A stretch of 64,000 bases of DNA from an uncultured Clostridia bacterium (lineage in GTDB: Bacteria > Bacillota > Clostridia > TANB77 > CAG-508), in contig CAKOXT010000001.1 in NCBI GenBank assembly GCA_934130285.1, forward strand, positions 435,232 to 499,231. Reading direction: 5' to 3'. The number at the start of each line of letters is the position of its first letter. Position 1 is the first letter of the stretch. The position numbers and the translations under genes were made by a program. The notes under the pieces were generated by a model. The model did not search any database. It saw nothing but the letters and a program-made list of their open reading frames with translations, and was not told the DNA's origin. This document shows, piece by piece, positions 1 to 64,000 of this stretch.

Positions 1-617
1 CCTATATCTGAATATTGCTGACCTTGCCAATTCTCCCATGCTAATTGAGTTAGTTCCATTTCTTTGTAATTTCCATAAAAAGCTACCCAAAGTGGATATT
101 CTTCTGCTAATGTAAATGTATTTTTAGCATTGTATAAATCACTATATATAATTACATCTTTTTCTGTTAGTTCTTTAATTTTTTCAGCAAAAGCTCGTGT
201 TATGTCATTTATATTTTCTTTTGACAATTCTCCGAAATCTTCAAAGTCTATTGCTAATTTACAATCAATCTGTTTTTCTGAAATGATTGATGAAAAGAAC
301 TCTGCTTCTCTCTCCGCTTCTGTTATACTTCTTGCAGTCAGATAATGATAAACTCCTACTTTTAAGCCATTCAATTTAGCGTTTTCATAATTTATTTCAA
401 AATATGGATCTTTATAATTTTGACCTTGTGATGCCTTTATATATACGATTTCAATTCCGTCATTTTTTACTTGATTGTAATCTATGTATCCCTGCCAACT
501 ACTTACATCTATCCCTTCAAGTAAATCTTCAGAACTTGGTGATAGTGCATAGCAATTTGTTGCCATAATAAACAATATAACTATTTCAAGAACAAAAAAA
601 TTTCTTACTTTTTTCAT
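1..617 (-). CDS. GH25-family lysozyme (1,4-beta-N-acetylmuramidase); signal peptide present; C-terminus runs off the window edge
   Basis: My translation of the minus strand from the ATG at 617 gives MKKVRNFFVLEIVILFIMATNCYA...GIDVSSWQGYIDYNQVKNDGIEIVYIKASQG...GVYHY. This matches the GH25 signature (DVS.WQG, FVYIKA.EG, G.YHY). The RBS GGAGGGACAAT precedes the ATG. The ORF is absent from the supplied track because it is truncated by the window edge. Confidence 0.6.
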   Translation of the reverse strand, partial: MKKVRNFFVLEIVILFIMATNCYALSPSSEDLLEGIDVSSWQGYIDYNQVKNDGIEIVYIKASQGQNYKDPYFEINYENAKLNGLKVGVYHYLTARSITEAEREAEFFSSIISEKQIDCKLAIDFEDFGELSKENINDITRAFAEKIKELTEKDVIIYSDLYNAKNTFTLAEEYPLWVAFYGNYKEMELTQLAWENWQGQQYSDI

Positions 618-681
618 ATTGTCCCTCCGTTTCAAATTTTAATTCTGTATATTATATGAAAATAAGTAAGAAAATTTACTT

Positions 682-1290
682 TTATTTATTATAAATTATT
701 TCTCTAGCTTTCATTAAGTTTCCTAATACTTGATTTTTCAAATTCTTTTTTAAATCGTATTCCTCAAAAAGAATTTTTTTTATTTTATTTTGATTTTCTT
801 CTGATATTTCGTTCCATTTAGGTTGAAGTTCTTCTAAAAATTTTACCCATTTTAAATATATATCTTTGTTTCTTTTATAAATATTGTGATTTCCATTTAA
901 CCATTTATCGACTTTAGTCATTTTGTTATTTTCTTTTGGACATGTTCTCATATTTATGAATAAATCTTTTTCTACATCTATTGGTATTAGTGGAAACATA
1001 ACACATTGAATCGGTTTGACTTTATGTATCTTACATCTATAATTCTCGTTGTTATTTAGCACACAGCGTCTTTCCTCTCCTTCTGCATTTATTGCTATTT
1101 CTGGTGCTTCATTTTCTACAGGATGAGTATATTTTTCTATAAATTCTTTTGGTGATATTTTTAAAAACTTGCTTATTTCTAGAACACTTATTGGTGCTAA
1201 TTTAATATCTCCTCTATATTTACAGCATCTATCGCATATTTTACAACTTAAATTTGTTTTAGACTTCAATGTTAATACTTCTTGATTCAT
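682..1290 (-). CDS. YkgJ-family cysteine-cluster (CxxCxxCC zinc/iron-chelating domain, UPF0153) protein
   Basis: CKICDRCCKY motif followed by a second Cys cluster (RCVLNN...YRCKIH...CVMFP), typical of the YkgJ / flagellin N-methylase-like family. Confidence 0.55.
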   Translation of the reverse strand: MNQEVLTLKSKTNLSCKICDRCCKYRGDIKLAPISVLEISKFLKISPKEFIEKYTHPVENEAPEIAINAEGEERRCVLNNNENYRCKIHKVKPIQCVMFPLIPIDVEKDLFINMRTCPKENNKMTKVDKWLNGNHNIYKRNKDIYLKWVKFLEELQPKWNEISEENQNKIKKILFEEYDLKKNLKNQVLGNLMKAREIIYNK

Positions 1291-1465
1291 TTAACTATTT
1301 TATCAATATCATACTAATGTTGTATTTAATTGATAAATTCCTTTCCTTATTTCTAAATATGTATTAATTATATATAAAACTTATTTTAACTTCAATAGAG
1401 TATACTTCTTAAAGTATATTATTTAATTATTTAACTATTTTTATATTTATTTTACGTATATCAAA

Positions 1466-1500
1466 AAAACAGCAGACATTGGAAATCCAATGTCCGCCAT
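1466..1500 (-). terminator. Rho-independent terminator (palindromic, usable from both strands) downstream of the GC-rich ORF
   Basis: An 11-bp stem gcagacattgg / ccaatgtccgc with loop aaat, flanked by an A-run on one side and a T-run on the other. Confidence 0.5.
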
Positions 1501-1509
1501 TTTTGAAGA

Positions 1510-1836
1510 TTACATAACCTTGGTAGTCTGATAAGACTCAAGTCCTGTAATCTTCAGGAAGTCTTCCACGATGATGACTTCAGGAAGCTGCCCACGATTT
1601 GGAATTACTCCCAAAATCTGGTGAACTTCGCCTTCACGAGTGAGCAAAAACTCTCCGTTTGTCACAAACTCACAGAGTTTCCACTCCGGATGCAACTCAC
1701 GGTACAGCTTTCTCAGCTCAGAGAGCTTCTGAAGTCCATACTCTTCCTTCAGCATTTTGCTGATGCCCATCCGAGTATCGAAATTCATACGTGGCGTGGT
1801 GTTGATAAGTTCCTTTTGCGCTTCTGTCATTTTCAT
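1510..1836 (-). CDS. Hypothetical 108-aa protein in a G+C-elevated cassette (likely start MKMTEAQKEL)
   Basis: The ORF track shows 1510..1908. AGGAGG lies 8 nt upstream of the internal ATG at 1836, so I place the start there. The coding sequence is about 45% G+C by hand count, against a very AT-rich background. The unit carries its own promoter and terminator. I could not recognise a protein family. Confidence 0.5.
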   Translation of the reverse strand: MKMTEAQKELINTTPRMNFDTRMGISKMLKEEYGLQKLSELRKLYRELHPEWKLCEFVTNGEFLLTREGEVHQILGVIPNRGQLPEVIIVEDFLKITGLESYQTTKVM

Positions 1837-1922
1837 AATGACACCTCCTAATGTCTGTTCCTTTTCTCCTCTGCACACATCTGTACAAATTCTAAAAGGT
1901 TTTGCCAACGAGCTACACTTTA

Positions 1923-1951
1923 ATTATACTACGTGTTTACATAATTTTCAA
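1923..1951 (-). promoter_or_regulatory. Consensus sigma-A-type promoter (TTGAAA-17-TATAAT) reading into the GC-rich ORF
   Basis: Minus-strand sequence ttgaaaattatgtaaacacgtagtataat: -35 TTGAAA, 17-nt spacer, -10 TATAAT. Confidence 0.45.
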
Positions 1952-2010
1952 GAGCTTTTAATCTCTATTTAATCATGCTACTCTATTTTGCTAAGGAGTT
2001 AATTTTTTCT

Positions 2011-2319
2011 TTATTTTACTTTTTGATATTCTTTGGTTTCTATATATTTTCCTAAATATTTTTCAAAAGCATTTTGACTAATTATTATTTCTTCTTTTTG
2101 CATTTTACTTAAGTGTTTTATTCTATATTCTAATTTACTTGCTAACACTCTATTTTCTGATGTCCATGCAGTTTCTATTTTTTCTACTGTATGTTTTTTT
2201 GTATACTTTGCACATTTTTCATTTTTGCTTACATGTTCCTGAAATCTTTTGTCTAGGTCAGTTGTTATTCCTGTATATATCGTGTTATCTTTACATCTAA
2301 TCATATATGTATAATACAT
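2011..2319 (-). CDS. GIY-YIG nuclease family protein (UPF0213 / YhbQ-like)
   Basis: N-terminus MYYTYMIRCKDNTIYTGITTDLDKRFQEH is the classic GIY-YIG motif. Size 102 aa. Confidence 0.75.
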   Translation of the reverse strand: MYYTYMIRCKDNTIYTGITTDLDKRFQEHVSKNEKCAKYTKKHTVEKIETAWTSENRVLASKLEYRIKHLSKMQKEEIIISQNAFEKYLGKYIETKEYQKVK

Positions 2320-2320
2320 T

Positions 2321-2791
2321 TTATTCCTCTTTTATATTCTCGTCTATTTCATCATTAGTTTTAGATAATTCATCATTTAAATTTTTTATGATAAAACCAA
2401 TACTTGTTGCTGTAGATAAAATCATTATAAATATTGATATATCAAGGCCTATATCATATGAGCCAATTAAAATACTGTATATCAATTTTAATGCTGTTAT
2501 TATAAGTATTATAGTTGAAATAATTGTTATAACTGTGCTTACATTATTCTTCCATTTCTTATCTTTTCCGGTTTGAAACCAATCGGCTACTACTTGTATT
2601 AGTATTATCATAATGTTCACCATAATACTTGGAATAAAAATATATGTTCTATTATGAAAATTACTACATTCTATTAGAGTGCTTTCAATTGTAGTTAAAT
2701 CATATATCCAGTTTCCAAATATTATTGCTATGATAATTACTGTCAAATTAAGTAGTGTTACATAAAGTACATTTCTTGTCATTTTTTTCAT
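2321..2791 (-). CDS. Hypothetical multi-TM membrane protein (paralog of the 4157..4727 gene)
   Basis: Hydrophobic helices throughout. It shares its RBS/start context (GGGGGAGAAAAGATGAAAAAA) and an MKK..R..L N-terminus with the downstream frameshifted gene. Confidence 0.5.
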   Translation of the reverse strand: MKKMTRNVLYVTLLNLTVIIIAIIFGNWIYDLTTIESTLIECSNFHNRTYIFIPSIMVNIMIILIQVVADWFQTGKDKKWKNNVSTVITIISTIILIITALKLIYSILIGSYDIGLDISIFIMILSTATSIGFIIKNLNDELSKTNDEIDENIKEE

Positions 2792-2900
2792 CTTTTCTCC
2801 CCCTTGAACTTTTGTTTATATCATATTTTTTATTACGTGTTCTAAATAAGCGATAATAAGAAAACAGAGTGATATATATAATTATATCACTCCACAGAAT

Positions 2901-4037
2901 TTATTTTATTTCAGTTCCACCCCATTCAACAGCTACAAATCCTGTTCTAGTAGGTGTTTCTAATTGTTGTTCTGTAATGTCAATAGGAGTTTCTAATCCT
3001 TTATATGTCATTAGTACTCTTATTATTGTATCTGGATTTGGATTTATTTCCAAAGGCATATTTTTATTGATTTCATCTAAAGTCGCAAATCTTATGTAGT
3101 TATATTTATTAGCTTCTAACTTTGGTAACCAATATATTATAAATTCTTCGGCTTCTCTTTCTGTTAACCCCAAAATGGCCAATTTTTCTTCCAAAAATGT
3201 AGATGCATCACTTCCTTTTACTATAAATCCATCGTTTTCTACTTTAAAATTTAGTAAATTTTCGCTTTCATAATATAATGAATATAAATTTTTATTTGTT
3301 GATAAATCTGTTAAAGTTCCATCTTTTTTAGCTAATACATTCCAACCATCTAAATATTTTGGATATGAAGTTGTTATATTATCTTTGTATTGTAATTTAA
3401 CAGAAACTTCTGTGTCTTCTTTTGGATATAAATATATAATTGGCTTATATGTTGTTCCATAGTCATCTATGTTATTGACTTTTTTTGTATTGATATTAAA
3501 TTTTGCATAAGTTATATTTTTGTCCAATGTTATAAATGTAAATTTTACTGTTGGAGCCAAATCACCTCCATATGAATAACTAGTAAGAGTAATATTTATA
3601 TTGGCTTCTGTCCCATTTAAGGTTACATTATCTATTGTATACTGATTGTTGGATGATGATTGATCATGAGCTTCTATTGCCAAAGTGTGATTTTTAAAAT
3701 AATCCTTATCAAAATAATTTAAAACATCTTCATTATCAATCGTAATCGTTTCAAATTGTTTAACATATTTTTCTAATTCTCCATATGACGTAACAAAAGT
3801 ATTTTCTATGCAATCTGAACTTCCACTATAATAACCTGTCTTTGTTGTATATTCAATTTCATTACCTTTTATTTTATTTTTTGAATTAGTATAAATAGTA
3901 GTACTATCTCCATTTGTGTAAGATGATATTCTAGTTTTATTAAAGCAATATATTACTATTCCTATAACAACTAAAATAGCGATTATTAGAATTATAGTTG
4001 TTTTTAAACTAATTTTTATTTGTTTCTTTTTCTCCAT
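2901..4037 (-). CDS. Hypothetical N-terminally membrane-anchored extracytoplasmic protein (378 aa)
   Basis: A single N-terminal TM (IILIIAILVVIGIVIY) followed by an Asn/Thr/Tyr-rich soluble domain. No family recognised. Confidence 0.45.
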   Translation of the reverse strand: MEKKKQIKISLKTTIILIIAILVVIGIVIYCFNKTRISSYTNGDSTTIYTNSKNKIKGNEIEYTTKTGYYSGSSDCIENTFVTSYGELEKYVKQFETITIDNEDVLNYFDKDYFKNHTLAIEAHDQSSSNNQYTIDNVTLNGTEANINITLTSYSYGGDLAPTVKFTFITLDKNITYAKFNINTKKVNNIDDYGTTYKPIIYLYPKEDTEVSVKLQYKDNITTSYPKYLDGWNVLAKKDGTLTDLSTNKNLYSLYYESENLLNFKVENDGFIVKGSDASTFLEEKLAILGLTEREAEEFIIYWLPKLEANKYNYIRFATLDEINKNMPLEINPNPDTIIRVLMTYKGLETPIDITEQQLETPTRTGFVAVEWGGTEIK

Positions 4038-4156
4038 TTTTCTTCTCCTTTGTATTTGAATAATATTATAATCTGAATTTATAATACCATTTTGAATATT
4101 ATAATTGCAATATTTTGTAATACTTAAATTATTATTTTTTGTAGGTTCGTGAAAAT

Positions 4157-4727
4157 TTAAAGATTTTCTTCTTTATCATCAGTATCTATAACTTTTTCAG
4201 TACAGGTTAGCCCTTTTATGAAGTTAAATATAAATAAAATCAAATTTATTGTAGCAATTGTGAATGAAAGCCCACAAAATACATATTCTGCTTTGTTGGT
4301 TTTTATACTTTCTTCAGCTAAATCTGCCCATACATCCTCTACTATATCGCTTGAAATTATTATATCGTTTTTTAGCTTTTGCTTTTCCCATATTAAGTTC
4401 GATATGTTATCAAATTCAATTCTTATAAACGAAATTATGGCAATACACATTGCTAATATGCAAAGTACATTTTTTACTTTGGATTCTGAACCATTTTTTA
4501 GTAACCTTGCTATTATTAGAAAGAACACAATACTAAATGTATTTAAGATTAAGTTGACTAAATACTCCAAGCTATCCCATCCGACTACCATCACTTAATA
4601 ATTTTTTGCTTATGAAGGTTGTTATTATTTGGTTTTTAATGTACATAATTAATATTAGTGCCACTATATTTAATAATGCTATAATAAGCATATTTCTTAT
4701 ACTTTTTTTCATCTTTTCTCCCCCTTT
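4157..4727 (-). pseudogene. Membrane protein paralog of 2321..2791, apparently split by a frameshift (47-aa N-terminal ORF plus 145-aa ORF in another frame)
   Basis: A small ORF MKKSIRNMLIIALLNIVALILIMYIKNQ... starts at 4727 with the same GGGGGAGAAAAG RBS as the paralog and stops at about 4578. The 145-aa ORF 4157..4594 continues in a different frame and resembles the paralog (NWIYDLTTIESTLI vs GWDSLEYLVNLIL). Confidence 0.35.
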
Positions 4728-4817
4728 ATTCTTTGCTCACATTATAACATATATAGAATATTTTTTTGAACATTTTTATTATATAAAAACCATGTGTGTT
4801 AAATATGTGATAAGAAC

Positions 4818-4935
4818 AAATCAAAGATTTTTTCATTAAATTTGTTCGTGTGCGAAAATTTATGAAATAAATTTTCTGTGCAGTGTAGTTTTATATATTA
4901 GGAAAGTTTCATAACTTTCCTAATATATAAAAAAA
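4818..4935. repeat. 118-bp intergenic repeat, copy A (about 99% identical to copy B at 55658..55775)
   Basis: aaatcaaagattttttcaTtaaatttgttcgtgtgcgaaaatttatgaaataaattttctgtgcagtgtagttttatatattaggaaagtttcataactttcctaatatataaaaaa. It contains the small hairpin ttcg-tgtg-cgaa and a 17-bp hairpin tatatattaggaaagtt/aactttcctaatatata. Confidence 0.6.
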
Positions 4936-4986
4936 TCCTAGAGTAGTTTGAATATTATATTTCTCTCTACTCTAGGATTTTATTTA
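4935..4986 (-). terminator. Bidirectional rho-independent terminator downstream of tRNA-Leu
   Basis: Stem atcctagagtag / ctactctaggat with T-runs on both sides. Confidence 0.5.
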
Positions 4987-4988
4987 TA

Positions 4989-5071
4989 TGGTACCGATGG
5001 TGGGACTCGAACCCACATGGTTTCCCGCATGATTTTGAGTCATGTGCGTCTGCCAATTCCGCCACATCGGC
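4989..5071 (-). tRNA. tRNA-Leu (anticodon CAA), class II tRNA with long variable arm
   Basis: The reverse complement reads GCCGATGTGGCGGAATTGGCAGACGCACATGACTCAAAATCATG...GGGTTCGAGTCCCACCATCGGTACCA. The acceptor stem GCCGATG/CATCGGT pairs, the T-loop is GGTTCGAGTCC, and the anticodon loop is CT-CAA-AA. Confidence 0.8.
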
Positions 5072-5138
5072 ATAAATTAACTTGCTTTTAAATAATACCA
5101 AATTTGCTATTTAAAAGCAAGTGATTTTTAAAATTATT

Positions 5139-7148
5139 TTAAATATTTCCACCGTCTGTCATATTATATGTTTCTCCTTTAGCTGTACCACTTACTGGCA
5201 CACTTAGTTGTTTGTATGTTTTTCCGTCTGCTGATATGCATATTGTTCCAATGTATGACCAATGATCAACAACAAGCCATCTTACATCAAATATATAATA
5301 TTGTTTTCCTGCACTATCTTTTCCCCAACCTGAATATGTATATCCTATATTATATCCAGTTTCTTCTGATGTAGTTCCCCATGTTTTTTCAGCTAATTTT
5401 TGTGCTTGGTCTTTTCCTATTGCTCCTTTTTCTGTTGGTTCGTCAGATGTATTTGTTGATGTTGATATAGTTGCTGAAGGCGTTGGTGTTGTACTTGGTG
5501 TTGGTGTTACGCTTTCTTCTTTGTAGCTTTCCATATAATGTTTTATTGCTTTTCCACCTTTGAATGTTAGCTCTGATGTTTTATATCCGTTTGTTATGTT
5601 TACTATTACTGTTTGTATACAGCTCCACTGTCCACCTGCATGTTCGAATTCACCTAATATGCATAATTCATTTTTATCATTAATGTATACTTTTAATTTT
5701 TCTATACTTTTTTTGATTCCGTCTTGCCATCCTGTTACTGTTTTATCATCATATAACGTACTCCAATTTGTTCCTAGTGCTGCTTTTTCTTTTGCTACTA
5801 GTGTATCATAATCTTTTCTTACTGCTTCTGTTGCTTTTGTTATTATTTCATCTTTACTTGAATTGTATTGTTTTATTAAATCTTCACTACTTATTTTGTT
5901 TAGTGTTTGTAAGTCAATATTATATGTGTCTGCTGTTATTGTTTCATTTCCGCCACTCCATACTAATACTGATAATACTGATTTATTTATTGTATATGAA
6001 TAAGAAATTTCTTCTGTTTCATATCCAACTTGGTCATAATAATTTGATGAGTTCATGCTGTCGCTAAATCCATATTTTTTCTTTATTTCTGTATTCATTG
6101 CTGCGACGTCTGTTGAATCTATGTTAATACATGGATACTCATATGTATTTCCATTTATTGTTTTTGTTGCTACTGAATAAACTATTTCTTTGCTATTATC
6201 TAATTTTTTAACATTCTTTAATGTTTTTACAGCTTCAACTTTTTCTTTTACTTCATCTGTTATCATATCGTCAGTATCAACATAATCTTTTTTAGCTTCT
6301 TCAAAAACTTTTTCTTTATCTTTTTTACTTGCGTCTTTGTCAAAGTCTACTTTTTCACTGTAATTTTCATCAACTTCTACGCAATCTGTATTTTTTGTTA
6401 ATTTTACTTCTTCTGATTTATATTCTTTATTCTCTAAATTTAAATCATAATATTTTGATGAGTTGTCTGCTTGTTTTTCAACAGCATACCAAACATAATC
6501 ATCTTTATTTGCATCATATACTAGTTTTAACTCAAAATCTTTGTCTAATGATACTTTTATTGTATCAACTTCATTTTTGTCGTTTATCTTGTATATATTT
6601 GCAATGTATTCTTTTGCATTTTTTATTCCATAAATGATTAACTCTGGTATTTTATCTCTATCCAAATCACATAATTGAATTTTTTGATTATCCATATCGT
6701 CTAATTTGTTTTTATCGTTTAGAACTTCAAGATATACATCTCCCCATTCTAATTTGCTTTGCTCTTTTGAATTGTCATCTCCATTTTCTGACATGTAGTA
6801 CCATACTCCTGCGCCAGCTCCAGCTAATAGTACAATTATTATAGCAATTACTAATATTATTTTCTTTTTGCTTTTTTTCTTGCCATTCTTTTTAGCTTCT
6901 TTAGACTTTTCTTCTGTTTTGTCTTTTTTATTTTTTTCTGGTTGTTGTGTTTCTTCAGCTTTTGGCTCTTCTTCAACTGATTTAGATTTTTCAGCTTCTT
7001 CTATTGCTCTTTTTTCTTCTTCAGCTTTTTTTGCTTCTTCATTTTTTTGAGCTTCTAGTTCTTTTGTCGCTTCTTCTATGTTTGCTCCGCATTTTGTACA
7101 GAATTTTGAGTTATCTGCAATTTTTTCATTACATTTAGGGCATATCAT
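5139..7148 (-). CDS. Zinc-ribbon domain membrane protein (N-terminal CxxC..CxxC, Lys/Glu-rich linker, single TM, large extracytoplasmic domain with a Thr/Pro/Ser linker)
   Basis: N-terminus MICPKCNEKIADNSKFCTKCGANIEE, then TM ILVIAIIIVLLAGAGAGVWYY, then TPTPSTTPTPSATISTSTNTS. It is a paralog of 58155..59477, with about 80% nucleotide identity over the first ~70 nt. Confidence 0.55.
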   Translation of the reverse strand: MICPKCNEKIADNSKFCTKCGANIEEATKELEAQKNEEAKKAEEEKRAIEEAEKSKSVEEEPKAEETQQPEKNKKDKTEEKSKEAKKNGKKKSKKKIILVIAIIIVLLAGAGAGVWYYMSENGDDNSKEQSKLEWGDVYLEVLNDKNKLDDMDNQKIQLCDLDRDKIPELIIYGIKNAKEYIANIYKINDKNEVDTIKVSLDKDFELKLVYDANKDDYVWYAVEKQADNSSKYYDLNLENKEYKSEEVKLTKNTDCVEVDENYSEKVDFDKDASKKDKEKVFEEAKKDYVDTDDMITDEVKEKVEAVKTLKNVKKLDNSKEIVYSVATKTINGNTYEYPCINIDSTDVAAMNTEIKKKYGFSDSMNSSNYYDQVGYETEEISYSYTINKSVLSVLVWSGGNETITADTYNIDLQTLNKISSEDLIKQYNSSKDEIITKATEAVRKDYDTLVAKEKAALGTNWSTLYDDKTVTGWQDGIKKSIEKLKVYINDKNELCILGEFEHAGGQWSCIQTVIVNITNGYKTSELTFKGGKAIKHYMESYKEESVTPTPSTTPTPSATISTSTNTSDEPTEKGAIGKDQAQKLAEKTWGTTSEETGYNIGYTYSGWGKDSAGKQYYIFDVRWLVVDHWSYIGTICISADGKTYKQLSVPVSGTAKGETYNMTDGGNI

Positions 7149-7169
7149 AATTTTTTCCTCCGTTTCTTA

Positions 7170-8885
7170 TTACATTTTATCTGGCATTTTGATACCTAAT
7201 AATGATGCTCCTGTTTTTAATACTACGCCTACTGCATATGTTAGGTATGTTCTTGCATTTTTAACTTTTTCATCATCTACTAAAACTTTATTATCATTAT
7301 AGAAATTGCTATAATTTTGAGAAACTTCTATTAAATATCTTGCAAGTATTGCTGGCTCGTTTTTCTCTGCAGCCATTTCAAGTGTTTCTTGGAATGCATA
7401 TAATGATTTCAAAACTTTTATTGATGATTCATCTGTTAATTGTGAAAAATCAACTTCTGAAAGTTCTGGAACTCTTCCAACTTTCTCTAATACACTCTTT
7501 GTTCTTACATATGTATATTGAATATATGGTCCTGTTTCACCTTGGAAATTTAATGCTGTATTCCAGTCAAATATTTGGTCCTTAGTATTAGTTGTTGATA
7601 AAGTATTAAATATTATTGCTGCAATTCCAACTTTCTTTGCTACTTCATCTTTATTTTCTAGGTCTGGATTTTTGGCTGTTATTATTTCTTTGGCTTTTTC
7701 AATTGTTTCATTTATTAGGTCTTCTATTTTTACTACATTACCTAATCTTGTTGACATTTTTCCAGTTGGTAATTGAACCATTCCATATGATATGTGTTTT
7801 AGACCTTTTGCATATTTCTCATCAACTAAGTATTTTGCAACTTCAAAGATTTGTTTGAAATGTAAATTTTGTTCATATGCAACTACATATAAGCATTTAT
7901 CAAAATCATATGTACGTGCTCTATAAAGTATTGCAGCTAAGTCTCTTGTTGCATATATTGTTGAGCCATTTGCTTTTTGGATTATGCATGGTGTTTCTAT
8001 TCCTGCATCTGTTAGGTCAACAATTTTTGCTCCTTCTGAGTCTGTTAATTTGCCTTTTTCTTCTAATATTTTTATTACTTCGTCTGTTTTATCTGCATAA
8101 AATGCTTCGCCATTTAATGAATCAAATTTTACATCTAAAACATCATAGATTTTATCGAATTCTTTTAAACTTAGATCTTTGAACTGATTCCATAAATCAG
8201 TACAATATTTATCTCCATTTTCTAAAAGTCTAAAGTTCTCTCTACAATTTTCAAGTACTTGCTCATCTTCTTTGCATAAATTGTTTATTCTTACATACAT
8301 GTCCACCATTTTATTTATTGGATCTTCTGTCAAATCATATTCAGTTCCCCACATTTTGTAAGCTTCTATCATTTTCCCAAATTGTGTTCCATAATCTCCT
8401 AAATGATTTACACCTATTGTATTATATCCTAAATACTTGTAAATCTTATATAAAGCACTTCCTATTAATGTTGTTCTTAAATGTCCTATGTGGAAAGGCT
8501 TAGCAATATTTGGTGAAGAATAGTCAATTACTATGTTCTTACCATTACCTTCATTGCTTTTTCCGAAATTTTCTTTTTCTGTATTTATCTCTGATAAAAC
8601 TTCTTTTACTAATTGTTCGTTATTTATATAAAAGTTTAAATATCCAGCCTTATCTTCAATTTTTTCAATATATTCGTCTGGTGAGATTTTTTCTCTTATT
8701 TCTGTTGCAATCATTACTGGTGATTTTTTTAATACTTTTGCTAATTTAAAGCATGGGAATGCATAATCTCCCATATCACTTTTAGGTGGTATTTCTATAT
8801 ATGTCATTATTTCGTTTTTGTCTAATTGTGTTGCATTAGCTATTTTTTCTGCTATTAGTTCGTTATAATTTATCATAATTATCAT
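7170..8885 (-). CDS. argS: Arginine--tRNA ligase
   Basis: 571 aa with the class I HIGH motif (PNIAKPFHIGHLRTT), in the usual ArgS-length ORF. Confidence 0.9.
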   Translation of the reverse strand: MIIMINYNELIAEKIANATQLDKNEIMTYIEIPPKSDMGDYAFPCFKLAKVLKKSPVMIATEIREKISPDEYIEKIEDKAGYLNFYINNEQLVKEVLSEINTEKENFGKSNEGNGKNIVIDYSSPNIAKPFHIGHLRTTLIGSALYKIYKYLGYNTIGVNHLGDYGTQFGKMIEAYKMWGTEYDLTEDPINKMVDMYVRINNLCKEDEQVLENCRENFRLLENGDKYCTDLWNQFKDLSLKEFDKIYDVLDVKFDSLNGEAFYADKTDEVIKILEEKGKLTDSEGAKIVDLTDAGIETPCIIQKANGSTIYATRDLAAILYRARTYDFDKCLYVVAYEQNLHFKQIFEVAKYLVDEKYAKGLKHISYGMVQLPTGKMSTRLGNVVKIEDLINETIEKAKEIITAKNPDLENKDEVAKKVGIAAIIFNTLSTTNTKDQIFDWNTALNFQGETGPYIQYTYVRTKSVLEKVGRVPELSEVDFSQLTDESSIKVLKSLYAFQETLEMAAEKNEPAILARYLIEVSQNYSNFYNDNKVLVDDEKVKNARTYLTYAVGVVLKTGASLLGIKMPDKM

Positions 8886-8956
8886 TCCTTTATATATAAA
8901 GAAAATTACTATCTAAAATTTAAATAGTAATAATCTTTTGTAAATTTGTTATTTTA

Positions 8957-10099
8957 TTAATCTCCTAGGCAAATTCCTATATCTCTTGCTGTCTTTACTA
9001 AGTCGTGATCCATAGTAACTAATCTTACGTTACTATCTTCTGTTCCTCCTTGAACAGCTCCTAATTCTTTGTTGTTTCCAACAACTTCTTCTAGTGGAAC
9101 ATATGTTAGTTTTCCATTTTGAATTACGGTTAATACTCCAAATTTTTCTTCCATTGCAAGTTCCATTGCTTTTGCTCCGTATTTTGTTGAAAGAACTCTA
9201 TCATATGCTGTTGGTGTTCCACCTCTTTGCATATATCCTAACACTGTGCATCTTGCTTCAAGACCTGTTAGTTCTTGTAATTCTTTTGCTACTTTTGGTC
9301 CAATTCCACCGAATTTTATGCTTATTCCAGCTTGTGCATCTATGCCTTCAGCTGAATGAGTTTCATTTTCTCCATCTTTTGACATTGCACCTTCTGATAC
9401 TACTACTATACTAAAGTTTTTGCCTTTAGCTTGTCTACGTTTTATAGCTTCAGCTGCCTTGTTTATATCATATGGTATTTCTGGAATTAAAGCTACGTCT
9501 GCTCCTCCTGATATAGCTGATTCTAAAGCTATCCATCCTGCAAATCTTCCCATAACTTCTAATACCATTATTCTGTTGTGTGTTTCTGCTGTTGTATGAA
9601 GTCTATCTAAAGCTTCTGTTGCAACTGATACAGCTGTGTTATATCCAAATGTTACATCTGTACATGCTACATCGTTATCTATTGTTTTTGGTACACCAAT
9701 TGTGTTAATTCCTTTTAAAAATAAATCTCTAGCTGACTTTTGTGTACTATCTCCACCTAAAGTGAATACACAGTCAAATCCTGCGTCTTTTACATTTTGA
9801 ACACATCTGTCTGATAAATCTTCATATGTTACTGTTCCATCTTCGTGTTCTACTTTGTAATGGAATACTATTGCATTTGTTGAAGATCCTATTATTGATC
9901 CTCCTTTTGCTAAAATTCCTGATGCTTTTTCACTGCCATCTAATCTTATATAGTTATTTGTTACTAATCCTCTATATCCATCGATATATCCATAACATTC
10001 AATTCCGTTTGTTTCAGCTGTTCTTACTATTGCTCTTATTACAGCATTAAATCCTGAAACATCTCCTCCGTTAGCTAAAATGGCTACTTTCTTAATCAT
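8957..10099 (-). CDS. pfkA: 6-phosphofructokinase (PFK-A family; ATP or PPi dependence not resolvable)
   Basis: VAILANGGDVSGFNAVIRAIV and TLGGDST motifs. Size 380 aa. Confidence 0.8.
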   Translation of the reverse strand: MIKKVAILANGGDVSGFNAVIRAIVRTAETNGIECYGYIDGYRGLVTNNYIRLDGSEKASGILAKGGSIIGSSTNAIVFHYKVEHEDGTVTYEDLSDRCVQNVKDAGFDCVFTLGGDSTQKSARDLFLKGINTIGVPKTIDNDVACTDVTFGYNTAVSVATEALDRLHTTAETHNRIMVLEVMGRFAGWIALESAISGGADVALIPEIPYDINKAAEAIKRRQAKGKNFSIVVVSEGAMSKDGENETHSAEGIDAQAGISIKFGGIGPKVAKELQELTGLEARCTVLGYMQRGGTPTAYDRVLSTKYGAKAMELAMEEKFGVLTVIQNGKLTYVPLEEVVGNNKELGAVQGGTEDSNVRLVTMDHDLVKTARDIGICLGD

Positions 10100-10122
10100 C
10101 TTATTATTCCTCCCTTAATGAC

Positions 10123-10695
10123 TTATTTTTCTACAATTACATCATCTTTGTCTTCTGATTTTTTTGTTTTTATATATTTATAAAGAGTATATATTGCAAA
10201 TGGAATTTGACCAAAAATACCTATAATAATCAATGGTATATACAATAAAGGTAATAATATTATCAATACAAGTATTCTCATTGCTATACTTAACCATTTT
10301 TTTATATCTGGTGTTTTTTTCTGAATTATCCAACCTGTTAGTATAAAATACATCATTATTGCGATTATTGGTCCAGAATATGAAAGTGTAATTAATATAA
10401 TTTGTGCTATCTTAGGATATTTAACTATTGAATTATATGTTTCTTGAGTTTCTTGTATGCGTTGTAGAGCATCTTCCTTTGACTCATATAATTCTTGACC
10501 TGATCCCTTTAATTCTTCTAGTCTTTGAGCATATTCCTCACTTGGGATAGCTTGTAGAATTTCAACTGTTTCATCTATTTCAGTGGCTTTTTCTGAAATT
10601 ATTTTTTGTGATGCGTTTGCAATTATCGCTGCTACAATTAAAATTACTAACATTATGATTAATCTTTTTTTGTATTTTGTGGATTCTAAATTCAT
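10123..10695 (-). CDS. Hypothetical membrane protein
   Basis: N-terminal TM, a coiled-coil-like middle section and C-terminal TMs. No family recognised. Confidence 0.4.
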   Translation of the reverse strand: MNLESTKYKKRLIIMLVILIVAAIIANASQKIISEKATEIDETVEILQAIPSEEYAQRLEELKGSGQELYESKEDALQRIQETQETYNSIVKYPKIAQIILITLSYSGPIIAIMMYFILTGWIIQKKTPDIKKWLSIAMRILVLIILLPLLYIPLIIIGIFGQIPFAIYTLYKYIKTKKSEDKDDVIVEK

Positions 10696-10763
10696 ATTTT
10701 ACTACTCCTTATCCATTTTTCAACTATTAAATTATATTATATATAATTCCATTTTGCAATAAT

Positions 10764-11402
10764 TTATTTACTAGTTATATTAATATTTTTACCTTCTATT
10801 TGAAATTCTCTTTCTATAATATTTTGGATTTGTGCCACTTGTTCTTGAAGTAATACATCACTTCGTACAATTACACTTACACCACTATTATTTTTGAAAA
10901 TTACAACATTTTCGAACCCTTTCATTTTTATCAAACTTTCTGCTGTTTGAATTGTCTTTTTTTCATTTGTTATATTGGCAATTTCATTTTGGGCTATTGC
11001 TTTTTGATCACTTGATATATTTGTGTTTTCTAATATTTTTTCATATATTTCTACATTTTCTGAATATGTATTATCTCTTGCCATTCTTGCTTCTAAAAAG
11101 TAATCTGTTTCAGCACTTGTTTCAATTTCTTCTGATGGATTTTCTGTTGTAGTATCTGTTGTAGCATCTTCTTCAATTACATCATTACTGCTTACAAGAG
11201 TTGCTTCCCCTAATGATGATTCTGAATAATTTTGAATATCTGCTATTCTGCTATACTCTTTTTTTATAATTGGATTATAGCTAAAAAAACCTACTAACAT
11301 AAAAAATATAGCAAGTAATCCAAGCAAAACTTCTTTCTTTTTTATTATTGCTATTTTCTTCATATTTATCCTTTCCTGGAGATAATTGTAATTTATCTCC
11401 AT
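10764..11402 (-). CDS. spoIIIAH: Stage III sporulation protein AH
   Basis: N-terminal TM. The C-terminal region TDYFLEARMARDNTYSENVE...VVIFKNNSGVSVIVRSD aligns with the B. subtilis SpoIIIAH YscJ-like domain. It is the last gene of the spoIIIA operon. Confidence 0.75.
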   Translation of the reverse strand: MEINYNYLQERINMKKIAIIKKKEVLLGLLAIFFMLVGFFSYNPIIKKEYSRIADIQNYSESSLGEATLVSSNDVIEEDATTDTTTENPSEEIETSAETDYFLEARMARDNTYSENVEIYEKILENTNISSDQKAIAQNEIANITNEKKTIQTAESLIKMKGFENVVIFKNNSGVSVIVRSDVLLQEQVAQIQNIIEREFQIEGKNINITSK

Positions 11403-11415
11403 TATTTTATTTTTA

Positions 11416-11997
11416 TTATTTCATTTCAAACACTTGTATTTTATGTACTGCCAATCCTGTTGCAGCTTCAACAGCTTGAGTTATACTTTCTTTTACAGCT
11501 GTATTCTTTGCTCCCTTGGCAATAATGATTGCCCCTTCCATTTTAGGATAAACAATTTTTTCAGTAATTATTTCTTGATTACTATCTGATACTACTTCTT
11601 TTGTTGTATCATATGTTTCAGTATTTCTTTCTCCACCTTCTGTATCCTTTTCCTTTGTAGAACTTTGTGAAGAGCTTTCATTATATATAGGGACTATTTT
11701 TTCAGTTTCGCTATATGTAATCAAAACTTTGACATCATCTACGCCTTTTATTTTACCTAATATTTCTTCTAACTCTTTTTCTACATCTCTCTGTTTTGTT
11801 TTTTCTTCCGCTTCTTGTGTTCTAATATTATTACTAACATTTTGTTTTTCCTTACCTTTAAATATATTATTAATTGCATATAATGTTACTAATAACACAA
11901 TAATTGCAAATACTAAATTTTCTATTTTCTTTTTATTAGCCTTATCATCCTTTTTTACAAGTGCTGTTATCTTTTCTTTAATCATTAGATTTCTCAC
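11416..11997 (-). CDS. spoIIIAG: Stage III sporulation protein AG
   Basis: N-terminal TM. The C-terminal VKVLITYSETEKIVP...GAIIIAKGAKNTAVKESITQAVEAATGLAVHKIQVFEMK resembles the SpoIIIAG ring-forming domain. Its position in the operon fits. Confidence 0.7.
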   Translation of the reverse strand: MRNLMIKEKITALVKKDDKANKKKIENLVFAIIVLLVTLYAINNIFKGKEKQNVSNNIRTQEAEEKTKQRDVEKELEEILGKIKGVDDVKVLITYSETEKIVPIYNESSSQSSTKEKDTEGGERNTETYDTTKEVVSDSNQEIITEKIVYPKMEGAIIIAKGAKNTAVKESITQAVEAATGLAVHKIQVFEMK

Positions 11998-12547
11998 TTT
12001 CTGATATTGAAATTTTGTCTTTTTCTATTTCATAGTCTTTTTCAATATCTTCTACTAATTTTTTTATCTCATCTTGACTAATTTCTTCATTTGAATTTAT
12101 CTGAATTTTGTTAATAGAAATTCTCCCTTCTGCATTTTGCTTTTTTCTTTTTATTTGCATTTCTATTTTCTCTATTTCTAAATTATCATTTTTGTAGCTC
12201 ACTTCTGAATTTATTTTTATTAATTCATACTGTTTTTCATTTAAATATTGATTCAATTCTTCTTTTAATTTTATTTTATATGTACTTTCTATTTGTTTTT
12301 CATAATTTATTGTATTTTCATATTGAATTGCATTATTTGTGTTTTCGACGGCCACACTTTTAAATTCTAAACTGCTTATTTTATTGTTTATTAAAGGTGT
12401 TATAACTACATATAGTATAAATATTCCTAGTATGATTTTTATATATTTTTTATATGAACTTTGACTCGGCAAAATCATTTCAACGACAACAATTATTATT
12501 AACGCAACTATTAATTGTTCTGCCCATGATACTAAAAACTCAATCAT
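11978..12547 (-). CDS. spoIIIAF: Stage III sporulation protein AF
   Basis: Two N-terminal TMs and a soluble C-terminal domain. Operon position is between AE and AG. Confidence 0.6.
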   Translation of the reverse strand: MIEFLVSWAEQLIVALIIIVVVEMILPSQSSYKKYIKIILGIFILYVVITPLINNKISSLEFKSVAVENTNNAIQYENTINYEKQIESTYKIKLKEELNQYLNEKQYELIKINSEVSYKNDNLEIEKIEMQIKRKKQNAEGRISINKIQINSNEEISQDEIKKLVEDIEKDYEIEKDKISISESEKSND

Positions 12548-12559
12548 TTTTTCTCCTTA

Positions 12560-13699
12560 TTATGATGGAACTCCTAATTTCATCGTTATTGTAAATCCTA
12601 TTATTAGCATAATTACAACCGTTGTAATTGAGGCTAATAGGACTTTACAAGAATCTCCCATTTCTTCTAACACATAAACTATTTTCTCATCGGCTACTAT
12701 TTCAGCTAATCCACTTATTAAATATATAAATAATGTTGTTAGTCCTACTCGTATTAGTGGCACAGCTGCTATAAATATGGTTCCTATCACGCCTAATGTT
12801 CCTACTGCATTCTTTATAATATTAGTACAGCCAAGTACTGATTCTACTGTATCACCTAAAATTTTTCCTACAACTGGTACAAATGTTGATACTGCTGTTT
12901 TTGTAGTCTTACTTGTGAATTGGTCTACCCCTTGTCCAAGATTACTTTCCAAACTTAATACGCATGTAAATATTGTTAAAAATATACACAATATCCATAT
13001 TATTGTTGACTTCATATATTTTGATAATCTATTCATGTGGACTTCATCTGATATGTTTGAAATTATCCCAATAACTGTTGCTACTATTATTATTGGAATC
13101 AATATTTGATTAATAAATGTTGTAATAATATTTATTGATACTAATATTACTGATTGAATCCCTGTTGCAGCTGTAATATTACCGGTTGAAATACTTAAGC
13201 TTATAAATAATGGTAATAGCATATATGTAAAGCTTGATATTGTTTCAAGAGTCTCTTTAACTATTTGTAAAATATGTGTGTAAACTTCCATTAGTGCAGT
13301 AATTAAAATAATGATTTGAACAAAATGTCCTATCTTTCCAGTTTGATTATTTCCTAGATTTTCACTAATGTTTTTCATTAGCCCATAAATTATGATTATT
13401 AGTAATATTGATACTAACATTTTTAATGATTCTTTTAACTCTGTTCCTAAAATTTTTCCAACTGTATTTATTATTATATTCTGTGAAAGGTTTCCTTTAA
13501 GTGATTCTTCAAAAATTGTATTAAAATCTATATTATTTTTTGTATCTTTTTCTGCTTTATCTATAATTGAATTAATGTTCATATCTTGTATTTGACTTTG
13601 GATTAATTCCTCTTGCGTAGTTTGTTCAGTGGCGTAAATTACATTTGATACTGGTGCAAATATACAGTAAATTATTATTATTAAAAATTTTTTCTTCAT
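12560..13699 (-). CDS. spoIIIAE: Stage III sporulation protein AE
   Basis: About 380 aa, signal peptide plus multiple TMs. Operon position fits. Confidence 0.75.
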   Translation of the reverse strand: MKKKFLIIIIYCIFAPVSNVIYATEQTTQEELIQSQIQDMNINSIIDKAEKDTKNNIDFNTIFEESLKGNLSQNIIINTVGKILGTELKESLKMLVSILLIIIIYGLMKNISENLGNNQTGKIGHFVQIIILITALMEVYTHILQIVKETLETISSFTYMLLPLFISLSISTGNITAATGIQSVILVSINIITTFINQILIPIIIVATVIGIISNISDEVHMNRLSKYMKSTIIWILCIFLTIFTCVLSLESNLGQGVDQFTSKTTKTAVSTFVPVVGKILGDTVESVLGCTNIIKNAVGTLGVIGTIFIAAVPLIRVGLTTLFIYLISGLAEIVADEKIVYVLEEMGDSCKVLLASITTVVIMLIIGFTITMKLGVPS

Positions 13700-13715
13700 A
13701 TTTTTACCTCATACT

Positions 13716-14099
13716 TTATAAAAGGTTTAGTAAGGTTTCTAATAAAGACATTATAATTGGAACTGACATGCTTAAAATTAGTATTTTTCCTCCTAAATCA
13801 ATTTTAGAAGCAATTGCTGATTCTCCACTATCTTTACAAATTGATACCGCAAATTCTGTTAAGATCGATATTCCTGTAACTTTCAATAGTATATTAATAA
13901 AACTGCTACTAATATTTAATTTACCCGAAAGTATATGTATTAAATTTATAAATTCAGACAGCTTGTCTACTGCTAAAAAAAATATCACTATTCCTACTAT
14001 TATAGACACATATATTTTAAATTCTGGTTTATATTCTTTTAAAATTCCTGCAATTATTACTCCTGTTAAGCCTATCCCTATAATTTGAATTATTTCCAT
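13716..14099 (-). CDS. spoIIIAD: Stage III sporulation protein AD
   Basis: 127-aa polytopic membrane protein. Operon position fits. Confidence 0.7.
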   Translation of the reverse strand: MEIIQIIGIGLTGVIIAGILKEYKPEFKIYVSIIVGIVIFFLAVDKLSEFINLIHILSGKLNISSSFINILLKVTGISILTEFAVSICKDSGESAIASKIDLGGKILILSMSVPIIMSLLETLLNLL

Positions 14100-14111
14100 A
14101 AGCGCTACTTC

Positions 14112-14306
14112 CTATAAATTAAATAATGTTCTTACTGTAGTAAAAAGTTCACTTATTTCATTTATTACTATTGATAGTACAATTACTATACCTGCTAATG
14201 TTGTCATCATTGCTTGATCTTCTCTTCCCGCCCTTACTAAAACTTGATTTAGTACAGCAACAAGGATTCCTATTGCAGCTATTTTAAATAATAAATTTAT
14301 ATCCAT
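14112..14306 (-). CDS. spoIIIAC: Stage III sporulation protein AC
   Basis: 64-aa two-TM protein MDINLLFKIAAIGILVAVLNQVL...AGIVIVLSIV, SpoIIIAC-like. Confidence 0.75.
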   Translation of the reverse strand: MDINLLFKIAAIGILVAVLNQVLVRAGREDQAMMTTLAGIVIVLSIVINEISELFTTVRTLFNL

Positions 14307-14335
14307 ATTTGCACTTTCCTTTCTTACAGTATTGT

Positions 14336-14848
14336 TTAAATTAATATAATAACTAAACCAACTCCTAAAATTACACCAAGCTTTTTGTACATTGTTTCAT
14401 TTTTATCTTTATCAATCTTGGCTTTTTCTATTTGTCTTTCTAATAATTCATTAACAAAATTTATTTGATTAATCTGACCTTCTTTATTAGTTTTTCCAAG
14501 CAATATTCCAAATTCTTTTAATACTTTTTTGTCTTCTTTTTTCAAGCTAAGTTCTATGGTTTTTACTTGATTTTTCCATGCTTGTTCTGCACCTTGTTCT
14601 TTTATATTATCAGCAACATTTTTAAATAGTTCTGATATTGAATATGTAGAAATTTCCGCAATTTCAGTAAATATTTCTTCTAATGGTTCATATGTGTATT
14701 TGATTTTATTTTCTATTATTTTAAAATCGTTTTTTAGTTCGTCAAGTTCCTCTAGCCTATATCTATATTTTTGAGATAATAAAATTCCAATTTTAGCTGA
14801 ACATATAATTATCCCAATCGCTAAAATAATTTTCAAAATCATAAACAT
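14336..14848 (-). CDS. spoIIIAB: Stage III sporulation protein AB
   Basis: 170 aa with N- and C-terminal TMs. Operon position fits. Confidence 0.65.
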   Translation of the reverse strand: MFMILKIILAIGIIICSAKIGILLSQKYRYRLEELDELKNDFKIIENKIKYTYEPLEEIFTEIAEISTYSISELFKNVADNIKEQGAEQAWKNQVKTIELSLKKEDKKVLKEFGILLGKTNKEGQINQINFVNELLERQIEKAKIDKDKNETMYKKLGVILGVGLVIILI

Positions 14849-15760
14849 TCTCTTTTATATTCCTTTTTATTTTTATCTAAAAAGTACACTCCTTGTACTT
14901 TTTCTTTTTTATATTTGTCTAATATAATTATTTTTTCTATTATGTTGTATTTTAGTAGCTCTTGAAGCTCTGGATTAATTTTAATATCATTTAAGGAATT
15001 TCCATGAGCTGTTAATAAAGCTTTTGTTCCTGAACACATTGCGTAATATATCATTTTACTGTCTTCTATTCCTCCTATTTCGTCTACCGCTATTACTTCT
15101 GGCGCCATTGATCTTATTAATAATTTAATTCCTATTTTCTTTGGAATATTTGATATTACATCTGTTCTCAATCCTAAATCTGTTTGTTCGAATCCCTTGT
15201 ACATTGAAGCTAATTCATTTCTTTCATCAACCACACCTACATTTAGTCCTTTATTATATTTGTTTCCATCACTAATTTGTCTTATTAAGTCTCTTAGTAA
15301 TGTTGTTTTTCCAGTGCCGCGGACTACCTACTATTAAAGTATTTTGAAAATCGCCGTTTTCGTACAGCTCATGCAAAATAAAATCTCCGCAGCCTTTAAT
15401 TTCTCTGGCAATTCTGAAATTCATTCCAGATATGTATGAAATGTTGGTAATTTTTTCATCTTCATTTATTGCGTTTCCTACTACACCAACTCTATGTCCT
15501 CCAGCTAGTGTTATAAATCCTTGTGATATTTGTTTTTCATATGTATATATAGAATTTTCGGTGACTTTTTCTAAAGTTTCTAATAAGTCTTTGGCTGTAA
15601 CTTTGTAACTTAAAATCATTTCTTCATTATTAAATTTTAATATAATATTCTTATTTCCTCGAAGTCTGATTTCTTCTAAAGTATCAGCTTTTTCTTTTAT
15701 GATTTTTGTATTTAATAAATTATAAATATTTTTAGATAAATAATTAAAAACCTCTATCAT
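14839..15760 (-). pseudogene. spoIIIAA: Stage III sporulation protein AA (AAA+ ATPase) interrupted by a +1 frameshift in the Walker A motif; it could be a sequencing error or real decay
   Basis: The upstream ORF ends ...LIVGSPRHWKNNITKRLNKTN*. Shifting one nucleotide at ggtagtccgCggcactggaaaaacaaca gives GTGKTTLLRDLIRQISDGNKYNKGLNVGVVDERNEL, which joins the downstream ORF 14839..15234. The two ORFs in the track (15272..15760 and 14839..15234) are therefore one gene. Confidence 0.65.
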
Positions 15761-15941
15761 TTAATTACTCCTTTTCTTTAAGCTTGTACTATATAAATAT
15801 ATTCATGTTCTTTGAATTTAGAACCTATTTTTAGCAATTTTTTCTGGATTTTCTGATATGATTTTTCGACATATATATTGACGAAATTTGTAAAATGGAG
15901 TAAGATTTATTTGTATTTTTAAGGGGAAGTAAGGTGCCATT

Positions 15942-16379
15942 ATGTATAGTGAAAAAAAATTTAAAATAACAATTTTACTTACAAGAATAAGAAGATATCT
16001 TTTTATTTTCTTTTTTGTAATATTAGGATTAATTGGTGCATATGTTGTTTCAGAATTTTTAACAGAAATTGCCCGCGTATCTAGAGAAATTGCTAATACA
16101 GTTATGATTGTTACTGGTGTTTCTGTTTTTGCTATTGGATTTATTTTAACAAGCAATTTAGAATTTAAAATTCAGGAAGCATATTTAGAAATGAAAACTT
16201 TAAAGAAATTAAACTTGGTTTCTTTTAAATTAGATAAACTTTTAGAAAGCTCTGGTATCTCTATTTCAGATGAATTAGCTAAAGAACTTCAATCTGTAAA
16301 TGAAGAATTAACTATGAAAAAAACTAAAAGCAAAAGTTCTAAATTACCAAAAATAAAATTAAAATCAAAAAATTCATAA
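15942..16379 (+). CDS. Hypothetical membrane protein (145 aa)
   Basis: RBS aaggggaagtaaggtg lies upstream of the ATG. Two TMs are followed by a charged C-terminus. It is divergent from the spoIIIA promoter region. Confidence 0.45.
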   Translation: MYSEKKFKITILLTRIRRYLFIFFFVILGLIGAYVVSEFLTEIARVSREIANTVMIVTGVSVFAIGFILTSNLEFKIQEAYLEMKTLKKLNLVSFKLDKLLESSGISISDELAKELQSVNEELTMKKTKSKSSKLPKIKLKSKNS

Positions 16380-16384
16380 AAATA

Positions 16385-16415
16385 AAGAGCAGATTTAAAT
16401 ATCTGCTCTTTATTT
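16385..16415 (+). terminator. Bidirectional rho-independent terminator
   Basis: aaagagcagat-ttaaat-atctgctcttt followed by a T-run. Confidence 0.5.
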
Positions 16416-16424
16416 TTATTTACC

Positions 16425-17702
16425 CTAATTTGTTTTTATTGTTACTGATGTAATCAATCTTGATTTATATGTTGCTTTTATTTCATATGTTTTTGAACTA
16501 TCTAGTGAATCTGTTAATGCTACTAATTTTTCTTTATCTGTCCCATCTTCTTCTGTGTCATCAAATTTTACTGATATTACTTGACTTTCGTCTGTTGCTG
16601 ACTCATTAATTGATGTAATTGCTTCTATTAATGATTTAACATCTGTTGAGCTTTTTTCGCTTCCAACATATGCTTCAACTTTAGCATTTATTATTGCTTT
16701 TTCTTGTTCAGACAATTCTGTATTTGTTTCTTCTGAATTGCCACTAGACCTTGATTTTAATTCTTCAAATGATTTTAATTTATATCCATCATCTGTCTTA
16801 ATAAATGTATATTTATAATCTTTTATTTTATTTAGATCAACATACTGGGAAACTGTATCATAAACATATCCATCTGCATCTTCACTTGAATCTGTTCTCA
16901 AAGATTCTTCATAATCAGTATATGAGAATGCTGTTAATACACTATCATCTACAAAATCTTTTGTTTGAAAATCATATTCTGCAAATAATTGACATCCCAT
17001 TGCATTTATTTGCTCTGAGAAAAATGGATCAATAAATATTGGTTTTACATATACTTCTATTTTACTATTGTATTTTACTGCTTTTGTTATTATTTCTGTT
17101 ACTTCTGGTGGATTTGATTCTTCTACATCACTTTCTTGTACTTCATAATTAGCAGTGTTCTTGTTATATGTGTATCCTATTGTTTTATATTCATCTATAA
17201 AATTTGTATCACTATCGAACAAACTAAAATCTTTATATTCTACTACGCCATCTTTAAATATTTTTTGAGCATATTCATCGATTTTATCTTTAGATACTGA
17301 TTTTGTGCTACCTTCTTTATCCATATCTGAATTAGTAACTTGTGCCATTGCTAATTGTAATTTTAATTCATTTCTTATATTGTCATTATCTTGGTCGAAG
17401 CCACCTGATGCATAAACTGCGTACTTAGCAAATGTCTTTTTGTTTCCTGCTAATTTGTATGCATCTTTTATATCATTGTCACTATTTATTAAGTCCTCAG
17501 ATGTAATTTCTTCTCCTACTTCATCATCTACTGATGGCTCATTTTCTTCTTGTCCAGAGTTTGGAGAATTTGAAATTAATGGTTCATCTGACTTATTGTT
17601 CTTATTGCTACCTAATATAATTACACATGTTAATATTATAGCTACTAGTAGTGCAATAAAAATGACAAGTGCCACTAATGGTATTCCTTTTTTTCTTTTC
17701 AT
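16425..17702 (-). CDS. Hypothetical secreted or membrane-anchored protein (425 aa)
   Basis: N-terminal TM/signal (IPLVALVIFIALLVAIILTCVIIL) and an acidic Asp/Glu/Ser-rich extracellular domain. No family recognised. Confidence 0.45.
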   Translation of the reverse strand: MKRKKGIPLVALVIFIALLVAIILTCVIILGSNKNNKSDEPLISNSPNSGQEENEPSVDDEVGEEITSEDLINSDNDIKDAYKLAGNKKTFAKYAVYASGGFDQDNDNIRNELKLQLAMAQVTNSDMDKEGSTKSVSKDKIDEYAQKIFKDGVVEYKDFSLFDSDTNFIDEYKTIGYTYNKNTANYEVQESDVEESNPPEVTEIITKAVKYNSKIEVYVKPIFIDPFFSEQINAMGCQLFAEYDFQTKDFVDDSVLTAFSYTDYEESLRTDSSEDADGYVYDTVSQYVDLNKIKDYKYTFIKTDDGYKLKSFEELKSRSSGNSEETNTELSEQEKAIINAKVEAYVGSEKSSTDVKSLIEAITSINESATDESQVISVKFDDTEEDGTDKEKLVALTDSLDSSKTYEIKATYKSRLITSVTIKTN

Positions 17703-17818
17703 ATTTTTATCTCCTCTTTAGTAATTTATATTAATTATTAAATATAATTAAATCTATATTTAATATTTTATTTACGTTTTAAATTATATATTTTACAATT
17801 TGTTTTTTCAATATATTG

Positions 17819-18823
17819 TTAGCAATTTTTACATAATACTGTTTTTAATCCTATATCTAAGTCTATTTGTCCACTTTTAGACTTATAGTCTAAATCTATT
17901 AATTCTTTTAATATTTGTAATATTTCTTTTTCTTTAAAATATTCAGCCTGCTTTCTATACTTAGTTGTTAAAAACACTTGATTTGGCTTTAGTGATAATA
18001 CTTCCACCAAATCTCGTCTTTCTTTTAGAGCTAATTTGGTTAAGTATATTTTTCTAAAATGATTATATAATGTAATTATTATTTTTTGTAAAGGTTCTTT
18101 ATTATATATCAAATTATTTAGTACTTCTAATGCTTTTTCAGTATTTTTTGTTCCTAAATAATCTGTTAAATCAAATATTATTGCTTGAATTTCTTTTATA
18201 GTTAATTTGTCTATGTCTTCTTTTTGAATCTCACCATTTTCTCCAGCGTATTCAATAAGTTTTCTTATTTCATTAATTAAATCTTGCATACTTGTTCCAG
18301 CTGTTTCAATTAAATAATTCAAGTTTTGATCACTTATTTGTACTTTGTACATTGCACAAATTCGCTTTAATCTATTTTTTATTTCTATTGGTTTTAATTC
18401 TTTAGTTTCAATTATAACTGCATTTTTTTCTACTGTTTTATATAGATCCATTTTATGAACAGTTTCTTCAATAAAGACTATTACAACTGCTTCATTTATT
18501 ATATCCATATTCTCTGAAACATATTTTTTAAATTTCTCTTTCATTGGTGATTTGCAGTCTTTTTTGAATAAATTAGAATCCCTTATTATAATCAATTTTT
18601 TTTCATAACCAAATGCTGGGGTTTCTATGTCTGATATTAATGTATCTATATTATTCTCATCTAACAAAATATAATTTATTCCTAAACTTAGTTCTCCAAA
18701 TATTTTCTTTATTTTTCTTAAATATTCTTGTTGCAGATATTTTTCTTCTCCATAAAATACATATATTCCATGTAAATTTTGATTTTTCAAATCATTTTCT
18801 AAGTCTAATATATTGGTAGACAT
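17819..18823 (-). CDS. holA: DNA polymerase III subunit delta
   Basis: 334 aa with N-terminal GIYVFYGEEKYL, typical of HolA. Confidence 0.8.
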   Translation of the reverse strand: MSTNILDLENDLKNQNLHGIYVFYGEEKYLQQEYLRKIKKIFGELSLGINYILLDENNIDTLISDIETPAFGYEKKLIIIRDSNLFKKDCKSPMKEKFKKYVSENMDIINEAVVIVFIEETVHKMDLYKTVEKNAVIIETKELKPIEIKNRLKRICAMYKVQISDQNLNYLIETAGTSMQDLINEIRKLIEYAGENGEIQKEDIDKLTIKEIQAIIFDLTDYLGTKNTEKALEVLNNLIYNKEPLQKIIITLYNHFRKIYLTKLALKERRDLVEVLSLKPNQVFLTTKYRKQAEYFKEKEILQILKELIDLDYKSKSGQIDLDIGLKTVLCKNC

Positions 18824-18841
18824 TTGTTTCTCCCTTATAAA

Positions 18842-20866
18842 TTATTTTTCTAACATTATTTTTATAACTTCGGAAACGCTCCATGCTTGGGCAAATGCTC
18901 CTTTAGGTTCATATGGCATTTTTGAATCATATAGTTCAGAAATGCTACCTAAGCATCCCTCTTTCATTGAATGTGTAAAACTCTTTTGATAATTATTAAT
19001 TATTTTTTCATATTCTTTTTCTAATTTTTTCTTTTCTGTCTTATCTTTTTCATTATTTATTACTGTTTTATAACTTGCAATGTATAATCCTGCTAACCAA
19101 GGCCATGTAATTCCTTGATGATAACTCATATCTCTTTTAAACCCGTCACCTTCATAAATTGCTATGTATTTCTTATCTTTTGATGATAAGGTAGCTAATC
19201 CATATTTAGTGTATAACTCTTTTGTAACCGTTTTTAGCATTTCTTTTGCTTTTCCGTTTGTTAATATCATTACTGGATATGTTGTTGATAATGCAAATAA
19301 TTGATTTGGTCTTATCTCATTATTTCCAAGCACATCATAAAGACATTTATTTTTTTCATTGTAAAATTTCTTATTAAAGTTTGTTCTAACTTTTTTAGCA
19401 AGTTCTTTGTATTCTTTTTCAGCTTCTCCATCTTCAAATTTATTAGCTAGATTTTCAACAGTTTTTAAAGCATTATACCATAAGCTATTTACTTCTACAG
19501 CTTTTCCATTTCTTGGTGTTACTGCAAAATTTGATACTTTTGCATCCATCCATGTTAATTGAGTATTTTCGGTACCTGCAGATATTAATCCGTCTTTGTC
19601 CATGTATATATTATTCTCGTCTAAATCAATTCCATTTTCAAAATGATATATTACATTTTTCAAAATATCATATAATTTTTCTTTAACAAAATCGTAATCT
19701 TGAGTATATTCTAGATATTTGTTAATTTGTTCAAATAATAATAATGAGCTATCTACGCTATTATATAATGGCCTGCTATCATATCCTGAATATCCATTTG
19801 GAACTAGTCCAAACTTAATATCTTTTGTCATCATTAATAGAACTTCTCTTGCTATATCAAATCTTTTTGTTTTTAGCAATAATCCTTCATATGCAATTAG
19901 TGAATCTCTTCCCCAGTCTAAGAACCATGGAAATCCCGCTATTATTGTGTGTAATGCAAATTTAGGTCTGTATGTAACAAAGTTGTCTGCTGCAATTACT
20001 AAATCTCGCATTTTCTCTTGTTCACTTTTACTTTTAGTTACATCAACTAATTTACTATTATCAATTATTTTACTTAATCTTTTTTCCTCGTTTAGTAATA
20101 CAGCTTTTCCATCAATTTCTTCTATATTCTCTTCTAATGCACATACAATTGTAAAGTTTTTAATTTGATTTGCTTCTATTTCTATTTCATATCTTCCTGG
20201 GACAAACAAATCTTCTTCAGGATAAAAACCTCTTTTTTCTTCTTCAACATAAAACATATTTTTAAATATGTCATTATGATGTTCAATATATTTTCCTTCC
20301 TTAGAATATAAATATACTGGCGTTGTTTTGTTATCATCTACTACTATTCTAATTTTATTTTCTTTTATTTTTTGGTCTACTTTATATTCGTGCTCTGTAC
20401 TCATACAATGAAAATCTCTAAAATTCATTATTGGAGCAATTTTCATTAATGCTTTCTGATTATTTTTTGTATTATCAACCGTATAATATACACAAACAAT
20501 ATTTTTTCCATACACCATTGCAATTTGCTTTTTTACTATTATTCCGCTTTCTGTTTCATAGTTAAATATAGGATAGTATATTTTTTCAAATTTTTCTAAT
20601 TTTTTATATCCCTCTGATATATAGTTTTTACATACATTACTATATAAAATTTCTTCTTTGTCAGCTGTTTTAATGCTTTCGTCTAATTTTGATAACACTA
20701 CATATCTTCTTGATGGAGGCACTAATGGAGCAACAAGTAATCCATGATATTTTCTAGTATTAATTCCTAATACTGTTTGTGAGGCAAATCCTCCTATTCC
20801 GTTCGTTATCAACCATTCTTTTGTTAATCCACTTTTAAGTTCTAAATCTTTCTTACTTAATTTCAT
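18842..20866 (-). CDS. Amylo-alpha-1,6-glucosidase / glycogen-debranching-enzyme family protein
   Basis: N-terminal WLITNGIGGFAS...RKYHGLLV is the GDE N-terminal-domain signature, followed by a large (alpha/alpha)6-type C-terminal domain. Size 674 aa. Confidence 0.6.
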   Translation of the reverse strand: MKLSKKDLELKSGLTKEWLITNGIGGFASQTVLGINTRKYHGLLVAPLVPPSRRYVVLSKLDESIKTADKEEILYSNVCKNYISEGYKKLEKFEKIYYPIFNYETESGIIVKKQIAMVYGKNIVCVYYTVDNTKNNQKALMKIAPIMNFRDFHCMSTEHEYKVDQKIKENKIRIVVDDNKTTPVYLYSKEGKYIEHHNDIFKNMFYVEEEKRGFYPEEDLFVPGRYEIEIEANQIKNFTIVCALEENIEEIDGKAVLLNEEKRLSKIIDNSKLVDVTKSKSEQEKMRDLVIAADNFVTYRPKFALHTIIAGFPWFLDWGRDSLIAYEGLLLKTKRFDIAREVLLMMTKDIKFGLVPNGYSGYDSRPLYNSVDSSLLLFEQINKYLEYTQDYDFVKEKLYDILKNVIYHFENGIDLDENNIYMDKDGLISAGTENTQLTWMDAKVSNFAVTPRNGKAVEVNSLWYNALKTVENLANKFEDGEAEKEYKELAKKVRTNFNKKFYNEKNKCLYDVLGNNEIRPNQLFALSTTYPVMILTNGKAKEMLKTVTKELYTKYGLATLSSKDKKYIAIYEGDGFKRDMSYHQGITWPWLAGLYIASYKTVINNEKDKTEKKKLEKEYEKIINNYQKSFTHSMKEGCLGSISELYDSKMPYEPKGAFAQAWSVSEVIKIMLEK

Positions 20867-20885
20867 TTGTATTTCTCCTAATATC

Positions 20886-22430
20886 TTATTTGTCTAGCTT
20901 TTCCATTTCTTTGTACAATTTCTGATTTTGGTTTTTCTTTTCATTTGAAGTTTGAATTGACTCTATTCTCTCACTATATTTAGCATTAAACTTACTTTTT
21001 CTTTTGGCTCTTGTTTGTGGTTTTCTTGCTTTTTCAAATTTCTTTTTCTGTTTCTTGATTCTATTATTTTCTTTTCTCTCTCTTTTTAACTCGTCTTCAA
21101 GAATTGAATTGACTAATACATATTCTGGAGTACTTTCTTTATCTCTAAATTTCAAATCATTACATATTAATTCCATAATTGATGATGCAATAGCATCTGA
21201 ATTGTGTCTTATGTACTCTCCTTCGATTTTGGATAAATTCTTTTGAATTATCTTTATTCCTTTTTTAGTAGCTTTATCAATATCTTGAAGTACAATATCT
21301 TGTCCTTCTTGATTATATTTTCTGACATATTCTGGGACAATTTCTCCAGTGTCTGCTATGCAGTAATCAATGATATCTCTGCCAGTGTGCTCAAATAATG
21401 CCTCTAAGTGATCTGTTATAGAATAGTTATCTGTTTGACCTGGCTCTGTCATAATATTTGTAATATAGAATTTTAATGCTTTACTTTCTTTGATTGCTTT
21501 AGATACATTTTTCACAAGTAAATTTGGTAATACATCAGTATATAAACTTCCTGGTCCTATGATAATTGCATCAGCATCTTGAATTGCTTCTATAACTCCT
21601 GGTGCTGGTTGGCAATTAGATGGACTGTTATATATTCTTTTTATTTTGGTTATTTTGCTATATGTAACTTGAGGTATTTTCTCTTTACCTTCTACTGTAG
21701 TGCCATCTTCTAATTCTGCACAGATCGTAATTTTATCTAAAGTTGCTGGTAATACTTGACCTGTAATGTTTAATATTTCTGTACTCTTTTTCAAACCAAC
21801 AGATGTTGATTCAAACATTTCATTCATTGACTCTAAATAAATATCTCCGAAATTTAGATTTTTTAATCTTTCATTGTTAAATTGCCAATAGAATAAATTT
21901 CTCATTAAATTTTCTTTATCTGATAATGCAATTATACTTTCTTTTATCTCTCCATATGGTAGAGCGCTTAATTCTTTTCTTGAAATATTTTCTGCTGTAA
22001 CACTATTGTCTTCAGCCATATTTACTATTGCTGTGATATTGTTTGTATATTTTTTCAAGCCTTTGATTACAGTGTTTAGGCCATTTCCGCCACCTATTAC
22101 AACTATTTTTGGTCCTTCATCATACATTGTTTTATTGAATATTAATCCTTTAATATTCAAATTAGCTTTTCTTCCTTTTTCAGTTGATGTGTTATTTGCT
22201 TCTATTAATATTTCCAAAAGTCTTTTTTGCATAAATATAAAACCAACAACTACAGCTGTGAAGCCTAATACAAATGCTACAACTATTTGTATTACTTCTT
22301 TTGGTCTTAAAACCTTATATTCTAATATACTTGCAAAAGCAAAACATGTTAAACATATACCAACAAGTATTAAAAGCATCCATCTTTTTATTTTTGTTCT
22401 AGAATTGAACCAGCTAAAAAAACCTTTCAT
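20886..22430 (-). CDS. YvcK/CofD (UPF0052) family protein with an N-terminal membrane extension and a C-terminal Lys-rich tail
   Basis: IVVIGGGNGLNTVIKGLKKYTNNITAIVNMAEDNS matches the YvcK glycine-rich N-terminal motif. The usual DDGGSSG motif is replaced by EDNSVTA. There are about 100 aa of TM segments at the N-terminus and a K/E/R-rich C-terminal 90 aa. Confidence 0.55.
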   Translation of the reverse strand: MKGFFSWFNSRTKIKRWMLLILVGICLTCFAFASILEYKVLRPKEVIQIVVAFVLGFTAVVVGFIFMQKRLLEILIEANNTSTEKGRKANLNIKGLIFNKTMYDEGPKIVVIGGGNGLNTVIKGLKKYTNNITAIVNMAEDNSVTAENISRKELSALPYGEIKESIIALSDKENLMRNLFYWQFNNERLKNLNFGDIYLESMNEMFESTSVGLKKSTEILNITGQVLPATLDKITICAELEDGTTVEGKEKIPQVTYSKITKIKRIYNSPSNCQPAPGVIEAIQDADAIIIGPGSLYTDVLPNLLVKNVSKAIKESKALKFYITNIMTEPGQTDNYSITDHLEALFEHTGRDIIDYCIADTGEIVPEYVRKYNQEGQDIVLQDIDKATKKGIKIIQKNLSKIEGEYIRHNSDAIASSIMELICNDLKFRDKESTPEYVLVNSILEDELKRERKENNRIKKQKKKFEKARKPQTRAKRKSKFNAKYSERIESIQTSNEKKNQNQKLYKEMEKLDK

Positions 22431-22465
22431 TCTTTCTCATCCTTTCTAGTTGCAATTTTCTATTG

Positions 22466-23353
22466 CTATAATATAATAACTTCTAATTCTAATTCTTTAT
22501 CAAATTTTTCTTTTATCGTTTCTTTGGTATATTTAATTAATTTTACAATATCTTTTGCAGTAGCATTTCCTGTATTTACGATAAATCCAGCATGTTTTGT
22601 AGAGATTTGTGCCCCACCTATTGTGTATCCTTTTAATCCAGCTTCATCAATTAACTTAGCAGGTATACAATCTTCGCCTCTTTTAAATATGCTTCCAGCG
22701 TTCGGCATATCTAATGGTTGTTTTTCTTTTCTTGATTCCATAAATTGTTTTCTATTTGCTTTTATTTCTTCAATATTGCCCTTTTGTACTTTAAATGTGC
22801 AACCAATTATGATCCACTTTTTATCAAAGAAAATACTATGTCTATATGCAAAATTTTGCTCTTCATTTGTTAATGTTCTTATTTTATATTTTTCATCAAG
22901 AATTGTAGTTTCTAATAAAACATCCTTTATTTCTGAACCATATGCACCTGCATTCATTTTAACTGCACCGCCTATAGTTCCTGGTATCCCTGATAAAAAT
23001 TCATATCCAGAAATTCCTTTTCTGTATGTAAATTCTGAAAGTAATGCAACTGGAACTCCGGCACCAACTGTTATTTTGTCCTTTTCAATTTTTAAATGTT
23101 TAAAATCTAATTTTATGATGATACCTCTGAAACCAGTATCCTTTACTATTACATTACTTCCATTGCCTAATATATAGATTTTCATTCTCAAGCTTTTTGA
23201 AACTTTAAGAACATAAATTAGTTCTTGAACATCCTGTACTTTGACGAAAAAATCAGCTGTTCCTCCTACTTTAAATGATGTATGTTTTGACATATTTTCA
23301 TTCATTAAAACTCTTTCTTCTGGAATCCCTTTTATTAATTCATCATAAATCAT
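22466..23353 (-). CDS. murB: UDP-N-acetylenolpyruvoylglucosamine reductase
   Basis: FAD-binding domain (GGTADFFVKVQDVQELIYVL) and a MurB C-terminal domain. Size 295 aa. Confidence 0.85.
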   Translation of the reverse strand: MIYDELIKGIPEERVLMNENMSKHTSFKVGGTADFFVKVQDVQELIYVLKVSKSLRMKIYILGNGSNVIVKDTGFRGIIIKLDFKHLKIEKDKITVGAGVPVALLSEFTYRKGISGYEFLSGIPGTIGGAVKMNAGAYGSEIKDVLLETTILDEKYKIRTLTNEEQNFAYRHSIFFDKKWIIIGCTFKVQKGNIEEIKANRKQFMESRKEKQPLDMPNAGSIFKRGEDCIPAKLIDEAGLKGYTIGGAQISTKHAGFIVNTGNATAKDIVKLIKYTKETIKEKFDKELELEVIIL

Positions 23354-23361
23354 ATTTCCTC

Positions 23362-23814
23362 CTATTTTATATATAAAATTTTATTATTTTCTGGAGTTAT
23401 TTTGACTGTACTGTTATAACATTCTCCTGTGTAATAATTCACAATATATGTATCTTCTGTATTAGTTATTCCTATTTCCTTTAATTGTTCAGGTGTAAGT
23501 GTATAATAAATTTTATCAACATCGCTTTCACCCCAATATTGATTTTCTTCTTCCCAAACTATATCACCATCGGGTTTTTGACTGCATTGTGTTCCAACTA
23601 TAAAGCTGGCATCTCCTGTTGTTTTATATTGCTCATATTGTTCATATATTGCATGATGAACAGCCTCTAAATCTGCAAGCAATTGTTTTTCTTTACTGTA
23701 ATTTGCACCTGTAATTGAATAATTAATCGTTATTGCTGCAATTATAGCTAATACTATAATTGTTATTACTAATACTATCATTGTAATTCCGTTATTATTT
23801 TTTATCTTTCGCAT
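23362..23814 (-). CDS. Small prepilin-like protein (atypical class III-like N-terminus, two Cys in the C-terminal region)
   Basis: N-terminus MRKIKNNNGITMIVLVITIIVLAIIAAITI resembles a prepilin cleavage/methylation segment (G-I-T-M-I...) but lacks Glu+5. It shares the GIT[LM]I[AV]LVITI motif with the 604-aa vWA protein at 51743..53557. Confidence 0.4.
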   Translation of the reverse strand: MRKIKNNNGITMIVLVITIIVLAIIAAITINYSITGANYSKEKQLLADLEAVHHAIYEQYEQYKTTGDASFIVGTQCSQKPDGDIVWEEENQYWGESDVDKIYYTLTPEQLKEIGITNTEDTYIVNYYTGECYNSTVKITPENNKILYIK

Positions 23815-23962
23815 AGTTAAAGTCCCCCTTTTTAGGATAAGCTTATCATATCATTTTTTCTCTTTTTTTACAAGAATTAATCAGACAAAAGCATAAAAAG
23901 TCTATACGAATTTTACTTCATATAGACTTTTTTAATTTTACATTTTACTTTTGATACCTAAA

Positions 23963-25186
23963 TTACATATCATTAATTTTTACGTTTCTTTTATGCTCTA
24001 TTTTCTCCCATTCTGTATTTGGCTTAATTAAGCATTTTATATTTATAACTATCCAAGATCCCATAAATACTGGATATAATAATATACCTTTCCACATTTT
24101 CTTTATAGGTTTCTTTTCAATTATCATAACAAATATTGCTGTTAAAACAGGAACTATAAATGTTGCTACAATATACTTTAAATAGTTAAATATTAACATT
24201 CCTGCTGACATTCCATCTGCCAAAAAGATTATTGTATTAATTGCTAATAATAAGAATGTAACAATCATCATAGGAATTCCCATCAAATAAAGGAATCCAT
24301 CAAAATTCATCAATGTTCTGTATTCTATAACTCCTTCAGCTAAGTCTTTTGTATAGTATTTCATACATTGTAGATGTCCTACTGTCCATCTTGATCTTTG
24401 TGACCAGCTTTGTTTAAATTCAGTTGGTTGTTCATCATATACTATAGCATCTGTAGCCCATCCTAGTTTTCTTCCTTTAGCAATATTTTTAAGAGAGAAC
24501 TCTATATCCTCTGTTAAAGTTATAGTGTCCCATCCTGTTGGTTTTATTAAATTAAAGTCTACCATAAAACCTGTACCATTTATTAATGGTGATAATCCTA
24601 AATTATATCTTGCTAAGTGATAGAATCTATTCATCATCCAATAGAATAATGCATATCCTGCTGAAATCCAACTATCTGCTGGATTTTTTATATCTCTATA
24701 TCCTTGAACTATTTCTTCTCCTTGACATAGTTTTTTATTCATAGCATTTAAGAAGTTTTTATCAACTACATTATCTGCATCGAACACACAAAAGGCATCA
24801 TAATCTGCATTTTCTTTTATTTTTTGATTTAAGAACCATTGCATTGCAAAACCTTTTGTTTTTTTCTTTTCATCAAATCTTTCATACACAATAGCACCTA
24901 AGTCTTTAGCAATTTGTGCTGTGTTATCTGTACAGTTATCAGCAATTACATATATGTCATAAAGTTCTTTCGGATAATCTAATGCTTGAAGACTTTCTAT
25001 TAAAGCCCCTATGACAGATGCTTCATTGTGTGCGGGTAAGATCATCATGAATTTGTGTTTCTTATTTTTTATTAATGGTTTTTCTTTAAATTGTATTAGT
25101 GCACAAGCGCTTATTATTAGTTGATATAACCAATATATAACTATTATCCAACCAAGTGCTTGTTGAAGTATATAAATATATTTCAT
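23963..25186 (-). CDS. Processive family-2 glycosyltransferase (membrane-embedded; PgaC/IcaA / cellulose-synthase-like)
   Basis: GT2 DXD region (YVIADNCTDNT, VFDADN) and the Q(R)SRW motif (SQRSRWTVG) typical of processive beta-glycosyltransferases. Multiple TMs. Confidence 0.7.
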   Translation of the reverse strand: MKYIYILQQALGWIIVIYWLYQLIISACALIQFKEKPLIKNKKHKFMMILPAHNEASVIGALIESLQALDYPKELYDIYVIADNCTDNTAQIAKDLGAIVYERFDEKKKTKGFAMQWFLNQKIKENADYDAFCVFDADNVVDKNFLNAMNKKLCQGEEIVQGYRDIKNPADSWISAGYALFYWMMNRFYHLARYNLGLSPLINGTGFMVDFNLIKPTGWDTITLTEDIEFSLKNIAKGRKLGWATDAIVYDEQPTEFKQSWSQRSRWTVGHLQCMKYYTKDLAEGVIEYRTLMNFDGFLYLMGIPMMIVTFLLLAINTIIFLADGMSAGMLIFNYLKYIVATFIVPVLTAIFVMIIEKKPIKKMWKGILLYPVFMGSWIVINIKCLIKPNTEWEKIEHKRNVKINDM

Positions 25187-25208
25187 ATTTTTCTACCTCT
25201 TTCTTTTC

Positions 25209-27353
25209 CTATTCTTCTACTTTTTCTTGTTCTGATTTATTTTCTTCTTTGTTTTCTTCGCCAAATCTCATTGTAAGATTTATTCTATCTTGATCATCAA
25301 TATCTGTTACTTTTACCATAACTTCTTGTCCTACTTTTAAGAAGTCTTCTACATTTTCAACTCTTTCTTTTGTTATCTTAGATTTGTGAACTAAACCTTC
25401 TTTTCCACCACCTACTGCAACAAAAGCTCCGAAACTCATTATTTTTGTAACTTTTCCTTTATAGATTTGACCTACTTCAATTTCTCTTGCAATATCTTCT
25501 ATCATTTCTAACGCTCTTGGGCCATCACTGCCTTCATTTGCATATATAAATACTGTTCCGTCTTCTTCGATATCTATTTTTACGTTAGTTTCTTCAATAA
25601 TCTTATTGATCATTTTTCCACCAGGTCCAATTACATCTTTTATTTTGTCTACACTAATTTTTGTGTTGATAATTTTTGGAGCATATTTTGAAACTTCTTT
25701 TCTAGGCTCTGATATAACTGGTTTCATAATATCATCTAGTATATGCTTTCTTGCTTTTCTTGTTCTTTCAAAAGCTTCTGCTATTATATCATATGATAGT
25801 CCATCAACTTTAATGTCAACTTGGATAGCAGTAATTCCTTTTTCTGTTCCTCCAACCTTAAAGTCCATATCTCCAAAGAAATCTTCAATTCCTTGAATGT
25901 CTGTAAGCATTACATAGTTTTTGTCATCGTTAGGATCTGTTACTAATCCTGTTGAAATTCCTGCAACTGGTCTCTTAATTGGAACACCTGCATCCATCAA
26001 TGCCAATGTACTTCCACAAATACTTGCTTGTGATGTTGAACCATTTGAAGATAATACTTCAGAAACTAATCTCATAGCATAAGGAAATTCTTCTTTTGAT
26101 GGCAATACTGGAACTAATGCTTTTTCTGCTAAAGCTCCATGTCCAATTTCTCTTCTTCCCGGTCCACGAGATGTTCTTGCTTCTCCAACGCTATATGGTG
26201 GGAAGTTATATTGATGCATATATCTCTTAGTTTGCTCTTCATCTATTCCATCAAGCATTTGTTCTTCACTAATCATTCCTAATGTAGCTACTGTTAATAC
26301 TTGTGTTTGACCTCTTGTAAATAATCCACTACCATGAACTCTTGGTAATAATCCAACTTCACAAGATAATGGTCTTATTTCATCTAAAGCTCTTCCATCA
26401 ACTCTTTTATGTTCATCAAATATTAAGCTTCTTACTGTTTTCTTTTCTAGTTTATATAAAACTTCTCCAATTTCTTGGTTATGTTCGTCAACAAATTCTT
26501 CTCCATGTTGTTCTTTCAAGTATTCTTTTACATCATCAGATAATACAGACATTCTATTGTCAATTACAGTTTTATCTTTGTCTTGTACGTCTGTTTTCAT
26601 TCTATCTTTGAATTGTTTTTCAACTTCTTCATATAAATCTTCATTAACTGCAAATGATTTGTATTCAAACTTAGGCTTTCCAATTTCATCTTTCATCTTT
26701 TGGATGAATTCACACATTTTTTTAATTTCAACATGAGCTGTTTTAATTGCTTCAAGCATTACATCATCAGGAACTTCGTTAGCTCCTGCTTCTATCATTG
26801 CTATTTTTTCAGCTGTTCCAGCTACTGTTAATGTTAAATCTGATTTTTCTCTTTCTGCTGATGTTGGATTGATTATAATTTTTCCATCAACTAATCCAAC
26901 ATTTACTGCAGCAGTTGGTCCTCCAAATGGTATATCAGAGATTGAAAGTGCTGCTGAAGCACCTATCATTGCTGCAACTTCTGGTGAATTGTCTTGTTCA
27001 ACTGACATAACAGTTGCGACAACACATACATCATTTCTAAAATCTTTAGGGAATAAAGGTCTAAGTGGTCTATCTATTGCTCTTGATGTTAATATTGCTT
27101 TATCACCTGGCTTTCCCTCTCTTTTTGTGTATCCTCCAGGAATTTTTCCTACAGAATAAAGTTTTTCTTCAAAATCAACTGATAATGGGAAGAAATCTAT
27201 TCCTTCCTTTGGTTCTTTTGAAGCTACTACATTTACTAGTACTACTGTTTCTCCGTATCTTACTAATACGCTTCCGTTTGATAAACCTGCAAGTTTTCCT
27301 GTTTCAAATGATATTTTTCTTCCTGCAAGTTCTGTTTCATAATATTTTACCAT
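25209..27353 (-). CDS. pnp: Polyribonucleotide nucleotidyltransferase (PNPase)
   Basis: 714 aa with two RNase PH domains, KH and S1 domains, and a typical N-terminus MVKYYETELAGRKISFETGKLA. Confidence 0.9.
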   Translation of the reverse strand: MVKYYETELAGRKISFETGKLAGLSNGSVLVRYGETVVLVNVVASKEPKEGIDFFPLSVDFEEKLYSVGKIPGGYTKREGKPGDKAILTSRAIDRPLRPLFPKDFRNDVCVVATVMSVEQDNSPEVAAMIGASAALSISDIPFGGPTAAVNVGLVDGKIIINPTSAEREKSDLTLTVAGTAEKIAMIEAGANEVPDDVMLEAIKTAHVEIKKMCEFIQKMKDEIGKPKFEYKSFAVNEDLYEEVEKQFKDRMKTDVQDKDKTVIDNRMSVLSDDVKEYLKEQHGEEFVDEHNQEIGEVLYKLEKKTVRSLIFDEHKRVDGRALDEIRPLSCEVGLLPRVHGSGLFTRGQTQVLTVATLGMISEEQMLDGIDEEQTKRYMHQYNFPPYSVGEARTSRGPGRREIGHGALAEKALVPVLPSKEEFPYAMRLVSEVLSSNGSTSQASICGSTLALMDAGVPIKRPVAGISTGLVTDPNDDKNYVMLTDIQGIEDFFGDMDFKVGGTEKGITAIQVDIKVDGLSYDIIAEAFERTRKARKHILDDIMKPVISEPRKEVSKYAPKIINTKISVDKIKDVIGPGGKMINKIIEETNVKIDIEEDGTVFIYANEGSDGPRALEMIEDIAREIEVGQIYKGKVTKIMSFGAFVAVGGGKEGLVHKSKITKERVENVEDFLKVGQEVMVKVTDIDDQDRINLTMRFGEENKEENKSEQEKVEE

Positions 27354-27363
27354 GTTTCCTCCT

Positions 27364-27608
27364 TGGGAGATGTGTAGAGATCAGACTTAAGCTCATATTT
27401 CAACAAAATAATCATTATTTTGTTGTGTCAAATGCTCTATTCGTATTCTCATTTTTGAAAAAATAATTGTAATTTTATCTGAGTCATCAATAAAGCAGTT
27501 ACATATATGTTCTTTTGCTTTTTAATATATTTTTCTTTGCTAAAATTTAATTTTTCCAAACATCTTGAAATTTTAATATGAACTTAAGTCTAACATCTAA
27601 CATCTCCA
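27364..27608 (-). promoter_or_regulatory. pnp 5' leader with a long-range imperfect inverted repeat (candidate RNase III processing / autoregulatory stem)
   Basis: ggagatgtgtagagatcagacttaagctc at 27364 pairs with gaacttaagtctaacatctaacatctcc at about 27581. The region lies between the rpsO terminator and the pnp start. Confidence 0.4.
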
Positions 27609-27627
27609 CTAATTTTTTATAAAAAAT

Positions 27628-27653
27628 AGCGTAGCTCATAGCTACGCTGTTTT
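27628..27653 (-). terminator. Rho-independent terminator after rpsO (attenuator before pnp)
   Basis: agcgtagct-cat-agctacgct followed by a U-run on the minus strand. Confidence 0.5.
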
Positions 27654-27917
27654 TTATTTTCTTAAAGATAACTTTTGAGCTATATCTCTGTATCTTTGAA
27701 TGTCTTTTTTTGCTAAATAGTTAAGTAAGTTTCTTCTTTTACCAACCATTTTTAAAAGTCCTCTTCTTGAATGGTTATCTTTTGGATGAACCTTCAAATG
27801 TTCTGTTAATTCAGAAATTCTTTCTGTTAAAAGAGCTATTTGAACTTCTGGTGAACCAGTGTCATTTTCTTCTCTTTTATAAGTGTTAATTATTTCTTGT
27901 TTTCTTTCTTTAGTCAT
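27654..27917 (-). CDS. rpsO: 30S ribosomal protein S15
   Basis: 87 aa; ...[42 protein letters not shown] is the S15 signature. Confidence 0.9.
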
Positions 27918-28142
27918 ATCGCACTACCTCCTTATTTTTTATTTGCCAATCACTGAGTATGAGTAGGTTTTTCTCAAACTAAGTAATGGTAATTTGCATG
28001 CAGTAATATTTTACTATATTTTTCTTTTAAATGCAAGAGATTACTAAAAAATATTACCTTTTACTTGTAAATAATTTCTAAATATATTATTATTTTATTA
28101 GTAAAAAACATACATTAACTTTTACTAATTTTAAGGGGATTA

Positions 28143-28985
28143 ATGAAAATGCATTTATATGACATACTAGGAGTATCGAAAACAGCTACTAGCAGTGAAA
28201 TAAAAAAGGCTTATAAATCTTTAGTAAAGAAGTATCACCCTGATGTTTTTGAAGGGAATAAAGATTTAGCTGAGTCTAAAATAAAAGAAATAAATGATGC
28301 TTATGATACTTTATCTGATCCAGTACTTAGAGAGGAATATGATCGTTCACTTGAAGTTCCGGAAACTGATGATGTTTTAAAAAATTCTGCATATGATGAC
28401 ACTTCTGAATCCGAAGTTCAAAAACATTATAATGATTTTAGAGATAGATATGAGAATGTTTATAAATATGGTAAATCTGGTAGATACACTACGAATTACT
28501 ATGGAGTCTCTCATGATTCAAGCAAAGCAAATGCCTGGGATTACGAGAAAAATAGACCTTTACGCGATTCCGATTTCTTATTTGGATCTCGTTCAGCTTT
28601 TATTATCAGAATGTCTTTAATTATATTATTGATTTTGATTCTTCTGATTTTATGGCTTTCTTTTATGAAAAAGTATATGGATAATAATTATGTTCATGTA
28701 CCTGTTGTTGAAAAACCAGCTTACCAAAACGATGATCTGCCCTTGATAGATTTTGATATGGCCTATGAAGATGTTGTTGTTCTTCTAGGTGATCCAGATC
28801 CAATTCAATATAAAGGTTCTAATCTATATGCTTATTGGGGAAATTCCTACATTATATTTGATAAAAACTTTAAGGTAATTGGTTGGCTAAATAATGGAGC
28901 TTTTCATACCGATGAATACACTGGAGCAGCAAGTAAACATTTAAGAGAACTTTATAATTCAATAAATTCTTCTTATAACTATTAA
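28143..28985 (+). CDS. J-domain (DnaJ-like) membrane protein
   Basis: N-terminal J-domain with the HPD motif ([29 protein letters not shown]), a central TM ([13 protein letters not shown]) and a C-terminal domain of unknown function. Confidence 0.7.
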
Positions 28986-29087
28986 ATTGTAAGATTTAAT
29001 TTATAACATGTTGCAAATAAAAAAACTCTCAACTTAAAGAACTAATATATGGTTTGCTTTAAGTTAAGAGCTTTTTTTATACTATAA

Positions 29088-30398
29088 TTACGCCGTCTCT
29101 GATTTATCAGTTTTGCGCATTTTCTTTTTATTTGTTTGTTTTGTAAGAGTTACAGGCTTTTTATTTTCGTCTATTATCAATTCTGGCTCTTTATTTTCAA
29201 GTACTGTTTCTTTTGTAATTATACATTTAGCAATTTTTTTATTATTTGGTATTTCATACATTACATCTCTCATTATTTCTTCAATGATTGATCTTAATCC
29301 TCTAGCTCCTGTCTTTCTTTCAATAGCTTTATCTACAATTACTTCTAGAGCTTCTTTATCAAATTCTAGTTCAACACCATCTAATTCAACTAACTTTTTA
29401 TATTGTTTTACTAATGCATTTTTAGGTTTTGTAACAATTTCTACTAATGCTTCTCTTGTTAGTTCATCAAGTGTTGCCACAATTGGAAGTCTTCCTACAA
29501 ATTCAGGAATCATTCCAAATTTCAATAAATCTTGTGGTAAAATTTGCTTATATATTTCAGATTGACTAATTTCTTTTTTAGATTCTACACTCGTTCCGAA
29601 TCCTATTGTATTTTTTCCTGTTCTATCCTTTATAATTGATTCTATTCCTTCAAATGCCCCTCCACAAATAAACAAAATATTTTCAGTATTTATTTGCAAG
29701 AATTCTTGATGAGGATGTTTTCTTCCTCCTTGTGGTGGAACTGAAGCTTTTGTTCCTTCAATTATTTTTAATAATGCTTGTTGAACACCTTCTCCACTTA
29801 CATCACGTGTAATTGATGGATTTTCAGATTTTCTTGAAATTTTATCAATTTCATCTATATAGATGATTCCCTTTTCAGCATTTTCAATATTGTAATCTGC
29901 TGCTTGAATTAATCTAAGTAAAATATTTTCAACATCTTCTCCAACATATCCAGCTTCTGTAAGTGTTGTTGCATCTGCTATTGCAAAAGGAACATTTAAA
30001 ACTTTTGCTAGTGTTTGTGCAAGTAATGTTTTTCCACATCCTGTTGGGCCTAATAATAAAATATTACTTTTTTGTATTTCAACATCATTTACTTTTTCAA
30101 GATTGTTTATTCTTTTGTAATGGTTGTACACTGCAACAGATAATGTTTTTTTAGCATCTTCTTGACCTATTACATATTCATCAAGAATTGTTTTTATCTC
30201 TTGTGGTGTTGGTATTTTTTCTTCTTCTACTTCTTCAAATTCTTCATCTTCTTCGTAGAATTCGTCTTCTATAATTTCTTGGCATACGTTAATACACTCA
30301 TCGCAAATGTATACTCCTGGTCCTGCAATTATCTTTTTTACGCTGTCTTGTGATTTACCACAAAAAGAGCATTTTACATTTCTAGTATTATTTGGCAT
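29088..30398 (-). CDS. clpX: ATP-dependent Clp protease ATP-binding subunit ClpX
   Basis: N-terminal zinc-binding C4 (CSFCGK...CDEC), Walker A GPTGCGKT, length 436 aa. Adjacent to clpP. Confidence 0.9.
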
Positions 30399-30426
30399 TC
30401 TTTCACCTCTTTATTTATCTTCAAAA

Positions 30427-31023
30427 TTACATTCTTTTGTCTAGGATTCCATCAATTAATCCGTATTTCAAAGCTTCTTCTGCTGTCATATAGTTGTCTC
30501 TTTCTGTATCTCTCTCAATTGTTTCTAAGCTTTGACCTGTTCTTTCACTTAATAATTTATTTAATTTTTCTCTTGTTCTTACCATATGATCAGCATGAAT
30601 TTTTATTTCTGTTGTTTGTCCTGATAATCCTCCTGAGATTAATGGTTGATGTATTAAAATTTCTGCATTTGGTGTAGCAAATCTCTTACCTTTTGCTCCT
30701 GATGCTAGTAATACGGCTCCCATACTTGCTGCCATACCAACACAGATTGTAGATACTGGGCATTTTATGTAATTGATTGTATCTACTATTGCCATTCCAT
30801 CTGTGATTGATCCACCTGGGCTATTAATGTATAATGATATTTCTTTATCAGGATCTTCTGATTCTAAGAATAATAATTGTGCTACAACTAAGCTTGCAGA
30901 AGCACTATTTACATCTTCTGATAAAAATATTATTCTGTCTTTTAATAATCTTGAGAATATATCGTATGATCTTTCTCCTTTACTTGTTTGTTCTATAACA
31001 TATGGTACTAAACTGTTTTCCAT
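30427..31023 (-). CDS. clpP: ATP-dependent Clp protease proteolytic subunit
   Basis: 198 aa with the catalytic region [11 protein letters not shown] and IHQP. Confidence 0.9.
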
Positions 31024-31278
31024 TTATTTCACTTTCCTTTCTTGCTTTTGTAGGTTCTTCCTACAAAAAATTCTTTAATATAAATATCATATTTGATATA
31101 TAAAAGTCAATTGTTTATAATATCTTTTAGCTTTCAATTATCCTCATTTTTCGATGTTTTTCTAGAATTTATCCATTTTAATGAAGCAATTATATTTTTT
31201 ATTATATGCAAAAAGAGTAAAGATTTTCTTTACCCTTTTTATTGACTCTTTATATTTTATTATTCAAATATTATAGAA

Positions 31279-32562
31279 TTATTTTATTTTTGCATTATCT
31301 ACTATGTATTTGATAGCTTTTTCTGTTTCTAAACTTGAAGAAACATATTTTTTGAATTCTTCATTTTTCTTTAATTCATCAGCTTCTCTTCCATAAGTTT
31401 TAGCTAATTCTTCAATTTTTTCATTTAGTTCTTCTTCTGTTACTAAGATTTTAGCATCTTTTGTAACAGCTTCTAATACTAATCTTGTTTTAACAGATAC
31501 TTCAGCTTGTGGTTTCATTTCATCTCTGAAAGCTTCTTCTGTTTTGTTTAATATTTTTAAATATTGTTGTAAATTAACACCTTGGTATGCTAATCTTCTA
31601 TCAAGATCATCAGCCATTGCATCTATTTCGTTTTCAATCATTCCTGATGGAATTTCTACTTTTGCATTTTCGCAAACTGCTTCGATAGCTTTGTCTTCTA
31701 TTTCATGTTTTGCTCTGTGTTCGTTTTGTTCTTCTAAGTTTTTCTTTATATCAGCTTTTAATTCAGCTATTGTATCAAATTCACTTACGTCTTTTGCAAA
31801 ATCATCGTCCATTTCTGGTAATTCTTTTGCTTTGATTTCATGTAATTTTACTTTAAATACAGCATCTTTTCCAGCTAAATCTTTTGAAAAATATTCATCT
31901 GGGAATTTTACTTTAATATCTTTTTCTTCATCAATTTTCATTCCAACAACTTGGTCTTCAAATCCTTCGATGAAGCTGTGGCTTCCTAATTCTAATTCAT
32001 GGTTTTCAGCTTTTCCACCTTCAAATGCAACACCATCTACTGATCCTTCAAAATCAATAACTGCTATATCTCCTTCTTTAGCAGGTCTATCTTCTACAGT
32101 AATTACTCTTGCATTCTTTTCAGCCATATGTCCTAATTCATGTTCGATATCTTTATCTTCTACTTTATATTCAACTTTTTTAAGTTCAATTCCTTTATAT
32201 TTACCTAATTCAACTTCTGGTTTTGTTTGAACAACTGCTGTAAATATTAAGTCTTTTCCTTTTTCCATTTGAACTATATCAATTTCTGGTTTGCTAACAA
32301 CGTCTAAGTTGTTCTCTTTTATTTCTTTATCATAGATTGCTGGAACTACTTCATTAAATGCGTCTTCATAGAACATTTCAACTCCATAATGTTTTTCAGC
32401 AATGTTCATTGGTACTTTTCCTTTTCTGAATCCTGGAACATTGAAGTATTTTGCATTTTTCTTGAATACTGTTGCAATTCCGTCCTCAAATACTTTTGCA
32501 TCAATTGTAAATTCAAGTTTTAATTCATTGTTATTTTCTGTTTTTTCTATTTTGATACTCAT
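31279..32562 (-). CDS. tig: Trigger factor
   Basis: 427 aa with a central PPIase (FKBP-like) region (GFRKGKVP) and acidic C-terminal arm domains. Confidence 0.9.
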   Translation of the reverse strand: MSIKIEKTENNNELKLEFTIDAKVFEDGIATVFKKNAKYFNVPGFRKGKVPMNIAEKHYGVEMFYEDAFNEVVPAIYDKEIKENNLDVVSKPEIDIVQMEKGKDLIFTAVVQTKPEVELGKYKGIELKKVEYKVEDKDIEHELGHMAEKNARVITVEDRPAKEGDIAVIDFEGSVDGVAFEGGKAENHELELGSHSFIEGFEDQVVGMKIDEEKDIKVKFPDEYFSKDLAGKDAVFKVKLHEIKAKELPEMDDDFAKDVSEFDTIAELKADIKKNLEEQNEHRAKHEIEDKAIEAVCENAKVEIPSGMIENEIDAMADDLDRRLAYQGVNLQQYLKILNKTEEAFRDEMKPQAEVSVKTRLVLEAVTKDAKILVTEEELNEKIEELAKTYGREADELKKNEEFKKYVSSSLETEKAIKYIVDNAKIK

Positions 32563-32631
32563 CTTAATTCCTCCATTTTTATTTTAATAGCTTTTTTATT
32601 ATACCACATAATCCAATAATTGCAAGCTTTT

Positions 32632-33435
32632 TTACGTTTTACTTTCTTTTGGTTTTACAACTGGAATAAATTGTTTTATAAATTTTCCATCGCCTCTTTG
32701 TTTTATATACAAATATCCTAAAGTTGAAAACACTACTGCTCCTATGCAATTTACTATCAAATCCTTCATTGTATCTATTAATCCAATATCAAGTGCTCCA
32801 TTTTGAATTATTATTTCTGTTTCTTTGTCATTTATTTCACCTTTTATTGTGCTTTCTTTTATATGTTTTATAACTACTGGTTTGTTTTCTTTATTTTCAT
32901 TTAGTGATACTGATGAAACAGTTGATACTATCCTATCTTTTTGCATATCTGTTTTTGTAAAAGTATCCATTCCGTATTCAAAAAATTCCCACATTACTCC
33001 AACAGTCATTGAAAAGCAGAATGCAACTAATGCCACAAATACAGGTGATAATTTTATTGAAAACTTTTCACTTTGATTTAATATGTCAATTAGTGAAAAG
33101 CCTATTGCAGCCATGATAAATCCATTTATCGTGTGTAGCATAGTGTCCCATTGCTTAAAAATTCCATAGAAGTTTTGAATTTCTCCTAGTATTTCAGCTG
33201 CAAATATAAAAACAAGTATTATTGTTTCTAGTACTGTTGGTAATTTTATATTTAATTTTTTATCTACTATTGATGGTATCATTAGTAAAAATAATGTTAA
33301 TATGCATAAGAATACATCATTCCAATTTTTATGTACTATCTGTAATATCATTGTTATTATAACTAATGTTCTTAGTACAATATATACAGACAGGTCTCTT
33401 ACTTTATGTGGTTTCTTTATTTTTTCTTTTTTCAT
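32632..33435 (-). CDS. Hypothetical polytopic membrane protein (267 aa)
   Basis: Four to five TM helices in the N-terminal 170 aa and a soluble C-terminal domain. No family recognised. Confidence 0.4.
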   Translation of the reverse strand: MKKEKIKKPHKVRDLSVYIVLRTLVIITMILQIVHKNWNDVFLCILTLFLLMIPSIVDKKLNIKLPTVLETIILVFIFAAEILGEIQNFYGIFKQWDTMLHTINGFIMAAIGFSLIDILNQSEKFSIKLSPVFVALVAFCFSMTVGVMWEFFEYGMDTFTKTDMQKDRIVSTVSSVSLNENKENKPVVIKHIKESTIKGEINDKETEIIIQNGALDIGLIDTMKDLIVNCIGAVVFSTLGYLYIKQRGDGKFIKQFIPVVKPKESKT

Positions 33436-33617
33436 ATATTAATTTCCTTTTTTAATAATTATCGCACTCTTATATTTTTATTTTGCATTTATGCAATAAT
33501 TTATATTTGAAAGTAAAAAAATCTTTTAATAATATAAAAAAGCATACATAATTGTGTGCTTTTTTAGCTGTGTCTATTATAATAGAAAAAGCCACAGAAG
33601 TTGTGGCTTTTAGTTTA

Positions 33618-34493
33618 TTATTTTATTTGTTTCATAACTTCTTCAGCAAAGTTTTCTTCTTTTTTCTCGATTCCTTCACCTTTTTCTAATCTTGCAAAAG
33701 CTACAAGTTTAGCACCTTTTGAATTGATTAAATCTCCAACTTTTACACTTGGATCTTTAACAAATTCTTGATCTAATAAACAGATTTCTCCATAGAATTT
33801 ACCAATTCTTCCATGTACCATTTTTTCAGCTATTTCAGCTGGTTTTCCTTCGTTCATAGCTTGAACTTTAAGGATTTCCATTTCTTTTTCAACTTGTTCT
33901 TGTGGTACATCTTCTCTTGATAAATATTCTGGTTTAGCTGCTGCTATTTGCATACATACGTCTTTAGCTAATTCTTCTTCACCTTTTTCAAAGTTAACTA
34001 ATACACCGATTTTTCCATCTCCGTGTACATAGCTTTCAACTAATCCTTCTGATTCAAATCTTGTGAATCTTCTGATTGACATGTTTTCACCTATAGTAGC
34101 AATTTTTCCTGTTAATACTTCTTGAACTGTGCTATCTGTATCTAAGTATTTTTGAGATAATAAATCTTCTACTGTTGCTGGATTTTTTGTAGCTACTTGT
34201 TTTGCTATATCAGCAACAAATGATCTGAATTCTTCATTCTTTGCAACGAAGTCTGTTTCAGCATTAACTTCAACAACACTTCCTACTTTTTTGTCATCTG
34301 AAACATATGTTGCTACAAGTCCTTCTGCTGCAACTCTTGAAGATTTTTTAGCTGCTTTTGCTATTCCTCTTTCTCTTAATAGTTCAGCTGCTTTTTCCAT
34401 ATCTCCATCAGTTTCTGTTAAAACTTTTTTGCAGTCCATCATTCCAGCACCTGTTTTTTCTCTTAATTGTTTAACTAATTCTGCAGTAATCAT
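33618..34493 (-). CDS. tsf: Elongation factor Ts
   Basis: MITAELVKQLREKTGAGMMDCKKVLTE...AAELLRERG is the EF-Ts UBA-like N-terminus. Size 291 aa. Downstream of rpsB. Confidence 0.9.
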   Translation of the reverse strand: MITAELVKQLREKTGAGMMDCKKVLTETDGDMEKAAELLRERGIAKAAKKSSRVAAEGLVATYVSDDKKVGSVVEVNAETDFVAKNEEFRSFVADIAKQVATKNPATVEDLLSQKYLDTDSTVQEVLTGKIATIGENMSIRRFTRFESEGLVESYVHGDGKIGVLVNFEKGEEELAKDVCMQIAAAKPEYLSREDVPQEQVEKEMEILKVQAMNEGKPAEIAEKMVHGRIGKFYGEICLLDQEFVKDPSVKVGDLINSKGAKLVAFARLEKGEGIEKKEENFAEEVMKQIK

Positions 34494-34517
34494 TGATATA
34501 TCCCCCTTATTATTAAA

Positions 34518-35297
34518 TTATTCTTTAACTTCTTCAGCGTCTTCGTTTGCAACAACTTCTTCTATATCAGTTGCTTCTTCAGCTTCTGGCATTTCTGTTT
34601 CAACGTCAGCTGCTTCTCCTTGTCTTCCTTCAATAACAGCGTTAGCCATAACGTCTGTAATTAATTTTACAGCTCTTATAGCATCGTCATTACCTGGAAT
34701 TGGGTAATCAACATCTTCTGGATTACAGTTTGTATCTACTAATCCAACTACTGGTATATTTAATTTTCTAGCTTCTAAGATAGCAATTCTTTCTTTTTTA
34801 GGATCAACTACGAACATAACTCCTGGTATTTCTTTCATCTCTTTGATTCCACCAAGATTTTTTTCTAGTTTTTCCATTTCAGCTTTTAATCCAATAACTT
34901 CTTTTTTAGGTAATACATCGAATGTACCATCTTCAGCCATTGTTTCTAATTCTTTTAATCTTGCAACTCTTCCTTGAATTGTATTGAAGTTTGTAAGCAT
35001 ACCACCTAACCATCTTTGGTCAACATAGTACATATTGCATTTGATTGCTGCTTCTTTAATACATTCTTGAGCTTGTTTTTTAGTTCCAACAAATAGAACT
35101 GTTTTTCCTTCTTCAGCTTGTTCTTTTAAGAACTTATAAGCCTCGTCTAATTTTTTTGATGTTTTTTGTAAATCGATAATGTGGATACCATTTCTAGCTT
35201 GGAATATGTATTCAGCCATTTTAGGTTCCCATCTTCTAGTTTGATGTCCAAAGTGAACACCTGCTTCTAGTAATTGTTTCATTGCAACTACTGCCAT
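34518..35297 (-). CDS. rpsB: 30S ribosomal protein S2 (start reassigned to [19 protein letters not shown])
   Basis: AAGGAGG lies 8 nt upstream of the ATG at 35297. The ORF-track start at 35348 is an upstream in-frame extension. Confidence 0.9.
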
Positions 35298-35413
35298 TTT
35301 AAATTCCTCCTTGTTTTTTATACTTCCGCAAGCCTTGATTTTTAGCATTTAGGGTCACTAGATATTACTAGCACAAGCCTAAACTAAACTTGCGTGCTTT
35401 TTAACGCTTTGTT

Positions 35414-35442
35414 ATTATACCAGACTTTTTAAGGTTTGGCAA
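35414..35442 (-). promoter_or_regulatory. Near-consensus sigma-A promoter for rpsB-tsf (TTGCCA-17-TATAAT)
   Basis: Minus-strand sequence ttgccaaaccttaaaaagtctggtataat. Confidence 0.5.
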
Positions 35443-35604
35443 TACTTTTAGCTATTTTTCTATGTATCTTCTATTTTTTATTAGCATTTCTTAACTTTTA
35501 TTTTATTTATCTTAATTTAATTCCATGTTCTTAATTAAATGCTTCGCATACTACTTATTTTTTAACTATATTTTATTGCGTTTTACATTACAAAGTTTTT
35601 CATT

Positions 35605-35640
35605 AATTATAAAAAAAGAAAGGGTGGCTTTTAATTGCTC
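35605..35640 (-). terminator. Rho-independent terminator downstream of the 70-aa GC-rich ORF
   Basis: gagggtggagcaattaaaagccaccct followed by tttcttttttt on the minus strand. Confidence 0.5.
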
Positions 35641-35667
35641 CACCCTCTTAGAGAACTGATTTTTCTC

Positions 35668-35880
35668 TTACATTTTCTGATACTTGACCCTCCCATCATG
35701 CCGAGTTATCTTATAGTCTATCTCAGCCATAGACAGAAACGTTTCGATAAAGTCCGAATTATCGGCTTCCCCTCTTTCATAAAGGGTAGCGTCTGGCAAG
35801 CTAAATCTTAACCTCCTAATCTCGCCCAGTTGTCCTTCTTCAGAAATTACTTGATCCAAAAACCGCCTACTTAAAATCAT
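35668..35880 (-). CDS. Hypothetical 70-aa protein in a G+C-elevated cassette
   Basis: Strong RBS gggaggtaagagagATG. The coding sequence is markedly GC-richer than its flanks. It has its own terminator, and a terminator lies upstream at about 36000..36045. No family recognised. Confidence 0.5.
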   Translation of the reverse strand: MILSRRFLDQVISEEGQLGEIRRLRFSLPDATLYERGEADNSDFIETFLSMAEIDYKITRHDGRVKYQKM

Positions 35881-36046
35881 CTCTCTTACCTCCCTATATG
35901 GAAATGTATTTATTTTAGCACTGTTTACATAAATTGTCTAGTAGCTAATTCTTTTTTCTAAATATTTAACTAATCTTTCATTTTATTTCATAAAAAAAGC
36001 CTACATGACTCGTACTAAAAAGCACGAGTTCATATAAGCTTTGATT

Positions 36047-36751
36047 TTAATAAACTTTTTGCAATTCAAAATTAAGATAATCTGCACTAATTAATTTGTA
36101 TTCGACTCCATACAATTCATAATCTTTTACATTCCAATAGGCTTGTTCTCCATGTAAATGTCCATAATAACATTTACGTATATTGAATTTTCCCATTATC
36201 TCTGCATATGGGTTAATATTATTACTTTCCGGTTTTTCATATGGTGGATAATGCATTAAAACTATGATTTCTTTTGAATCTCCATATTCTTTTTTTATCG
36301 AATTAAGTTCCATTTCTAATCTCAATTTTTCACGTCTTAATATCTTATTGTCTTCTTCTTTTCCATTTATAACCCAGCCATGTACACCTGTTATTATTTT
36401 ATCTTCAAATATGTAATAATTATTTTGAATAAAATCTATATTTTGAAATTTATTGTCTTTTATAAATTTTCTCATTTTAGCAAGAGTAGTCCACCAATAA
36501 TCATGATTGCCTTTAAGTAGTAATTTTTTTCCCGGCAAACTATCTAAATATTCAAAATCTTTTTTGGTATCTTCTAGTCTCATTGCCCATGAAAAGTCAC
36601 CTGGCAATAAAACTAAATCATCTTCTTTTACTTTTTCTTTCCAACTGTTTGCTATTTTCTCATCGTGTTTTTCCCAATTACTTCCGAATATGTCCATTGG
36701 TTTATTTGTGCCAAATGACAAATGCAAATCAGCTATTACAAAGATTGACAT
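36047..36751 (-). CDS. Metallophosphoesterase (calcineurin-like phosphoesterase) family protein
   Basis: Motifs DLHLS, GDFS, GNHDYW and a His-rich C-terminal region (GHLHG). Confidence 0.7.
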   Translation of the reverse strand: MSIFVIADLHLSFGTNKPMDIFGSNWEKHDEKIANSWKEKVKEDDLVLLPGDFSWAMRLEDTKKDFEYLDSLPGKKLLLKGNHDYWWTTLAKMRKFIKDNKFQNIDFIQNNYYIFEDKIITGVHGWVINGKEEDNKILRREKLRLEMELNSIKKEYGDSKEIIVLMHYPPYEKPESNNINPYAEIMGKFNIRKCYYGHLHGEQAYWNVKDYELYGVEYKLISADYLNFELQKVY

Positions 36752-37755
36752 TATCTTGTTTCTCCTAATTTTAAATTTGGTATTGCATTTAATGTTAAGT
36801 CTGATCTTTTTCCTTTTATATAATTATAATATCCTGCTGATGCAATCATCGCAGCGTTATCTGTGCATAAAACTAATTCTGGAAAATAAATTTCTAACTT
36901 ATTTTTTTCTGATAGTTTTTCAAGTCTATTTCTTATGTATGAATTTGCAGATACTCCTCCTGCTAAAACAATTTTATTTATATGTGTTTCTTTAATAGCT
37001 CTTTTTATGTTGTTTTCTAGCATATCTGTTGCTGCCTTTTCAAAGCTTAAACATAAATCTGCTTTATTTATATTTGGATTTTTATGATTCAAATTTATAA
37101 CTGCTGTTTTTATTCCACTAAATGAAAAATCCATGTTATCCATATGTGTTACTGGTAAATCTATTATCTCTTTTCCTTCTTTGGCAAGTTTATCAACTTT
37201 TGGCCCTCCTGGATATCCTAATCCAACAACTCTTGCAACTTTATCAAAAGCTTCTCCTATAGCGTCATCTCTTGTTTTGCCTAAAACTTCAAATTCTGTA
37301 TAGTCTTTTACATGCACAATTTGAGTATTTCCTCCTGACATCATTAAGCATAGAAATGGTGGTTTTAAATCTTTATGTGTTATATAATTTCCAGCAATGT
37401 GTCCTTCAATATGATTTACTCCTAGTAATGGTTTACCAGATGCAAAGCTTAGTCCTTTAGCGTATGATACACCTACAAGTAATGCTCCTACTAAACCTGG
37501 GCCGTAAGTCGTACATATTACATCAATATCTTCTATTGACATATTTGCCTCTTTTAAAGCCTGTTTTGTAACTTGATTTATTACTTCAGTGTGACATCTT
37601 GATGCAATTTCGGGAACAACTCCGCCATAGTTTTCGTGAATTTTTATTTGTGTATTAATTACATTTGAAAGTATTTCTCTTCCATTTTTAACTATTGCTA
37701 CTGATGTTTCATCACAGCTTGATTCAATTCCTAATACATATATATCTTTTTCCAT
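36751..37755 (-). CDS. tsaD: tRNA N6-adenosine threonylcarbamoyltransferase
   Basis: N-terminus [16 protein letters not shown] plus Kae1/TsaD core motifs. Size 334 aa. Confidence 0.9.
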
Positions 37756-37773
37756 TTTATATTACCTTCTCTT

Positions 37774-38520
37774 TTATATGAATATAGAAAAAATTGCATT
37801 AACACAAATTTCTAATCCTTTCATTATTACAGAAATTATTGGTGTTGTTATATAACTTAATGCATCTGTAACAAACAATAGTAAAAATATTATTGAAATA
37901 ATCTCCATATGTTCATCAATCCATCTTTGTGCTCTATATGGCAAGAATCTCAAGAAAATTTTTGAACCGTCTAGTGGTGGAATTGGAATTAAATTGAACA
38001 CGCCAAGTCCTATATTTACTACGATTGCATAATATATCATTGTTATTACAACATTCATAACATTTATAGCTTTTAATGAACTTAACACTCCTGTTCCTGG
38101 TATAAATATTATCATAGCATAGAATATTATCATTAATATAAAAGCCAAAATAAAATTCATTACAGGTCCTGCTAATGCAACTAATGCTTCTCCTTTTTCT
38201 TTTGAAACTTTAGAAAAATTATTTGGATTTATTTGTACTGGTTTCCCCCAGCCCATATGTGCGAATATTAATAAAAATATTCCAACTGGATCTATGTGTT
38301 TTAATGGATCTAATGTTAATCTTCCTTGATTTCTTGGAGTTGGATCTCCTAATCTATCTGCAACAAATGCATGTGCAAATTCATGAAAAGATAGTGCTAT
38401 AATTACGCCTGGCAAAGTTAATAATGTTGCAACTAAGTTAAATGTAGCTAGATTAAATAGTGTTAATGCTAATAATGCTGCCATTATTATATATACTGTT
38501 TTTCTATCTATTTGGTACAT
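37774..38520 (-). CDS. Site-2 protease family (peptidase M50) zinc metalloprotease
   Basis: HEFAHAF (HExxH) lies within a TM helix. Polytopic membrane protein of 248 aa. Confidence 0.7.
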   Translation of the reverse strand: MYQIDRKTVYIIMAALLALTLFNLATFNLVATLLTLPGVIIALSFHEFAHAFVADRLGDPTPRNQGRLTLDPLKHIDPVGIFLLIFAHMGWGKPVQINPNNFSKVSKEKGEALVALAGPVMNFILAFILMIIFYAMIIFIPGTGVLSSLKAINVMNVVITMIYYAIVVNIGLGVFNLIPIPPLDGSKIFLRFLPYRAQRWIDEHMEIISIIFLLLFVTDALSYITTPIISVIMKGLEICVNAIFSIFI

Positions 38521-38623
38521 AATATTTTCCTCCTATAATAAGGTTTCTTTTGTTTTGAAAATCTGTTGCAATTATAACATATTTTTCAAATTTATCAAAT
38601 ATATATTTTGATGTCTATACAAT

Positions 38624-39622
38624 TTATACCATATATTCTATTTTGTTACTTGGAAAATATTTTGCTAACTCTGCTTCAAAAAATCTTTTTCCATCTTCTC
38701 TTAGCTCTTGCTTATACATATATTTTCCTTTTCCTCTTCCTTGCATCTTTTCCTTTTCGTATATTTTAAGTGCATTTGGAAATGCTTCTGTATTAATTTT
38801 GTCGTGTACAAAACTATATGTCATAAATATTACTTCAAAAAATACTTTTGATTTACTTTTTGGAGTTAGCTTTGCTTCTAATTCTTTAATTAGGTCATGA
38901 TATTTTTGTTTCCAATCTTCTATCATTATTACAGGTGCTATTAAAATTCCTGTTTTATATCCCGCTTCCTTTAACTGATTTATTGCTTGGATTCTTTTTT
39001 CTAAACTTGATGTTCCTAATTCCACTCTATTAATAATTTCTTTTGGATTGACACTCATTCTTATAGTTATTTTTCCTTGATGGTCTAATCCTAATATCGG
39101 CTCTACCATTGAAAATTTTGTTGGTAATGTTAGTTCTCCTTTTTTACTATCTTTAAAATTTTCTATAGTCCATACTAAATTATTTGTAATTGTGTTTTCT
39201 AAAATTAAGTCACTATTACTTCCTATTTCAAAAGTTAATTCTTTATCAGCTTTTTCCGCTGTTTTTATTATTTTTTCTAACATTTTCTCTCTATTTACAA
39301 ATAACCTCAAATAAGCACACTTATTGTAGTTACATACTAAATAGCAATACATACATGCAGCTGTGCACCCAGATGATGTATATGGAACTAAAAAATCTGA
39401 TGTCTTATGGTTAGGTACAAACTTATGCGTTTTCCTAACTCCAATTATTAAATTTCTTTTCATATTCATAAATTCTTTATTTGATTTGCTTCGCATTTCT
39501 TCTATATTATTATGGTTTTCAATTTCATGTTTTGGTATATTCTCATATTTCTTCATAAGCTCTTCTCCTAAGGTGTAATCTAAAATTTCTTTTTCATAAT
39601 AAATATTTTCTGGTATAAACAT
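38624..39622 (-). CDS. splB: Spore photoproduct lyase-family radical SAM protein
   Basis: CTAACMYCYL (CxxxCxxC) within the F.PYTSSGC...YCYL context, which matches the SplB pattern. Size 332 aa. Confidence 0.6.
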   Translation of the reverse strand: MFIPENIYYEKEILDYTLGEELMKKYENIPKHEIENHNNIEEMRSKSNKEFMNMKRNLIIGVRKTHKFVPNHKTSDFLVPYTSSGCTAACMYCYLVCNYNKCAYLRLFVNREKMLEKIIKTAEKADKELTFEIGSNSDLILENTITNNLVWTIENFKDSKKGELTLPTKFSMVEPILGLDHQGKITIRMSVNPKEIINRVELGTSSLEKRIQAINQLKEAGYKTGILIAPVIMIEDWKQKYHDLIKELEAKLTPKSKSKVFFEVIFMTYSFVHDKINTEAFPNALKIYEKEKMQGRGKGKYMYKQELREDGKRFFEAELAKYFPSNKIEYMV

Positions 39623-39696
39623 AAAAAAATCATCCTTTCTATAATATTTTCTCCTCTTTTAAGAAAAAATATTTGAAAGAATGATCTTTTATTTTT

Positions 39697-40503
39697 TTAC
39701 CAATCGCTATCCCAGTCTGTTGAACTTGAATCCCATGACGAGCTTGAGTCCCATGATGAACTAGAATCCCAATCACTGCTTGATGAACTGCTACTAGAAG
39801 AATCAGCTTTGTAGTAGCCTGAATCTGTAAAATCATCTACTCCTGAACTATAATCATAATCTCTTGTTGAGTAATAGTCTCTAAAATTATCTTTTAAATC
39901 TCTTGGCGGTGTATAGTATCCCCAATGATCATCATAGTATCTATACCATGATCCACTCTGATAGTAATAATATGTACCATCATAATTATAATATCCCCTT
40001 GATGGAGTGTTTATTCCTGTTACAATTGCTGATATAAAACCAACAATCATGATAAATGCTATAAATATTATAAATAGATGTGTTAATGTAAATTTAAACT
40101 TTTTATGTGGTCTTTCTCCATTATTAAGATTATGTTGCTTTTGATTTATTATCTCTTCTTTTAGCTTTATATATAGTTCATTTACTGCATATACTTCATC
40201 TTTTCCTTCATATCGTACGCTTCTTGTTCCATCACCTTTGTTCTTATATACAATAATGTTTCCTGTATTTTGATCTTTATATATTCCAAAGGCTTTTGGT
40301 TTGGTATAATTTTTTCCAATAAAAAATCTTGTTATATTTTCATCAGGTAAATTGTGATCTACATACCATTTTTTTAATTCTTCTATTGTTTTTGGAACGC
40401 CATCTCCAACTTTTTTTAAATGACTATTGTCCGCTCCACAATGTGGGCATTTTTCGTCTGTATCTTCTATATCTGCTCTACAATAATCGCATTTTACTTT
40501 CAT
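39697..40503 (-). CDS. Zinc-ribbon domain membrane protein with a Ser-rich SSSSW/DW repeat tail
   Basis: N-terminus MKVKCDYCRADIEDTDEKCPHCGADNS, central TM (LFIIFIAFIMIVGFISAIV) and C-terminal ...SSSSSSSSDWDSSSSWDSSSSWDSSSTDWDSDW. Confidence 0.5.
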   Translation of the reverse strand: MKVKCDYCRADIEDTDEKCPHCGADNSHLKKVGDGVPKTIEELKKWYVDHNLPDENITRFFIGKNYTKPKAFGIYKDQNTGNIIVYKNKGDGTRSVRYEGKDEVYAVNELYIKLKEEIINQKQHNLNNGERPHKKFKFTLTHLFIIFIAFIMIVGFISAIVTGINTPSRGYYNYDGTYYYYQSGSWYRYYDDHWGYYTPPRDLKDNFRDYYSTRDYDYSSGVDDFTDSGYYKADSSSSSSSSSDWDSSSSWDSSSSWDSSSTDWDSDW

Positions 40504-40523
40504 CTTTTGATCCCCTTTTCATT

Positions 40524-43376
40524 TTATATGTTTGGTGTTTGATTTGTTGTATCGTTTGTTACCACTGAATTTTCTGTTGTCACATTTGTTGATGTAGAAT
40601 TCTCTGGTATTGAGTTTGTTGGTGCCGGAGTAGTTAGTGGTTCATCATTATTTTGTTCATTGGTATTATATATTATTTTAACTGTTGAGTTATTTAATTC
40701 AGTTCCATAGTCTTTAAATTTAATTTCAACAGGTTCTTTACTACTGCTTGTTACGTCTATTTTGTTACAATTTTTCATTAGTATTCCATTAGTTACTCTA
40801 TAAGAAGTATTAGCAAAATATTTTCTTAACATATTTCTTAATTCTTTATATTGTGATATATCAACTTCATTTTCTTGAACATTGCTTGTATTTACAGTTA
40901 TTGTTGCATTACTAAAGTTTACATTTGGATTCTCTGTTTTTAGTTTTGCAAATTGCTCATAACTAACACCTTCTGCTACTATTGATAGAAACTCTCTTTT
41001 TAATGATGTTACAGAACTTATAAGCTCTGTAAGATTTGTGTTTTTTGAAATATTTATTATATTTAAAGCTGGTAATTTAGAAAAATCAAAGTTCTTATCA
41101 AGGTTACAGTCTGTTAAATTTAATACTCCTAAAGTTTCACTAGTTAATGTTCCTGTCAAATTTTTATTTCCAGCTAGTGATAAAGATGTAAGGTTTTTTA
41201 TTTTTGAAAGTTCATTTAAGTCTGTAAAATCGTTATTTTCTAGACTTAAATTATATAAATTTTCTAATCCTGCAATCTCAGAAACATCTTTTATATCGCA
41301 ATTATTTAACATAATTGTATCTGTGGTTGTTAACACTTGTAAGCCTGTCACATTTTTATTTCCAGATAAATCTATCCAATATATTTCTTTATCTTTAAGG
41401 CTTGATACATCTTTTATATTATTGTTAGCAAGTTCTAAAGAAATTGTTGTATTTATTTCTCCAAATATGCTAACATCTTCAATTCCACAATTTTCCGCCT
41501 TTATTGTAAATGTCATATACATTTCATCTGAATTTTCAAACTGTACTTGGCTTAAACTGCTCCAATCTGTTATTGGATTTCCAGATACATCTAATTCATA
41601 TATATTTTTAAAATTTTCTACTCCATTAAGAGTTGTTATATTATTATTTGCTATAATTAATGCACTTATATTTTGTAATATTCCTTCAGACTGTGGTACT
41701 TGTGTTAAATTACAATTGGTTAAATTTAAAATATTGAGGCTTTCTGGCAATTTGTCTAGCCCTGTTATTCCAGGTGTATCTTCAACTATTAAACTCATTA
41801 AATTTTGGCAATTTTGCAAACTACTTACATCTTTTATTTTGCAATTACTTATATCTAGCATTCCTAAATTTGATAATTCTCCCATACCAGTTACATACGG
41901 ATTGTTAGATATGTTTAAATTTAGAGTCATATAGTCTTGCTGTTTTTCCATATTTTTTAATACACTTACATCTTTTATTTGATTATTTGATGCATATATA
42001 TTTGATAATGTTTTTATTTTTGTAAGTGGTGTTAAATCTTTTATATTGTTATTTGAAATATCAATTGAATATATATTATTAAAAATTTCTATTCCATTTA
42101 ATGAATACATATTTCTATTAGATAAATCTATAGTCATTATATTTGAAATAACATTTTTAGTTATATAGTCTTCTCCATTGTATTTTATAAATAAATGACT
42201 ATAATTTTCTTTTAGATAATTCTTTATTGCAGTGTTTTGAATTGAATTTATTTTATATGCACTTTCTATTGATGTTGATACAATTCCACTAAGATTTAAC
42301 TCTACATATTTGTCATCATATGAAATATAGTAATATCCATTATTATTAGAAAATTCTCCCCATGAATTTAAAGCTATATATGCTCCGTCATGTTCTGGAG
42401 TGTGACCATTGTCTGAAAAATTTTCTTTTGAATAATTGTCATCCCATCCAACAATCGTTACTGCGTGGTTTGTCCATAGTTCGTCATTATCTGGGCTTAC
42501 ATATGCATTTTCTAATCCAGTTCCAACTATTGATGTATATAATCCGCCATTTTTCATGATATGTTTTTTTACTGCATCCCTATATTCTTTAAGTTGTTCT
42601 TCAGTGTATTTTTCTTCTATATTTTTGTATATTGAAGGAAAGTCAACTGTTTCCGTTACTTCTATCACTTTTTCCATGTCTGGAAATTTTTCATATTCTT
42701 CTTCTGAATATTCTTTAAAATCATATGGTACCTTTTCTTCTAATACCACTCCTGACTCTGCTAAATATTCTTTAAACATTCCAAAATTTCCGCCCTCATG
42801 TAGTTCTCTTGATCCATACATTAAATTTGATGTTATATAGTCTACATGTAATTCAGAAAAATCATAATTTCCTAAGTTATTTAGTGCAAGATATGTTTCA
42901 AGGCTCTTAATTGATGCGAAATCCCAACACAATCCATATCCACCTTGATTTTCCACTTTTATATCTATTTTGTCTGCTAAATTAAATTGTGTAGGTATTT
43001 CATTATTTGTTTTGTCTCCTTTATCAAGATTCTCTTTTATATCTTCAATTTTTTCAAAAGGCACTTCTTCTTTTCTTGGAATTACTTCTAGGTCTTTCTT
43101 TTCTTCTTCTGGTAGTTCTAAGTATTCTTTATACATTTCAGAATAATTTTTCTCTTCATCTTTTTGACTTTCTGAACTTATACCAGCAATTTCTTTTTCA
43201 ACATCTGTTAATGTATCTATGCTTTTTTCTTTATCTTGGTTTGTAATATCTGATTGAGCAATTTTTGACTGTTCTTTTTCTTTTGACTTGTTTACAACAT
43301 ATATTCCTGCTACTATACCAAGCATTATAGCTATAACAGCTATCACAGCAATGATACTGCGTCTTTTATTTTTCAT
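40524..43376 (-). CDS. Large membrane-anchored surface protein: papain-like (C1) cysteine peptidase domain fused to internalin-like leucine-rich repeats
   Basis: N-terminal TM. C1 catalytic triad contexts QGGYGLCWDFAS (Cys), NHAVTIVGWDDN (His) and NSWGEF (Asn). More than 15 LRR units follow (LxxLxxLxLxxNxIxDxxxL, e.g. LSNIYASNNQIKDVSVL). The C-terminus has a Thr/Asn-rich tail and no LPXTG. Confidence 0.7.
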   Translation of the reverse strand: MKNKRRSIIAVIAVIAIMLGIVAGIYVVNKSKEKEQSKIAQSDITNQDKEKSIDTLTDVEKEIAGISSESQKDEEKNYSEMYKEYLELPEEEKKDLEVIPRKEEVPFEKIEDIKENLDKGDKTNNEIPTQFNLADKIDIKVENQGGYGLCWDFASIKSLETYLALNNLGNYDFSELHVDYITSNLMYGSRELHEGGNFGMFKEYLAESGVVLEEKVPYDFKEYSEEEYEKFPDMEKVIEVTETVDFPSIYKNIEEKYTEEQLKEYRDAVKKHIMKNGGLYTSIVGTGLENAYVSPDNDELWTNHAVTIVGWDDNYSKENFSDNGHTPEHDGAYIALNSWGEFSNNNGYYYISYDDKYVELNLSGIVSTSIESAYKINSIQNTAIKNYLKENYSHLFIKYNGEDYITKNVISNIMTIDLSNRNMYSLNGIEIFNNIYSIDISNNNIKDLTPLTKIKTLSNIYASNNQIKDVSVLKNMEKQQDYMTLNLNISNNPYVTGMGELSNLGMLDISNCKIKDVSSLQNCQNLMSLIVEDTPGITGLDKLPESLNILNLTNCNLTQVPQSEGILQNISALIIANNNITTLNGVENFKNIYELDVSGNPITDWSSLSQVQFENSDEMYMTFTIKAENCGIEDVSIFGEINTTISLELANNNIKDVSSLKDKEIYWIDLSGNKNVTGLQVLTTTDTIMLNNCDIKDVSEIAGLENLYNLSLENNDFTDLNELSKIKNLTSLSLAGNKNLTGTLTSETLGVLNLTDCNLDKNFDFSKLPALNIINISKNTNLTELISSVTSLKREFLSIVAEGVSYEQFAKLKTENPNVNFSNATITVNTSNVQENEVDISQYKELRNMLRKYFANTSYRVTNGILMKNCNKIDVTSSSKEPVEIKFKDYGTELNNSTVKIIYNTNEQNNDEPLTTPAPTNSIPENSTSTNVTTENSVVTNDTTNQTPNI

Positions 43377-43477
43377 ATTCTCCCCCTACCAATTAATATT
43401 ACATTTTTATTATACACTAAATGTTGTTCATAGCAAATACATTTTTTGATGTTTATTTTAGATATTTTTGATAATAA

Positions 43478-43512
43478 AAAAACGACTATTTTTATATAGT
43501 CGTTTTTGGTTT
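43478..43512 (-). terminator. Bidirectional rho-independent terminator downstream of lysS
   Basis: aacgactat-tttta-tatagtcgtt flanked by A- and T-runs. Confidence 0.5.
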
Positions 43513-43526
43513 ATACATTTTATATA

Positions 43527-45056
43527 TTAAGCTAATGGTTTCATTGTTGGGAAGAATAATACATCTCTGATTGATGCAGAATTTGTTAATAACATTATTA
43601 ATCTATCTAATCCTATTCCCATTCCACCTGTTGGAGGTAATCCTATTTCAAGAGCTGTAACAAAGTCTTCATCCATTCCTCCAGCTTCTTCATCACCTTT
43701 TTCTTTTGCTTCAACTTGTTTCATAAATCTCTCATATTGATCGATTGGATCATTTAATTCTGAATATGCATTTCCATATTCTCTTCCACCTATAAATAAT
43801 TCAAATCTTTCAACAAGTCTTGGATCTTCTTTCTTTCTCTTTGTAAGTGGAGAAACTTCTACTGGATAATCTATGATAAATGTTGGTTGAATTAATGTTT
43901 CTTCAACAAATGTTTCAAAGAATTCATTTATTATATGTCCTCTTGTGTTTTTGATTTCTTCATATTCAACACCTTTTTCTTTTGCTATAGCTTGTGCTTC
44001 TTCATCTGTGTTGATTGTATTAAAATCAACTCCTGTTGCTTCTTTAATAGCGTCTATCATAGTTATTTTCTTCCATCCTGGTGCTAGATTTATTTCATTT
44101 CCATCATATTCAATTGTTGTTTTTCCTAGTACATTTTGTGCTACTGTTGATATCAATTGTTCTGCTGTATGCATCATATCATTATAATCTAAGTATGCAG
44201 CATAAAATTCCATGTTTGTAAACTCTGGATTGTGTTTTATATCCATTCCTTCATTTCTGAAGTTTTTTCCAATTTCAAATACTCTATCGAATCCACCAAC
44301 AATTAATCTTTTTAAGTTTAACTCTGGTGCAATTCTTAAGTACATTTGTAGATCTAATGTGTTGTGGTGTGTTATGAATGGTCTTGCAGCATCTCCTGTT
44401 GCTACTGTTGTAAGCATTGGAGTTTCAACTTCCATATATCCATATCCATCCATAAAATTTCTTATTTCTTTTAATATTTTACTTCTTAAAATAAAAGTAT
44501 CTTTTACTTCTGGATTTACTATTAAATCAACATATCTTTGTCTATAACGCAAGTCTGTATCTTTTAATCCATGGAATTTTTCTGGAAGTGGTCTTAATGA
44601 TTTTGATAATAAAACTACTTCTTTTGCATGTACTGAAATTTCTTCAGTTCTTGTTTTAAATACAAATCCAGATATTCCAATGATATCTCCTATATCATAT
44701 GTTTTAAATTCTTTATAGCTTTCTTCTCCTAGGTCATTTATGCTAACATAACTTTGGATTTTTTCATCGCAATCTTGTATTGTACAGAATGATGCTTTTC
44801 CCATTATTCTTTTTGCAATTATTCTTCCAGCTACTTTTACATCTTTTTGTTCAAATTCTTCATATTTTGCTTTTATTTCCCCTGCTGTATTTGTTCTATC
44901 GTATTTTGTAATTTCAAAAGGATTTTTTCCTGCATCTTGAAGTTCTTTCAATTTGTCTCTTCTTATTTGCATTAGATGGTTTACATCTAGTTCTTCATTT
45001 TGTTCTACTTCATTATTCTTGTTTTCACTCATAGTATAAACTCCCTTTCTTCTCAT
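43527..45056 (-). CDS. lysS: Lysine--tRNA ligase (class II)
   Basis: 509 aa with an OB-fold N-domain and class II motifs (FRNEGMD, GGMGIGLDRL). Confidence 0.9.
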   Translation of the reverse strand: MRRKGVYTMSENKNNEVEQNEELDVNHLMQIRRDKLKELQDAGKNPFEITKYDRTNTAGEIKAKYEEFEQKDVKVAGRIIAKRIMGKASFCTIQDCDEKIQSYVSINDLGEESYKEFKTYDIGDIIGISGFVFKTRTEEISVHAKEVVLLSKSLRPLPEKFHGLKDTDLRYRQRYVDLIVNPEVKDTFILRSKILKEIRNFMDGYGYMEVETPMLTTVATGDAARPFITHHNTLDLQMYLRIAPELNLKRLIVGGFDRVFEIGKNFRNEGMDIKHNPEFTNMEFYAAYLDYNDMMHTAEQLISTVAQNVLGKTTIEYDGNEINLAPGWKKITMIDAIKEATGVDFNTINTDEEAQAIAKEKGVEYEEIKNTRGHIINEFFETFVEETLIQPTFIIDYPVEVSPLTKRKKEDPRLVERFELFIGGREYGNAYSELNDPIDQYERFMKQVEAKEKGDEEAGGMDEDFVTALEIGLPPTGGMGIGLDRLIMLLTNSASIRDVLFFPTMKPLA

Positions 45057-45146
45057 AACACATTAATGTTATTTTTTAATGTTTGTATTATATATTATTT
45101 TCTGATTATTGTAAACCTTTATTTGAAGGCTTTTGCAGTTTGCTCT

Positions 45147-46379
45147 CTATTTTTTTCTTCTTATAATCCAATTTTCTTTTACTTCTATTGGTAAAATAAT
45201 TTTAACTTTTTGATTTGCTCTTCCTGGATTTACTGTATCTATTTCCTCATCTGTTTCAATATCCCATAGTTTTTCGATTTTAAACTTTTCTGTTTCTAGT
45301 TTGCCTGGAATTAGAATTTCCATTTCATCTCCAACAGTTAGTTTGTTTTTGATTTCTAGTATTGTTTTTTTGTTTTCTTTTCCTACAACTTTTGCTCCGA
45401 ATTCATATTCTAGATTATATTGTTTTCCTTCATATTCTTGAAAATCTTTATTGTTTCTGTCATTGAAATAAAATGTTGTTAAGCCTCTTGTTTTTGTTTT
45501 TTCTAGTTCTTTTAGATATTTTGTATAATCATAATTTTCAGGATCTTTCATGTAATCATCTATTGCGTTTCTGTATGCACTTACAACTGATGCTAAATAA
45601 TATTCTGTTTTAAGTCTTCCTTCTATTTTTATACTATCTACTCCCATTTCTATGATTTCTGGTATCTCTTTTATTAAGCATAGATCTTTTGATGAAAATA
45701 TATATGTTCCGTTTTCGTCATCTTCAACTGGCATAAGGTTTCCTGGTTTATTCTTTTCTTCTACATATACGTTGTATGCCCATCTACAGCTTTGTGCGCA
45801 ATCTCCAAGGTTTGCACTTCTTCCACATAAGAAATCACTTAAGAAACATCTTCCTGAATATCCAAAACATATGGCTCCATGGCAGAACATTTCGACTTCT
45901 AGATCTTCTGGTTTATTTTGAATTAATTCTTTTATTTGGTCTTTGCTCATTTCTCTTCCAAGAATTACTCTTTTGGCGCCATTATGATACCAAAAATTTG
46001 ATGTATGGTAACTTATTACATTGGCCTGTGTGCTTATATGAATGTCTACGTTTGGTGCATATTCTTTTAGAACTTCTATTACTCCTCCGTCTGAAGCTAT
46101 TATTCCATCTGGTTTTATTTCATTAAGTTCTTTTGCAACTTTTATTATCTCATCATATTTTTCATCCCATGCAAATATATTTAAAGCAACATATACTTTT
46201 TTATTAATTTTATGTGCATATTCTATTGTTTGTTTTAGCTCATCATCATTTACACTTACTCTTGTTCTAAGTGATAAACTTTTAGTTCCCATGTACACAG
46301 CATCTGCTCCATATAAAAATGCAATTTTAGCTTTTTCAAAGCTTCCTGCTGGGGCTAATAATTCTATATTTTTCATCAT
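45147..46379 (-). CDS. Peptidase U32 family protein (TrhP/RlhA-like prephenate-dependent tRNA/rRNA hydroxylation factor)
   Basis: IELLAPAGSFEKAKIAFLYGADAVYMG is the U32 N-terminal signature. Size 410 aa. A trmR-like methyltransferase gene lies about 2.7 kb away at 49128..49748. Confidence 0.8.
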   Translation of the reverse strand: MMKNIELLAPAGSFEKAKIAFLYGADAVYMGTKSLSLRTRVSVNDDELKQTIEYAHKINKKVYVALNIFAWDEKYDEIIKVAKELNEIKPDGIIASDGGVIEVLKEYAPNVDIHISTQANVISYHTSNFWYHNGAKRVILGREMSKDQIKELIQNKPEDLEVEMFCHGAICFGYSGRCFLSDFLCGRSANLGDCAQSCRWAYNVYVEEKNKPGNLMPVEDDENGTYIFSSKDLCLIKEIPEIIEMGVDSIKIEGRLKTEYYLASVVSAYRNAIDDYMKDPENYDYTKYLKELEKTKTRGLTTFYFNDRNNKDFQEYEGKQYNLEYEFGAKVVGKENKKTILEIKNKLTVGDEMEILIPGKLETEKFKIEKLWDIETDEEIDTVNPGRANQKVKIILPIEVKENWIIRRKK

Positions 46380-46506
46380 ACATTTGTCCTTTCTATGCTA
46401 ATTCAACATAAATAATATACCATATATCATACTTAAAATCCAGTTATTTCTAGACTTTTTTTATTTTCCATGATATAATTTTTACGTTTGCGAGGTGATT
46501 TTATAG

Positions 46507-47250
46507 ATGACAAAAGATAATGACTTTCTGAAAAGTCTTATTGTTGACAAAGAAACAATTCAAAGAACAAATGCTTTATCTAGGTTTGCTGGGAAAAGAG
46601 CCTATTACATTTCACATTATAAAAACGCTTACCTTAAGCATTTGAAAGATGAATATAATAAACTTCATAAAATGTTTCCGAATGTAGAAATAGTTCCTGA
46701 AGCCAGAATAAAAGGGCAAAAAAGTTATGCTGATAAAGTTAAAAGAGTAGTAAATGAAGATCCAAATAAAGACATTTATGATATCTTTGCTAATAGATAT
46801 ATCGTTCTATCTGTGAATGGATCAAATTCTGATAAAGATATAGTTCCTATTTTATATCAAATTAGAGATTATTTGGCATATTCTAATCCTAATAATGAAA
46901 TTATGCCTGAACGTATTAAAGATTATATTGTAAATCCTAAACATTCTACATATCAGTCTTTGCACTTAACACGTTTACATCATGATACTCCATATGAACC
47001 ATATCAGTCTGAAACACAGCTTAGAAGTTATTTTATGCATTCTAACGCTCATAGTGGTCGTGCAAGTCATGCTAATACTTATAAGGAAAGAATTCCTGGG
47101 AAGACACCACTTCCTAATTTGCTTGAGTATGTTTTTGATGAAAATGGGGCATGTGTTGAAGTAAAAGAAAAAAGTTATGAAAAAGCTTTTGAGGACTTTT
47201 TCGGTATACCTTATGATCCTCGACTTTTTTCTTCTTTTAAAGAAAAATAA
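46507..47250 (+). CDS. Divergent RelA/SpoT-synthetase-domain (small alarmone synthetase-like nucleotidyltransferase) protein
   Basis: Synthetase-domain motifs are present in the right order: ARIKGQKSYADKVKR (cf. GRVKxxxSxxxK), DIFANRY (cf. DIAGLRI), YQSLHL (cf. YRSxHL) and ETQLRSYFMHSNAHSGRASHANTYK (cf. EIQIRTLAMNFWATIEHSLNYK). It is clearly diverged from canonical RelQ/RelP. RBS gaggtga and an extended -10 tgatataat lie upstream. Confidence 0.6.
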   Translation: MTKDNDFLKSLIVDKETIQRTNALSRFAGKRAYYISHYKNAYLKHLKDEYNKLHKMFPNVEIVPEARIKGQKSYADKVKRVVNEDPNKDIYDIFANRYIVLSVNGSNSDKDIVPILYQIRDYLAYSNPNNEIMPERIKDYIVNPKHSTYQSLHLTRLHHDTPYEPYQSETQLRSYFMHSNAHSGRASHANTYKERIPGKTPLPNLLEYVFDENGACVEVKEKSYEKAFEDFFGIPYDPRLFSSFKEK

Positions 47251-47323
47251 TATATTTCATATTGATTTCAATATAAAAATATTATAAGATATTCGTAAAT
47301 CTAATAAGAATGGAGTAATTTAT

Positions 47324-48247
47324 ATGGAAAAAATATTAGTTTTTGGACATAAAAGTCCTGATACAGATACTATAGCATCTTCAATTGCTATGGCTTATTT
47401 ACAAACAAAATTGGGGAAATTAGCTGAACCTAGAAGACTTGGTAATATCTCAAAAGAAACTGAATATGCTTTAAATCATTTTAAAGTTGGAGTTCCTGAA
47501 CTTCTAGATTCTGTTTCTGAAAATGATACAGTCATTTTAGTTGATCATAATGAACCAGATCAATCAGCTGATAATATGCTAAATTCAAAAGTTTATATGG
47601 TTGTTGACCATCATCAAATAAATGGATTCCGTACACCTGGTCCTTTATATTATTATGCTGAACCTGTTGGTTGTACTTGTACAATTATTTATAAATTATT
47701 TAATCAAAACGATGTTATTATTCCTGCTGATGTTGCTGGTTTAATGTTAAGTGCTATCATTTCTGATACTTTACTTTTCAAATCACCAACTTGCACAGAA
47801 ACAGATAAAAAGGTTGCTGAAGATTTAGCTAAAATAGCTAATGTTGATATTAACTCTTATGGATTAGCTATGCTTAAAGCTGGTACTGATTTAACTTCTT
47901 TCTCTGAAGAAGAACTTGTTAACTTAGATGGAAAAATAGTTAACTTAACTGATACAGTTAAAGCAAAGATTTCTCAAGTTAATACAGCTGATATTGATGA
48001 AGTATTACTTAGACAAGCAAAATTAGAAGCTGCTATGAATAAAGATATTGAGAATTTAGGATTAGCTATTGATGTTTTACTAATTACTGATATTATAAAT
48101 AGTAACTCTCAAGTTGTTGTTTTAGGTGAAAAAGCAGATGTTGTCGAAAAAGCTTTTGGTGTTAAATTAGAAAATAATACAGCTTTCTTGCCAGGTGTTG
48201 TTTCTAGAAAGAAACAAGTTATACCTGTACTTACAGCTAATGTTTAA
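47324..48247 (+). CDS. ppaC: Manganese-dependent inorganic pyrophosphatase (DHH family II)
   Basis: MEKILVFGHKSPDTDTIASSIA, DHH motif VDHHQ and a DHHA2 C-terminal domain. Size 307 aa. Confidence 0.85.
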   Translation: MEKILVFGHKSPDTDTIASSIAMAYLQTKLGKLAEPRRLGNISKETEYALNHFKVGVPELLDSVSENDTVILVDHNEPDQSADNMLNSKVYMVVDHHQINGFRTPGPLYYYAEPVGCTCTIIYKLFNQNDVIIPADVAGLMLSAIISDTLLFKSPTCTETDKKVAEDLAKIANVDINSYGLAMLKAGTDLTSFSEEELVNLDGKIVNLTDTVKAKISQVNTADIDEVLLRQAKLEAAMNKDIENLGLAIDVLLITDIINSNSQVVVLGEKADVVEKAFGVKLENNTAFLPGVVSRKKQVIPVLTANV

Positions 48248-48277
48248 TATAGAATCTGAAAATTGTATGTAATATAA

Positions 48278-48312
48278 AAGATGGGCATTTATAAAAAGCT
48301 CATCTTTTTTCT
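48278..48312 (+). terminator. Rho-independent terminator after ppaC
   Basis: aagatgggc-atttataaaaa-gctcatctt followed by tttttt. Confidence 0.5.
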
Positions 48313-48348
48313 ATGTAATCAGATTTTATTCCTATTTTTTACTATTGA

Positions 48349-48514
48349 AGTTTTATTAGAAAAATAAATTTATTTTACCTTGTTTCGTGGTTTAGAAGCT
48401 CTAACGAAAATCAATCAGCGTCCTCATTGCTGTGAGATTCCCTAATTGATTTTCTTAAGAGCTTCTACTACCACTCTCACTGCGCAACCATAAATTTATT
48501 TTTCTAATAAAACT
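48349..48514. repeat. 166-bp nested palindromic element (23-bp perfect outer inverted repeat around a ~27-bp inner stem with a 30-nt loop); MITE-like, structured RNA or recombination site
   Basis: Outer IR: ttttattagaaaaataaatttat ... ataaatttatttttctaataaaa. Inner IR: gtggtttagaagctctaacgaaaatcaat ... attgattttcttaagagcttctactaccac. It lies at the boundary of GC-rich cassette 3. Confidence 0.55.
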
Positions 48515-48540
48515 TCATAATAATAAGATCGTGATGATAA

Positions 48541-48575
48541 TAAAAAGATTGGAGGGGTAGCCCCCTCCTTTTTTT
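48541..48575 (-). terminator. GC-rich bidirectional terminator downstream of the 160-aa GC-rich ORF
   Basis: ggaggggtagccccctcc flanked by A/T runs. Confidence 0.5.
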
Positions 48576-48583
48576 GTGTTTCG

Positions 48584-49066
48584 TTAATCATACGTATAAA
48601 GAATGTCGATGTACTCTTCAAAATTTCCCTGAACTTTTTCACCTTCCCTATTTGTGTATTGTCCATAAGATTCCTCGAGTGTTGGCAACCGCTGAAGTTC
48701 TGTACGCACTCCGTTTTCGCCAACATACACCCATCTTTTTCTGAACTTCACAAAGCTCATTGTACCATAATAATAAGCTTCGTCATTCTGACCCCAAAGT
48801 ACTCGTTGAAGCAAAACATTTTTTGTTGTTTCAACATATTCTCGTGGTAGTGGCTTAAGTGAGGGGACTTCCGTAGTGACATACCACAGGTTATACCGAT
48901 GCATATAGTCACTTACTTCATCTCTAAATCTCCAATACCGGTCAGTTACCACGTCGGTTTTGTATACTACATTAATCTTCTGTAAAGAATCAATATGTTT
49001 CAAAACCTCCTCTGGAATGACTAAATGTGGGTGAAGCTTCCGTGCTAATTTTTGAATAAGTTTCAT
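48584..49066 (-). CDS. Hypothetical 160-aa protein in a G+C-elevated cassette (start MKLIQKLARK)
   Basis: GGAGG lies 9 nt upstream of the ATG at 49066. The ORF-track start at 49108 is an upstream extension. Composition is clearly GC-richer than the flanks. No family recognised. The overlapping 76-aa ORF 48496..48726 is judged spurious. Confidence 0.5.
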   Translation of the reverse strand: MKLIQKLARKLHPHLVIPEEVLKHIDSLQKINVVYKTDVVTDRYWRFRDEVSDYMHRYNLWYVTTEVPSLKPLPREYVETTKNVLLQRVLWGQNDEAYYYGTMSFVKFRKRWVYVGENGVRTELQRLPTLEESYGQYTNREGEKVQGNFEEYIDILYTYD

Positions 49067-49127
49067 CTTGAAACACCTCCATATTGTTGATAATTTTAAT
49101 ATTAGCACTTTATGTTAATTAAGTCAA

Positions 49128-49748
49128 TTACTTTCTTACTTTTGTTATGGCTAGGCCATCACCTATTTCCAATATTTCTGATTCACATTTATCATTTTCT
49201 GTAATCTCTTTTATGTATTCTCTTAAATGTCTTACTGCTGTACGTTGCTTATGCGCATTGTAATCACTCATAACATATCCTTTATACAAAATGTTGTCTG
49301 CTAAAATTATTCCACCATCTTTTATTAATCTGATTGCGTTTTCTAAGAATATTGGATATTTTCCTTTTGCAGCATCTATGAACACTATATCATATGTGCT
49401 TGTTAGTGTTGGCAATATATCTACTGCATTTCCAACCATTATATTTATTCTTTTTGCTACTCCTATTTTCTTAATGTTTTCTTCTGCTTCTTTAGCTCTT
49501 TCTTCATCAATTTCTATTGTATCAATTGTGCAATCTTCATCTGTGCTTTTAGCAAACATACTTGCTGAATAACCAACTGCTGTTCCTATTTCTAGAATTC
49601 TTTTTGGCTTTTCTTCTTGAAGGATTTCTTCTATTTTTTCTAAAGTATCATCCATTAATATTGGTATATGATTTTCTAATGCTTTTTCTTTTACTTTTTT
49701 TAACTCTTCTTCGTTAAACATATCTTCTCCTATACTTGAATATTGCAA
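49128..49748 (-). CDS. Class I SAM-dependent O-methyltransferase (TrmR/YrrM-like tRNA 5-hydroxyuridine methyltransferase)
   Basis: ILEIGTAVGYSASMFA (SAM motif I) and FIDAAKGKY...DGGIILADNILYKG, the YrrM/caffeoyl-CoA OMT fold. Size 206 aa. Confidence 0.75.
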   Translation of the reverse strand: MQYSSIGEDMFNEEELKKVKEKALENHIPILMDDTLEKIEEILQEEKPKRILEIGTAVGYSASMFAKSTDEDCTIDTIEIDEERAKEAEENIKKIGVAKRINIMVGNAVDILPTLTSTYDIVFIDAAKGKYPIFLENAIRLIKDGGIILADNILYKGYVMSDYNAHKQRTAVRHLREYIKEITENDKCESEILEIGDGLAITKVRK

Positions 49749-49785
49749 ATAAAAGGGCTTGAGTTTTCAAGCCCTTTTATGTATA

Positions 49786-51612
49786 TTACATATTTTTATT
49801 AGAATTTCTTGCAGCTCTTTCTCTTTCTTTTGAGTCTAATATTTTCTTTCTTAATCTGATATTTTTTGGTGTAACTTCAACTAGTTCATCATCTTGAATG
49901 AATTCAATAGCTTTCTCTAAGCTCATTTGAATTGGTGGAACTAATCTTAATGCATCATCTGATCCAGAAGCTCTTGTATTTGTTAAGTGTTTTTCTTTAC
50001 ATACGTTTATTGCTAAGTCTTCTGATCTTGAGTTAATTCCAACTATCATTCCTTCATATACTTCTACACCAGGTCCTATGAATAAGTCACCTTTATCTTG
50101 TGCATTGTATAATCCATAAGTAATTGATTTTCCAGCTTCAAATGCGATTATTGTTCCTCTAACTCTGGCAACAACTTCTCCCTTGTATGGTTCGTATGAA
50201 TCAAATATTGAGTTCATTGTTCCATTTCCTTTTGTGTCTGTTAAGAATTCTGTTCTATATCCAATTAATCCTCTTGCTGGAATCTTGAATTCAACTTTAG
50301 TATGTCCTGCTTCTGCTGGTTCCATATTAACCATTTCAGCTTTTCTTCTACCTAGTTTTTCAATTACTGTTCCTATGCAATCATCTGGTACATTTACAAC
50401 TAATCTTTCGATTGGTTCGCATTTTACACCATCGATTTCTTTTATGATAACTTTTGGTCTTGATACTAATAATTCAAAACCTTCTCTTCTCATTGTTTCT
50501 ATTAATACAGATAAGTGAAGTTCTCCTCTTCCTGATACTTCAAATGAATCTGGTGAATCTGTTTCAGCTACTCTTAATGAAACATTTCTATCTAATTCTT
50601 TAAATAATCTATCTCTTATATGTCTTGATGTAATAAATTGTCCTTCTCTACCAGCTAAAGGTCCATTGTTTACACTAAATGTCATAGATACTGTAGGTTC
50701 ATCTATATCTACAAATGGTATTTTTTCTGGATGTTCATAATCACAGATTGTATCTCCGATATTTATATCTGCAATACCTGACATACAGATGATATCTCCT
50801 GCACCAGCTTCTTCAACTTCAATTCTTTTTAATCCGTCATATGTATATAATTTTGCAACTCTTGCTGATTCTGTTTTATCATCTTTTTTACAAATTGTAA
50901 CTGGCATTCCTAATTTTACAATTCCTCTTTCAACTCTACCAACAGCTATTCTTCCAATATAGTCATCATAGTCTATGTTTGATACTAACATTTGCATTGG
51001 TCCATCTTGGTCGCATGCTGGAGCTTTGATTGTGTTTACTATTGTTTCAAATAAGCATTCTAGATTTTCTCCTGGTTTGCTTAAATCCATTGTTGCAGTT
51101 CCTTGTTTTCCAGAAGCGTATATTACTGGGAAATCTAATTGATCATCATTTGCATCTAATTCAATAAATAAATCTAATACTTCGTCTACAACTTTTTCTG
51201 GTCTTGCACCAGGTCTATCAATTTTATTTATAACTACTATTGGTTTTAAATTTAATGCTAATGATTTCTTTAAAACTTCTCTTGTTTGTGGCATTGCACC
51301 TTCAAAAGCATCAACTAATAATACAACTCCATCAACCATTTTCAATACACGCTCAACTTCTCCTCCGAAATCAGCATGTCCTGGTGTGTCAACTATATTA
51401 ATTTTAAAGTCTTTATAGTGAACTGCTGTGTTTTTTGAAAGAATTGTTATTCCTCTTTCTTTTTCTAGATCATTTGAATCCATTACTCTTTCAGCCACTT
51501 GTTCATTTGCTCTGAATATACCACTTTGTCTAAGCATTGCGTCTACTAGTGTTGTTTTACCGTGGTCAACGTGAGCTATTATTGCTACGTTTCTTATTTT
51601 CTCGTTATTCAT
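49786..51612 (-). CDS. typA: Translational GTPase TypA/BipA (start reassigned to MNNEKIRNVAIIAHVDHGKTT)
   Basis: G-domain AHVDHGKTT and DTPGHADF. About 608 aa. aaggaag RBS lies upstream of the ATG at 51612. Confidence 0.9.
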   Translation of the reverse strand: MNNEKIRNVAIIAHVDHGKTTLVDAMLRQSGIFRANEQVAERVMDSNDLEKERGITILSKNTAVHYKDFKINIVDTPGHADFGGEVERVLKMVDGVVLLVDAFEGAMPQTREVLKKSLALNLKPIVVINKIDRPGARPEKVVDEVLDLFIELDANDDQLDFPVIYASGKQGTATMDLSKPGENLECLFETIVNTIKAPACDQDGPMQMLVSNIDYDDYIGRIAVGRVERGIVKLGMPVTICKKDDKTESARVAKLYTYDGLKRIEVEEAGAGDIICMSGIADINIGDTICDYEHPEKIPFVDIDEPTVSMTFSVNNGPLAGREGQFITSRHIRDRLFKELDRNVSLRVAETDSPDSFEVSGRGELHLSVLIETMRREGFELLVSRPKVIIKEIDGVKCEPIERLVVNVPDDCIGTVIEKLGRRKAEMVNMEPAEAGHTKVEFKIPARGLIGYRTEFLTDTKGNGTMNSIFDSYEPYKGEVVARVRGTIIAFEAGKSITYGLYNAQDKGDLFIGPGVEVYEGMIVGINSRSEDLAINVCKEKHLTNTRASGSDDALRLVPPIQMSLEKAIEFIQDDELVEVTPKNIRLRKKILDSKERERAARNSNKNM

Positions 51613-51717
51613 TTTATTTCTTCCTTTCTCATTTTTCATCAAGTTTATATGAACTTGTTATTATTCTTAACACGTACTTAGGGCGTAGAATCTACGCCCC
51701 ATATAAATTTCTCAAAT

Positions 51718-51746
51718 ATTATATTACTTTTCATTAATTTTGTCAA
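51718..51746 (-). promoter_or_regulatory. Perfect-consensus sigma-A promoter for typA (TTGACA-17-TATAAT)
   Basis: Minus-strand sequence ttgacaaaattaatgaaaagtaatataat. The 5' UTR contains the GC hairpin ggggcgtagattctacgccc. Confidence 0.5.
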
Positions 51747-53557
51747 TCTGTATATACTATTACTGTTTTATTATATTTTAATGTTAGTTCAGTTGATGAA
51801 AGTCCACTATATACCCATGCATTTTCTAGTGTTATCTGCTTATTATCTTTATTATAAATTGCATCTAAGTTATAAATTCCTCCACTTCCATTTCCATTTC
51901 TTTGGAATGTCATTGTTCTCTTTTCACCTGTTTCGCTATTCTCTAGTTCTAAAACAACTTTATTTACATTTTCAAGTTCTAGTTCTTTTAATTCACCTGT
52001 TGTCGTATCTCTTGTCATAATTGAGTGAGAATTGTCTGCATCTGTCATAGCGTCTTGGTTTATTTTTATTGATTCTGCTATTGCCTTAAATGCATTTATT
52101 AATTCTGTGGCATTATCTGCTGTATATGCACCTTTTATGTTTTCTTTAAAGTACTGTGGAAATGATTTTGCTTCTTTTCCAAGTCCAACAGCGTATACGT
52201 CTGTTGGATGGTCTCCTTTAACAATTTGCATTATATTTTTAGCAACATTACCAATACTAGTTGTTGTATTCGTACATGGCCACCAATAAGCGTTTGAGTC
52301 ACCATCTGTCATAATAATTACATCTGTTGGCATATTTGCATCAGTTGTTTGAATATAATTATATGCATAATTCAAAGCGTTTGGTGCACAAGTACTATAA
52401 TTTAATGATGCTGGTGTTATTCCTGAATACAATCTTGAATATTGACTATTAGCAAGCCTACAATTTATTTGATAGGTTCCTCTTGAAGAAATAGAAAAAT
52501 AGTCATCTATTCTTAAATCACTGTTTGTATATGATATAGCTCTCCAGCCATATCGGTTTTCATAACTTTTGTATGTATCTATTATTGTTTTGACCATATT
52601 TGTATACTGTGCTTCTGAAAAAATAGTGCTATATAATGATTTAGCTTCATCTTTATTGGTACATGTTCCTAGTTCTCGAATTCCGCTGTCATTTGCTCCA
52701 TAAAAAGTTATAATTGTAACTTTCCTATCCGTTGATGGAGTGTTTCCAAAATATGTATCCATAAATTGGTCCATTGCTGTTACTGTTGAGTACCATCTTG
52801 TTTGTTGGTATCCCGCTGTATAATTTATTGATCCGTCACTATTATAACAAATAGGAATATCTTCATCTTTATCAGCTACATTGGCTACTGCTGGATCATT
52901 TGGATCGTTACATAAAGCCATTGAAACCGTTCTGTCTATTACCATTACTACTTCATGCGATTGTACTACTTCTTTTGGGTTTACTGATAATTTTATTAAT
53001 TGTGATTCGAATTCAGATGTATTTTTCTTTTTATCAGCTCCACCAAAATTTGATAGTTTGCCATATGTCTTTTGATTTTTTAGATATGCTGCATTTAAAT
53101 CCACATCTACAACATATATTCCTTTATCCTGCAAATCAGATAATTCTTTATATTTGAAGTTTGTTAGTTTCTCTTCGTTCTCATATTCTTTTGCTTTTAA
53201 TCCTAAGGTATCAGCTACTGAAATGTCGGGGTTTTCAAAATTTACATAGTACAAATACTTGTCATCATCTTCACTGTCACTTTTGGCTCCAGTTAATGTA
53301 ATCTTTTTAAGAATCCCTTCTGATACTAAATCATCCAATGACTTTTTTGATGATGAATAAGCATTATTACTTTTTAATGTATATGCTTTAATACTATCAT
53401 CTAAAGCTTGGACTTTATTCATATATTTTCCTGTTCTCATTCCAGAAAAAATTCCGTTTTCCCCTAATGTAAATGTTATTGTAACTGTTGATAACACTAT
53501 CATTACTAGTATTGTAATTACTAGTGCTATTAAAGTTATTCCTCTTTGGTTTCTCAT
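51743..53557 (-). CDS. Modular prepilin-like protein carrying a von Willebrand factor A (vWA) domain
   Basis: N-terminus MRNQRGITLIALVITILVMIVLSTV is an atypical class III-like segment. The vWA MIDAS region is VVMVIDRTVSM (DxTxS) and the beta4 strand VIIMTDGDSN. There is no LPXTG. Size 604 aa. Confidence 0.55.
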   Translation of the reverse strand: MRNQRGITLIALVITILVMIVLSTVTITFTLGENGIFSGMRTGKYMNKVQALDDSIKAYTLKSNNAYSSSKKSLDDLVSEGILKKITLTGAKSDSEDDDKYLYYVNFENPDISVADTLGLKAKEYENEEKLTNFKYKELSDLQDKGIYVVDVDLNAAYLKNQKTYGKLSNFGGADKKKNTSEFESQLIKLSVNPKEVVQSHEVVMVIDRTVSMALCNDPNDPAVANVADKDEDIPICYNSDGSINYTAGYQQTRWYSTVTAMDQFMDTYFGNTPSTDRKVTIITFYGANDSGIRELGTCTNKDEAKSLYSTIFSEAQYTNMVKTIIDTYKSYENRYGWRAISYTNSDLRIDDYFSISSRGTYQINCRLANSQYSRLYSGITPASLNYSTCAPNALNYAYNYIQTTDANMPTDVIIMTDGDSNAYWWPCTNTTTSIGNVAKNIMQIVKGDHPTDVYAVGLGKEAKSFPQYFKENIKGAYTADNATELINAFKAIAESIKINQDAMTDADNSHSIMTRDTTTGELKELELENVNKVVLELENSETGEKRTMTFQRNGNGSGGIYNLDAIYNKDNKQITLENAWVYSGLSSTELTLKYNKTVIVYTD

Positions 53558-53660
53558 ATTTTATCTCCTTTTAGCATATATATATTTATTATAATTATAA
53601 TTATTTTTCTTTTCAATATATCTTTAACAATTGTAATAAATTTATTATATAGGGGGTTTT

Positions 53661-55505
53661 ATGTGCGGTTTTTGTGGAATTGTAAATTATGAGAAAAATA
53701 TTTCAAATGATTATCCAATTATTCGAAATATGACAAATACTCTTTCTTCTCGTGGGCCTGATGAAGATGGTTTGTATTTTGATACTAATGTTAATTTTGG
53801 TCATAAAAGATTAATTGTTATTGATGCTGAAAATGGTAGACAACCAATGAGTTTCAATTTTCAAGATAATATCTACACAATTGTATATAATGGTCAAATT
53901 TATAACACAGATGAACTGAGGAAAAAATTATTAAAAGAGGGGTTTTCTTTTAAAGGTCATTCTGATACTGAAATTTTATTAAAATCTTATATTCATTTTG
54001 GTTATGATGTTGTTAAAAATCTTAATGGGATTTTTTCTTTTGCTATATGGGATTCTAAAAAAAGGGAACTATTCATGGCTCGTGATCATTTTGGAATTAA
54101 GCCTTTCTTTTACACTTTTAAAAATAATAATTTTATTTTTGGTTCAGAAATAAAAGCTTTGTTAGAACATCCAGAAATCTCTGCTAATGTTGATGCTGAT
54201 GGAATTTGTGAACTTTTTGGAATAGGTCCTGCGCACACACCTGGTCTTACTCCATTTAAAAATATTTTCGAATTGAAACCTGGATATTATGCTGTTTTTG
54301 ATGTTAATGGTTTTAAAATGGATCAATATTTTAAATTAGTTTCTGCTCCTCACACAGATAATTTTAGTGAAACATGCGAAAAAATCAATTTTTATTTAAA
54401 TGATTCTATTAATAAACAACTCGTTTCTGATGTACCTCTTGGTATGATGCTGTCTGGTGGATTAGACTCTAGTATTATTACAGCTTATGCTAGTCATAAT
54501 TTTAAAGATTGCCCTGAAAAATTCAGAACATTTTCTGTTGATTATTTGGATAATGACATTAATTTTAAGAAAAATGATTTCCAACCAAATTCGGATAATG
54601 AATTTATTGACATTATGGTAAAACATTTTAATTGTAACCATTCTCGCATCATTTTAGATACTCCTGAATTAGCTAAATCTCTATTAAATTCTATGGTTGC
54701 ACGTGATATGCCTGGAATGGCTGATGTGGACTCTTCTTTTTATTTGTTCTGTAAAGAAATTAAAAAGGATGTTAGTGTTGTTTTATCTGGCGAGTGTTCT
54801 GACGAAATTTTTGCTGGTTATCCATGGTTTTTCAGAGAAGACGCATTGAGCAGTAACACATTTCCTTGGTCTATTGCTATTTCTGAAAGACAAAAATTAT
54901 TAAATCCTTCTTTGGCTACTAAAATTGATTTAAAAGAATATGTTGATTGTCGATATAATCAAGCTCTAAATCAAATTGATTTTATAGAATCTGATTCTGC
55001 CGATACTACTGAAAAGCGAAAAATTTCTTATTTAACATTAAATTGGTGGATGCAAACATTATTAGATAGATCTGATAGAATGTCTATGGCTTCTGGACTA
55101 GAGGTTAGAGTACCTTTTTGCGATTATAGATTGGTTCAATACATGTGGAATGTTCCATGGGAAATGAAAGCTCTAGATGGCAGAGAAAAAGGTCTGCTTA
55201 GATATGTAGTTAAAGATTTATTGCCAAAAGAAATTGTAGAAAGGAAAAAAAGTCCATATCCTAAAACATTCAATCCGACTTATTTGCGAGCTGTTAAATC
55301 TATGTTACAAAATATCCTTAATAATCCTAATGCACCTATTAAACAAGTATTAAATGAAAACTATATTAGAGAAATATTAGAAACTAATGGCAGCGCTTTT
55401 TCTAGGCCATGGTTTGGTCAATTAATGACAGGTCCTCAACTCATTGCTTATTTGTGTCAAGTAAACATGTGGCTTGAAAGATATCATCCTAATATAGAAA
55501 TATAA
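53661..55505 (+). CDS. asnB: Asparagine synthase (glutamine-hydrolysing)
   Basis: Starts MCGFCGI (Ntn Cys2). It has a class II glutamine amidotransferase domain and an AsnB synthetase domain (SGGLDSS). Size 614 aa. Confidence 0.85.
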   Translation: MCGFCGIVNYEKNISNDYPIIRNMTNTLSSRGPDEDGLYFDTNVNFGHKRLIVIDAENGRQPMSFNFQDNIYTIVYNGQIYNTDELRKKLLKEGFSFKGHSDTEILLKSYIHFGYDVVKNLNGIFSFAIWDSKKRELFMARDHFGIKPFFYTFKNNNFIFGSEIKALLEHPEISANVDADGICELFGIGPAHTPGLTPFKNIFELKPGYYAVFDVNGFKMDQYFKLVSAPHTDNFSETCEKINFYLNDSINKQLVSDVPLGMMLSGGLDSSIITAYASHNFKDCPEKFRTFSVDYLDNDINFKKNDFQPNSDNEFIDIMVKHFNCNHSRIILDTPELAKSLLNSMVARDMPGMADVDSSFYLFCKEIKKDVSVVLSGECSDEIFAGYPWFFREDALSSNTFPWSIAISERQKLLNPSLATKIDLKEYVDCRYNQALNQIDFIESDSADTTEKRKISYLTLNWWMQTLLDRSDRMSMASGLEVRVPFCDYRLVQYMWNVPWEMKALDGREKGLLRYVVKDLLPKEIVERKKSPYPKTFNPTYLRAVKSMLQNILNNPNAPIKQVLNENYIREILETNGSAFSRPWFGQLMTGPQLIAYLCQVNMWLERYHPNIEI

Positions 55506-55657
55506 TTCATACGAATATTCAAATTTTAAACAAATTAAACTTTAGTAGAAATAATATTTGATTTTTATAATATCATTTATGCAATTTATAATTAGATACG
55601 TTTCTAAAAATCAAATATTATTCCAATAAATCTTCTGCCGCATAGAAGAAATCCGAA

Positions 55658-55775
55658 AAAATCAAAGATTTTTTCAGTAAATTTGTTCGTGTGCGAAAAT
55701 TTATGAAATAAATTTTCTGTGCAGTGTAGTTTTATATATTAGGAAAGTTTCATAACTTTCCTAATATATAAAAAA
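55658..55775. repeat. 118-bp intergenic repeat, copy B (one mismatch relative to copy A at 4818..4935)
   Basis: Same sequence as copy A except T to G at the position ...ttttttcaGtaaatttg. It is immediately followed by a distinct terminator hairpin. Confidence 0.6.
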
Positions 55776-55808
55776 CGGCGTAATTATAAATAATCTACGC
55801 CGTTTTTA
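55775..55808 (+). terminator. Rho-independent (bidirectional) terminator
   Basis: acggcgta-attataaataatc-tacgccgt followed by ttttt. Confidence 0.5.
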
Positions 55809-56006
55809 TTATTTAATTATTACTTTTTCTATTAATTCTATTATCTTATCAATTGGTAAATATATTATTAAAAAACTTAATAGTTCAAATATTGTTGCTA
55901 GTAATATTGCCCATATATCTATATCATTTTTTCTAGATATCACAATACTCATTGCTAATGCTGTTACACAAATTATTCCTATTAATTTTAATATAAACAT
56001 CTCCAT
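55809..56006 (-). CDS. Hypothetical small two-TM membrane protein (65 aa)
   Basis: Hydrophobic ORF at the end of the sortase-containing gene string. Weak support. Confidence 0.3.
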   Translation of the reverse strand: MEMFILKLIGIICVTALAMSIVISRKNDIDIWAILLATIFELLSFLIIYLPIDKIIELIEKVIIK

Positions 56007-56070
56007 ATTATCCCCTCTTTTTCTTCTTAATTGTATAACTATGTTTGATACATCCTGGGAGTAATTTTAT

Positions 56071-56925
56071 TTACGCTTTTTTGTGGCTGTGATTATGATA
56101 TTGTAATCCGTGTACTAAACTTCCTACTAATATTAAAACTAAACCTATTGCTAAATATATGTAGCTGTATGTTGCAATTTTCTCCATTATGCTTAATACA
56201 TATTCTCTTAAAAGAAGCGTTATTGCGTCATTTAATATAGTTAGATTTTCAATTTGCACTTTTTGTGTTATATAATTTTCCATTATATAATATGCTAATC
56301 CTGTAGCAAATACTGCAGTTCCAACATATGCAACATTTTTAAATAATTTTCTAAAATATGTTACTATTATGATTATACCCAATATTGCAGCCAAGATAAT
56401 TGAAGTTTTCTTTCCAATATCAATCATTTTTTCTGCCTTTGAATAATATTTATATATCTGATTTTCATATTCTGTTTTCGTCATTGTTTCTTTATATTGT
56501 GTTGTTATTTGATCAACAAATATATTTATTTGTTCACGTGTTTTATTGTCTATTTTTCTACCATTTAAACTTGTATCTATGTTTGAATTTAGTCTCTCAG
56601 CAATTTTATCTGTATTTATTTCTTCATGTAGACCATTATATAAACCTGATACTATCCTTTGTGTATCAGCCTTCACTTCATCAAGGGTTATAATGTCATC
56701 TATGACATTTTCATCTAATCCTGACTGATATATATAATTTCTAAAATCTGATTTTATTTGTGAATAAATATTTGCATAATAATTTGATTTATCTAGCATC
56801 TCTAATGTGTACTCTTGACTAAATATTGTTTTTGATAATATGTTTAGTATTCCAAAAGTAAAAATACATACAAAAAGTAATGCTACTAGTATGATTTTAA
56901 TTATTGTTTCTATAACTTTGTTCAC
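56071..56925 (-). CDS. Hypothetical membrane protein (284 aa; N-terminal TM, soluble middle domain, three C-terminal TMs)
   Basis: Its start is 16 nt downstream of the sortase stop, consistent with co-transcription. No family recognised. Confidence 0.4.
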   Translation of the reverse strand: MNKVIETIIKIILVALLFVCIFTFGILNILSKTIFSQEYTLEMLDKSNYYANIYSQIKSDFRNYIYQSGLDENVIDDIITLDEVKADTQRIVSGLYNGLHEEINTDKIAERLNSNIDTSLNGRKIDNKTREQINIFVDQITTQYKETMTKTEYENQIYKYYSKAEKMIDIGKKTSIILAAILGIIIIVTYFRKLFKNVAYVGTAVFATGLAYYIMENYITQKVQIENLTILNDAITLLLREYVLSIMEKIATYSYIYLAIGLVLILVGSLVHGLQYHNHSHKKA

Positions 56926-56940
56926 GATTTTTATCTCCTT

Positions 56941-57546
56941 TTAAACCGGTTTTGCATAAACTACATATCTTTGTGTTGCATATCCTATATTGTTAAATGG
57001 ATAGCATGTATAACACATTAATATTTCTTCATCTTTTTGAATTGGTAATGCTGCCAAATCAGTTTCATCAACTAGTTTCATATCATAAATTTTGTATTTA
57101 AACTCACCGTATGCTGCTTTTATTGTTATTTCATCACCTTTTGAAAGTTCTGAAAATCTACGAAATACATTTTGTGAATTATGCCCCATATAAATTATTG
57201 AGCCCCCCTCTCCAGGAAAAAAGCTTGCACTGTCATGTCCAACACCATTTTTTAATACATCTAATGTGCTACCAAAGTACACTGGTAAATCTACATTTAT
57301 TTTTGGTATTTCGATGGTTGCATATTGAGTTCCATATTCAGGATAGTTTTGAATTTTATTTGTGTCTAAATCAATTGACATTACTTCATTCTTTTTACTA
57401 CTTGTATCTACTGCAATTTTATTTATCAAAGAAATGTTCAATTCAATTTTTCGCCCTAAAAACACATATATTAATCCAAAAAAAGCTATTACAATTAAAA
57501 AAGCAACTATTATGTTTTTAATAGTTGCTTTAATTGCATATTTCAT
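56941..57546 (-). CDS. Sortase (cysteine transpeptidase), N-terminally membrane-anchored
   Basis: Catalytic-His region IYMGHNSQNVFRRFSELSKGDEITIKAAYGEFKYKIYDM aligns with SrtA IAGHTF...F..L..KGSMVYFKV...YKM. The Cys motif is ILMCYTCYPF (TLxTC-like) and the Arg is in ATQRYVVYA. Size 201 aa. Confidence 0.7.
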   Translation of the reverse strand: MKYAIKATIKNIIVAFLIVIAFFGLIYVFLGRKIELNISLINKIAVDTSSKKNEVMSIDLDTNKIQNYPEYGTQYATIEIPKINVDLPVYFGSTLDVLKNGVGHDSASFFPGEGGSIIYMGHNSQNVFRRFSELSKGDEITIKAAYGEFKYKIYDMKLVDETDLAALPIQKDEEILMCYTCYPFNNIGYATQRYVVYAKPV

Positions 57547-57559
57547 TTATTATCCTTAA

Positions 57560-58084
57560 TTATTCTGCAGTAGCAGCTATTCTTTTTTTGATTATAACAG
57601 CAGCTAAGGCGATTGCTGCAACTGATGAAACAGTTATAGCTACTATGTTTAATGAATTTCCTGTATAAGCTAATTTTCCATCATGATTTGTTACTACCAT
57701 TAATTTTTTTCCATTTTTCCAAATTTCTACACCCTGTGCTTTGAAAACTAATGAAACTCCAACTTCGCTAGCAGCAGAATTTGCAATTGATTTTAATTGA
57801 TCTTTTTGGGCTGTTGTTAAATCACTGTAATTTGTTTTTCCAGCAGCTGTCATAACTGCTTCTGCTTCTTTAGCTTTTTCAACTAATTTTGTTGCTTGAG
57901 CTTCTGTTATTTCATTTCTGTCTATAAAATTTTGTAATTGTTGTTTGTCATTTTCTGTCATTCCATATTTTGATCCTATTGTATAAATTTCATTAACTGA
58001 ATCTGCTGTTGTTGCATTTACGCTAACAGCTAACATCCCCATTAGTACAACTGCTAATGTTGCTATCACAAATAATTTTTTCAT
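57560..58084 (-). CDS. Small cell-wall-anchored sortase substrate (LAYTG sorting signal)
   Basis: Sec signal peptide (MKKLFVIATLAVVLMGMLAVSVNA). The C-terminus reads ...KLAYTGNSLNIVAITVSSVAAIALAAVIIKKRIAATAE: LAxTG motif, hydrophobic span and a basic tail. Confidence 0.65.
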   Translation of the reverse strand: MKKLFVIATLAVVLMGMLAVSVNATTADSVNEIYTIGSKYGMTENDKQQLQNFIDRNEITEAQATKLVEKAKEAEAVMTAAGKTNYSDLTTAQKDQLKSIANSAASEVGVSLVFKAQGVEIWKNGKKLMVVTNHDGKLAYTGNSLNIVAITVSSVAAIALAAVIIKKRIAATAE

Positions 58085-58154
58085 TTTAAGTTCCTCCTAA
58101 TCTATTAATATAGTATTTATACCACTAATTTATTTTTTTAACAATACTTTTTAA

Positions 58155-59477
58155 CTAAATTTTTAAAATTCCCCATTTTCCATCTTTTTCCACAAACATT
58201 TTTTTATCATGCACACTTCTTGTTTCTTGATATTTGCATTTTACTACTTCTTCACCTTTTTCATTTATTATACCTGCTAACTTGTCTTTTTTTACTGCTG
58301 CATATCCATCTGTGAAGTCGTATGCTTCATCATAATCACAATTAATTGCAAGTTCACCTGTGGTTGTATCAAAATAACCTTTAGTTAATAATGTTGATTT
58401 GGCAAAATCTATTGAAAAACTTTCAGGTAAATCTGCGTCCTTGGCTGCTATTCCTGTATTTGTTACTAAATCTATATCTGTACAGACTTTTAATTCTTTT
58501 TTAGTAGTCGTGTTTGCTTTTACTAAAGTACACTCTTGTGAAGGACTGTTGTAATAAATTGCTGGTCCATGATGATCATAAAAATATGTTCCTTTATCTG
58601 TATTATTAATTATATTCACTTCTGTTGAAACTTTATAATCTTTGTCTAGTTTGTAGTATTTTTCTATATCTTTTACCACAATTCCTGTTTCTTTCTCATT
58701 TTCTGTTTTACCAATGTCATAATATTCTGTATTTAATATTTGGCTATATTTTGCTTCTAATATAATTTCTCCAGAATCATTGCTTATTAATCCTTGCTTT
58801 TTATCTTTTTCTATGATTGATACTTCTGCATTTAAATCCTTTATATCATCTGCATCGATTGTTGGCTCTTTTACCCAATTTTCATTTTCAGTAATTTCTG
58901 CCTGTAAAGATTTGTCATTTTCCTTTACTTCTTTATTTAAATTAATTACATTTTGTAAAGTTTTATCAAATTCTTCTACTTGTTTTTGAGCAACTTCTGG
59001 CAATATCCCTTGGTTATAACAATAGTAAATTCCAGCTATAATTAGAGCAGCAACTATAATCATAAAAATAATTTTATTAAATATTCTTTGAAAAATATTC
59101 TTTTTTATTTTTACTTTTTTCTTCTTTTTATTTTTTGTTTTTTCATCCTCTTTTTTCTTGAATTCTGAATTTGGAGTTTCTTCTTTATGTTGTGGCTGAT
59201 CAATTATTTCTAGTTCTATTCCTTCTTCTTTAGCTTGCCTAATTGCTTCAGCTTTTTCAGCTTCTTTTAATTCTTCTTCTCTCTTTAATTCTTCTTGTCT
59301 TCTAATTTCTTCTAATTTTTTTCTATCTTCTATCTCTTTTTTTCTTCTCTCTAATTCTTGTTCTCTTTTTAGTTCTTCCTCTTCTTGTTTTTTCTTTTCT
59401 TCTTCTATGTTTGCTCCGCATTTAGTACAAAACTTTACATTATCTGCAATTTCTTGATCACATTTTGGACATTTCAT
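58155..59477 (-). CDS. Zinc-ribbon domain membrane protein (paralog of 5139..7148)
   Basis: N-terminus MKCPKCDQEIADNVKFCTKCGANIEE, an E/K/R-rich coiled region, a TM (IIFMIIVAALIIAGIYY) and an extracytoplasmic domain. Confidence 0.55.
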   Translation of the reverse strand: MKCPKCDQEIADNVKFCTKCGANIEEEKKKQEEEELKREQELERRKKEIEDRKKLEEIRRQEELKREEELKEAEKAEAIRQAKEEGIELEIIDQPQHKEETPNSEFKKKEDEKTKNKKKKKVKIKKNIFQRIFNKIIFMIIVAALIIAGIYYCYNQGILPEVAQKQVEEFDKTLQNVINLNKEVKENDKSLQAEITENENWVKEPTIDADDIKDLNAEVSIIEKDKKQGLISNDSGEIILEAKYSQILNTEYYDIGKTENEKETGIVVKDIEKYYKLDKDYKVSTEVNIINNTDKGTYFYDHHGPAIYYNSPSQECTLVKANTTTKKELKVCTDIDLVTNTGIAAKDADLPESFSIDFAKSTLLTKGYFDTTTGELAINCDYDEAYDFTDGYAAVKKDKLAGIINEKGEEVVKCKYQETRSVHDKKMFVEKDGKWGILKI

Positions 59478-59508
59478 TTTCGATTCCTCCTACTTTAAGA
59501 TGTTAATC

Positions 59509-62121
59509 TTATTTTAATTTTTCCTTTATTTTAACAATTGTATTTAGAGCATCTATAGGTGTTAATTCATTTACATTTATTTTGTCTAATTCTGAAGCTA
59601 TATCAGCTAATTTATAATTGTACATATCTAATTGTCCAGTTACTTGCTTCTTCATTTCTTTCTCTTCTTGTTTCTCTTTTATTTTAACTTTTTTCTCTAA
59701 AGTTTTCAATATCTCATTTGCTCTTGTTAACATTTTTTTAGGTGCTCCTGCTAATTTAGCTACATGTATACCATAGCTTTCGTCAGTTCCACCTGGAATA
59801 ATTTTTCTTAAGAAAATTACATCTTCGCCTTTTTCTTTTACTGCTATTTGATAATTTTTTACACCTTCCAATTTTTCTTCAAGTGATGTCAATTCATGAT
59901 AATGTGTCGCAAATAAAGTTTTGCAACCTATGTTATTTGTATCTGCAATATATTCTGCAACAGCCCATGCAATAGCTAATCCGTCATATGTCGATGTTCC
60001 TCTTCCTATCTCATCTAAGATTACCAAACTATTTTTAGTAGCATTTTTTAATATGTTCGCAACTTCTGACATTTCAACCATGAAAGTACTTTGTCCCATA
60101 CTTAAATCATCTGAAGCTCCAACTCTTGTAAATATTTTGTCTACAACTCCTATTTTTGCTGAAGATGCTGGAACAAAACAACCTATCTGTGCCATAAGTG
60201 TTATTAATGCAACTTGTCTCATATATGTTGATTTTCCTGCCATATTTGGCCCTGTTATTATAGAAAGTCTATCATCTCTTCTATTTAAATATGTATCATT
60301 TTCAACAAATGAACCATTATCAATCATTCTTTCGATTACTGGGTGTCTTCCATCTTTTATAAGGATTTCATCTTCTTCGTCTACTTTTGGCATACAGTAT
60401 TCATAATCTTCTGCAATATTTGCAAAATCATTTAATACATCTACTATAGCAACAACTGTTGATGATTTTTGTATTCTTTCAATTTGTGAAGATATTTTTG
60501 TTCTAATTTTTACGAATTCATCATATTCTAATGTAACAATTCTTTCTTCAGCACCTAAAACTTTATCTTCAATTGATTTTAATTCTTCTGTTATAAATCT
60601 TTCTGCTCCTGTCAATGTTTGTTTTCTAATGTATCTATCTGTTGGAACTTGTTTTAAGAAAGACTTTGTTACTTCAATATAATATCCAAAAACTTTTGTA
60701 TAACCAACTTTTAAATTTTTAATTCCTGTTAGTTCTTTCTCTTTAGCTTCAATATTTACAAGCCAGCTTTTTCCTTCGATTGCAGCTCTTTTACATTCAT
60801 CTATTTCTTCACTATATCCTGTTTTTATTATTCCACCTTCTTTTATTGTAATTGGTGGTTCGTCAACTATTGATTTTTCAATCAATTCAGTTACATCTTT
60901 TAATTCATCTAAATCAGAATATAATTTTTTTAACATCTTTGAATTGGTTTGACTTAATTCTGTTTTCAATTCAGGTAATTTGCTTAAAGAACTTTTTAAA
61001 GAAATTAAATCTCTTGCATTTGCATTTCCATAAGAGATTCTTCCAGCTAATCTTTCTATATCATATACTCTATTTAATGTTTCTAGGATATCTCCTCTTA
61101 AAATCATATTTTCTTTTAATTCTTTAACAGCTTCTAATCTTTCATTTATTTCTTTTACATCTACTAGTGGGTCATTAATCCATCTTCTTAACATTCTTCC
61201 ACCCATTGATGTTGCTGTTTTATCTAATACCCATAATAGAGTTCCCTTCTTAGATTTATCTCTCATTCTATCAGTTAACTCTAGGTTTCTTCTTGCATTT
61301 ACATCTAATGCCATATATTTAGTTGTTTTATATAATTGAATTGTATTTATATGATCTAATTTTATTTTTTGTGTTGCATTCAAATATGAAGTTAATCCAT
61401 TTATTGCTGCTATTGCAAATAAATTGTCTTTTAGCCCGCTTCCTGTTTCATTTTTAAAAGTATACATTCTCTCAAGAAAATCAGTTTCTTCAGAAAAGCT
61501 ATCTTCTTCTACATTTGATATACATACATTTATTCTGTCTTTTATTCTTGCAATTTCTTTTTCTGATTCATACATCATTTTATTAGCCACAATTTCTGCT
61601 GGCATAAATCTTGCAATTTCATCTAATAATTTTTCAAAGTTATTTTCTTCTGTAATTTGAGTGGCTAAAAAATCACCTGTGCTTACATCGCATACTGCAA
61701 TTCCAAAGAACAATCCTTTTTTTACTATTGACATTATGAAATTATTCTTTTTCTCATCTAGTAAATTGCTTTCAATAACAGTTCCAGGAGTTACTACTCT
61801 TATTACATCTCTTTTTACTATGCCTTTTGCTGTTTTAGGATCTTCTAGCTGTTCACATATTGCTACTTTATAGCCTTTTGATATAAGTTTTGCAATATAC
61901 ATTTCTGCTGCATGGAAAGGTACTCCGCACATTGGTGCTCTTTCCTCTAATCCGCACGCTCTACCAGTTAATGTTATTTCCAATTCTCTTGATGCTGTTA
62001 TGGCATCATCAAAAAACATTTCATAGAAATCTCCTAATCTGTAAAATAGTATGCAATCTTTGTATTCTTCTTTTTTCTCCATGTAGTGTTGCATCATTGG
62101 GGATAGTTGTTGGTCTGCCAT
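59509..62121 (-). CDS. mutS: DNA mismatch repair protein MutS
   Basis: 870 aa with Walker A GPNMAGKST and the canonical N-terminus MADQQLSPMMQHYMEKKEEYKDCILFYRLGDFYEMF. Confidence 0.9.
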   Translation of the reverse strand: MADQQLSPMMQHYMEKKEEYKDCILFYRLGDFYEMFFDDAITASRELEITLTGRACGLEERAPMCGVPFHAAEMYIAKLISKGYKVAICEQLEDPKTAKGIVKRDVIRVVTPGTVIESNLLDEKKNNFIMSIVKKGLFFGIAVCDVSTGDFLATQITEENNFEKLLDEIARFMPAEIVANKMMYESEKEIARIKDRINVCISNVEEDSFSEETDFLERMYTFKNETGSGLKDNLFAIAAINGLTSYLNATQKIKLDHINTIQLYKTTKYMALDVNARRNLELTDRMRDKSKKGTLLWVLDKTATSMGGRMLRRWINDPLVDVKEINERLEAVKELKENMILRGDILETLNRVYDIERLAGRISYGNANARDLISLKSSLSKLPELKTELSQTNSKMLKKLYSDLDELKDVTELIEKSIVDEPPITIKEGGIIKTGYSEEIDECKRAAIEGKSWLVNIEAKEKELTGIKNLKVGYTKVFGYYIEVTKSFLKQVPTDRYIRKQTLTGAERFITEELKSIEDKVLGAEERIVTLEYDEFVKIRTKISSQIERIQKSSTVVAIVDVLNDFANIAEDYEYCMPKVDEEDEILIKDGRHPVIERMIDNGSFVENDTYLNRRDDRLSIITGPNMAGKSTYMRQVALITLMAQIGCFVPASSAKIGVVDKIFTRVGASDDLSMGQSTFMVEMSEVANILKNATKNSLVILDEIGRGTSTYDGLAIAWAVAEYIADTNNIGCKTLFATHYHELTSLEEKLEGVKNYQIAVKEKGEDVIFLRKIIPGGTDESYGIHVAKLAGAPKKMLTRANEILKTLEKKVKIKEKQEEKEMKKQVTGQLDMYNYKLADIASELDKINVNELTPIDALNTIVKIKEKLK

Positions 62122-62137
62122 TTTTTATCCTTCTTTC

Positions 62138-63448
62138 TTATTTCTGAATTTCTCCTGCTAAATACCACTTATGTTCTTCTGTAATTTTAATATCTATCAT
62201 TTTGCCAATCAATTCTTCATTTCCTTTAAAGTTTACAACTTTGTTTGTATCTGTCCTTCCTGTTAATGTCTCTTTGTCATTTTTACTATATCCGTCTACT
62301 AATATTCTTTGTGTTGTTCCTATGTATTTTTGATTGTTTTCTGAAACTCTACTATCAAATAATTCTTTTAGTCTATCAAATCTTTGGTGTTTTATTTCTT
62401 CCGGAATTTGATTTTCCATCTTATCTGCAACTGTTCCTTCTCTTCTTGAATATATAAACATATATACTTGTTCGTAATTTACTTTTCTAACTACATCTAA
62501 TGTGTCTTCAAAGTCTTCTTCTGTTTCATCCGGAAAGCCAACTATTATATCAGTAGATAAAACAATATCAGGTATTCTAGTTTTCATTTTGTCCACTAAG
62601 GCAAGATATTGTTCTTTAGTATATTTTCTGTTCATTTTTTTTAATACTTCTGAGCTTCCTGATTGTAATGGTAAGTGGATTACTCTTGCTATTTTGGAAT
62701 TATTGGCAATAGCTTCAATTACATCGTCTGTAAAATCTTTTGGATGTGGTGAAATAAATCTTATTCTTTCAATTCCATCTATTTTACAAACATCATTTAA
62801 TAAATTAGCAAATTTGTATCCTTCACCACCATTATATGAATTTACATTTTGTCCTAATAGTGTTATTTCTTTATATCCTTCTTCTGCTAATTCTTTTACT
62901 TCATTTAATATATCTTCTGGTTTTCTACTTCTTTCTCTTCCTCTTACATAAGGAACAATACAATATGTGCAGAAATTATTGCATCCGTACATAATTGTTA
63001 CAGAAGCTTTTGATGAGTCATTTCTTTTTATTGGTAGTCCTTCAATTACTTCACCATCAATATCTATTACATCTCTTACTCTTTTTCCACTTTCTAATGT
63101 CTTTTTTAGATCTTCTTCAAATTTATGTAATGTATGTGTTCCAAAAACTATATCTGTGTAATTATAACTTTTCTTAATTTTTTCTAGCATAGCTGGTTCT
63201 TGCATCATACAACCACCTATAGCTATAATAGTTCCTTTTTCCTCTTTTTGCTTTTTTAATTCTCCTAATTTACCAAATAATCTTTCTTCTGCATTTTCTC
63301 TTACACAGCACGTATTATAAATTACTAAATCTGCTTCTTCTAGTTTTTCAGTCTTTTCGAATCCCATTTTTTCAACGATTCCAGCTATTTTTTCTGAATC
63401 GTTTTCATTTAATTGGCATCCCATTGTTGTTATGTAATATTTTTTCAT
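62138..63448 (-). CDS. miaB: tRNA-2-methylthio-N6-dimethylallyladenosine synthase (radical SAM methylthiotransferase)
   Basis: N-terminal MTTase domain (TMGCQLNENDSE), radical SAM motif CNNFCTYC and a TRAM domain. Size 436 aa. Confidence 0.9.
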   Translation of the reverse strand: MKKYYITTMGCQLNENDSEKIAGIVEKMGFEKTEKLEEADLVIYNTCCVRENAEERLFGKLGELKKQKEEKGTIIAIGGCMMQEPAMLEKIKKSYNYTDIVFGTHTLHKFEEDLKKTLESGKRVRDVIDIDGEVIEGLPIKRNDSSKASVTIMYGCNNFCTYCIVPYVRGRERSRKPEDILNEVKELAEEGYKEITLLGQNVNSYNGGEGYKFANLLNDVCKIDGIERIRFISPHPKDFTDDVIEAIANNSKIARVIHLPLQSGSSEVLKKMNRKYTKEQYLALVDKMKTRIPDIVLSTDIIVGFPDETEEDFEDTLDVVRKVNYEQVYMFIYSRREGTVADKMENQIPEEIKHQRFDRLKELFDSRVSENNQKYIGTTQRILVDGYSKNDKETLTGRTDTNKVVNFKGNEELIGKMIDIKITEEHKWYLAGEIQK

Positions 63449-63463
63449 ATTTTTTCCTTTCTA

Positions 63464-64000
63464 TTATTCCTTATGATATAACTCTGGATATATAAATTCT
63501 TGTCCATTTTCTGTTATTGTTTGATTTAGAAAATGATTTGTATTAATATTATCACCTTGGCAAAAATACTTGTATCTATTTTCATCCGGCAATTTATTTC
63601 CATTTATTATTATTGGGTCATCCCATGTGACATCTACTGAATACCATTGTTCATTTATTTTTACATAATTCCACATGTGATTTTCTCTTGTACCTTCTGA
63701 GTTTTCCGCTTCACCTGAAACTAGTATACATGGTATTTCTAGTTTATCTAATAAATATTTGAATGTTTTTGCATATCCTTCACATACTACTTTTTTATTT
63801 ATTAGTGCTCCATATATGTCTCTATTATTTTCTGCTGAGTATGTTGTGTCATACTCTAAGTTGTCTATTAACCAATTGTGAATATATTGTATTTGCTGAT
63901 AATTACTTCCATGTGCATTTTCTAAAATTTCACTTGATACAGCTTCAATTTCAGCTAATTGCTCATCTATCTCCTCTGATAAAATATCATCTTTCAGATA
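63464..64000 (-). CDS. Transglutaminase-like domain protein (C-terminal part only; N-terminus beyond the window end)
   Basis: The in-frame upstream translation reads ...YGALINKKVVCEGYAKTFKYLLDKLEIPCILVSGEAENSEGTRENHMWNYVKINEQWYSVDVTWDD. The Cys (VCEGYA), His (HMWNYV) and Asp (VDVTWDD) of the transglutaminase-like core are present in order. Confidence 0.55.
   Translation of the reverse strand, partial: YLKDDILSEEIDEQLAEIEAVSSEILENAHGSNYQQIQYIHNWLIDNLEYDTTYSAENNRDIYGALINKKVVCEGYAKTFKYLLDKLEIPCILVSGEAENSEGTRENHMWNYVKINEQWYSVDVTWDDPIIINGNKLPDENRYKYFCQGDNINTNHFLNQTITENGQEFIYPELYHKE

Follow-up and report, generated by a model that had tools for sequence, protein, structure and literature searches.

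A candidate family of low-copy three-hairpin repeats next to intrinsic terminators in uncultured gut Clostridia

A 64-kb stretch of DNA from an uncultured Clostridia bacterium, referred to here as the window, contains the same short non-coding sequence twice. This raises the question of what kind of unit is repeated in this way: a small RNA gene, a cis-acting module of the host, a recombination or attachment site, or mobile DNA. A preliminary description, made from the letters of the window alone, had left the choice between a small RNA gene present in two copies and a recently mobile miniature element. Our analysis favors the view that the two sequences, copies A and B, belong to a previously undescribed family of low-copy repeats, which would be non-autonomous mobile DNA inserting at the feet of terminators. 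We assign this reading a probability of roughly 0.6.

The repeated unit and its setting in the window

Alignment, a repeat finder and an nhmmer profile built from the family all returned exactly two copies in the 64-kb window, both on the plus strand and 50,841 bp apart (Table 1). The repeat finder matched positions 4814-4934 to positions 55655-55775 with 98% identity. A stretch of 112 nt (4823-4934 versus 55664-55775) contains a single mismatch, a T at position 4836 in copy A and a G at position 55677 in copy B, the latter being the nucleotide of the family consensus. A match of this length with one mismatch makes a chance origin impossible. The left boundary of the unit was set at AGAACAAATC by alignment to about 130 relatives. 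Compared with the consensus, copy A lacks 10 nt of the first hairpin, HP1 (TGAAAAAATC), which were lost between AAATC repeats, and the left part of copy B carries two substitutions. The near-identity of the copies, as described before, was borne out over the 112 nt, but they do not differ by a single base overall, because the left end adds the 10-nt indel and the two substitutions. Furthermore, the unit extends further to the left than had been proposed, and the two proposed coordinate pairs were off by one base in register. Copy B was found in all contigs of the same species (L001-L005).

The window has a uniform GC content of about 28%, and nearly all of its genes are located on the minus strand. 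The 50.8 kb between the copies harbor argS, pfk, the spoIIIA operon, holA, murB, pnp, clpX, clpP, tig, tsf, rpsB and tsaD as well as bipA and a gene for a class II aaRS; mutS and miaB are found past copy B. When about 45 window proteins were annotated with Pfam, none proved to be an integrase, a transposase or a phage protein. The interval consists of housekeeping core genes and is not an island. On the side facing away from tRNA-Leu, copy A is accompanied by four small ORFs without Pfam matches.

Table 1. Coordinates of the two copies, their hairpins and the adjoining host features in the window.
Feature	Positions	Strand	Description
Copy A	4813-4935	+	123 nt: HP1, HP2, linker, HP3, A-run
HP1 of copy A	4814-4847	+	Outer stem GAACAAAT/ATTTGTTC around a degraded inner hairpin (fold)
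HP2 of copy A	4849-4882	+	Conserved core; 15-bp imperfect hairpin with G.U, U.G, bulged U and GAA loop
HP3 of copy A	4889-4932	+	Perfect palindrome TTTTATATATTAGGAAAGTT tcat AACTTTCCTAATATATAAAA (T/A extension counted)
Host bidirectional terminator of tRNA-Leu	4932-4981	-	-21.2 kcal/mol; its minus-strand T-run is the A-run of copy A
tRNA-Leu(CAA)	4989-5071	-	Transcribed toward the HP3 end of copy A
asnB	53661-55505	+	Upstream of copy B
Copy B	55644-55775	+	132 nt; HP1 complete
HP2 of copy B	55690-55723	+	Identical to HP2 of copy A
HP3 of copy B	55730-55773	+	Loop TCAT at 55750-55753, ATGA in strains L002/L003 (T/A extension counted)
Host bidirectional terminator of the 65-aa ORF	55770-55807	-	Also downstream of asnB; orthologue in L143/L145 without the element
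65-aa ORF	55809-56006	-	Its terminator adjoins copy B

Each copy is predicted to fold into three hairpins, and comparison of the folds with those of shuffled sequences gave z-scores of -12.2, -12.2 and -9.9. Across the family, the unit comprises 110-175 bp, is AT-rich and has a modular organization. A variable HP1 is followed by the imperfect hairpin HP2, which is conserved in sequence, and by HP3, a fast-evolving perfect palindrome that ends in an A-run. HP1 occurs in a short form, in a long form with about 46 extra nucleotides between ATTTTCAG repeats, in a form with GCGGAC...GTCCGC and in deleted forms. HP2 is almost invariant in sequence among subfamilies differing in HP1 and HP3. For copy A, RNAfold and the family alignment both favor the structure GUGCGAAAAUUUAU gaa AUAAAUUUUC u GUGCA, a 15-bp stem with a bulged U, instead of the tetraloop hairpin ttcg-tgtg-cgaa that had been proposed for this region. 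Members of the family retain the bulged U, a G.U pair (38/40) and a second pair that is U.G (11/40) or C.G. In the distant member L156 the upper stem of HP2 is kept by compensatory changes (AAATTTAT/ATAAATTT to AAAATTGC/GCAATTTT).

HP3 is the least conserved module and varies freely, yet it remains palindromic. Its duplex consists of 17-21 bp with TTTT/AAAA on its flanks, and in the window it corresponds to the 17-bp perfect hairpin of the preliminary description. Double compensatory changes were observed at six pairs, for example ATTAGG/CCTAAT versus ACTAGG/CCTAGT or AATAGG/CCTATT. As template switching in DNA palindromes can yield compensatory changes without selection, such covariation argues only weakly for function. 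The tetranucleotide preceding HP3 varies (GTAG, GTAA, GTTA and others). The unit contains no ORF, and a promoter scan of copy A gave no promoter-like site inside it. A mini-ORF in the HP2 loop (ATG-AAA-TAA) was discarded for lack of conservation (L154, L090, L156 and the flipped copies).

Distribution, recent gain and decay of the family

Two scans with different queries were used to find further members. An exact scan for the HP3 core (TTAGGAAAGTT-N4-AACTTTCCTAA) in one genome per species gave 39 loci. Thirty-four of these reside in 11 low-GC MAGs labelled uncultured Clostridia or Clostridium, such as 'Clostridium sp. 28_17' and UMGS1423, with 2-6 loci per MAG, and nearly all of the Clostridia matches display the full architecture. 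The other five loci are from Bacteroidota and share the HP3 core alone. Metagenome contigs were scanned with a 30-mer from HP2, a query that is free of HP3 bias, and 97 stretches were recovered, all of them from human gut. Searches of viral contigs, phage records and plasmids by blastn and exact scans gave nothing or chance matches. At the gathering thresholds of Rfam 15 no family matched the element, and tRNA was the only match obtained in the window. When the limit was relaxed to E<=10, only generic hairpins such as miRNA precursors appeared; cow-rumen-4 reached 21-24 bits against a threshold of 48.5.

Copy numbers are low, about 2-8 per genome, and the occupied sites differ among species. 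A 778-kb contig of the window's species (OJKW01000002.1) contains only copies A and B as exact HP2 copies. A third copy, which follows a T-box, apparently comes from the same species. As far as sampled, the family is confined to a clade of low-GC, spore-forming, uncultured Clostridia of the human gut.

In a sister species, neither window site carries the element. At the B locus of the sister (L143/L145; AsnB 92%), the order bipA, 614-aa ORF, asnB, 65-aa ORF, 284-aa ORF and sortase is the same as in the window. The orthologous terminator on the asnB side is kept and copy B is absent without a trace, the gap measuring 120 nt versus 303 nt in the window. About 50 kb away on the same contig (L152; ArgS 93%), the sister has an identical tRNA-Leu and no copy A; downstream of the tRNA are a terminator that differs from that of the window and a single gene of 190 aa. 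The whole interval of about 50 kb thus lies on one contig of the sister with neither repeat present. Other species' loci syntenic with the window provided no usable empty site. On this comparison, both window copies are recent additions in the window's lineage, and this recent gain accounts for their near-identity. Neither a larger duplicated segment nor a restriction of the sequence to the two copies was found. Together with the dozens of distinct sites in several species, the empty sister sites support the earlier suggestion of a recently mobile miniature element.

The loops of all three hairpins occur in both orientations across the family. In HP3, TCAT and ATGA are both found at locus B within the window's own species. 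In HP2, GAA and TTC occupy one identical site (L026 and L040), and HP1 has either AAA or TTT. These flips, which are frequent, show template switching within the palindromes and provide direct evidence for extrusion or template switching in vivo. Moreover, copies at various stages of decay are common. A deletion of 157 bp between GAAATAA (GAATAA-type) repeats has affected the copy B locus in L004. Internal deletions are present in L034, L035 and L044, HP3 is missing from L073 and L134, and L010, L032 and L039 are remnants consisting of HP3 only.

Association with host terminators and its possible origin

Each window copy is directly followed by a GC hairpin with a T-run, as had been noted before. 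These terminators, however, are owned by the genes on the opposite strand and not by the element, as the terminator next to copy B is present in the sister species without the element; their T-runs may be part of either the element or the host. The T-tract of this terminator reads TTTTTT in the window and TTTATTCAT at the empty sister site.

This arrangement was also found at most other sites. Copies were co-oriented, and the 60 nt past the A-run were folded on the opposite strand. In 30 of 36 non-redundant copies, inspected by eye (approx. 80%), a GC hairpin followed by T5-8 ended exactly at the element boundary. The mean folding energy of the terminator-side flanks was -15.2 kcal/mol versus -4.9 kcal/mol for the left flanks. 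A strict automated test detected a terminator at 53-65% of the sites (22/34 for copies ascertained by HP3, 27/51 for those ascertained by HP2), compared with 22 of 3000 random positions (0.7%) and none of 12 left flanks. Read on the opposite strand, the order is gene, hairpin, T-run and element. At about 85% of sites the right-flank gene is directed toward the element; the gene on the left flank points in either direction. Left flanks are unrelated to each other, and they often contain a stop codon or a divergent gene's RBS within about 30 nt of the left end. Between 20 and 45% of the copies are without an adjoining terminator, and a few are positioned directly upstream of a plus-strand gene (L055, L049). 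The orientation of copies relative to GC skew (71:18) only mirrors the leading-strand bias of genes and is uninformative on mechanism.

The terminators belong to diverse owners: protein genes, tRNA-Leu, tRNA-Met, tRNA-Thr, a skipping-rope sRNA and a T-box attenuator. The recurring landmark is any intrinsic terminator. The tRNA next to copy A, which had been put forward as a classic integration landmark, does not serve as one in the att sense, being neither overlapped by the element nor close to an integrase. At three loci (L069, L141 and L159) a T-box is followed by its terminator, the element, about 150 nt and then a ybaK-like gene with ileS. For an element between a T-box attenuator and its gene, selection for a 3'-end function is hard to invoke, whereas insertion at a hairpin followed by Ts is easy to envisage. 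The tRNA-Met, skipping-rope and T-box sites are occupied in several species, which would speak for slow turnover, for vertical inheritance or even for a function at these sites.

According to the reading that we prefer, the unit would be non-autonomous mobile DNA that is copied in trans by a putative enzyme, which probably recognizes HP2 through its conserved bulge and wobble pairs. Insertion would be aimed at a hairpin followed by a T-run, in a single orientation and most plausibly on single-stranded DNA, a target logic that would equal that of group IIC introns. After insertion, the element would be mostly a passenger that decays by slippage deletions and inversions of its palindrome loops. 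It would supply or extend the T-tract of the terminator on one strand and would add three stable hairpins to transcripts entering from the other side, for example to the 3' UTR of asnB.

No transposase, integrase or reverse transcriptase was found beside any copy. Clustering of all flanking ORFs yielded no recurrent mobility gene; the largest cluster was a paralogous surface-protein family. Likewise, none of the loci retrieved had its two ends separated by a coding region, as in a master element or parent IS. Terminal inverted repeats are absent, the ends AGAACAAATC... and ...CCTAATATATAAAAAA not being complementary. At about 60 sites no direct repeat indicative of a target-site duplication was seen between left and right flanks, and at the empty sister sites divergence (B) or rearrangement (A) prevents the junctions from being placed to the base. 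In a more specific version, which we put forward tentatively, the family might constitute a terminator-homing element, a kind undescribed for small non-autonomous repeats. A hairpin-recognizing enzyme would bind HP2 and insert the unit at the foot of any terminator, on single-stranded DNA and in one orientation. As a variant, HP2 could represent a structured RNA motif of a new type that acts together with a partner in trans.

Further ideas were discarded. A sequence of 85 bp that appears to extend copy A to the left and is also present in L043 was considered as a mobile promoter cassette; L069 and L141, however, carry the same T-box copy with a different left flank, and L043 is accordingly taken to join the left flank of copy A to the right flank of another copy, as a recombinant or a chimera. 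Readings as LexA box, integron attC or retron were rejected by eye because the motifs do not fit.

The small RNA explanation holds that the copies are plus-strand small RNA genes or 3'-UTR modules, in which HP1, HP2 and HP3 end at the bidirectional terminator and HP2 is a core that binds a protein or another RNA. A very stable fold (z about -12) is in line with this view, and so is the position of plus-strand genes, which end within 30 nt on either side of the left end at about 40% of the sites, the element then being their 3' UTR. Most of the adjoining terminators are bidirectional, so that a plus-strand RNA would terminate. Moreover, the G.U and U.G pairs in the lower stem of HP2 exist on the plus strand only and turn into A.C mismatches on the other strand, and the sequence of HP2 is conserved across subfamilies, with compensatory changes preserving it in L156. 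The explanation keeps some weight because the HP2 wobbles fit the plus strand alone and HP2 is conserved in sequence. As a general explanation, however, a small RNA gene, present twice in the window as originally proposed, appears unlikely. There is no conserved promoter; the unrelated left flanks frequently contain the RBS and start codon of a divergent gene. Flips to the complement affect the loops of all three hairpins, many copies are internally deleted or 5'-truncated, and the T-box copy has no plus-strand terminator after the element. Furthermore, the element matches no Rfam family, including in the Rfam check that had been suggested for the window, and its presence or absence differs between sister species.

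Viewed from the opposite strand, the copies could be cis modules of the host that reinforce or insulate terminators and/or act as outward promoters or 5' stabilizers, spread by recombination and maintained by selection. We regard this as rather improbable for the family as a whole. The position exactly after terminators and the T-tract of terminator B, which is better than that of the empty sister site, are compatible with such modules. At some loci (L016, L042, L037 and L027) the RBS of the next gene follows 10-30 nt past the left end, leaving no space for a separate promoter, and the long form contains a match to CTGAAA-17-TATGAT facing the next gene (read by eye), whereas the short forms are without such a promoter-like match. 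The T-box site is occupied in two species, with YbaK proteins that are 84% identical, although the placement between T-box and gene is hard to square with an insulator or terminator role. About half of the copies lie between convergent genes, where no gene follows for them to act on. A copy number that is low and variable, the decay products (L004, L034, L035, L044, L073 and L134) and the loop flips are at odds with strong constraint. A cis-regulatory role on the other strand may apply at some sites; it leaves the copies between convergent genes unexplained.

A third explanation focuses on HP3, with or without the linker, as a lox- or dif-like recombinase site with the arms ACTT(T)CCTA(T/G)AATATA, the copies being substrates of a tyrosine recombinase that drives rearrangements. 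HP3 indeed has perfect inverted arms of 15-17 bp around a short asymmetric center, and the arm resembles the XerC half of Firmicute dif. An XerD-like half is absent, though, the spacer, with 3-4 nt, could accommodate a crossover region only if stem bases were included, and a match to the degenerate XerC consensus could arise by chance in AT-rich DNA. Several contigs join the flanks of different copies (L076, L043 and L058/L054/L068), but short-read assemblers produce flank-swapped contigs at repeats of 130 bp. With HP3 being the least conserved module in sequence, we consider a recombinase site very improbable. Finally, the idea that the copies are the attL and attR repeats of a 50.8-kb prophage, ICE or island beside tRNA-Leu, which could draw on the spacing of the direct repeats, on the proximity of one of them to a tRNA 3' end and on contig L076, in which the left flank of A runs into the right flank of B as in a deletion product, is rejected in view of the housekeeping gene content, the uniform GC, the lack of any integrase or phage gene, the same interval of about 50 kb in the sister without either repeat, the occurrence of the repeat at dozens of unrelated loci with no overlap with the tRNA, and the nature of L076 as a 4.5-kb metagenome contig and possible assembly chimera.

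Significance and relation to known repeat families

Uncultured Clostridia with small genomes are common inhabitants of the human gut, but small interspersed repeats have hardly been studied in them. As its sites differ between sister species, the family described here provides a clean marker of recent genome change. It is also a likely source of contig mis-joins in metagenome assemblies. Moreover, the element modifies terminators, 3' UTRs and at least one T-box leader. The oriented association with terminators at zero distance points to structure-directed insertion, and identification of the enzyme would add a further case to the few mobile elements known to read DNA hairpins.

With regard to target choice, group IIC introns would be the closest parallel. 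As a rule they reside immediately 3' of an intrinsic terminator motif, consisting of an inverted repeat and a run of Ts, or of other inverted repeats, co-oriented with the terminated transcript (PMC1702495), and the present element likewise sits directly after an intrinsic terminator in a co-oriented manner. It differs from them in being 10-15 times smaller and in having no GUGYG 5' end and no RT ORF; searches for group II ribozyme domains gave no match to Intron_gpII or group-II-D1D4 even at E<=10.

Strict MITEs such as Correia, ERIC and bcr1 are small non-autonomous repeats with stable secondary structure that affect neighboring transcripts (PMC10969869, PMC2229807). The present element resembles them in being small, non-coding, multi-copy and polymorphic for presence and absence. 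In contrast to MITEs, it has no TIR, no TSD was seen and no parent IS was found in the flanks. Like the present element, PATEs, which are derived from IS200/IS605, have no TIR; they are also without a TSD and depend on hairpins recognized on one strand. IS200/IS605 ends, however, carry similar subterminal hairpins, whereas HP1 and HP3 of the present unit are unrelated. In addition, one end of the element is flanked by a T-run and the other by variable sequence, and beyond the T-run no conserved tetranucleotide target was found.

REP, BIME and REPIN sequences are extragenic palindromes mobilized by RAYT (Y1 HUH) transposases; REPs are GC-rich, 20-40 nt in length, present in hundreds of copies and marked by a conserved 5' tetranucleotide of the GTAG type (PMC1525189, PMC3184786). 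The location downstream of genes and the lack of TIR are common to them and the present family, and comparable too are their lack of TSD, their imperfect hairpins that are probably read as single-stranded DNA and their largely vertical transmission. The present units, by comparison, are AT-rich, 110-175 nt long and limited to about 2-8 copies per genome, with a variable tetranucleotide ahead of HP3. The flanks retrieved contained no RAYT gene. Because the element has no TIR and no visible TSD, in contrast to MITEs, and lacks the hallmarks of REPs, we file it as a new family of small structured interspersed repeats, one with an unusually strict association with terminators.

By our comparison, the small interspersed repeats of pneumococci, above all SPRITE, would be closest in kind, and REP/REPIN would also be close. 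SPRITE of S. pneumoniae is AT-rich with an 18-bp duplex, AAAA/TTTT ends, no detectable TSD and no known transposase, and it is strongly enriched between convergent genes and near the 3' ends of CDS (PMC3049150). BOX elements are built of modules, the middle one being variable, and one BOX is located with T-box leaders (PMC3049150). Like SPRITE, BOX and RUP, the present repeats reside in a Firmicute host, measure less than 200 bp, are non-coding and AT-rich (about 28% GC), occur in tens of copies or fewer, turn over slowly and have no identified transposase. The likeness to SPRITE is one of architecture and distribution only: AT-rich sequence, a long duplex, A/T-run ends and a location next to CDS 3' ends. 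Unlike SPRITE, the present element consists of three hairpins with a conserved imperfect one in the center, has a lower copy number and is found in a different class, the Clostridia. Furthermore, it is not itself a terminator mimic but abuts a host terminator at zero distance and in a fixed orientation.

Relatives and neighbours of the element

Behind the same T-box terminator, a relative with an 84% identical YbaK (locus L156) carries a superfamily member that has diverged strongly. Its left and right hairpins (HP1 and HP3) differ, and the central hairpin (HP2) has been retained via compensatory changes. A second, partial copy is arranged in tandem, beginning directly after the HP1 foot of the first. 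Because of this diverged member, the element family is broader than exact-word scans show.

In 'Clostridium sp. 28_17' (L022), a tandem pair of skipping-rope RNAs is located immediately upstream of an element copy, and the skipping-rope site also holds the element in two other MAGs (L029 and L030). Copies are often flanked by a large paralogous family, proteins of 300-420 aa with a pilin-like N-terminus and a C-terminus which, judged by eye, resembles the formylglycine-generating-enzyme fold. These are probably just abundant surface proteins of these genomes.

At L019, one copy lies between the arms of a perfect 34-bp inverted repeat (GTGAACCAATGGGGACGTTGTTAAATTGGTTGAA ... TTCAACCAATTTAACAACGTCCCCATTGGTTCAC), which suggests that the copy inserted into the loop region of a further long palindrome. 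A terminator type, GGGATTG-AAGACCCGTCCCC-CAATCCC, recurs across different loci in the flank on the HP3 side (right flanks of L007, L020, L028, L065 and L100), and large-looped hairpins of a similar type, GGGATT...AATCCC, were found at L026, L036 and L041. They may represent a second family of small repeats, one that acts as a source of terminators.

The HP3 arm ACTT(T)CCTA(T/G)AATATA resembles the half of Firmicute dif sites that binds XerC. It is not followed by an XerD-like half, and the likeness may be due to chance in AT-rich DNA.

Coordinates of the element-associated features
Feature	Locus	Position	Remark
Diverged superfamily member	L156	1200-1500	
HP3 arm (examples)	window	4913-4929	also L124, L047
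Skipping-rope RNA 1	L022	5023-5105	RF02924, 56.6 bits
Skipping-rope RNA 2	L022	5171-5252	RF02924, 65.4 bits
300-420-aa family	L016	2108-3044	
300-420-aa family	L029	369-1275	
300-420-aa family	L036	1180-2374	plus 13 other loci
Copy bracketed by inverted repeat	L019	4990-5200	
Islet	window	2321-4988	
Islet	L152	8977-9141	
Islet	L154	6866-10500	
79-nt direct repeat	window	2747-2825, 4668-4746	gene starts 2791 and 4712 (-)
Flank-swapped contig	L076		whole contig, 4.5 kb
Flank-swapped contig	L043	1986-2203	
Flank-swapped contigs	L058, L054, L068		left flanks
HP3 loop	window, copy B	55750-55753	
HP3 loop	L002/L003	5090-5093	same species
Further loop inversions	L036, L132, L050		

The variable islet beyond tRNA-Leu(CAA)

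The DNA downstream of tRNA-Leu(CAA) forms an islet whose contents differ among the window, its sister species (L152) and a third relative (L154). In the window it comprises the element and four small ORFs (46, 145, 378 and 156 aa), for which a Pfam search gave no matches. The sister species harbors a single 190-aa gene, and the third relative HTH-type and other small genes, with a subfamily-2 element 2.9 kb away. All three genomes come back together at a GIY-YIG gene or close to it, or else diverge further. Within the window islet, each unit of a direct repeat (75% identity) spans the RBS and the initial codons of a small membrane-protein gene; the two units are paralogous gene starts.

Possible recombination between copies, and loop inversion

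In some contigs from metagenomes, the left and right flanks of the element come from different copies. The L076 junction combines the left flank of copy A with the right flank of copy B, the product expected from a 50.8-kb deletion. Such contigs reflect either real inter-copy recombination or assembly chimeras at the ~130-bp repeat.

Comparison of loci revealed that orthologous sites differ by reverse-complement inversion of the hairpin loops. The HP3 loop reads TCAT or ATGA inside one species, the HP2 loop GAA or TTC at one site in two MAGs (L026 versus L040), and the HP1 loop exists in both orientations, AAA and TTT. The inversions look like recurrent intra-palindrome template switching, and switching of a similar kind has been described for chloroplast hairpins.

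Follow-up and report, generated by a model that had tools for sequence, protein, structure and literature searches.

A small orphan protein gene upstream of rpsB in gut Clostridia, a probable accessory unit sharing a promoter element with other GC3-rich orphan genes

In a 64,000-nt stretch of DNA from an uncultured Clostridia bacterium (this whole stretch is called the window below), a 70-amino acid (70-aa) open reading frame (ORF) lies between a phosphoesterase gene (pe) and rpsB. From comparison of related genomes, this ORF is probably a real monocistronic small-protein gene. It would belong to an orphan family and form an accessory, exchangeable unit, which shares a promoter element with other GC3-rich orphan genes.

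Structure and conservation of the unit

The unit and the signals that flank it, as predicted from the sequence, are as follows.

35992..36042, minus strand: intrinsic terminator of the upstream gene pe, a 21-bp hairpin followed by U7 (-27.8 kcal/mol, z -8.9)
35912..35940, minus strand: sigma-70-type promoter, TAGACA-17-TAAAAT, 10/12 in a consensus scan, with TG upstream of the -10
35935-35940 (-35) and 35912-35917 (-10), minus strand: hexamers of this promoter, TAGACA - ATTTATGTAAACAGTGC - TAAAAT
35923..35932, minus strand: spacer motif TTATGTAAAC with the core (A)ATTATGTAAA, inside the promoter spacer of the 70-aa gene
35889..35894, minus strand: Shine-Dalgarno sequence (SD) GGGAGG, read directly, with the ATG 8 nt downstream
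35668..35880, minus strand: coding sequence of the 70-aa protein including the stop codon, from the ORF list; its translation is exactly the one quoted in the earlier note
35610..35648, minus strand: intrinsic terminator of the 70-aa gene, hairpin AGAGGGUGG..CCACCCUUU and a U-run (-13 kcal/mol)
35414..35442, minus strand: rpsB promoter, TTGCCA-17-TATAAT, 11/12 in the consensus scan, with TG

The terminator of the 70-aa gene has a stem of 9 bp and a loop of 12 nt, which is followed by UUUCUUUUUUU. The pe gene (Metallophos, Pfam PF00149) ends in the terminator that forms the left boundary of the unit. On the right, the variable slot is bounded by the rpsB promoter, which lies outside of the unit, with ~170 nt between it and the terminator of the 70-aa gene. 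On the antisense strand of the unit, the promoter-like site is weak (9/12 in the consensus scan). Transcription from TAGACA-17-TGcTAAAAT would yield an RNA of ~290 nt, predicted to consist of a leader of ~25 nt, the strong SD, the 70-codon ORF, and the intrinsic terminator. The earlier note, made from the window alone, had described a standalone ORF with a GGGAGG ribosome-binding site and its own terminator, separated from pe by a second hairpin terminator. All of this is borne out by the ORF list, the direct read, and the two hairpins, and the promoter prediction that it recommended supplies the sigma-70-type promoter.

The promoter is identical across the contigs of the same species. All three clades of the gene share TAGACAA, a 17-nt spacer, and TAAAAT despite saturated synonymous sites, and an SD (AGGAGG or GGGAGG) is found at a constant distance from the start in all homologues. 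The terminator is 100% conserved in L008 and L001; the remaining clades have other hairpin terminators at the same position 3' of the homologous ORF.

Only the window clade allows the region of the start codon, AAGAGAGAUGAUUUU (35872-35886, minus strand), to pair with AAAAAUCAGUUCUCU just past the stop codon (35649-35663, minus strand). This pairing encloses the whole ORF in the MFE fold. The other clades do not have it.

Evidence for a protein-coding gene

Within the window clade dN/dS is 0.20-0.26, and within the clade of L089, L093, and L094 it is 0.19-0.28. Between the ORFs of the window and L008 (dS 0.18, dN 0.044), nine of the 14 differences are at third codon positions, and one AGG to CGA change exchanges arginine for arginine. 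Between clades, synonymous sites are saturated (pS 0.8-1.0) and pN is ~0.43. At a protein identity of 37-44%, homologues still retain the ORF length, the ATG, and the SD. Judged by these substitution patterns, the 70-aa ORF is a real protein gene under purifying selection.

Since structural RNAs often make GC-rich islands in AT-rich genomes, the stretch could also be a structured non-coding or dual-function RNA in which the ORF is incidental. The transcript with its terminator folds somewhat better than dinucleotide shuffles (z -2.1), and family ORFs compared with synonymous-codon shuffles have folding z of -1.1 to -2.6, both of which fit an RNA. However, gene segments of the host fold alike in the same synonymous-shuffle test (mean z -1.10, sd 1.24, n=36), and RNAalifold finds no common structure over three clades of the gene (an essentially empty -0.42 kcal/mol with 6 pairs). 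Among the Rfam covariance models, the whole window matches only tRNA-Leu (4992-5071) at gathering score, and 35300-36100 gives nothing better than E = 2.5 at E up to 10. With codon positions governing the substitutions as well, an RNA with an incidental ORF is highly improbable. That the ORF is a chance ORF or an annotation artefact, as its shortness and the lack of a named homologue might suggest, is hardly credible at all. It is kept in four clades under purifying selection with its SD and start codon, is present on many independent metagenome contigs from Hadza and other gut samples, and has a confident structure model. The earlier note had allowed for a random ORF or an ncRNA instead; what is found are homologues, dN/dS of 0.2-0.28, and no Rfam match.

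A narrow orphan family

Homologues were sought by a word-indexed search, by HMMER over 1.84 billion representatives, and by a profile search (5.8 billion). The word-indexed search returned only two close clusters, 99% and 91% identical to the window protein. The exhaustive HMMER search gave three matches and added the distant P0003 and P0004, and the profile search gave six clusters, adding P0005 and P0006. The homologue set is thus P0001-P0006. A profile scan of metagenomes, a search that the earlier note had suggested, gave one same-species locus only. The seven proteins align over 69 residues without internal gaps and with 16 invariant columns, and the distant homologues are 37-44% identical to the window protein. 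A Cys-rich C-terminal tail (e.g., PTCCKKC) is found in the L089/L093/L094 clade.

AlphaFold2 on the seven-sequence alignment gives a model with pLDDT 88.3 and pTM 0.74, while the single-sequence model is poor (pLDDT 52). In the model, residue 2 forms a strand bridge, two helices span 5-11 and 14-25, a strand 32-37, a further helix 43-51, and a hairpin 56-61/64-69. The product is predicted to be a small, soluble, roughly neutral alpha/beta protein with a compact fold that runs from a short N-terminal strand through two helices, a strand, and another helix to a beta-hairpin. Structure prediction, another check proposed in the earlier note, therefore provides a confident fold but no identity, as no match is significant when the model is used in a fold search; the better ones are methyltransferase fragments. 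An IF3-C-like or YhbY-like fold (beta-alpha-beta-alpha-beta-beta topology) is at most a candidate.

The window protein has no match in Pfam or NCBIfam, where its homologues have only non-significant ones (best E 0.077), and the 70-aa protein has no match in PADLOC. A weak match to phrog_37771 (E ~0.004-0.006) is limited to three sequences of the window clade. A PDB profile match to a 36-residue stretch of a phage protein (best E 0.03) was treated as chance. The literature was searched for small proteins encoded upstream of rpsB, and none was found. The 70-aa family matches no known family and has no significant match to a known fold; it is undescribed and very narrow. This very small orphan family is known only from a few uncultured gut Clostridia of ~28% GC.

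GC enrichment and the other cassettes

GC content around the 70-aa ORF is 0.39-0.415 (200-nt segments), compared with a mean of 0.285 for the window. The ORF itself has GC 0.408 and GC3 0.437, and the host GC3 is 0.156 (sd 0.037, n=53 long ORFs), which confirms that the ORF is GC-richer than its flanks. Its codon-usage score (mean log relative codon frequency) is -1.56, compared with -0.72 (sd 0.12) for the host. It uses 22 host-rare codons, each of which makes up less than ~10% of its synonymous family (CGG, CTG, AGG, GGG, GCC, TCG, and others). In the family, GC3 is 0.44 for the window ORF, 0.49 for L090, and 0.28-0.32 for the L089 clade, and the flanking DNA of the hosts has GC 0.25-0.32. 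GC enrichment is therefore a trait of the whole 70-aa family. As causes of the enrichment, a conserved RNA structure is ruled out by the lack of a common RNAalifold fold, and exceptional mRNA stability by the similar synonymous-shuffle z of host segments.

In a survey of gut-microbe orphan genes, GC and GC3 of orphans closely match the host genome, and virus-like orphans are GC-poorer (PMC11293555). The set of GC-rich orphans found here is unusual against this survey.

Other GC-rich islands in the window are at ~1450-1900 and 48550-49050. They have the layout of the 70-aa unit (cassette 2 in the earlier note), i.e., promoter, SD, single ORF, and terminator, and correspond to two further cassettes.

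1510-1950, minus strand: cassette 1, a 108-aa orphan ORF with ATG at 1836, GC 0.45, GC3 0.53
48584-49110, minus strand: cassette 3, a 160-aa orphan ORF with ATG at 49066, GC 0.38, GC3 0.34

No sequence relation was detected among cassettes 1, 2, and 3 by blastn, tblastn, and blastp. The earlier claim of a common architecture is therefore correct for layout and GC-rich composition, and it does not extend to sequence similarity. The cassette 1 family is likewise GC-enriched (GC3 0.37-0.53).

Cassette 1 comes with a terminator of its own and a conserved 5' leader (~85 nt). Related low-GC organisms have 14 clusters of homologues (54-99% identity), and GC enrichment is seen in all three homologues examined. 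Both in the window and in L105, cassette 1 precedes a CxxCxxCC-domain gene, and the genes upstream of the cassette 1 family differ (GIY-YIG, UvrD, and a tRNA synthetase). Cassette 3 has the promoter TTGACT-TAATTAACATAAAGTGC-TAATAT, which has AGTGCTAA-AT in common with the promoter of the 70-aa gene, and a GC-rich terminator. Its protein matches nothing in Pfam, NCBIfam, PADLOC, or PDB, and its sole PHROG match is non-significant (E 0.08). Past this terminator, at ~48380-48500 (minus strand), a GC-richer and potentially structured stretch (GCGCAGTGAGAGTGGTAGTAGAAGCTCT...) lies between convergent genes; it has no Rfam match at gathering score. An identical 28-mer, ACTGCACAGAAAATTTATTTCATAAATT, is found at ~4857-4884 and at 55698-55725 (minus strand), 51 kb apart. 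This is a short dispersed repeat, one copy of which adjoins the tRNA-Leu gene.

Neighbourhood in the species and its relatives

All contigs of the same species read pe, the 70-aa ORF, and then rpsB-tsf-DUF2238-tig-clpP-clpX. The contigs retrieved via the exact pe protein have an identical neighbourhood in 23/23 cases (those read), and the 70-aa gene therefore appears to be fixed in the species. In L090 (96% identical to the window in rpsB, 88% in tig, and 89% in tsf), a 37-38% identical homologue occupies the same slot upstream of rpsB. It is preceded by two different unidentified genes, and the downstream order rpsB-tsf-DUF2238-tig-clpP-clpX is kept. L094 has a 43% identical homologue 60 nt past a UDP-galactopyranose mutase-like gene; its slot is judged from a short stretch at the contig end, where the rpsB promoter and leader are near-identical to those of the window. 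The similarity of the window to L094, L090, and L010 begins at the rpsB promoter and extends into the leader.

The gene is absent from other relatives. In L010 (tig 82%) pe adjoins rpsB directly across a gap of 325 nt without a 70-aa gene. L009 (tig 81%), the closest GTDB representative, also lacks it and has an exonuclease III-like gene in the pe-rpsB gap. This exodeoxyribonuclease III-like gene (L009 4724-5482) appears to be split into two reading frames, through either a frameshift or an assembly error.

L089 and L093 have an allele of the L094 type at a different place, between a GIY-YIG gene and a 314-aa gene of unassigned family. The homology of L089/L093 to L094 is limited to the stretch from ~35 nt before the -35 through the terminator, and it takes in the 3' end of L094's upstream gene. 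Every locus of the 70-aa family is surrounded by housekeeping genes within ±6 kb.

Downstream of the GIY-YIG gene, whose two versions are 48% identical (window 2011-2319, minus strand; L089 5485-5844), the slot contains cassette 1 in the window and a gene of the 70-aa family in L089 and L093. Two orphan cassettes are therefore found in what is apparently one slot.

The rpsB 5' leader is strongly conserved (window 35298-35395, minus strand; L009 5535-5655; L010 4905-5028; L090 3925-4045). RNAalifold gives it a nested three-helix structure of 22 pairs, five of them with compensatory double changes (helices e.g., CTAG..CTAG, CTAAC..GTTAG, and CCAAT..ATTGG), and no Rfam family matches at E up to 10. 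It is a candidate S2 autoregulatory leader.

Divergence of the alleles

Nucleotide identity between the window and L008 is 93.4% for the ORF, 99.1% for pe, 98.3% for promoter and leader, and 100% for both the terminator and the rpsB leader. Between the window and L090, the ORF has pS 0.81 and dN 0.72, while the flanks have dS of 0.21 (rpsB), 0.39 (tsf), 0.65 (tig), and 0.89 (DUF2238) and dN of 0.02-0.19. The host of L089 looks more distant than that of L090, on the thin evidence of a GIY-YIG gene that is only 48% identical to the window's. Its allele, 44% identical to the window's, is no more distant than the L090 allele (37-38%). With this placement of L089, for which the evidence is thin, the tree of the alleles would depart from the tree of the hosts. 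The divergence of alleles relative to flanks, and the allele distances set against host distances, argue for old allelic lineages or exchange at the variable slot rather than for simple vertical descent. Vertical descent with a locally raised substitution rate may nevertheless account for the excess divergence of the ORF. The evolution of the 70-aa gene suggests an accessory, exchangeable unit more than a core gene: only some relatives have it, it appears fixed in the species, and its alleles are far older than their flanks.

A promoter element shared with other orphan genes

The exact 10-mer TTATGTAAAC has two copies in the window (0.46 expected), both of which are in promoter spacers, those of cassettes 2 and 1. 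The spacer sequence AATTATGTAAA is kept in two clades of the 70-aa family, and homologues of cassette 1 in other species retain the spacer motif. In related genomes, promoters of the form TTGAnn-AATTATGTAAA-N6-TAWAAT precede unrelated ORFs (L032 3088, L048 6881, L034 6301, L036 6241, and L089 2547). These ORFs are GC3-rich and 111-278 aa long, and none matched in a Pfam search. Those of L032 and L048 form one family and those of L034 and L036 another; that of L089 is a 278-aa membrane protein. A hairpin is apparently downstream of the ORFs in L032, L036, and L048.

Over all fetched loci, ORFs behind motif promoters (12 after deduplication, ~5 gene families) have GC3 0.199 above the locus median, and those behind control promoters without the motif (n=39) have an excess of 0.005 (sd 0.063). 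The difference is significant (Mann-Whitney p = 8e-6), with the instances not fully independent. In a viral contig collection the promoter pattern is almost absent (2 matches). That (A)ATTATGTAAA is common to GC3-rich orphan genes of the lineage suggests common regulation or common origin. To our knowledge, by eye, the motif fits none of CIRCE, the PlcR box, TnrA/GlnR, CodY, cre, PerR/Fur, the DnaA box, and the Spo0A box, nor does it fit sporulation sigma promoters.

An 11-nt sequence in the promoter spacer of the 70-aa gene, ATTATGTAAAC, matches at every position the XerD arm of the dif site of B. subtilis (ACTTCCTAGAATATATATTATGTAAACT; PMC4845504). The dif site of the host is outside the window. 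The unit lacks a XerC arm, a 6-bp central region, and a second site at its other end. The gap between the -35 hexamer and the motif is just 1-2 nt, where the 6-bp central region of a Xer site would be required, and the motif is ~40 nt inside the homology boundary of the unit, not on it. A scan of the window for dif-like 28-mers gave 21/28 at best, within the shuffle range of 19-22. The match to Xer/dif is a lead only, because arm, centre, second site, and a 28-mer above shuffles are all missing. A pdif module or IMEX is not supported, as the XerD-arm-like 11-mer stands alone inside a promoter spacer.

Origin and function

The earlier note had proposed a foreign gene inserted next to rpsB, possibly with a toxin, immunity, anti-phage, or regulatory role. 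A single-gene cassette of this kind, recently acquired from a GC-richer donor, is suggested by the GC3 of 0.44 in a host of 0.156 with strongly atypical codon use, by the lack of the gene in the pe-rpsB gap of L010 and the different gene in that of L009, by alleles far more diverged than their flanks, and by the ~390-bp unit at another locus in L089/L093 with sharp homology limits from promoter to terminator. But GC-enriched homologues are in the same slot in two other organisms, and the gene accompanies pe in 23/23 contigs of the species. Among ~15 billion proteins there is no homologue outside the low-GC lineage. Tblastn of the family against phage and plasmid records gave nothing meaningful, and a profile scan of viral contigs gave none. 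No donor lineage and no phage, plasmid, or mobile-element gene was found for the unit, and no integrase or transposase near the loci of the 70-aa gene. A partner gene, a hydrophobic segment, and a PADLOC match are lacking as well. Recent acquisition from such a donor is therefore unlikely. What remains of the earlier proposal is an exchangeable unit with a variable slot, atypical composition, and diverged alleles; recent import from outside of the lineage is not supported, and the toxin, immunity, or anti-phage role is unsupported. As to synteny, which the earlier note wanted checked, the slot is indeed variable (L010 and L009) as an insertion would have it. Nevertheless, relatives with the same gene at the same place and of like composition, by which the note would have given up its claim, are largely what L090 and L094 represent. 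Three specific forms are also disfavored: prophage or ICE cargo by the housekeeping neighbours at all loci, a type II toxin-antitoxin pair by the single ORF between promoter and terminator (pe and rpsB have signals of their own), and a type I toxin by the hydrophilic sequence and the soluble alpha/beta fold of the model.

It could also be that the small protein is translation-associated and kept by rpsB-tsf for action on the ribosome or on S2/EF-Ts. Despite differing upstream genes, the gene is directly upstream of rpsB, in the same orientation, in three of four lineages. This link is based on these three lineages, and in L089/L093 the gene is elsewhere, after the GIY-YIG gene. The gene is absent in close relatives with the same rpsB operon, it evolves far faster than its neighbours, its own terminator stops ~170 nt short of the rpsB promoter, and the better fold matches are non-significant methyltransferase fragments. 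A dedicated role in translation is thus improbable. Quite unlikely, too, is a lineage-specific set of single-gene cassettes (XerD-arm-like AATTATGTAAA promoter, GC3-rich orphan ORF, and own terminator) exchanged between genomes and fixed intergenic slots by an undescribed mechanism. The slots would be those upstream of rpsB and downstream of the GIY-YIG gene, the mechanism may depend on a Xer-type recombinase or on a shared repressor with the element as its binding site, and the GC enrichment would reflect a shared pool or shared selection.

For the reading favored here, an orphan small-protein gene in an accessory unit, function can be ranked with low confidence. A 70-residue protein without catalytic motifs most likely binds a partner protein or nucleic acid. 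The translation apparatus is the first candidate partner, because the position next to rpsB-tsf recurs, and a conflict or immunity-type role is the second candidate, because allele turnover is rapid. The ranking would place first a small protein with a binding or regulatory role within a promoter-linked set of accessory genes, then a specific tie to translation as suggested by the rpsB position, and then genetic conflict as suggested by the fast turnover of alleles.

Taken alone, the gene adds one more uncharacterised small protein. Its case implies that an island of high GC content in a very AT-rich genome can be a conserved protein gene, not an RNA or a fresh import, and it breaks the reported rule that orphans of gut microbes match their host in composition. 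One promoter element ties several unrelated orphan genes together and thereby gives a handle on the "dark" small genes in an uncultured lineage of the gut. Should this element prove to be an operator or a site of recombination, it would define a new system of cassettes or a new regulon.

Comparison with known systems

Xer-dependent modules include the pdif modules of Acinetobacter and IMEX elements; a full site has 28 bp and consists of a XerC arm, a 6-bp centre, and a XerD arm. They are likewise single-gene units in variable slots, found at different loci in different genomes, and the XerD-arm match ATTATGTAAAC is a further likeness. Unlike them, the 70-aa unit has no XerC arm, no second site, and no motif at its boundary.

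Phage morons are autonomous accessory transcription units. Like the 70-aa unit, they consist of one small gene between a promoter and a terminator of its own, and their composition is atypical and their distribution patchy. Unlike morons, the 70-aa gene is outside of any prophage and has no viral homologue by sequence or fold.

The lineage-specific orphan genes of the gut (Vakirlis and Kupczok 2024, PMC11293555) are, like the 70-aa gene, short, restricted to a narrow lineage, and under purifying selection, and both make poor use of host-optimal codons. The 70-aa gene differs from these orphans in that its GC3 is almost three times the host value, it is common to several species, and its promoter motif is common to other GC-rich orphans.

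Follow-up and report, generated by a model that had tools for sequence, protein, structure and literature searches.

The window, the whole 64-kb stretch of DNA that was analysed, carries a gene for a RelA_SpoT synthetase domain protein, here called SAS-like, in a neighbourhood of core translation genes. On the minus strand lie lysS and a trhP-like U32 gene, followed by the SAS-like gene and ppaC on the plus strand, and then by ORF174, trmR and bipA, again on the minus strand. A preliminary description of this DNA had reported a plus-strand gene in a minus-strand neighbourhood, and this is indeed what we found, with ppaC sharing the plus strand. The SAS-like gene is divergent from the trhP-like gene across a gap of 127 bp, and ppaC follows it in the same direction after 73 bp. 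The features of the locus are as follows.

45147-46379, minus strand: trhP-like peptidase-U32 tRNA-U34 hydroxylase gene (Pfam Peptidase_U32 and U32_C; NCBIfam TrhP, E 3.9e-106, below the cutoff)
46451-46479, plus strand: putative sigma-70-type promoter, -35 TAGACT, 17-nt spacer, extended -10 TGATATAAT (10/12 match, with TG)
46492-46497, plus strand: Shine-Dalgarno sequence GAGGTG, 9 nt 5' of the ATG
46507-47250, plus strand: SAS-like gene, RelA_SpoT synthetase domain protein of 247 aa, ATG start
46507-46683, plus strand: N-terminal helical segment, aa 1-59, with helices 5-10, 15-27 and 30-56 in the AF2 model
46684-47091, plus strand: SYNTH catalytic core, aa 60-195
Residues of the SYNTH core: R67, K69, S73, K77, D92, R97, R136, K138, D139, Y140, K145, Y149, H153, E169, Q171, H188, Y192, K193
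47092-47247, plus strand: conserved C-terminal mini-domain, aa 196-247, a beta-hairpin and two helices
47324-48247, plus strand: ppaC, Mn-dependent family II inorganic pyrophosphatase (NCBIfam NF003877, 401 bits, cutoff 283; Pfam DHH and DHHA2)
48276-48308, plus strand: putative terminator downstream of ppaC, a hairpin with a trailing T-run (inverted repeat I4 and sequence)
49128-49748, minus strand: trmR-like O-methyltransferase gene (ho5U34 to mo5U34; Pfam Methyltransf_3)

ORF174 (48584-49108, minus strand), between ppaC and trmR, encodes 174 aa (160 aa as called in the near-identical strain L001), is specific to one strain group and had no match in Pfam, NCBIfam, PADLOC or PHROG. Since it differs from its counterpart in L001 by 7 synonymous and 0 non-synonymous changes, it is probably a real gene. 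Elsewhere in the window, LRR repeats and a Peptidase_C1 domain mark a 950-aa protein (40524-43376, minus strand), which differs from its counterpart in the 98.6%-identical strain L001 by 14 non-synonymous and 13 synonymous changes and thus resembles a surface or secreted protein that evolves fast. A 268-aa zinc-ribbon protein (39697-40503, minus strand) has a transmembrane segment and a Ser/Asp/Trp-rich repetitive tail, and a 604-aa protein (51743-53557, minus strand) begins with a hydrophobic pilin-like N-terminus (MRNQRGITLIALVITILVM...).

Pfam RelA_SpoT (PF04607) matched aa 67-194 of the SAS-like protein with an E-value of 7.7e-14 and 52.4 bits (gathering cutoff 27), which is far beyond chance, and was the sole Pfam domain of its 247 aa; all six further family members that we searched with the same model (6/6) also scored above the cutoff. 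The 247-aa reading frame reported on the plus strand was recovered at 46507-47250, and the ordered motif set ascribed to it could be read off residue by residue: R67-x-K69, S73 and K77; D92-IFAN-R97; Y149-QSL-H153-L; E169-T-Q171-L-R173; H188; and Y192-K193. A further motif, R136-I-K138-D139-Y140, is followed by K145. The residues required of an RSH donor and catalytic site (R67, K69, S73, K77, D92, R97, Y149, E169 and Q171) were all present, and their spacing agrees with that of the ATP-site residues listed for FaRel2: R64, K66, S70, K74, D90, R95, Y128, E145 and Q147 (PMC11782079). On the acceptor side, motifs like those of long Rel are retained (RIKDYIxxPK and MH..A..G.A.H..YK), as are the long-Rel-like basic residues near the acceptor tyrosine, K138, K145 and H153. 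Across 37 sequences, down to 21% identity, R67, K69, K77, D92, Y149, H153, E169, Q171, Y192, K193 and P203 were invariant; besides P203, this set consists of catalytic and donor-site residues and the acceptor-stacking tyrosine. The invariance of the active site among sequences so diverged indicates that selection has kept it and speaks against a pseudoenzyme. The protein has the RSH-type nucleotidyltransferase alpha/beta fold and, judged by its sequence, is a complete but highly diverged single-domain RSH synthetase with intact catalytic residues.

The core is flanked by extra segments on both sides, as had been described, each about 50 aa long. In the AF2 model the N-terminal 59 aa are ordered and helical, with pLDDT values of 80-97 across aa 11-60, and L27, K30, R31, Y34, E49, Y50, N51, F57 and P58 are kept in the close family. 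The N-terminal extension is thus real, but its proposed uniqueness holds only in part, as alignments of the family profile to RelA begin at profile position 21, from where the segment aligns with the helices that precede the SYNTH core in RelA. K30-R31, at a helix junction, recalls K28/R29 of FaRel2, which are needed for tRNA binding by that enzyme, whose N-terminal helices anchor the tRNA (PMC11782079). We rejected a tRNA anchor of this kind for the family, because K30/R31 are conserved in the close subclade only and not in the wide family.

The C-terminal extension was borne out and is conserved. Its model consists of strands 204-210 and 216-221, a helix at 224-232 and short helices thereafter. 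Within the close family, P203, Y208, G214, C216, F231 and F232 do not vary, and the wide family shows the pattern VPxY...hairpin...F..F[FY][FY]G..Y. Comparison of the mini-domain with solved structures, including the pZFD of CapRel with which a comparison had been proposed, revealed no similarity. Just after the helix, YDPxL[FY] stands in the window protein and its subclade, and Y-[DE]-x-[YF] in many distant members. In RelQ and RelP, C-terminal helices form the homotetramer interface (PMC11782079); the AF2 model does not predict such helices and places a beta-hairpin and two short helices there instead. The mini-domain is likely a lineage-specific regulatory or oligomerisation element.

We compared the protein with the known RSH families. 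The strong divergence from RelQ and RelP noted beforehand was evident, as the NCBIfam RelQ (YjbM) model NF053588 gave 20.8 bits against a cutoff of 320 (the best E-value for this model in the 37 family members was 3.8e-09), and structural alignments gave 18-24% identity to RelQ (SAS1/YjbM) and RelP (SAS2/YwaC), the gene neighbours of which also differ. TIGR00691 gave 47 bits against a cutoff of 499 and covered only model positions 176-319 of 687. None of the 37 members passed any curated NCBIfam subfamily model, and the best match was a long-RSH model in 33 of them. Searched as a single protein against PDB sequences, the SAS-like protein matched long Rel best (E 3e-6), RelP reaching only E 0.17. 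With the family profile, all 21 PDB matches at E<=0.01 were (p)ppGpp synthetases (Rel 2.7e-18, RelP 2.8e-17, RelA 4.5e-14, RelQ 5e-11), and no toxSAS, CapRel included, was among them. The SYNTH domain of long Rel is thus among the closest known systems (B. subtilis Rel 6yxa/8acu, S. aureus Rel 7oiw, RelSeq 1vj7). Long RSHs (Rel/RelA/SpoT), however, have an HD hydrolase domain on the N-terminal side of SYNTH and regulatory TGS and ACT/RRM domains on its C-terminal side, whereas the SAS-like protein lacks these and has, within 247 aa, a C-terminal mini-domain of its own. CapRel(SJ46) (7ztb) differs in being a fused toxin-antitoxin tRNA pyrophosphokinase with a pZFD, to which the SAS-like appendage of about 52 aa has no detectable similarity; the pZFD carries a YXXY motif that the window protein lacks. 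FaRel2 and Tas1 were distant in structural comparison. A 714-aa ORF considered as a long Rel within the window proved to be PNPase, and other RSH genes are absent from the 64 kb. The published RSH classification lists cloRel as a 'Firmicutes' SAS group.

The gene had alternatively been suggested to be simply the lineage's diverged RelQ. This did not hold, the RelQ model being failed widely and the long-Rel SYNTH domain being closer; with 20.8 bits against 320, the protein falls outside housekeeping RelQ/RelP. By these comparisons the gene represents an unclassified SAS subfamily that is real, intact and common, and neither RelQ nor RelP.

The promoter elements upstream of the gene are also kept in three relatives (L004, L010 and L015), and extended -10 elements were seen in distant loci. 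GAGGTGA is kept in L004, L007, L009, L010 and L015. No terminator was found in the 73-bp gap between the SAS-like gene and ppaC, and the two are probably co-transcribed, the hairpin at 48276-48308 being the probable end of the unit. Farther on, at 48551-48568, there is a strong bidirectional terminator. We rejected the presence of a riboswitch or leader RNA upstream of the gene, since the Rfam search of the window at gathering thresholds returned nothing and that of 46300-48650 at E<=1 returned only sub-threshold noise. Between the terminator-like hairpin after ppaC and the terminator at 48551-48568 we also noted a nested inverted repeat (48346-48517), whose outer arms (28 nt) are 100% and inner arms (26 nt) 88% complementary. 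The whole element is predicted to form a single 172-nt hairpin (MFE -66.2 kcal/mol, z -13.9), has no Rfam match and is single-copy in the window; it recurs in the near-identical strain L001 (7840-8011) and in 0 other loci, and may represent a structured ncRNA or an element of the MITE type.

The gene had been called an orphan. This label did not survive the searches, which recovered 34 close homologs, a wider family of about 60 clusters and the same neighbourhood in relatives. The close homologs came from a word-indexed search of 5.8 billion proteins (full-length ones 229-259 aa, 46-99% identical). A profile search of 1.84 billion cluster representatives gave 24 clusters at E<=1e-30, and full-length profile matches that take in the C-terminal extension comprise about 60 clusters of 230-380 aa, long RSHs appearing only near E 1e-18. 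In a scan of metagenomes with a 10-sequence alignment, L016 was the one true family member recovered, most matches being generic RSH cores; the generic loci were reused as a negative control. The reading frame was intact in every lineage sampled. The exact window protein occurs on at least 23 long contigs with an identical neighbourhood in all, and its 90% cluster has 84 members. The family is frequent in animal and human gut metagenomes; the single match in the species-representative genome set was a Clostridia MAG from a water-deer rectum, and a family member at NCBI (MCI8546156.1) is annotated merely as 'hypothetical protein [Clostridia bacterium]'. Housekeeping proteins of the window organism were also found on public contigs of 913,168 and 1,405,955 bp, pointing to a near-complete small genome of roughly 28-30% GC.

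The SAS-like protein diverges much faster than its neighbours. Across the loci, identity to the window was 80-95% for BipA, 70-89% for TrhP, 64-83% for TrmR and 77-81% for LysS, and 26-67% for the SAS-like protein. In the close subclade the SAS-like protein was 46-67% identical against 84-89% for TrhP, and in distant members 26-38% against 70-72% for TrhP and 80-84% for BipA. The divergence of the SAS-like protein thus follows that of TrhP, a pattern consistent with vertical inheritance of a gene that evolves far faster. The high identities of BipA, TrhP, TrmR and LysS, together with a GC content of 24-33% throughout the hosts, indicate that these form one related group of uncultured low-GC gut Clostridia, to which the subfamily is confined. 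Relative to L001, the only near-identical pair available, the SAS-like gene has 3 non-synonymous and 4 synonymous differences, too few for dN/dS. The pI in the family ranges from 5.0 to 9.3 and there is no consistent basic surface, and we therefore rejected a basic, nucleic-acid-binding character of the family.

We found the gene order of the window also in L004, L007, L009, L010 and L015, whose SAS-like proteins are 46-67% identical to that of the window. The pairing with ppaC is conserved in this close subclade only. In five distant loci (L013 and L096-L099) ppaC is absent and the SAS-like gene is still divergent from the U32 gene, across a gap of about 160-350 bp; their downstream genes vary, being trmR and bipA, scpA/recX/recA, dnaJ/dnaK/grpE/hrcA, or a 452-aa unknown followed by trmR. 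In L011 and L016 trmR is kept (in L016 also bipA), and the U32 gene was not within the fetched flank. Overall, the U32 (trhP) gene adjoins the SAS-like gene in 11 of 13 loci, that is, in 10 of 12 distinct lineages, and trmR is near it in 9 of 12. At the 79 generic RSH loci of the control, a TrhP, TrmR or BipA neighbour was found at none (0/79). In L013 the SAS-like gene lies 7 bp from the next ORF; trmR (6144-6735) of that locus is inverted, co-directional with the SAS-like gene and called as two pieces of 56 and 153 aa, which suggests a frameshift or sequencing error. Downstream of bipA, the relatives carry a variable gene that Pfam does not match.

A single operon comprises trmR (yrrM) and trhP2/trhP1 (yrrN/yrrO) in B. 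subtilis (PMC6599085), so that the SAS unit interrupts an ancestral arrangement. An insertion splitting trhP from trmR had been proposed on the basis of the window; its position was right, with SAS-ppaC and ORF174 lying between the two genes, but it is not a recent insertion, being old and inherited. The gene is vertically inherited at a fixed chromosomal position in one lineage. It occupies this same position in relatives with BipA 80-95% identical, and thus shows the synteny across the genus that had been named beforehand as one of the observations that would together count against the proposal.

The preliminary description had raised the possibility of a toxin or defence enzyme of the toxSAS/CapRel type. 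What defines toxSAS modules is an adjacent antitoxin gene in a conserved operon of two or three genes (PMC7229694). In contrast to toxSAS (FaRel, FaRel2, PhRel, PhRel2 and unfused CapRel), the SAS-like gene has trhP and ppaC or other housekeeping genes as neighbours in all lineages, and, as had been remarked, no antitoxin ORF adjoins it; the gaps of 127 bp upstream and 73 bp downstream contain no conserved small ORF. Steady expression of an enzyme without a partner is hard to reconcile with an unneutralised toxin. The gene lies outside prophages, defence islands and mobile elements, and a scan of IMG/VR viral contigs found no family members. Carriage by phages or plasmids was rejected, since tblastn matches in phage and plasmid collections were ordinary long Rel genes. 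Two 'UNVERIFIED' phage records that seemingly reached into the C-terminal region, L100 (MT839930.1) and L101 (OR846646.1), are bacterial chromosomal DNA with rel loci (secDF-recJ-apt-rel and rel-dtd-hisS-aspS, respectively). The PHROG match of the protein was marginal (E 0.005). The PADLOC single-gene defence candidate PDC-S33 was matched by 35 of 37 members, but the match is weak (32 bits) and does not reach beyond the SYNTH core common to both, at positions 34-175 of the 349 in the profile. With a fixed position, a conserved promoter and Shine-Dalgarno sequence, no mobile carriage and profile matches to (p)ppGpp synthetases only, the toxin-defence reading is not supported, and the protein is not demonstrably a toxSAS. 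What still favours such a reading is that the protein evolves fast, that its C-terminal mini-domain is unexplained and that CapRel is structurally near.

The explanation that we prefer, and hold to be probable on balance if only modestly so, is that the protein is a cytoplasmic single-domain RSH pyrophosphokinase making (pp)pGpp, a housekeeping-type SAS of a previously unclassified subfamily and not a toxin. ATP would bind the donor site formed by R67, K69, S73, K77 and R97, with D92 holding Mg2+ and with E169/Q171 taking part, and the acceptor, a purine nucleotide stacked on Y149, would receive the beta-gamma pyrophosphate of this ATP on its 3'-OH. We infer that the acceptor is most probably GTP, GDP or GMP and the product (pp)pGpp. 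The gene may be expressed from its own consensus-like promoter, probably together with ppaC in this subclade, and the protein may serve as a housekeeping or stress-signalling source of alarmone. The C-terminal mini-domain would stand in for the tetramerisation helices of RelQ/RelP, in regulation or oligomerisation. The domain, the fold, the residue conservation, the extent of the family, the synteny and the freedom from toxin-antitoxin or mobile context are shown by the analysis; acceptor, product, expression pattern and the role of the appendage are what we infer. Against it, none of the curated models assigns the protein to a characterised (p)ppGpp-synthesising family, and the protein evolves far faster than its neighbours, an unusual pace for an enzyme of core signalling. 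It further counts against the explanation that acceptor specificity cannot be read from the sequence; the RSH papers that we examined (PMC11782079 among them) offer no determinants at sequence level by which guanine, adenine and tRNA acceptors could be told apart.

It is unlikely, though worth weighing, that the acceptor of this RSH-fold pyrophosphokinase is not a guanine nucleotide, and is instead the tRNA 3'-CCA, as for CapRel, FaRel2 and PhRel2, or ATP/ADP, yielding (p)ppApp, possibly with a tie to trhP/trmR. The divergent pairing with trhP persists in 10/12 distinct lineages despite differing outer neighbours, and generic RSH loci lack such neighbours altogether; in L013 the gene runs with trmR, next to another ORF, and the ordered N-terminal helices resemble those that anchor tRNA in FaRel2. 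However, the hosts are rather closely related (BipA 80-95% identical), so that inherited adjacency of two genes with a short promoter region in common suffices to explain the trhP-SAS pairing, and trmR and trhP are ancestrally adjacent anyway (PMC6599085). Neither the FaRel2-like K30/R31 nor a consistent basic surface extends through the wide family, its profile reaches no toxSAS in the PDB (FaRel2 and Tas1 being distant), and the basic residues around the acceptor tyrosine are kept as in long Rel. We found no literature joining alarmone synthetases with TrhP or U32 proteins, and the likelihood of a functional link of the gene to tRNA-U34 modification is low but non-zero.

A self-contained, auto-inhibited toxSAS-like enzyme of growth arrest or defence, of the fused CapRel type, would account for a lone gene without a partner whose product bears a conserved C-terminal beta/alpha appendage, the latter acting as an in-cis antitoxin or sensor released by a trigger. 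The Y-[DE]-x-[YF] after the helix of many distant members recalls the YXXY of the pZFD (PMC11782079), and rapid evolution and the PDC-S33 match point the same way. Yet the window protein and its subclade have YDPxL[FY] at this place, the PDC-S33 match is limited to the shared core, the position in the core genome amid translation genes is fixed, viral contigs yielded no members, and the consensus-like promoter and strong Shine-Dalgarno sequence point to steady expression; we judge this reading of the protein quite improbable. That the gene is a decaying or non-catalytic remnant of a long-Rel SYNTH domain, kept by its position only, could be argued from its fast evolution relative to its neighbours and from the non-synonymous share of its differences from L001, but is hardly credible given catalytic residues invariant down to 21% identity, reading frames intact in all lineages sampled, a confident structure prediction and conserved expression signals.

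SAS proteins split into housekeeping makers of (p)ppGpp and toxic enzymes acting on ATP pools or tRNA; to which of the two a new SAS subfamily belongs cannot yet be predicted from sequence. In the family described here, a Rel-like active site goes together with a C-terminal mini-domain that has no match, and the gene is persistently paired with one for tRNA modification. It is doubtful, in our estimate, that it will turn out to be either a fixed RSH pyrophosphokinase family partnered with the trhP/trmR U34 pathway (through non-lethal pyrophosphorylation of tRNA or another non-guanine acceptor, by which translation would be kept under regulated control) or a self-inhibited toxSAS with a previously unseen 50-aa C-terminal switch. 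Interest in it would rise sharply if the acceptor were non-guanine or if the SAS-like protein were the lineage's only RSH enzyme. Should the acceptor be another one, the protein would tie RSH enzymes to tRNA modification in a setting other than that of toxins. If the protein is a true (pp)pGpp synthetase, it fills a gap in the annotation of the stringent response in an uncultured lineage of Clostridia with small genomes.

Follow-up and report, generated by a model that had tools for sequence, protein, structure and literature searches.

Does a small gene that is richer in G+C than its surroundings, and that stands beside a large palindrome, mark the arrival of a mobile cassette, or have the two become neighbours in some other way? 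The question is raised by an intergenic region in the genome of an uncultured member of the Clostridia, which was analysed within a stretch of 64,000 nucleotides (64 kb; the window) and for which the matching contigs come from human-gut metagenomes. On the minus strand, typA is followed by a trmR-like gene for a Methyltransf_3 O-methyltransferase and then by an open reading frame for a protein of 160 amino acids, called ORF160 here (Table 1). A plus-strand gene for a family-II DHH/DHHA2 pyrophosphatase is convergent with ORF160, tail to tail, with genes for a RelA_SpoT-domain protein and a U32 peptidase (trhP-like) beyond it. The palindrome is situated between a hairpin that follows the pyrophosphatase gene and the terminator of ORF160. 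The initial annotation of this DNA took ORF160 for a mobilised cargo gene, and the palindrome for a possible att site or recombination remnant. As judged from the comparison of sequences between lineages and strains, ORF160 and the palindrome are instead unrelated features of different age, which are neighbours by position only.

By its predicted signals, ORF160 is a complete expression unit with its own promoter, ribosome-binding site and terminator. The reading frame itself, the GGAGG-type ribosome-binding site and the GC-clamp terminator had all been described correctly. The last scores as an intrinsic terminator on both strands, with a T-run on either strand (T7 on the plus strand) and an identical sequence in all strains compared; the scan by which it was identified gave five terminator-like sites, against 0.3 expected from shuffled sequences. 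This consensus scan does not list the hairpin behind the pyrophosphatase gene, because the stem of that hairpin contains too few G-C pairs. The layout of the sigmaA-type promoter (TTGACT-17-TGnTAtTAT) was also read by eye upstream of the ORF160 homologues of two other lineages, L001 and L050. No terminator was found between trmR and ORF160, so that ORF160 is probably also the terminal gene of a typA-trmR transcript.

Table 1 Features of the ORF160 locus, with positions in the window
Feature	Position	Strand	Description and source
Pyrophosphatase gene (family II, DHH/DHHA2)	47324..48247	+	Convergent with ORF160
Hairpin and T-run after the pyrophosphatase gene	48276..48314		Likely terminator; inverted repeat and sequence reading
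Palindrome, whole element	48346-48517		Two perfect arms and a 116-bp core; inverted-repeat scan
Outer inverted repeat, pyrophosphatase side	48346..48373		Perfect 28-nt arm
Core of 116 bp	48374..48489		Both orientations occur among strains
Nested imperfect hairpin in the core	48393-48418 / 48442-48467		26 nt, 88% complementary, asymmetric 23-nt loop
Outer inverted repeat, ORF160 side	48490..48517		28-nt arm in the window; other haplotypes have 29 nt
AT-rich spacer between terminator and palindrome	48518..48550		Hypervariable, 33 nt here, 17 to 56 nt depending on the strain; ATTATT / ATCATC-type units
Bidirectional intrinsic terminator	48541..48578	both	Hairpin ggaggggtagccccctcc at 48551-48568, 7-bp stem with 6 GC; terminator scan
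ORF160	48584..49066	-	160 aa from ATG, predicted cytoplasmic, pI 6.9; ORF listing and protein properties
Ribosome-binding site of ORF160	49074..49080	-	GGAGGTG with a spacing of 7 nt to the ATG; sequence reading
SigmaA-type promoter of ORF160	49099..49127	-	TTGACT, 17 nt, TG-extended TAATAT; promoter scan
trmR-like gene	49128..49748	-	Methyltransf_3 O-methyltransferase
typA	49786..51642	-	

The encoded protein could not be placed in a family by the initial annotation, and database searches led to the same result. Pfam, NCBIfam, PADLOC and the sequences of the PDB gave no match, and PHROGs gave a single insignificant one (phrog_3808, E 0.22). Among 5.8 billion proteins, 17 were matched in a word-indexed search; most of these belong to the same species and are 98-99% identical, and two are more distant, at 84% (P0014) and 45% identity (P0017). 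When 1.84 billion cluster representatives were searched exhaustively with a profile, 13 related clusters were found with E values below 1e-3, mostly of about 160 amino acids and with 23-41% identity to the window protein. No homologue outside a single chromosomal context or in organisms of higher G+C content was present in these two collections. As far as such searches reach, ORF160 is thus the representative of a very small, clade-restricted family of uncultured gut Clostridia. Another GC-rich frame in the window, at 1510..1908 (132 aa), was considered as a possible relative and discarded, as there is no similarity between the two; its likely product is a 108-aa protein (ORF108) encoded at 1510..1836.

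Selection on the gene can be estimated at two levels of divergence. Within the species, ORF160 has a piN/piS ratio of 0.057, which lies between that of typA (0.046) and that of the pyrophosphatase gene (0.098), and in the comparison with the species that carries the 84%-identical protein dN/dS is 0.08 at a dS of 1.14. At synonymous sites, ORF160 is two to three times as diverse as the neighbouring genes. Such ratios indicate that ORF160 is under strong purifying selection and clearly functional.

Structure prediction, which had been recommended together with BLASTP and HHpred, gave a confident model. With an alignment of 13 sequences, AlphaFold2 reached a pLDDT of 90 and a pTM of 0.83, and this model supersedes one that was made from 6 near-identical sequences (pLDDT 60.6). 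The model combines helices at the N-terminus with a long helix (residues 47-66), followed by an antiparallel sheet (residues 84-159). Foldseek found no significant match for it in the PDB or among viral models, so that neither a known family nor a known fold could be assigned. The top matches are weak (TM-scores <=0.35) and papain-like: vasohibin, RavD and staphopain. The window protein contains no cysteine, and the alignment of the family has no conserved Cys or His column, which means that the papain-like catalytic dyad is missing; the invariant residues are F105, K107, W112 and P128, while N83 and G92 are nearly invariant. In contrast to NlpC/P60, CHAP and Josephin proteins with the papain-like fold, ORF160 has no catalytic Cys/His, Pfam match, signal peptide or cell-wall-binding domain. 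Going by the model, it may at most be a degenerate, non-catalytic scaffold of the NlpC/P60 papain-like type. Our guess, prompted by the missing catalytic residues and the weak fold match, is that this small soluble alpha+beta protein would act through binding of a partner rather than through catalysis. Being a confidently folded orphan family tied to the junction of trmR and the pyrophosphatase gene, it is a candidate for a part in either the modification of tRNA at U34 or the metabolism of pyrophosphate.

The position of ORF160 is an argument against a mobile origin. All loci that were retrieved have the arrangement trmR -> ORF160 -> <- DHH pyrophosphatase gene, as far as the contigs reach. 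This was found in the same species (at least 30 contigs, 98-99% protein identity) and, with trmR upstream and the convergent pyrophosphatase gene downstream, in the lineages L001 (45% identity), L050 (41%) and L068 (23-31%). In the contigs with the 84%-identical protein (L010-L013) trmR is located upstream and the sequence ends before the far side, and for L053 (31%) the pyrophosphatase side alone is covered. The position is therefore shared by at least six lineages, the window species and at least five others, down to an identity of 23-31%. Neither a mobility gene nor an att-like duplication nor a tRNA was seen near ORF160, and in the whole window Rfam recognised one tRNA only at gathering thresholds. 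The notion of a mobilised cargo gene is not supported by this comparison, since homologues with 23-45% identity hold the same place in at least five other lineages and no mobility gene accompanies them. Of the properties by which recently acquired genomic islets are commonly known, ORF160 shows an atypical composition, and not a variable position, mobility genes or att sites.

The initial annotation had further proposed to look for empty sites in related strains, and for the gene one such site was found. A sister species has trmR, a spacer of 136 bp with one bidirectional terminator, and the pyrophosphatase gene, with no ORF160 in between. Its typA, U32 and trmR genes are 99.2%, 94% and 89% identical to those in the window, and by housekeeping genes it is closer to the window species than L001 is. 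A more distant lineage (L020) carries DUF378 and a G+C-rich 111-aa ORF in the slot that is occupied by ORF160; the latter was examined as a relative of ORF160 and rejected (hhalign probability 0.4%). The absence of ORF160 from the sister species fits loss equally well. Where the pyrophosphatases are 73-84% identical, the ORF160 proteins are 31-43% identical, and the correlation between the two identities is not significant (Spearman 0.45, n=10).

The composition of the gene was originally seen as a sign of mobilisation. It is indeed atypical, with a measured G+C content of 38.3%, which is below the 40-45% that had been estimated by eye, against 28.5% for the window. GC3 is 0.342, compared with 0.09-0.17 in eight neighbouring genes and a window median of 0.15, and of 61 ORFs in the window only ORF160 and two others stand out strongly in GC3. 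The elevation extends over all codon classes. A bias aimed at the codon boxes that are decoded by mo5U34, which would have provided a link to trmR, was tried and dismissed: the G+C-ending fraction is 0.22 in these boxes and 0.40 in the other four-fold boxes. In each of the six lineages measured, GC3 is elevated (0.23-0.46 vs 0.07-0.15 in neighbours), and it has remained so through synonymous saturation (dS about 1.1 already in the comparison with the species that has the 84%-identical protein), so that the bias must be maintained and cannot be what is left of a transfer. We infer that the G+C-rich codon usage is kept by gene-specific selection. A composition that stays atypical through saturating divergence speaks against relying routinely on GC3 to recognise recent transfer.

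The lasting G+C excess in every lineage measured and the patchy distribution, with an empty site in one sister species and different genes in the slot of another, would also be explained if ORF160 were a horizontally acquired cassette that is repeatedly re-acquired from a pool of higher G+C content through recombination in the flanking genes. The loose relation between the identities of ORF160 and the pyrophosphatase would fit such a history, as would the high synonymous diversity. We nevertheless regard it as improbable, because no homologue turned up in another context or in a higher-G+C organism among the 5.8 billion and 1.84 billion proteins that were searched, because significant matches to phage families (PHROGs) or viral structures are lacking, because the promoter is conserved together with the gene, and because there are no mobility functions in the vicinity. 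The simplest history that the sequences suggest is that of an old resident with a high rate of evolution, which some lineages have lost or replaced. ORF160 would then be an accessory gene that is passed on vertically in a clade of uncultured gut Clostridia with 28% G+C.

The palindrome has a different history. It is real and nested, as had been recognised, and slightly larger than the interval 48349..48514 that was originally assigned to it (Table 1). The repeat that forms its arms is TGAAGTTTTATTAGAAAAATAAA. The arms contain 11% G+C and the core 41%. An arm-like match was not obtained in any of 100 shuffles, and the z-scores of the fold are -12.2 and -12.7. With E values up to 10, Rfam gave chance-level matches only for this region, far below the gathering scores. 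No sigma70-like promoter was detected in either orientation of the core, and the only hit that the window gave falls within the spacer, which is specific to the strain. A 28-aa hydrophobic ORF at 48281-48367 was set aside as a chance ORF: it is not preceded by a ribosome-binding site and it starts within the hairpin behind the pyrophosphatase gene. As this frame ends in the repeat, inversion of the core leaves it unaffected.

Further copies of the palindrome, for which a search had been suggested, were not found in the window or in a 778-kb contig of the species, in each of which the repeat arm has one site. Among GTDB genomes no arm pair was detected, with two single chance matches in Lysinibacillus and none in the species itself, and in the JGI metagenomes the pair occurred only at this locus. 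Phage and plasmid DNA gave short AT-rich chance matches. The palindrome is also missing from the other lineages with ORF160 (L001, L050, L053, L068 and the 84%-identical species), the last of which has different hairpins behind the same terminator. The element must thus be younger than the gene and cannot be a scar of its arrival.

In some strains the core reads, between unchanged flanks, as the exact reverse complement of that in the window, save one or two SNPs. The palindrome has therefore undergone recombination, and to this extent the earlier suggestion of a recombination remnant holds; an att site left by the insertion of the gene is not supported, in view of the age of the gene. A census of 41 contigs, each from a different sample and assembled with megahit (k119-141), SPAdes or Logan, gave 31 with the orientation of the window (A) and 10 with the opposite one (B). 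Since every k-mer used for assembly exceeds the arms in length, and since B always has diagnostic variants of its own, the inversion is real and not an artefact of assembly. Contigs that end within the palindrome were considered as evidence for mixed orientations and discarded, as they stop at the centre of the hairpin instead of at the boundary between repeat and core; such stops fit the loss of coverage at a strong hairpin.

Orientation is tied to the length of the arms. All complete B loci have arms of 29/29 nt (8/8), an arrangement that occurs in none of the 19 complete A loci, in which the arms are 28/28 (12), 29/28 (6) or 28/29 nt (1). A simple flip cannot turn 29/29 into 28/28; frequent switching should consequently produce 29/29 loci with orientation A and 28/28 loci with orientation B, and neither was seen. 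The complete linkage thus makes the inversion look like a rare event rather than fast phase variation, and it means that both arms change together, with no reshuffling on the time scale of strain divergence. On the other side of the balance, two loci with only 15 SNPs over 5 kb of flank have opposite orientations (L005 and L008), and the exact ORF160 protein of the window is found with both (L055-57 vs L058). Opposite orientations between near-identical flanks require that more than one inversion took place or that strains recombined with each other.

These observations could be explained as follows. The palindrome, having arisen after ORF160 and in this species only, would be a long quasi-palindromic hairpin element between two convergent terminators, of which the 116-bp centre became inverted through exchange between the arms of 28/29 nt. 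The likeliest mechanism would be a rare process that requires no recombinase, either template switching during replication or intramolecular exchange between the arms, and the same process would keep the two arms identical. The orientations would now segregate as a stable polymorphism (about 3:1), with mixed haplotypes derived from later exchange between strains. We give this explanation, of which the mechanism and the rarity are inferred parts, roughly an even chance. A study on template switching (PMC8604942) describes that this process homogenises the arms of repeats and inverts the spacer between them; since this combination is a documented outcome, a rare flip is favoured. Against it, a recombinase acting in trans would explain the opposite orientations in near-identical strains more easily, and the geometry, with repeats of 28 nt around a core of 116 bp, is close, by analogy, to that of known Clostridial switches. 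A core with 41% G+C inside AT-rich spacer DNA furthermore suggests functional content, and fast switching with a haplotype-dependent bias may occur.

Such points lead to the possibility, which we find doubtful though worth serious attention, that the palindrome works as a programmed inverton, a phase-variable switch for which a tyrosine or serine recombinase would be encoded elsewhere, as RecV is in Clostridioides difficile. An inverton at this place would carry no promoter and would act on read-through from ORF160 or the pyrophosphatase gene. It could, for example, expose a C-rich strand for the loading of Rho in only one of the orientations, or determine which strand of the core is transcribed into a small RNA that stops at the bidirectional terminators on either side. 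Both orientations do occur in nature between near-identical flanks, the perfect repeats of 28/29 nt and the short core resemble those of known switches, the core is G+C-rich and well conserved, and the flanking terminators would both work in either direction. The polymorphism of 28 vs 29 nt parallels the change of 1 nt in repeat length in locked C. difficile strains. The flgB repeat of that organism, AAGTTRCTATWTTACAAAAAA (PMC5386303), is loosely similar to (TG)AAGTTTTATTAGAAAAAT in the element described here, but the likeness is within the chance level for AT-rich sequences. The linkage between orientation and repeat haplotype (8/8 vs 0/19) is difficult to reconcile with free switching, which should break it. 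Moreover, the element lies beyond the terminators of two convergent genes, so that neither direction leads into a gene downstream, and it is devoid of a sigma70-like promoter. No recombinase was recognised by eye among the window ORFs of at least 150 aa in these 64 kb, and the repeat was not found at a second site in the window or the 778-kb contig, nor as a pair at a second locus in the two collections. What the element shares with invertons is thus a segment bounded by inverted repeats that exists in both orientations, and not a cargo that depends on orientation.

A bolder version, to which we attach only a slender probability, is that of an active promoter-less inverton of a type that has not been described, placed between convergent bidirectional terminators and tuning ORF160 or the essential pyrophosphatase gene. 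If this were true, inversion would switch the core strand that is exposed to read-through or local transcription, the repeat alleles of 28 and 29 nt would be natural locks, and ORF160, specific to the clade and enriched in G+C, would be a partner of the trmR/trhP locus for tRNA modification. Hardly probable, too, is a solo MITE of the Correia-like kind, inserted once in this species, with repeats that end in TG...CA and that later flipped the interior. The terminal inverted repeats of 28 nt with these ends, the hairpin-forming interior, the site between convergent genes and the restriction to one species of the clade agree with such an origin, and in a contig of low coverage (L037) the sequence diverges from its usual form at the outer end of the repeat or close to it. 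A MITE would, however, not be expected to occur as a single copy in the 64-kb window and the 778-kb contig, with no second repeat pair in the two collections. There is no target-site duplication either (the flanks read ...ctat|TGAAG and CTTCA|taat and have no direct repeat in common, which applies to other strains as well), phage and plasmid collections hold no similar DNA, and no strain has a site that is empty for the palindrome alone.

The locus corrects a tempting misreading: in a genome with 28% G+C, a small G+C-rich gene beside a palindrome looks inserted, while here the gene is old at the locus and the palindrome is young. An inversion at the 3' ends of convergent genes would be counted by surveys as a phase-variable switch, whereas the linkage to haplotypes points to a rare mutational flip. 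The element may thus serve both as a caution and as a test case for telling programmed from spontaneous inversions. The locus combines an uncharacterised, clade-restricted protein family, of which the fold is predicted with confidence but could not be placed, with a maintained compositional anomaly and with an inversion polymorphism that belongs to a known general kind and has an unusual location.

Several known systems resemble parts of this locus. An integron cassette with its attC site likewise consists of an ORF beside an imperfect palindrome. ORF160 differs from such a cassette by having its own promoter and terminator, and it is accompanied neither by an integrase nor by a cassette array; R''/R' core sites of attC (RYYYAAC / GTTRRRY) cannot be read at the ends of the palindrome, which does not travel with ORF160. 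Correia elements and other bacterial MITEs are similar in having terminal inverted repeats of about 26-28 nt, a length of 100-170 bp, the potential to form hairpin RNA and an intergenic location, but they are multicopy and flanked by target duplications, whereas the present element is single copy and lacks a duplication.

A closer likeness exists with the RecV-dependent switches Cdi1 (cwpV) and Cdi4 (flgB) of C. difficile, which are also short intergenic segments with AT-rich inverted repeats and opposite orientations between strains. As in the present element, they contain no internal promoter and the length of the repeat is polymorphic by 1 nt; the recombinase need not be encoded next to them. 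Control is exerted through Rho in the case of flgB and through a terminator in that of cwpV (PMC5386303, PMC5903667, PMC7446863), and in the flgB switch the change of 1 nt accompanies locked strains (PMC5386303). The C. difficile sites measure 154-230 bp, with the recombinase often encoded elsewhere (PMC5903667), against a core of 116 bp here, which is itself a hairpin. Furthermore, they are located in the 5' leaders of the genes that they control, and the element described here lies past the 3' terminators of convergent genes. Its orientation, known from contigs between strains, is fully linked to the haplotype, unlike that of the C. difficile switches.

Small hairpin-associated inversions of chloroplast genomes look similar to the inversion of a spacer by template switching. 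Quasipalindromes that are formed by the latter process (PMC8604942) share with the present element, for which no recombinase was recognised in the window, an intergenic hairpin at the 3' side, matched arms that change together (28/28 vs 29/29), an inverted interior and the lack of regulatory cargo. The haplotypes with 28/28 and 29/29 arms, together with the rare 28/29 and 29/28 intermediates, agree with what such a process would leave behind in the sequence, namely arms that are homogenised jointly and a spacer that is inverted on rare occasions. Documented template-switch events usually have shorter arms and spacers, and with a spacer of 116 bp between arms of 28 nt the palindrome beside ORF160 would stand at the large end of their range.

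Besides ORF160, the G+C-rich orphan gene between trmR and the convergent pyrophosphatase gene, the window has a second G+C-rich monocistronic unit: a 108-aa ORF that has a promoter of its own and a GGAGGTG RBS and is followed by a strong terminator. Its GC3 of 0.53 is the top value in the window. No match turned up for this ORF in Pfam, NCBIfam or PADLOC, and a search of 5.8 billion proteins yielded just 14 homologues (54-99% identity), which makes it, judged by its sequence, another clade-restricted orphan. The protein encoded beside it reads by eye like a GIY-YIG nuclease. The third small G+C-rich gene of the window encodes 70 aa (GC3 0.44); like the 108-aa ORF, it has a promoter, an RBS and a terminator of its own, and it has no match in Pfam.

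The promoter regions of the 70-aa gene (TAGACAATTTATGTAAACAGTGCTAAAAT) and the 108-aa ORF (TTGAAAATTATGTAAACACGTAGTATAAT) have the 11-mer TTATGTAAACA in common, which is situated at about the same place in both, in the stretch separating the -35 box from the -10 box. The promoter of ORF160 contains TTAACATAA, which is nearly the reverse complement of this 11-mer. The likeness of the three promoters could be due to a shared operator or to a shared origin of the G+C-rich units.

Positions of additional genes and repeats in the window
Feature	Window position	Strand	Remarks
108-aa ORF	1510-1836 (flanks 1470-1960)	-	G+C-rich, monocistronic; MKMTEAQKELINTT...
Protein adjoining the 108-aa ORF	2011-2319		start MYYTYMIRCKDNTIYTGIT
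44-nt hairpin, first of two identical copies	4889-4932		TTTTATATATTAGGAAAGTT nnnn AACTTTCCTAATATATAAAA
70-aa gene	35668-35880 (promoter about 35905-35940)	-	G+C-rich
RelA_SpoT-domain gene	46507-47250	+	between pyrophosphatase and U32 genes
Terminator-palindrome spacer	48518-48550		same place in L002-L060
604-aa protein gene	51743-53557	-	between typA and asnB
44-nt hairpin, second copy	55730-55773		identical to the first

Gene content around ORF160 varies as well. The RelA_SpoT-domain gene was found in the window species and in L050, one of the remoter ORF160 lineages, and is missing from the remoter lineage L001, from the sister-species loci L016-L019 and from L020-L022, a lineage in which the ORF160 slot holds DUF378 and a G+C-rich 111-aa ORF (GC3 0.37). 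It is apparently also missing from L053 and L068, two further remoter lineages, where the truncated downstream ORF has no Pfam annotation on record. Its presence or absence varies independently of ORF160, and its position is therefore another slot of variable content in this neighbourhood, the second after that of ORF160. The 604-aa protein, which has a prepilin-type N-terminus (GITLIALVITILVMIVLS), is encoded by a further surface-protein gene close to the ORF160 locus that varies between strains or species. Of the four sister-species loci, two (L016 and L019) lack this gene at the typA-asnB position, and there asnB immediately precedes typA; in L017 and L018, an ORF of 577-600 aa is called further upstream.

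In L020 (9510-10434) and L022 (5927-6851), the gene calls split the pyrophosphatase gene into two ORFs that overlap, one of 123 aa (DHH) and one of 197 aa (DHHA2), which suggests a frameshift or a pseudogene. No gene is called at the corresponding position of L021.

At the edges of the invertible palindrome beside ORF160, the spacer that separates it from the ORF160 terminator is hypervariable within the species, with lengths of 17, 24, 34, 36, 44 or 56 nt, and is made of ATTATT / ATCATC-like units; the opposite flank has two length variants only. Spacer hypervariability would fit replication slippage beside a strong hairpin. A low-coverage contig of this locus (L037 4545-4813; ERZ869985 NODE_609, coverage about 4x) follows the usual sequence as far as the AT-rich spacer and switches, at the outer boundary of the palindrome inverted repeat or close to it, to unrelated DNA (TTTTATTAATACTTTCCTTAAGAAG...) that is not present in the window or any other locus. 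This departure may stem from misassembly, from an insertion, or from a rearrangement with its breakpoint in the repeat.

The two identical 44-nt hairpins lie 51 kb apart, both in intergenic DNA, and one adjoins a tRNA. In L010, from the sister species with an 84%-identical ORF160, a similar hairpin (TATTATAGGAAAGTTC TCT GAACTTCCTATAATA, about 1790-1830) follows the ORF160 terminator and occupies the place where the window species carries the invertible palindrome. Together, these hairpins may belong to a small family of REP-like repeats in this clade.
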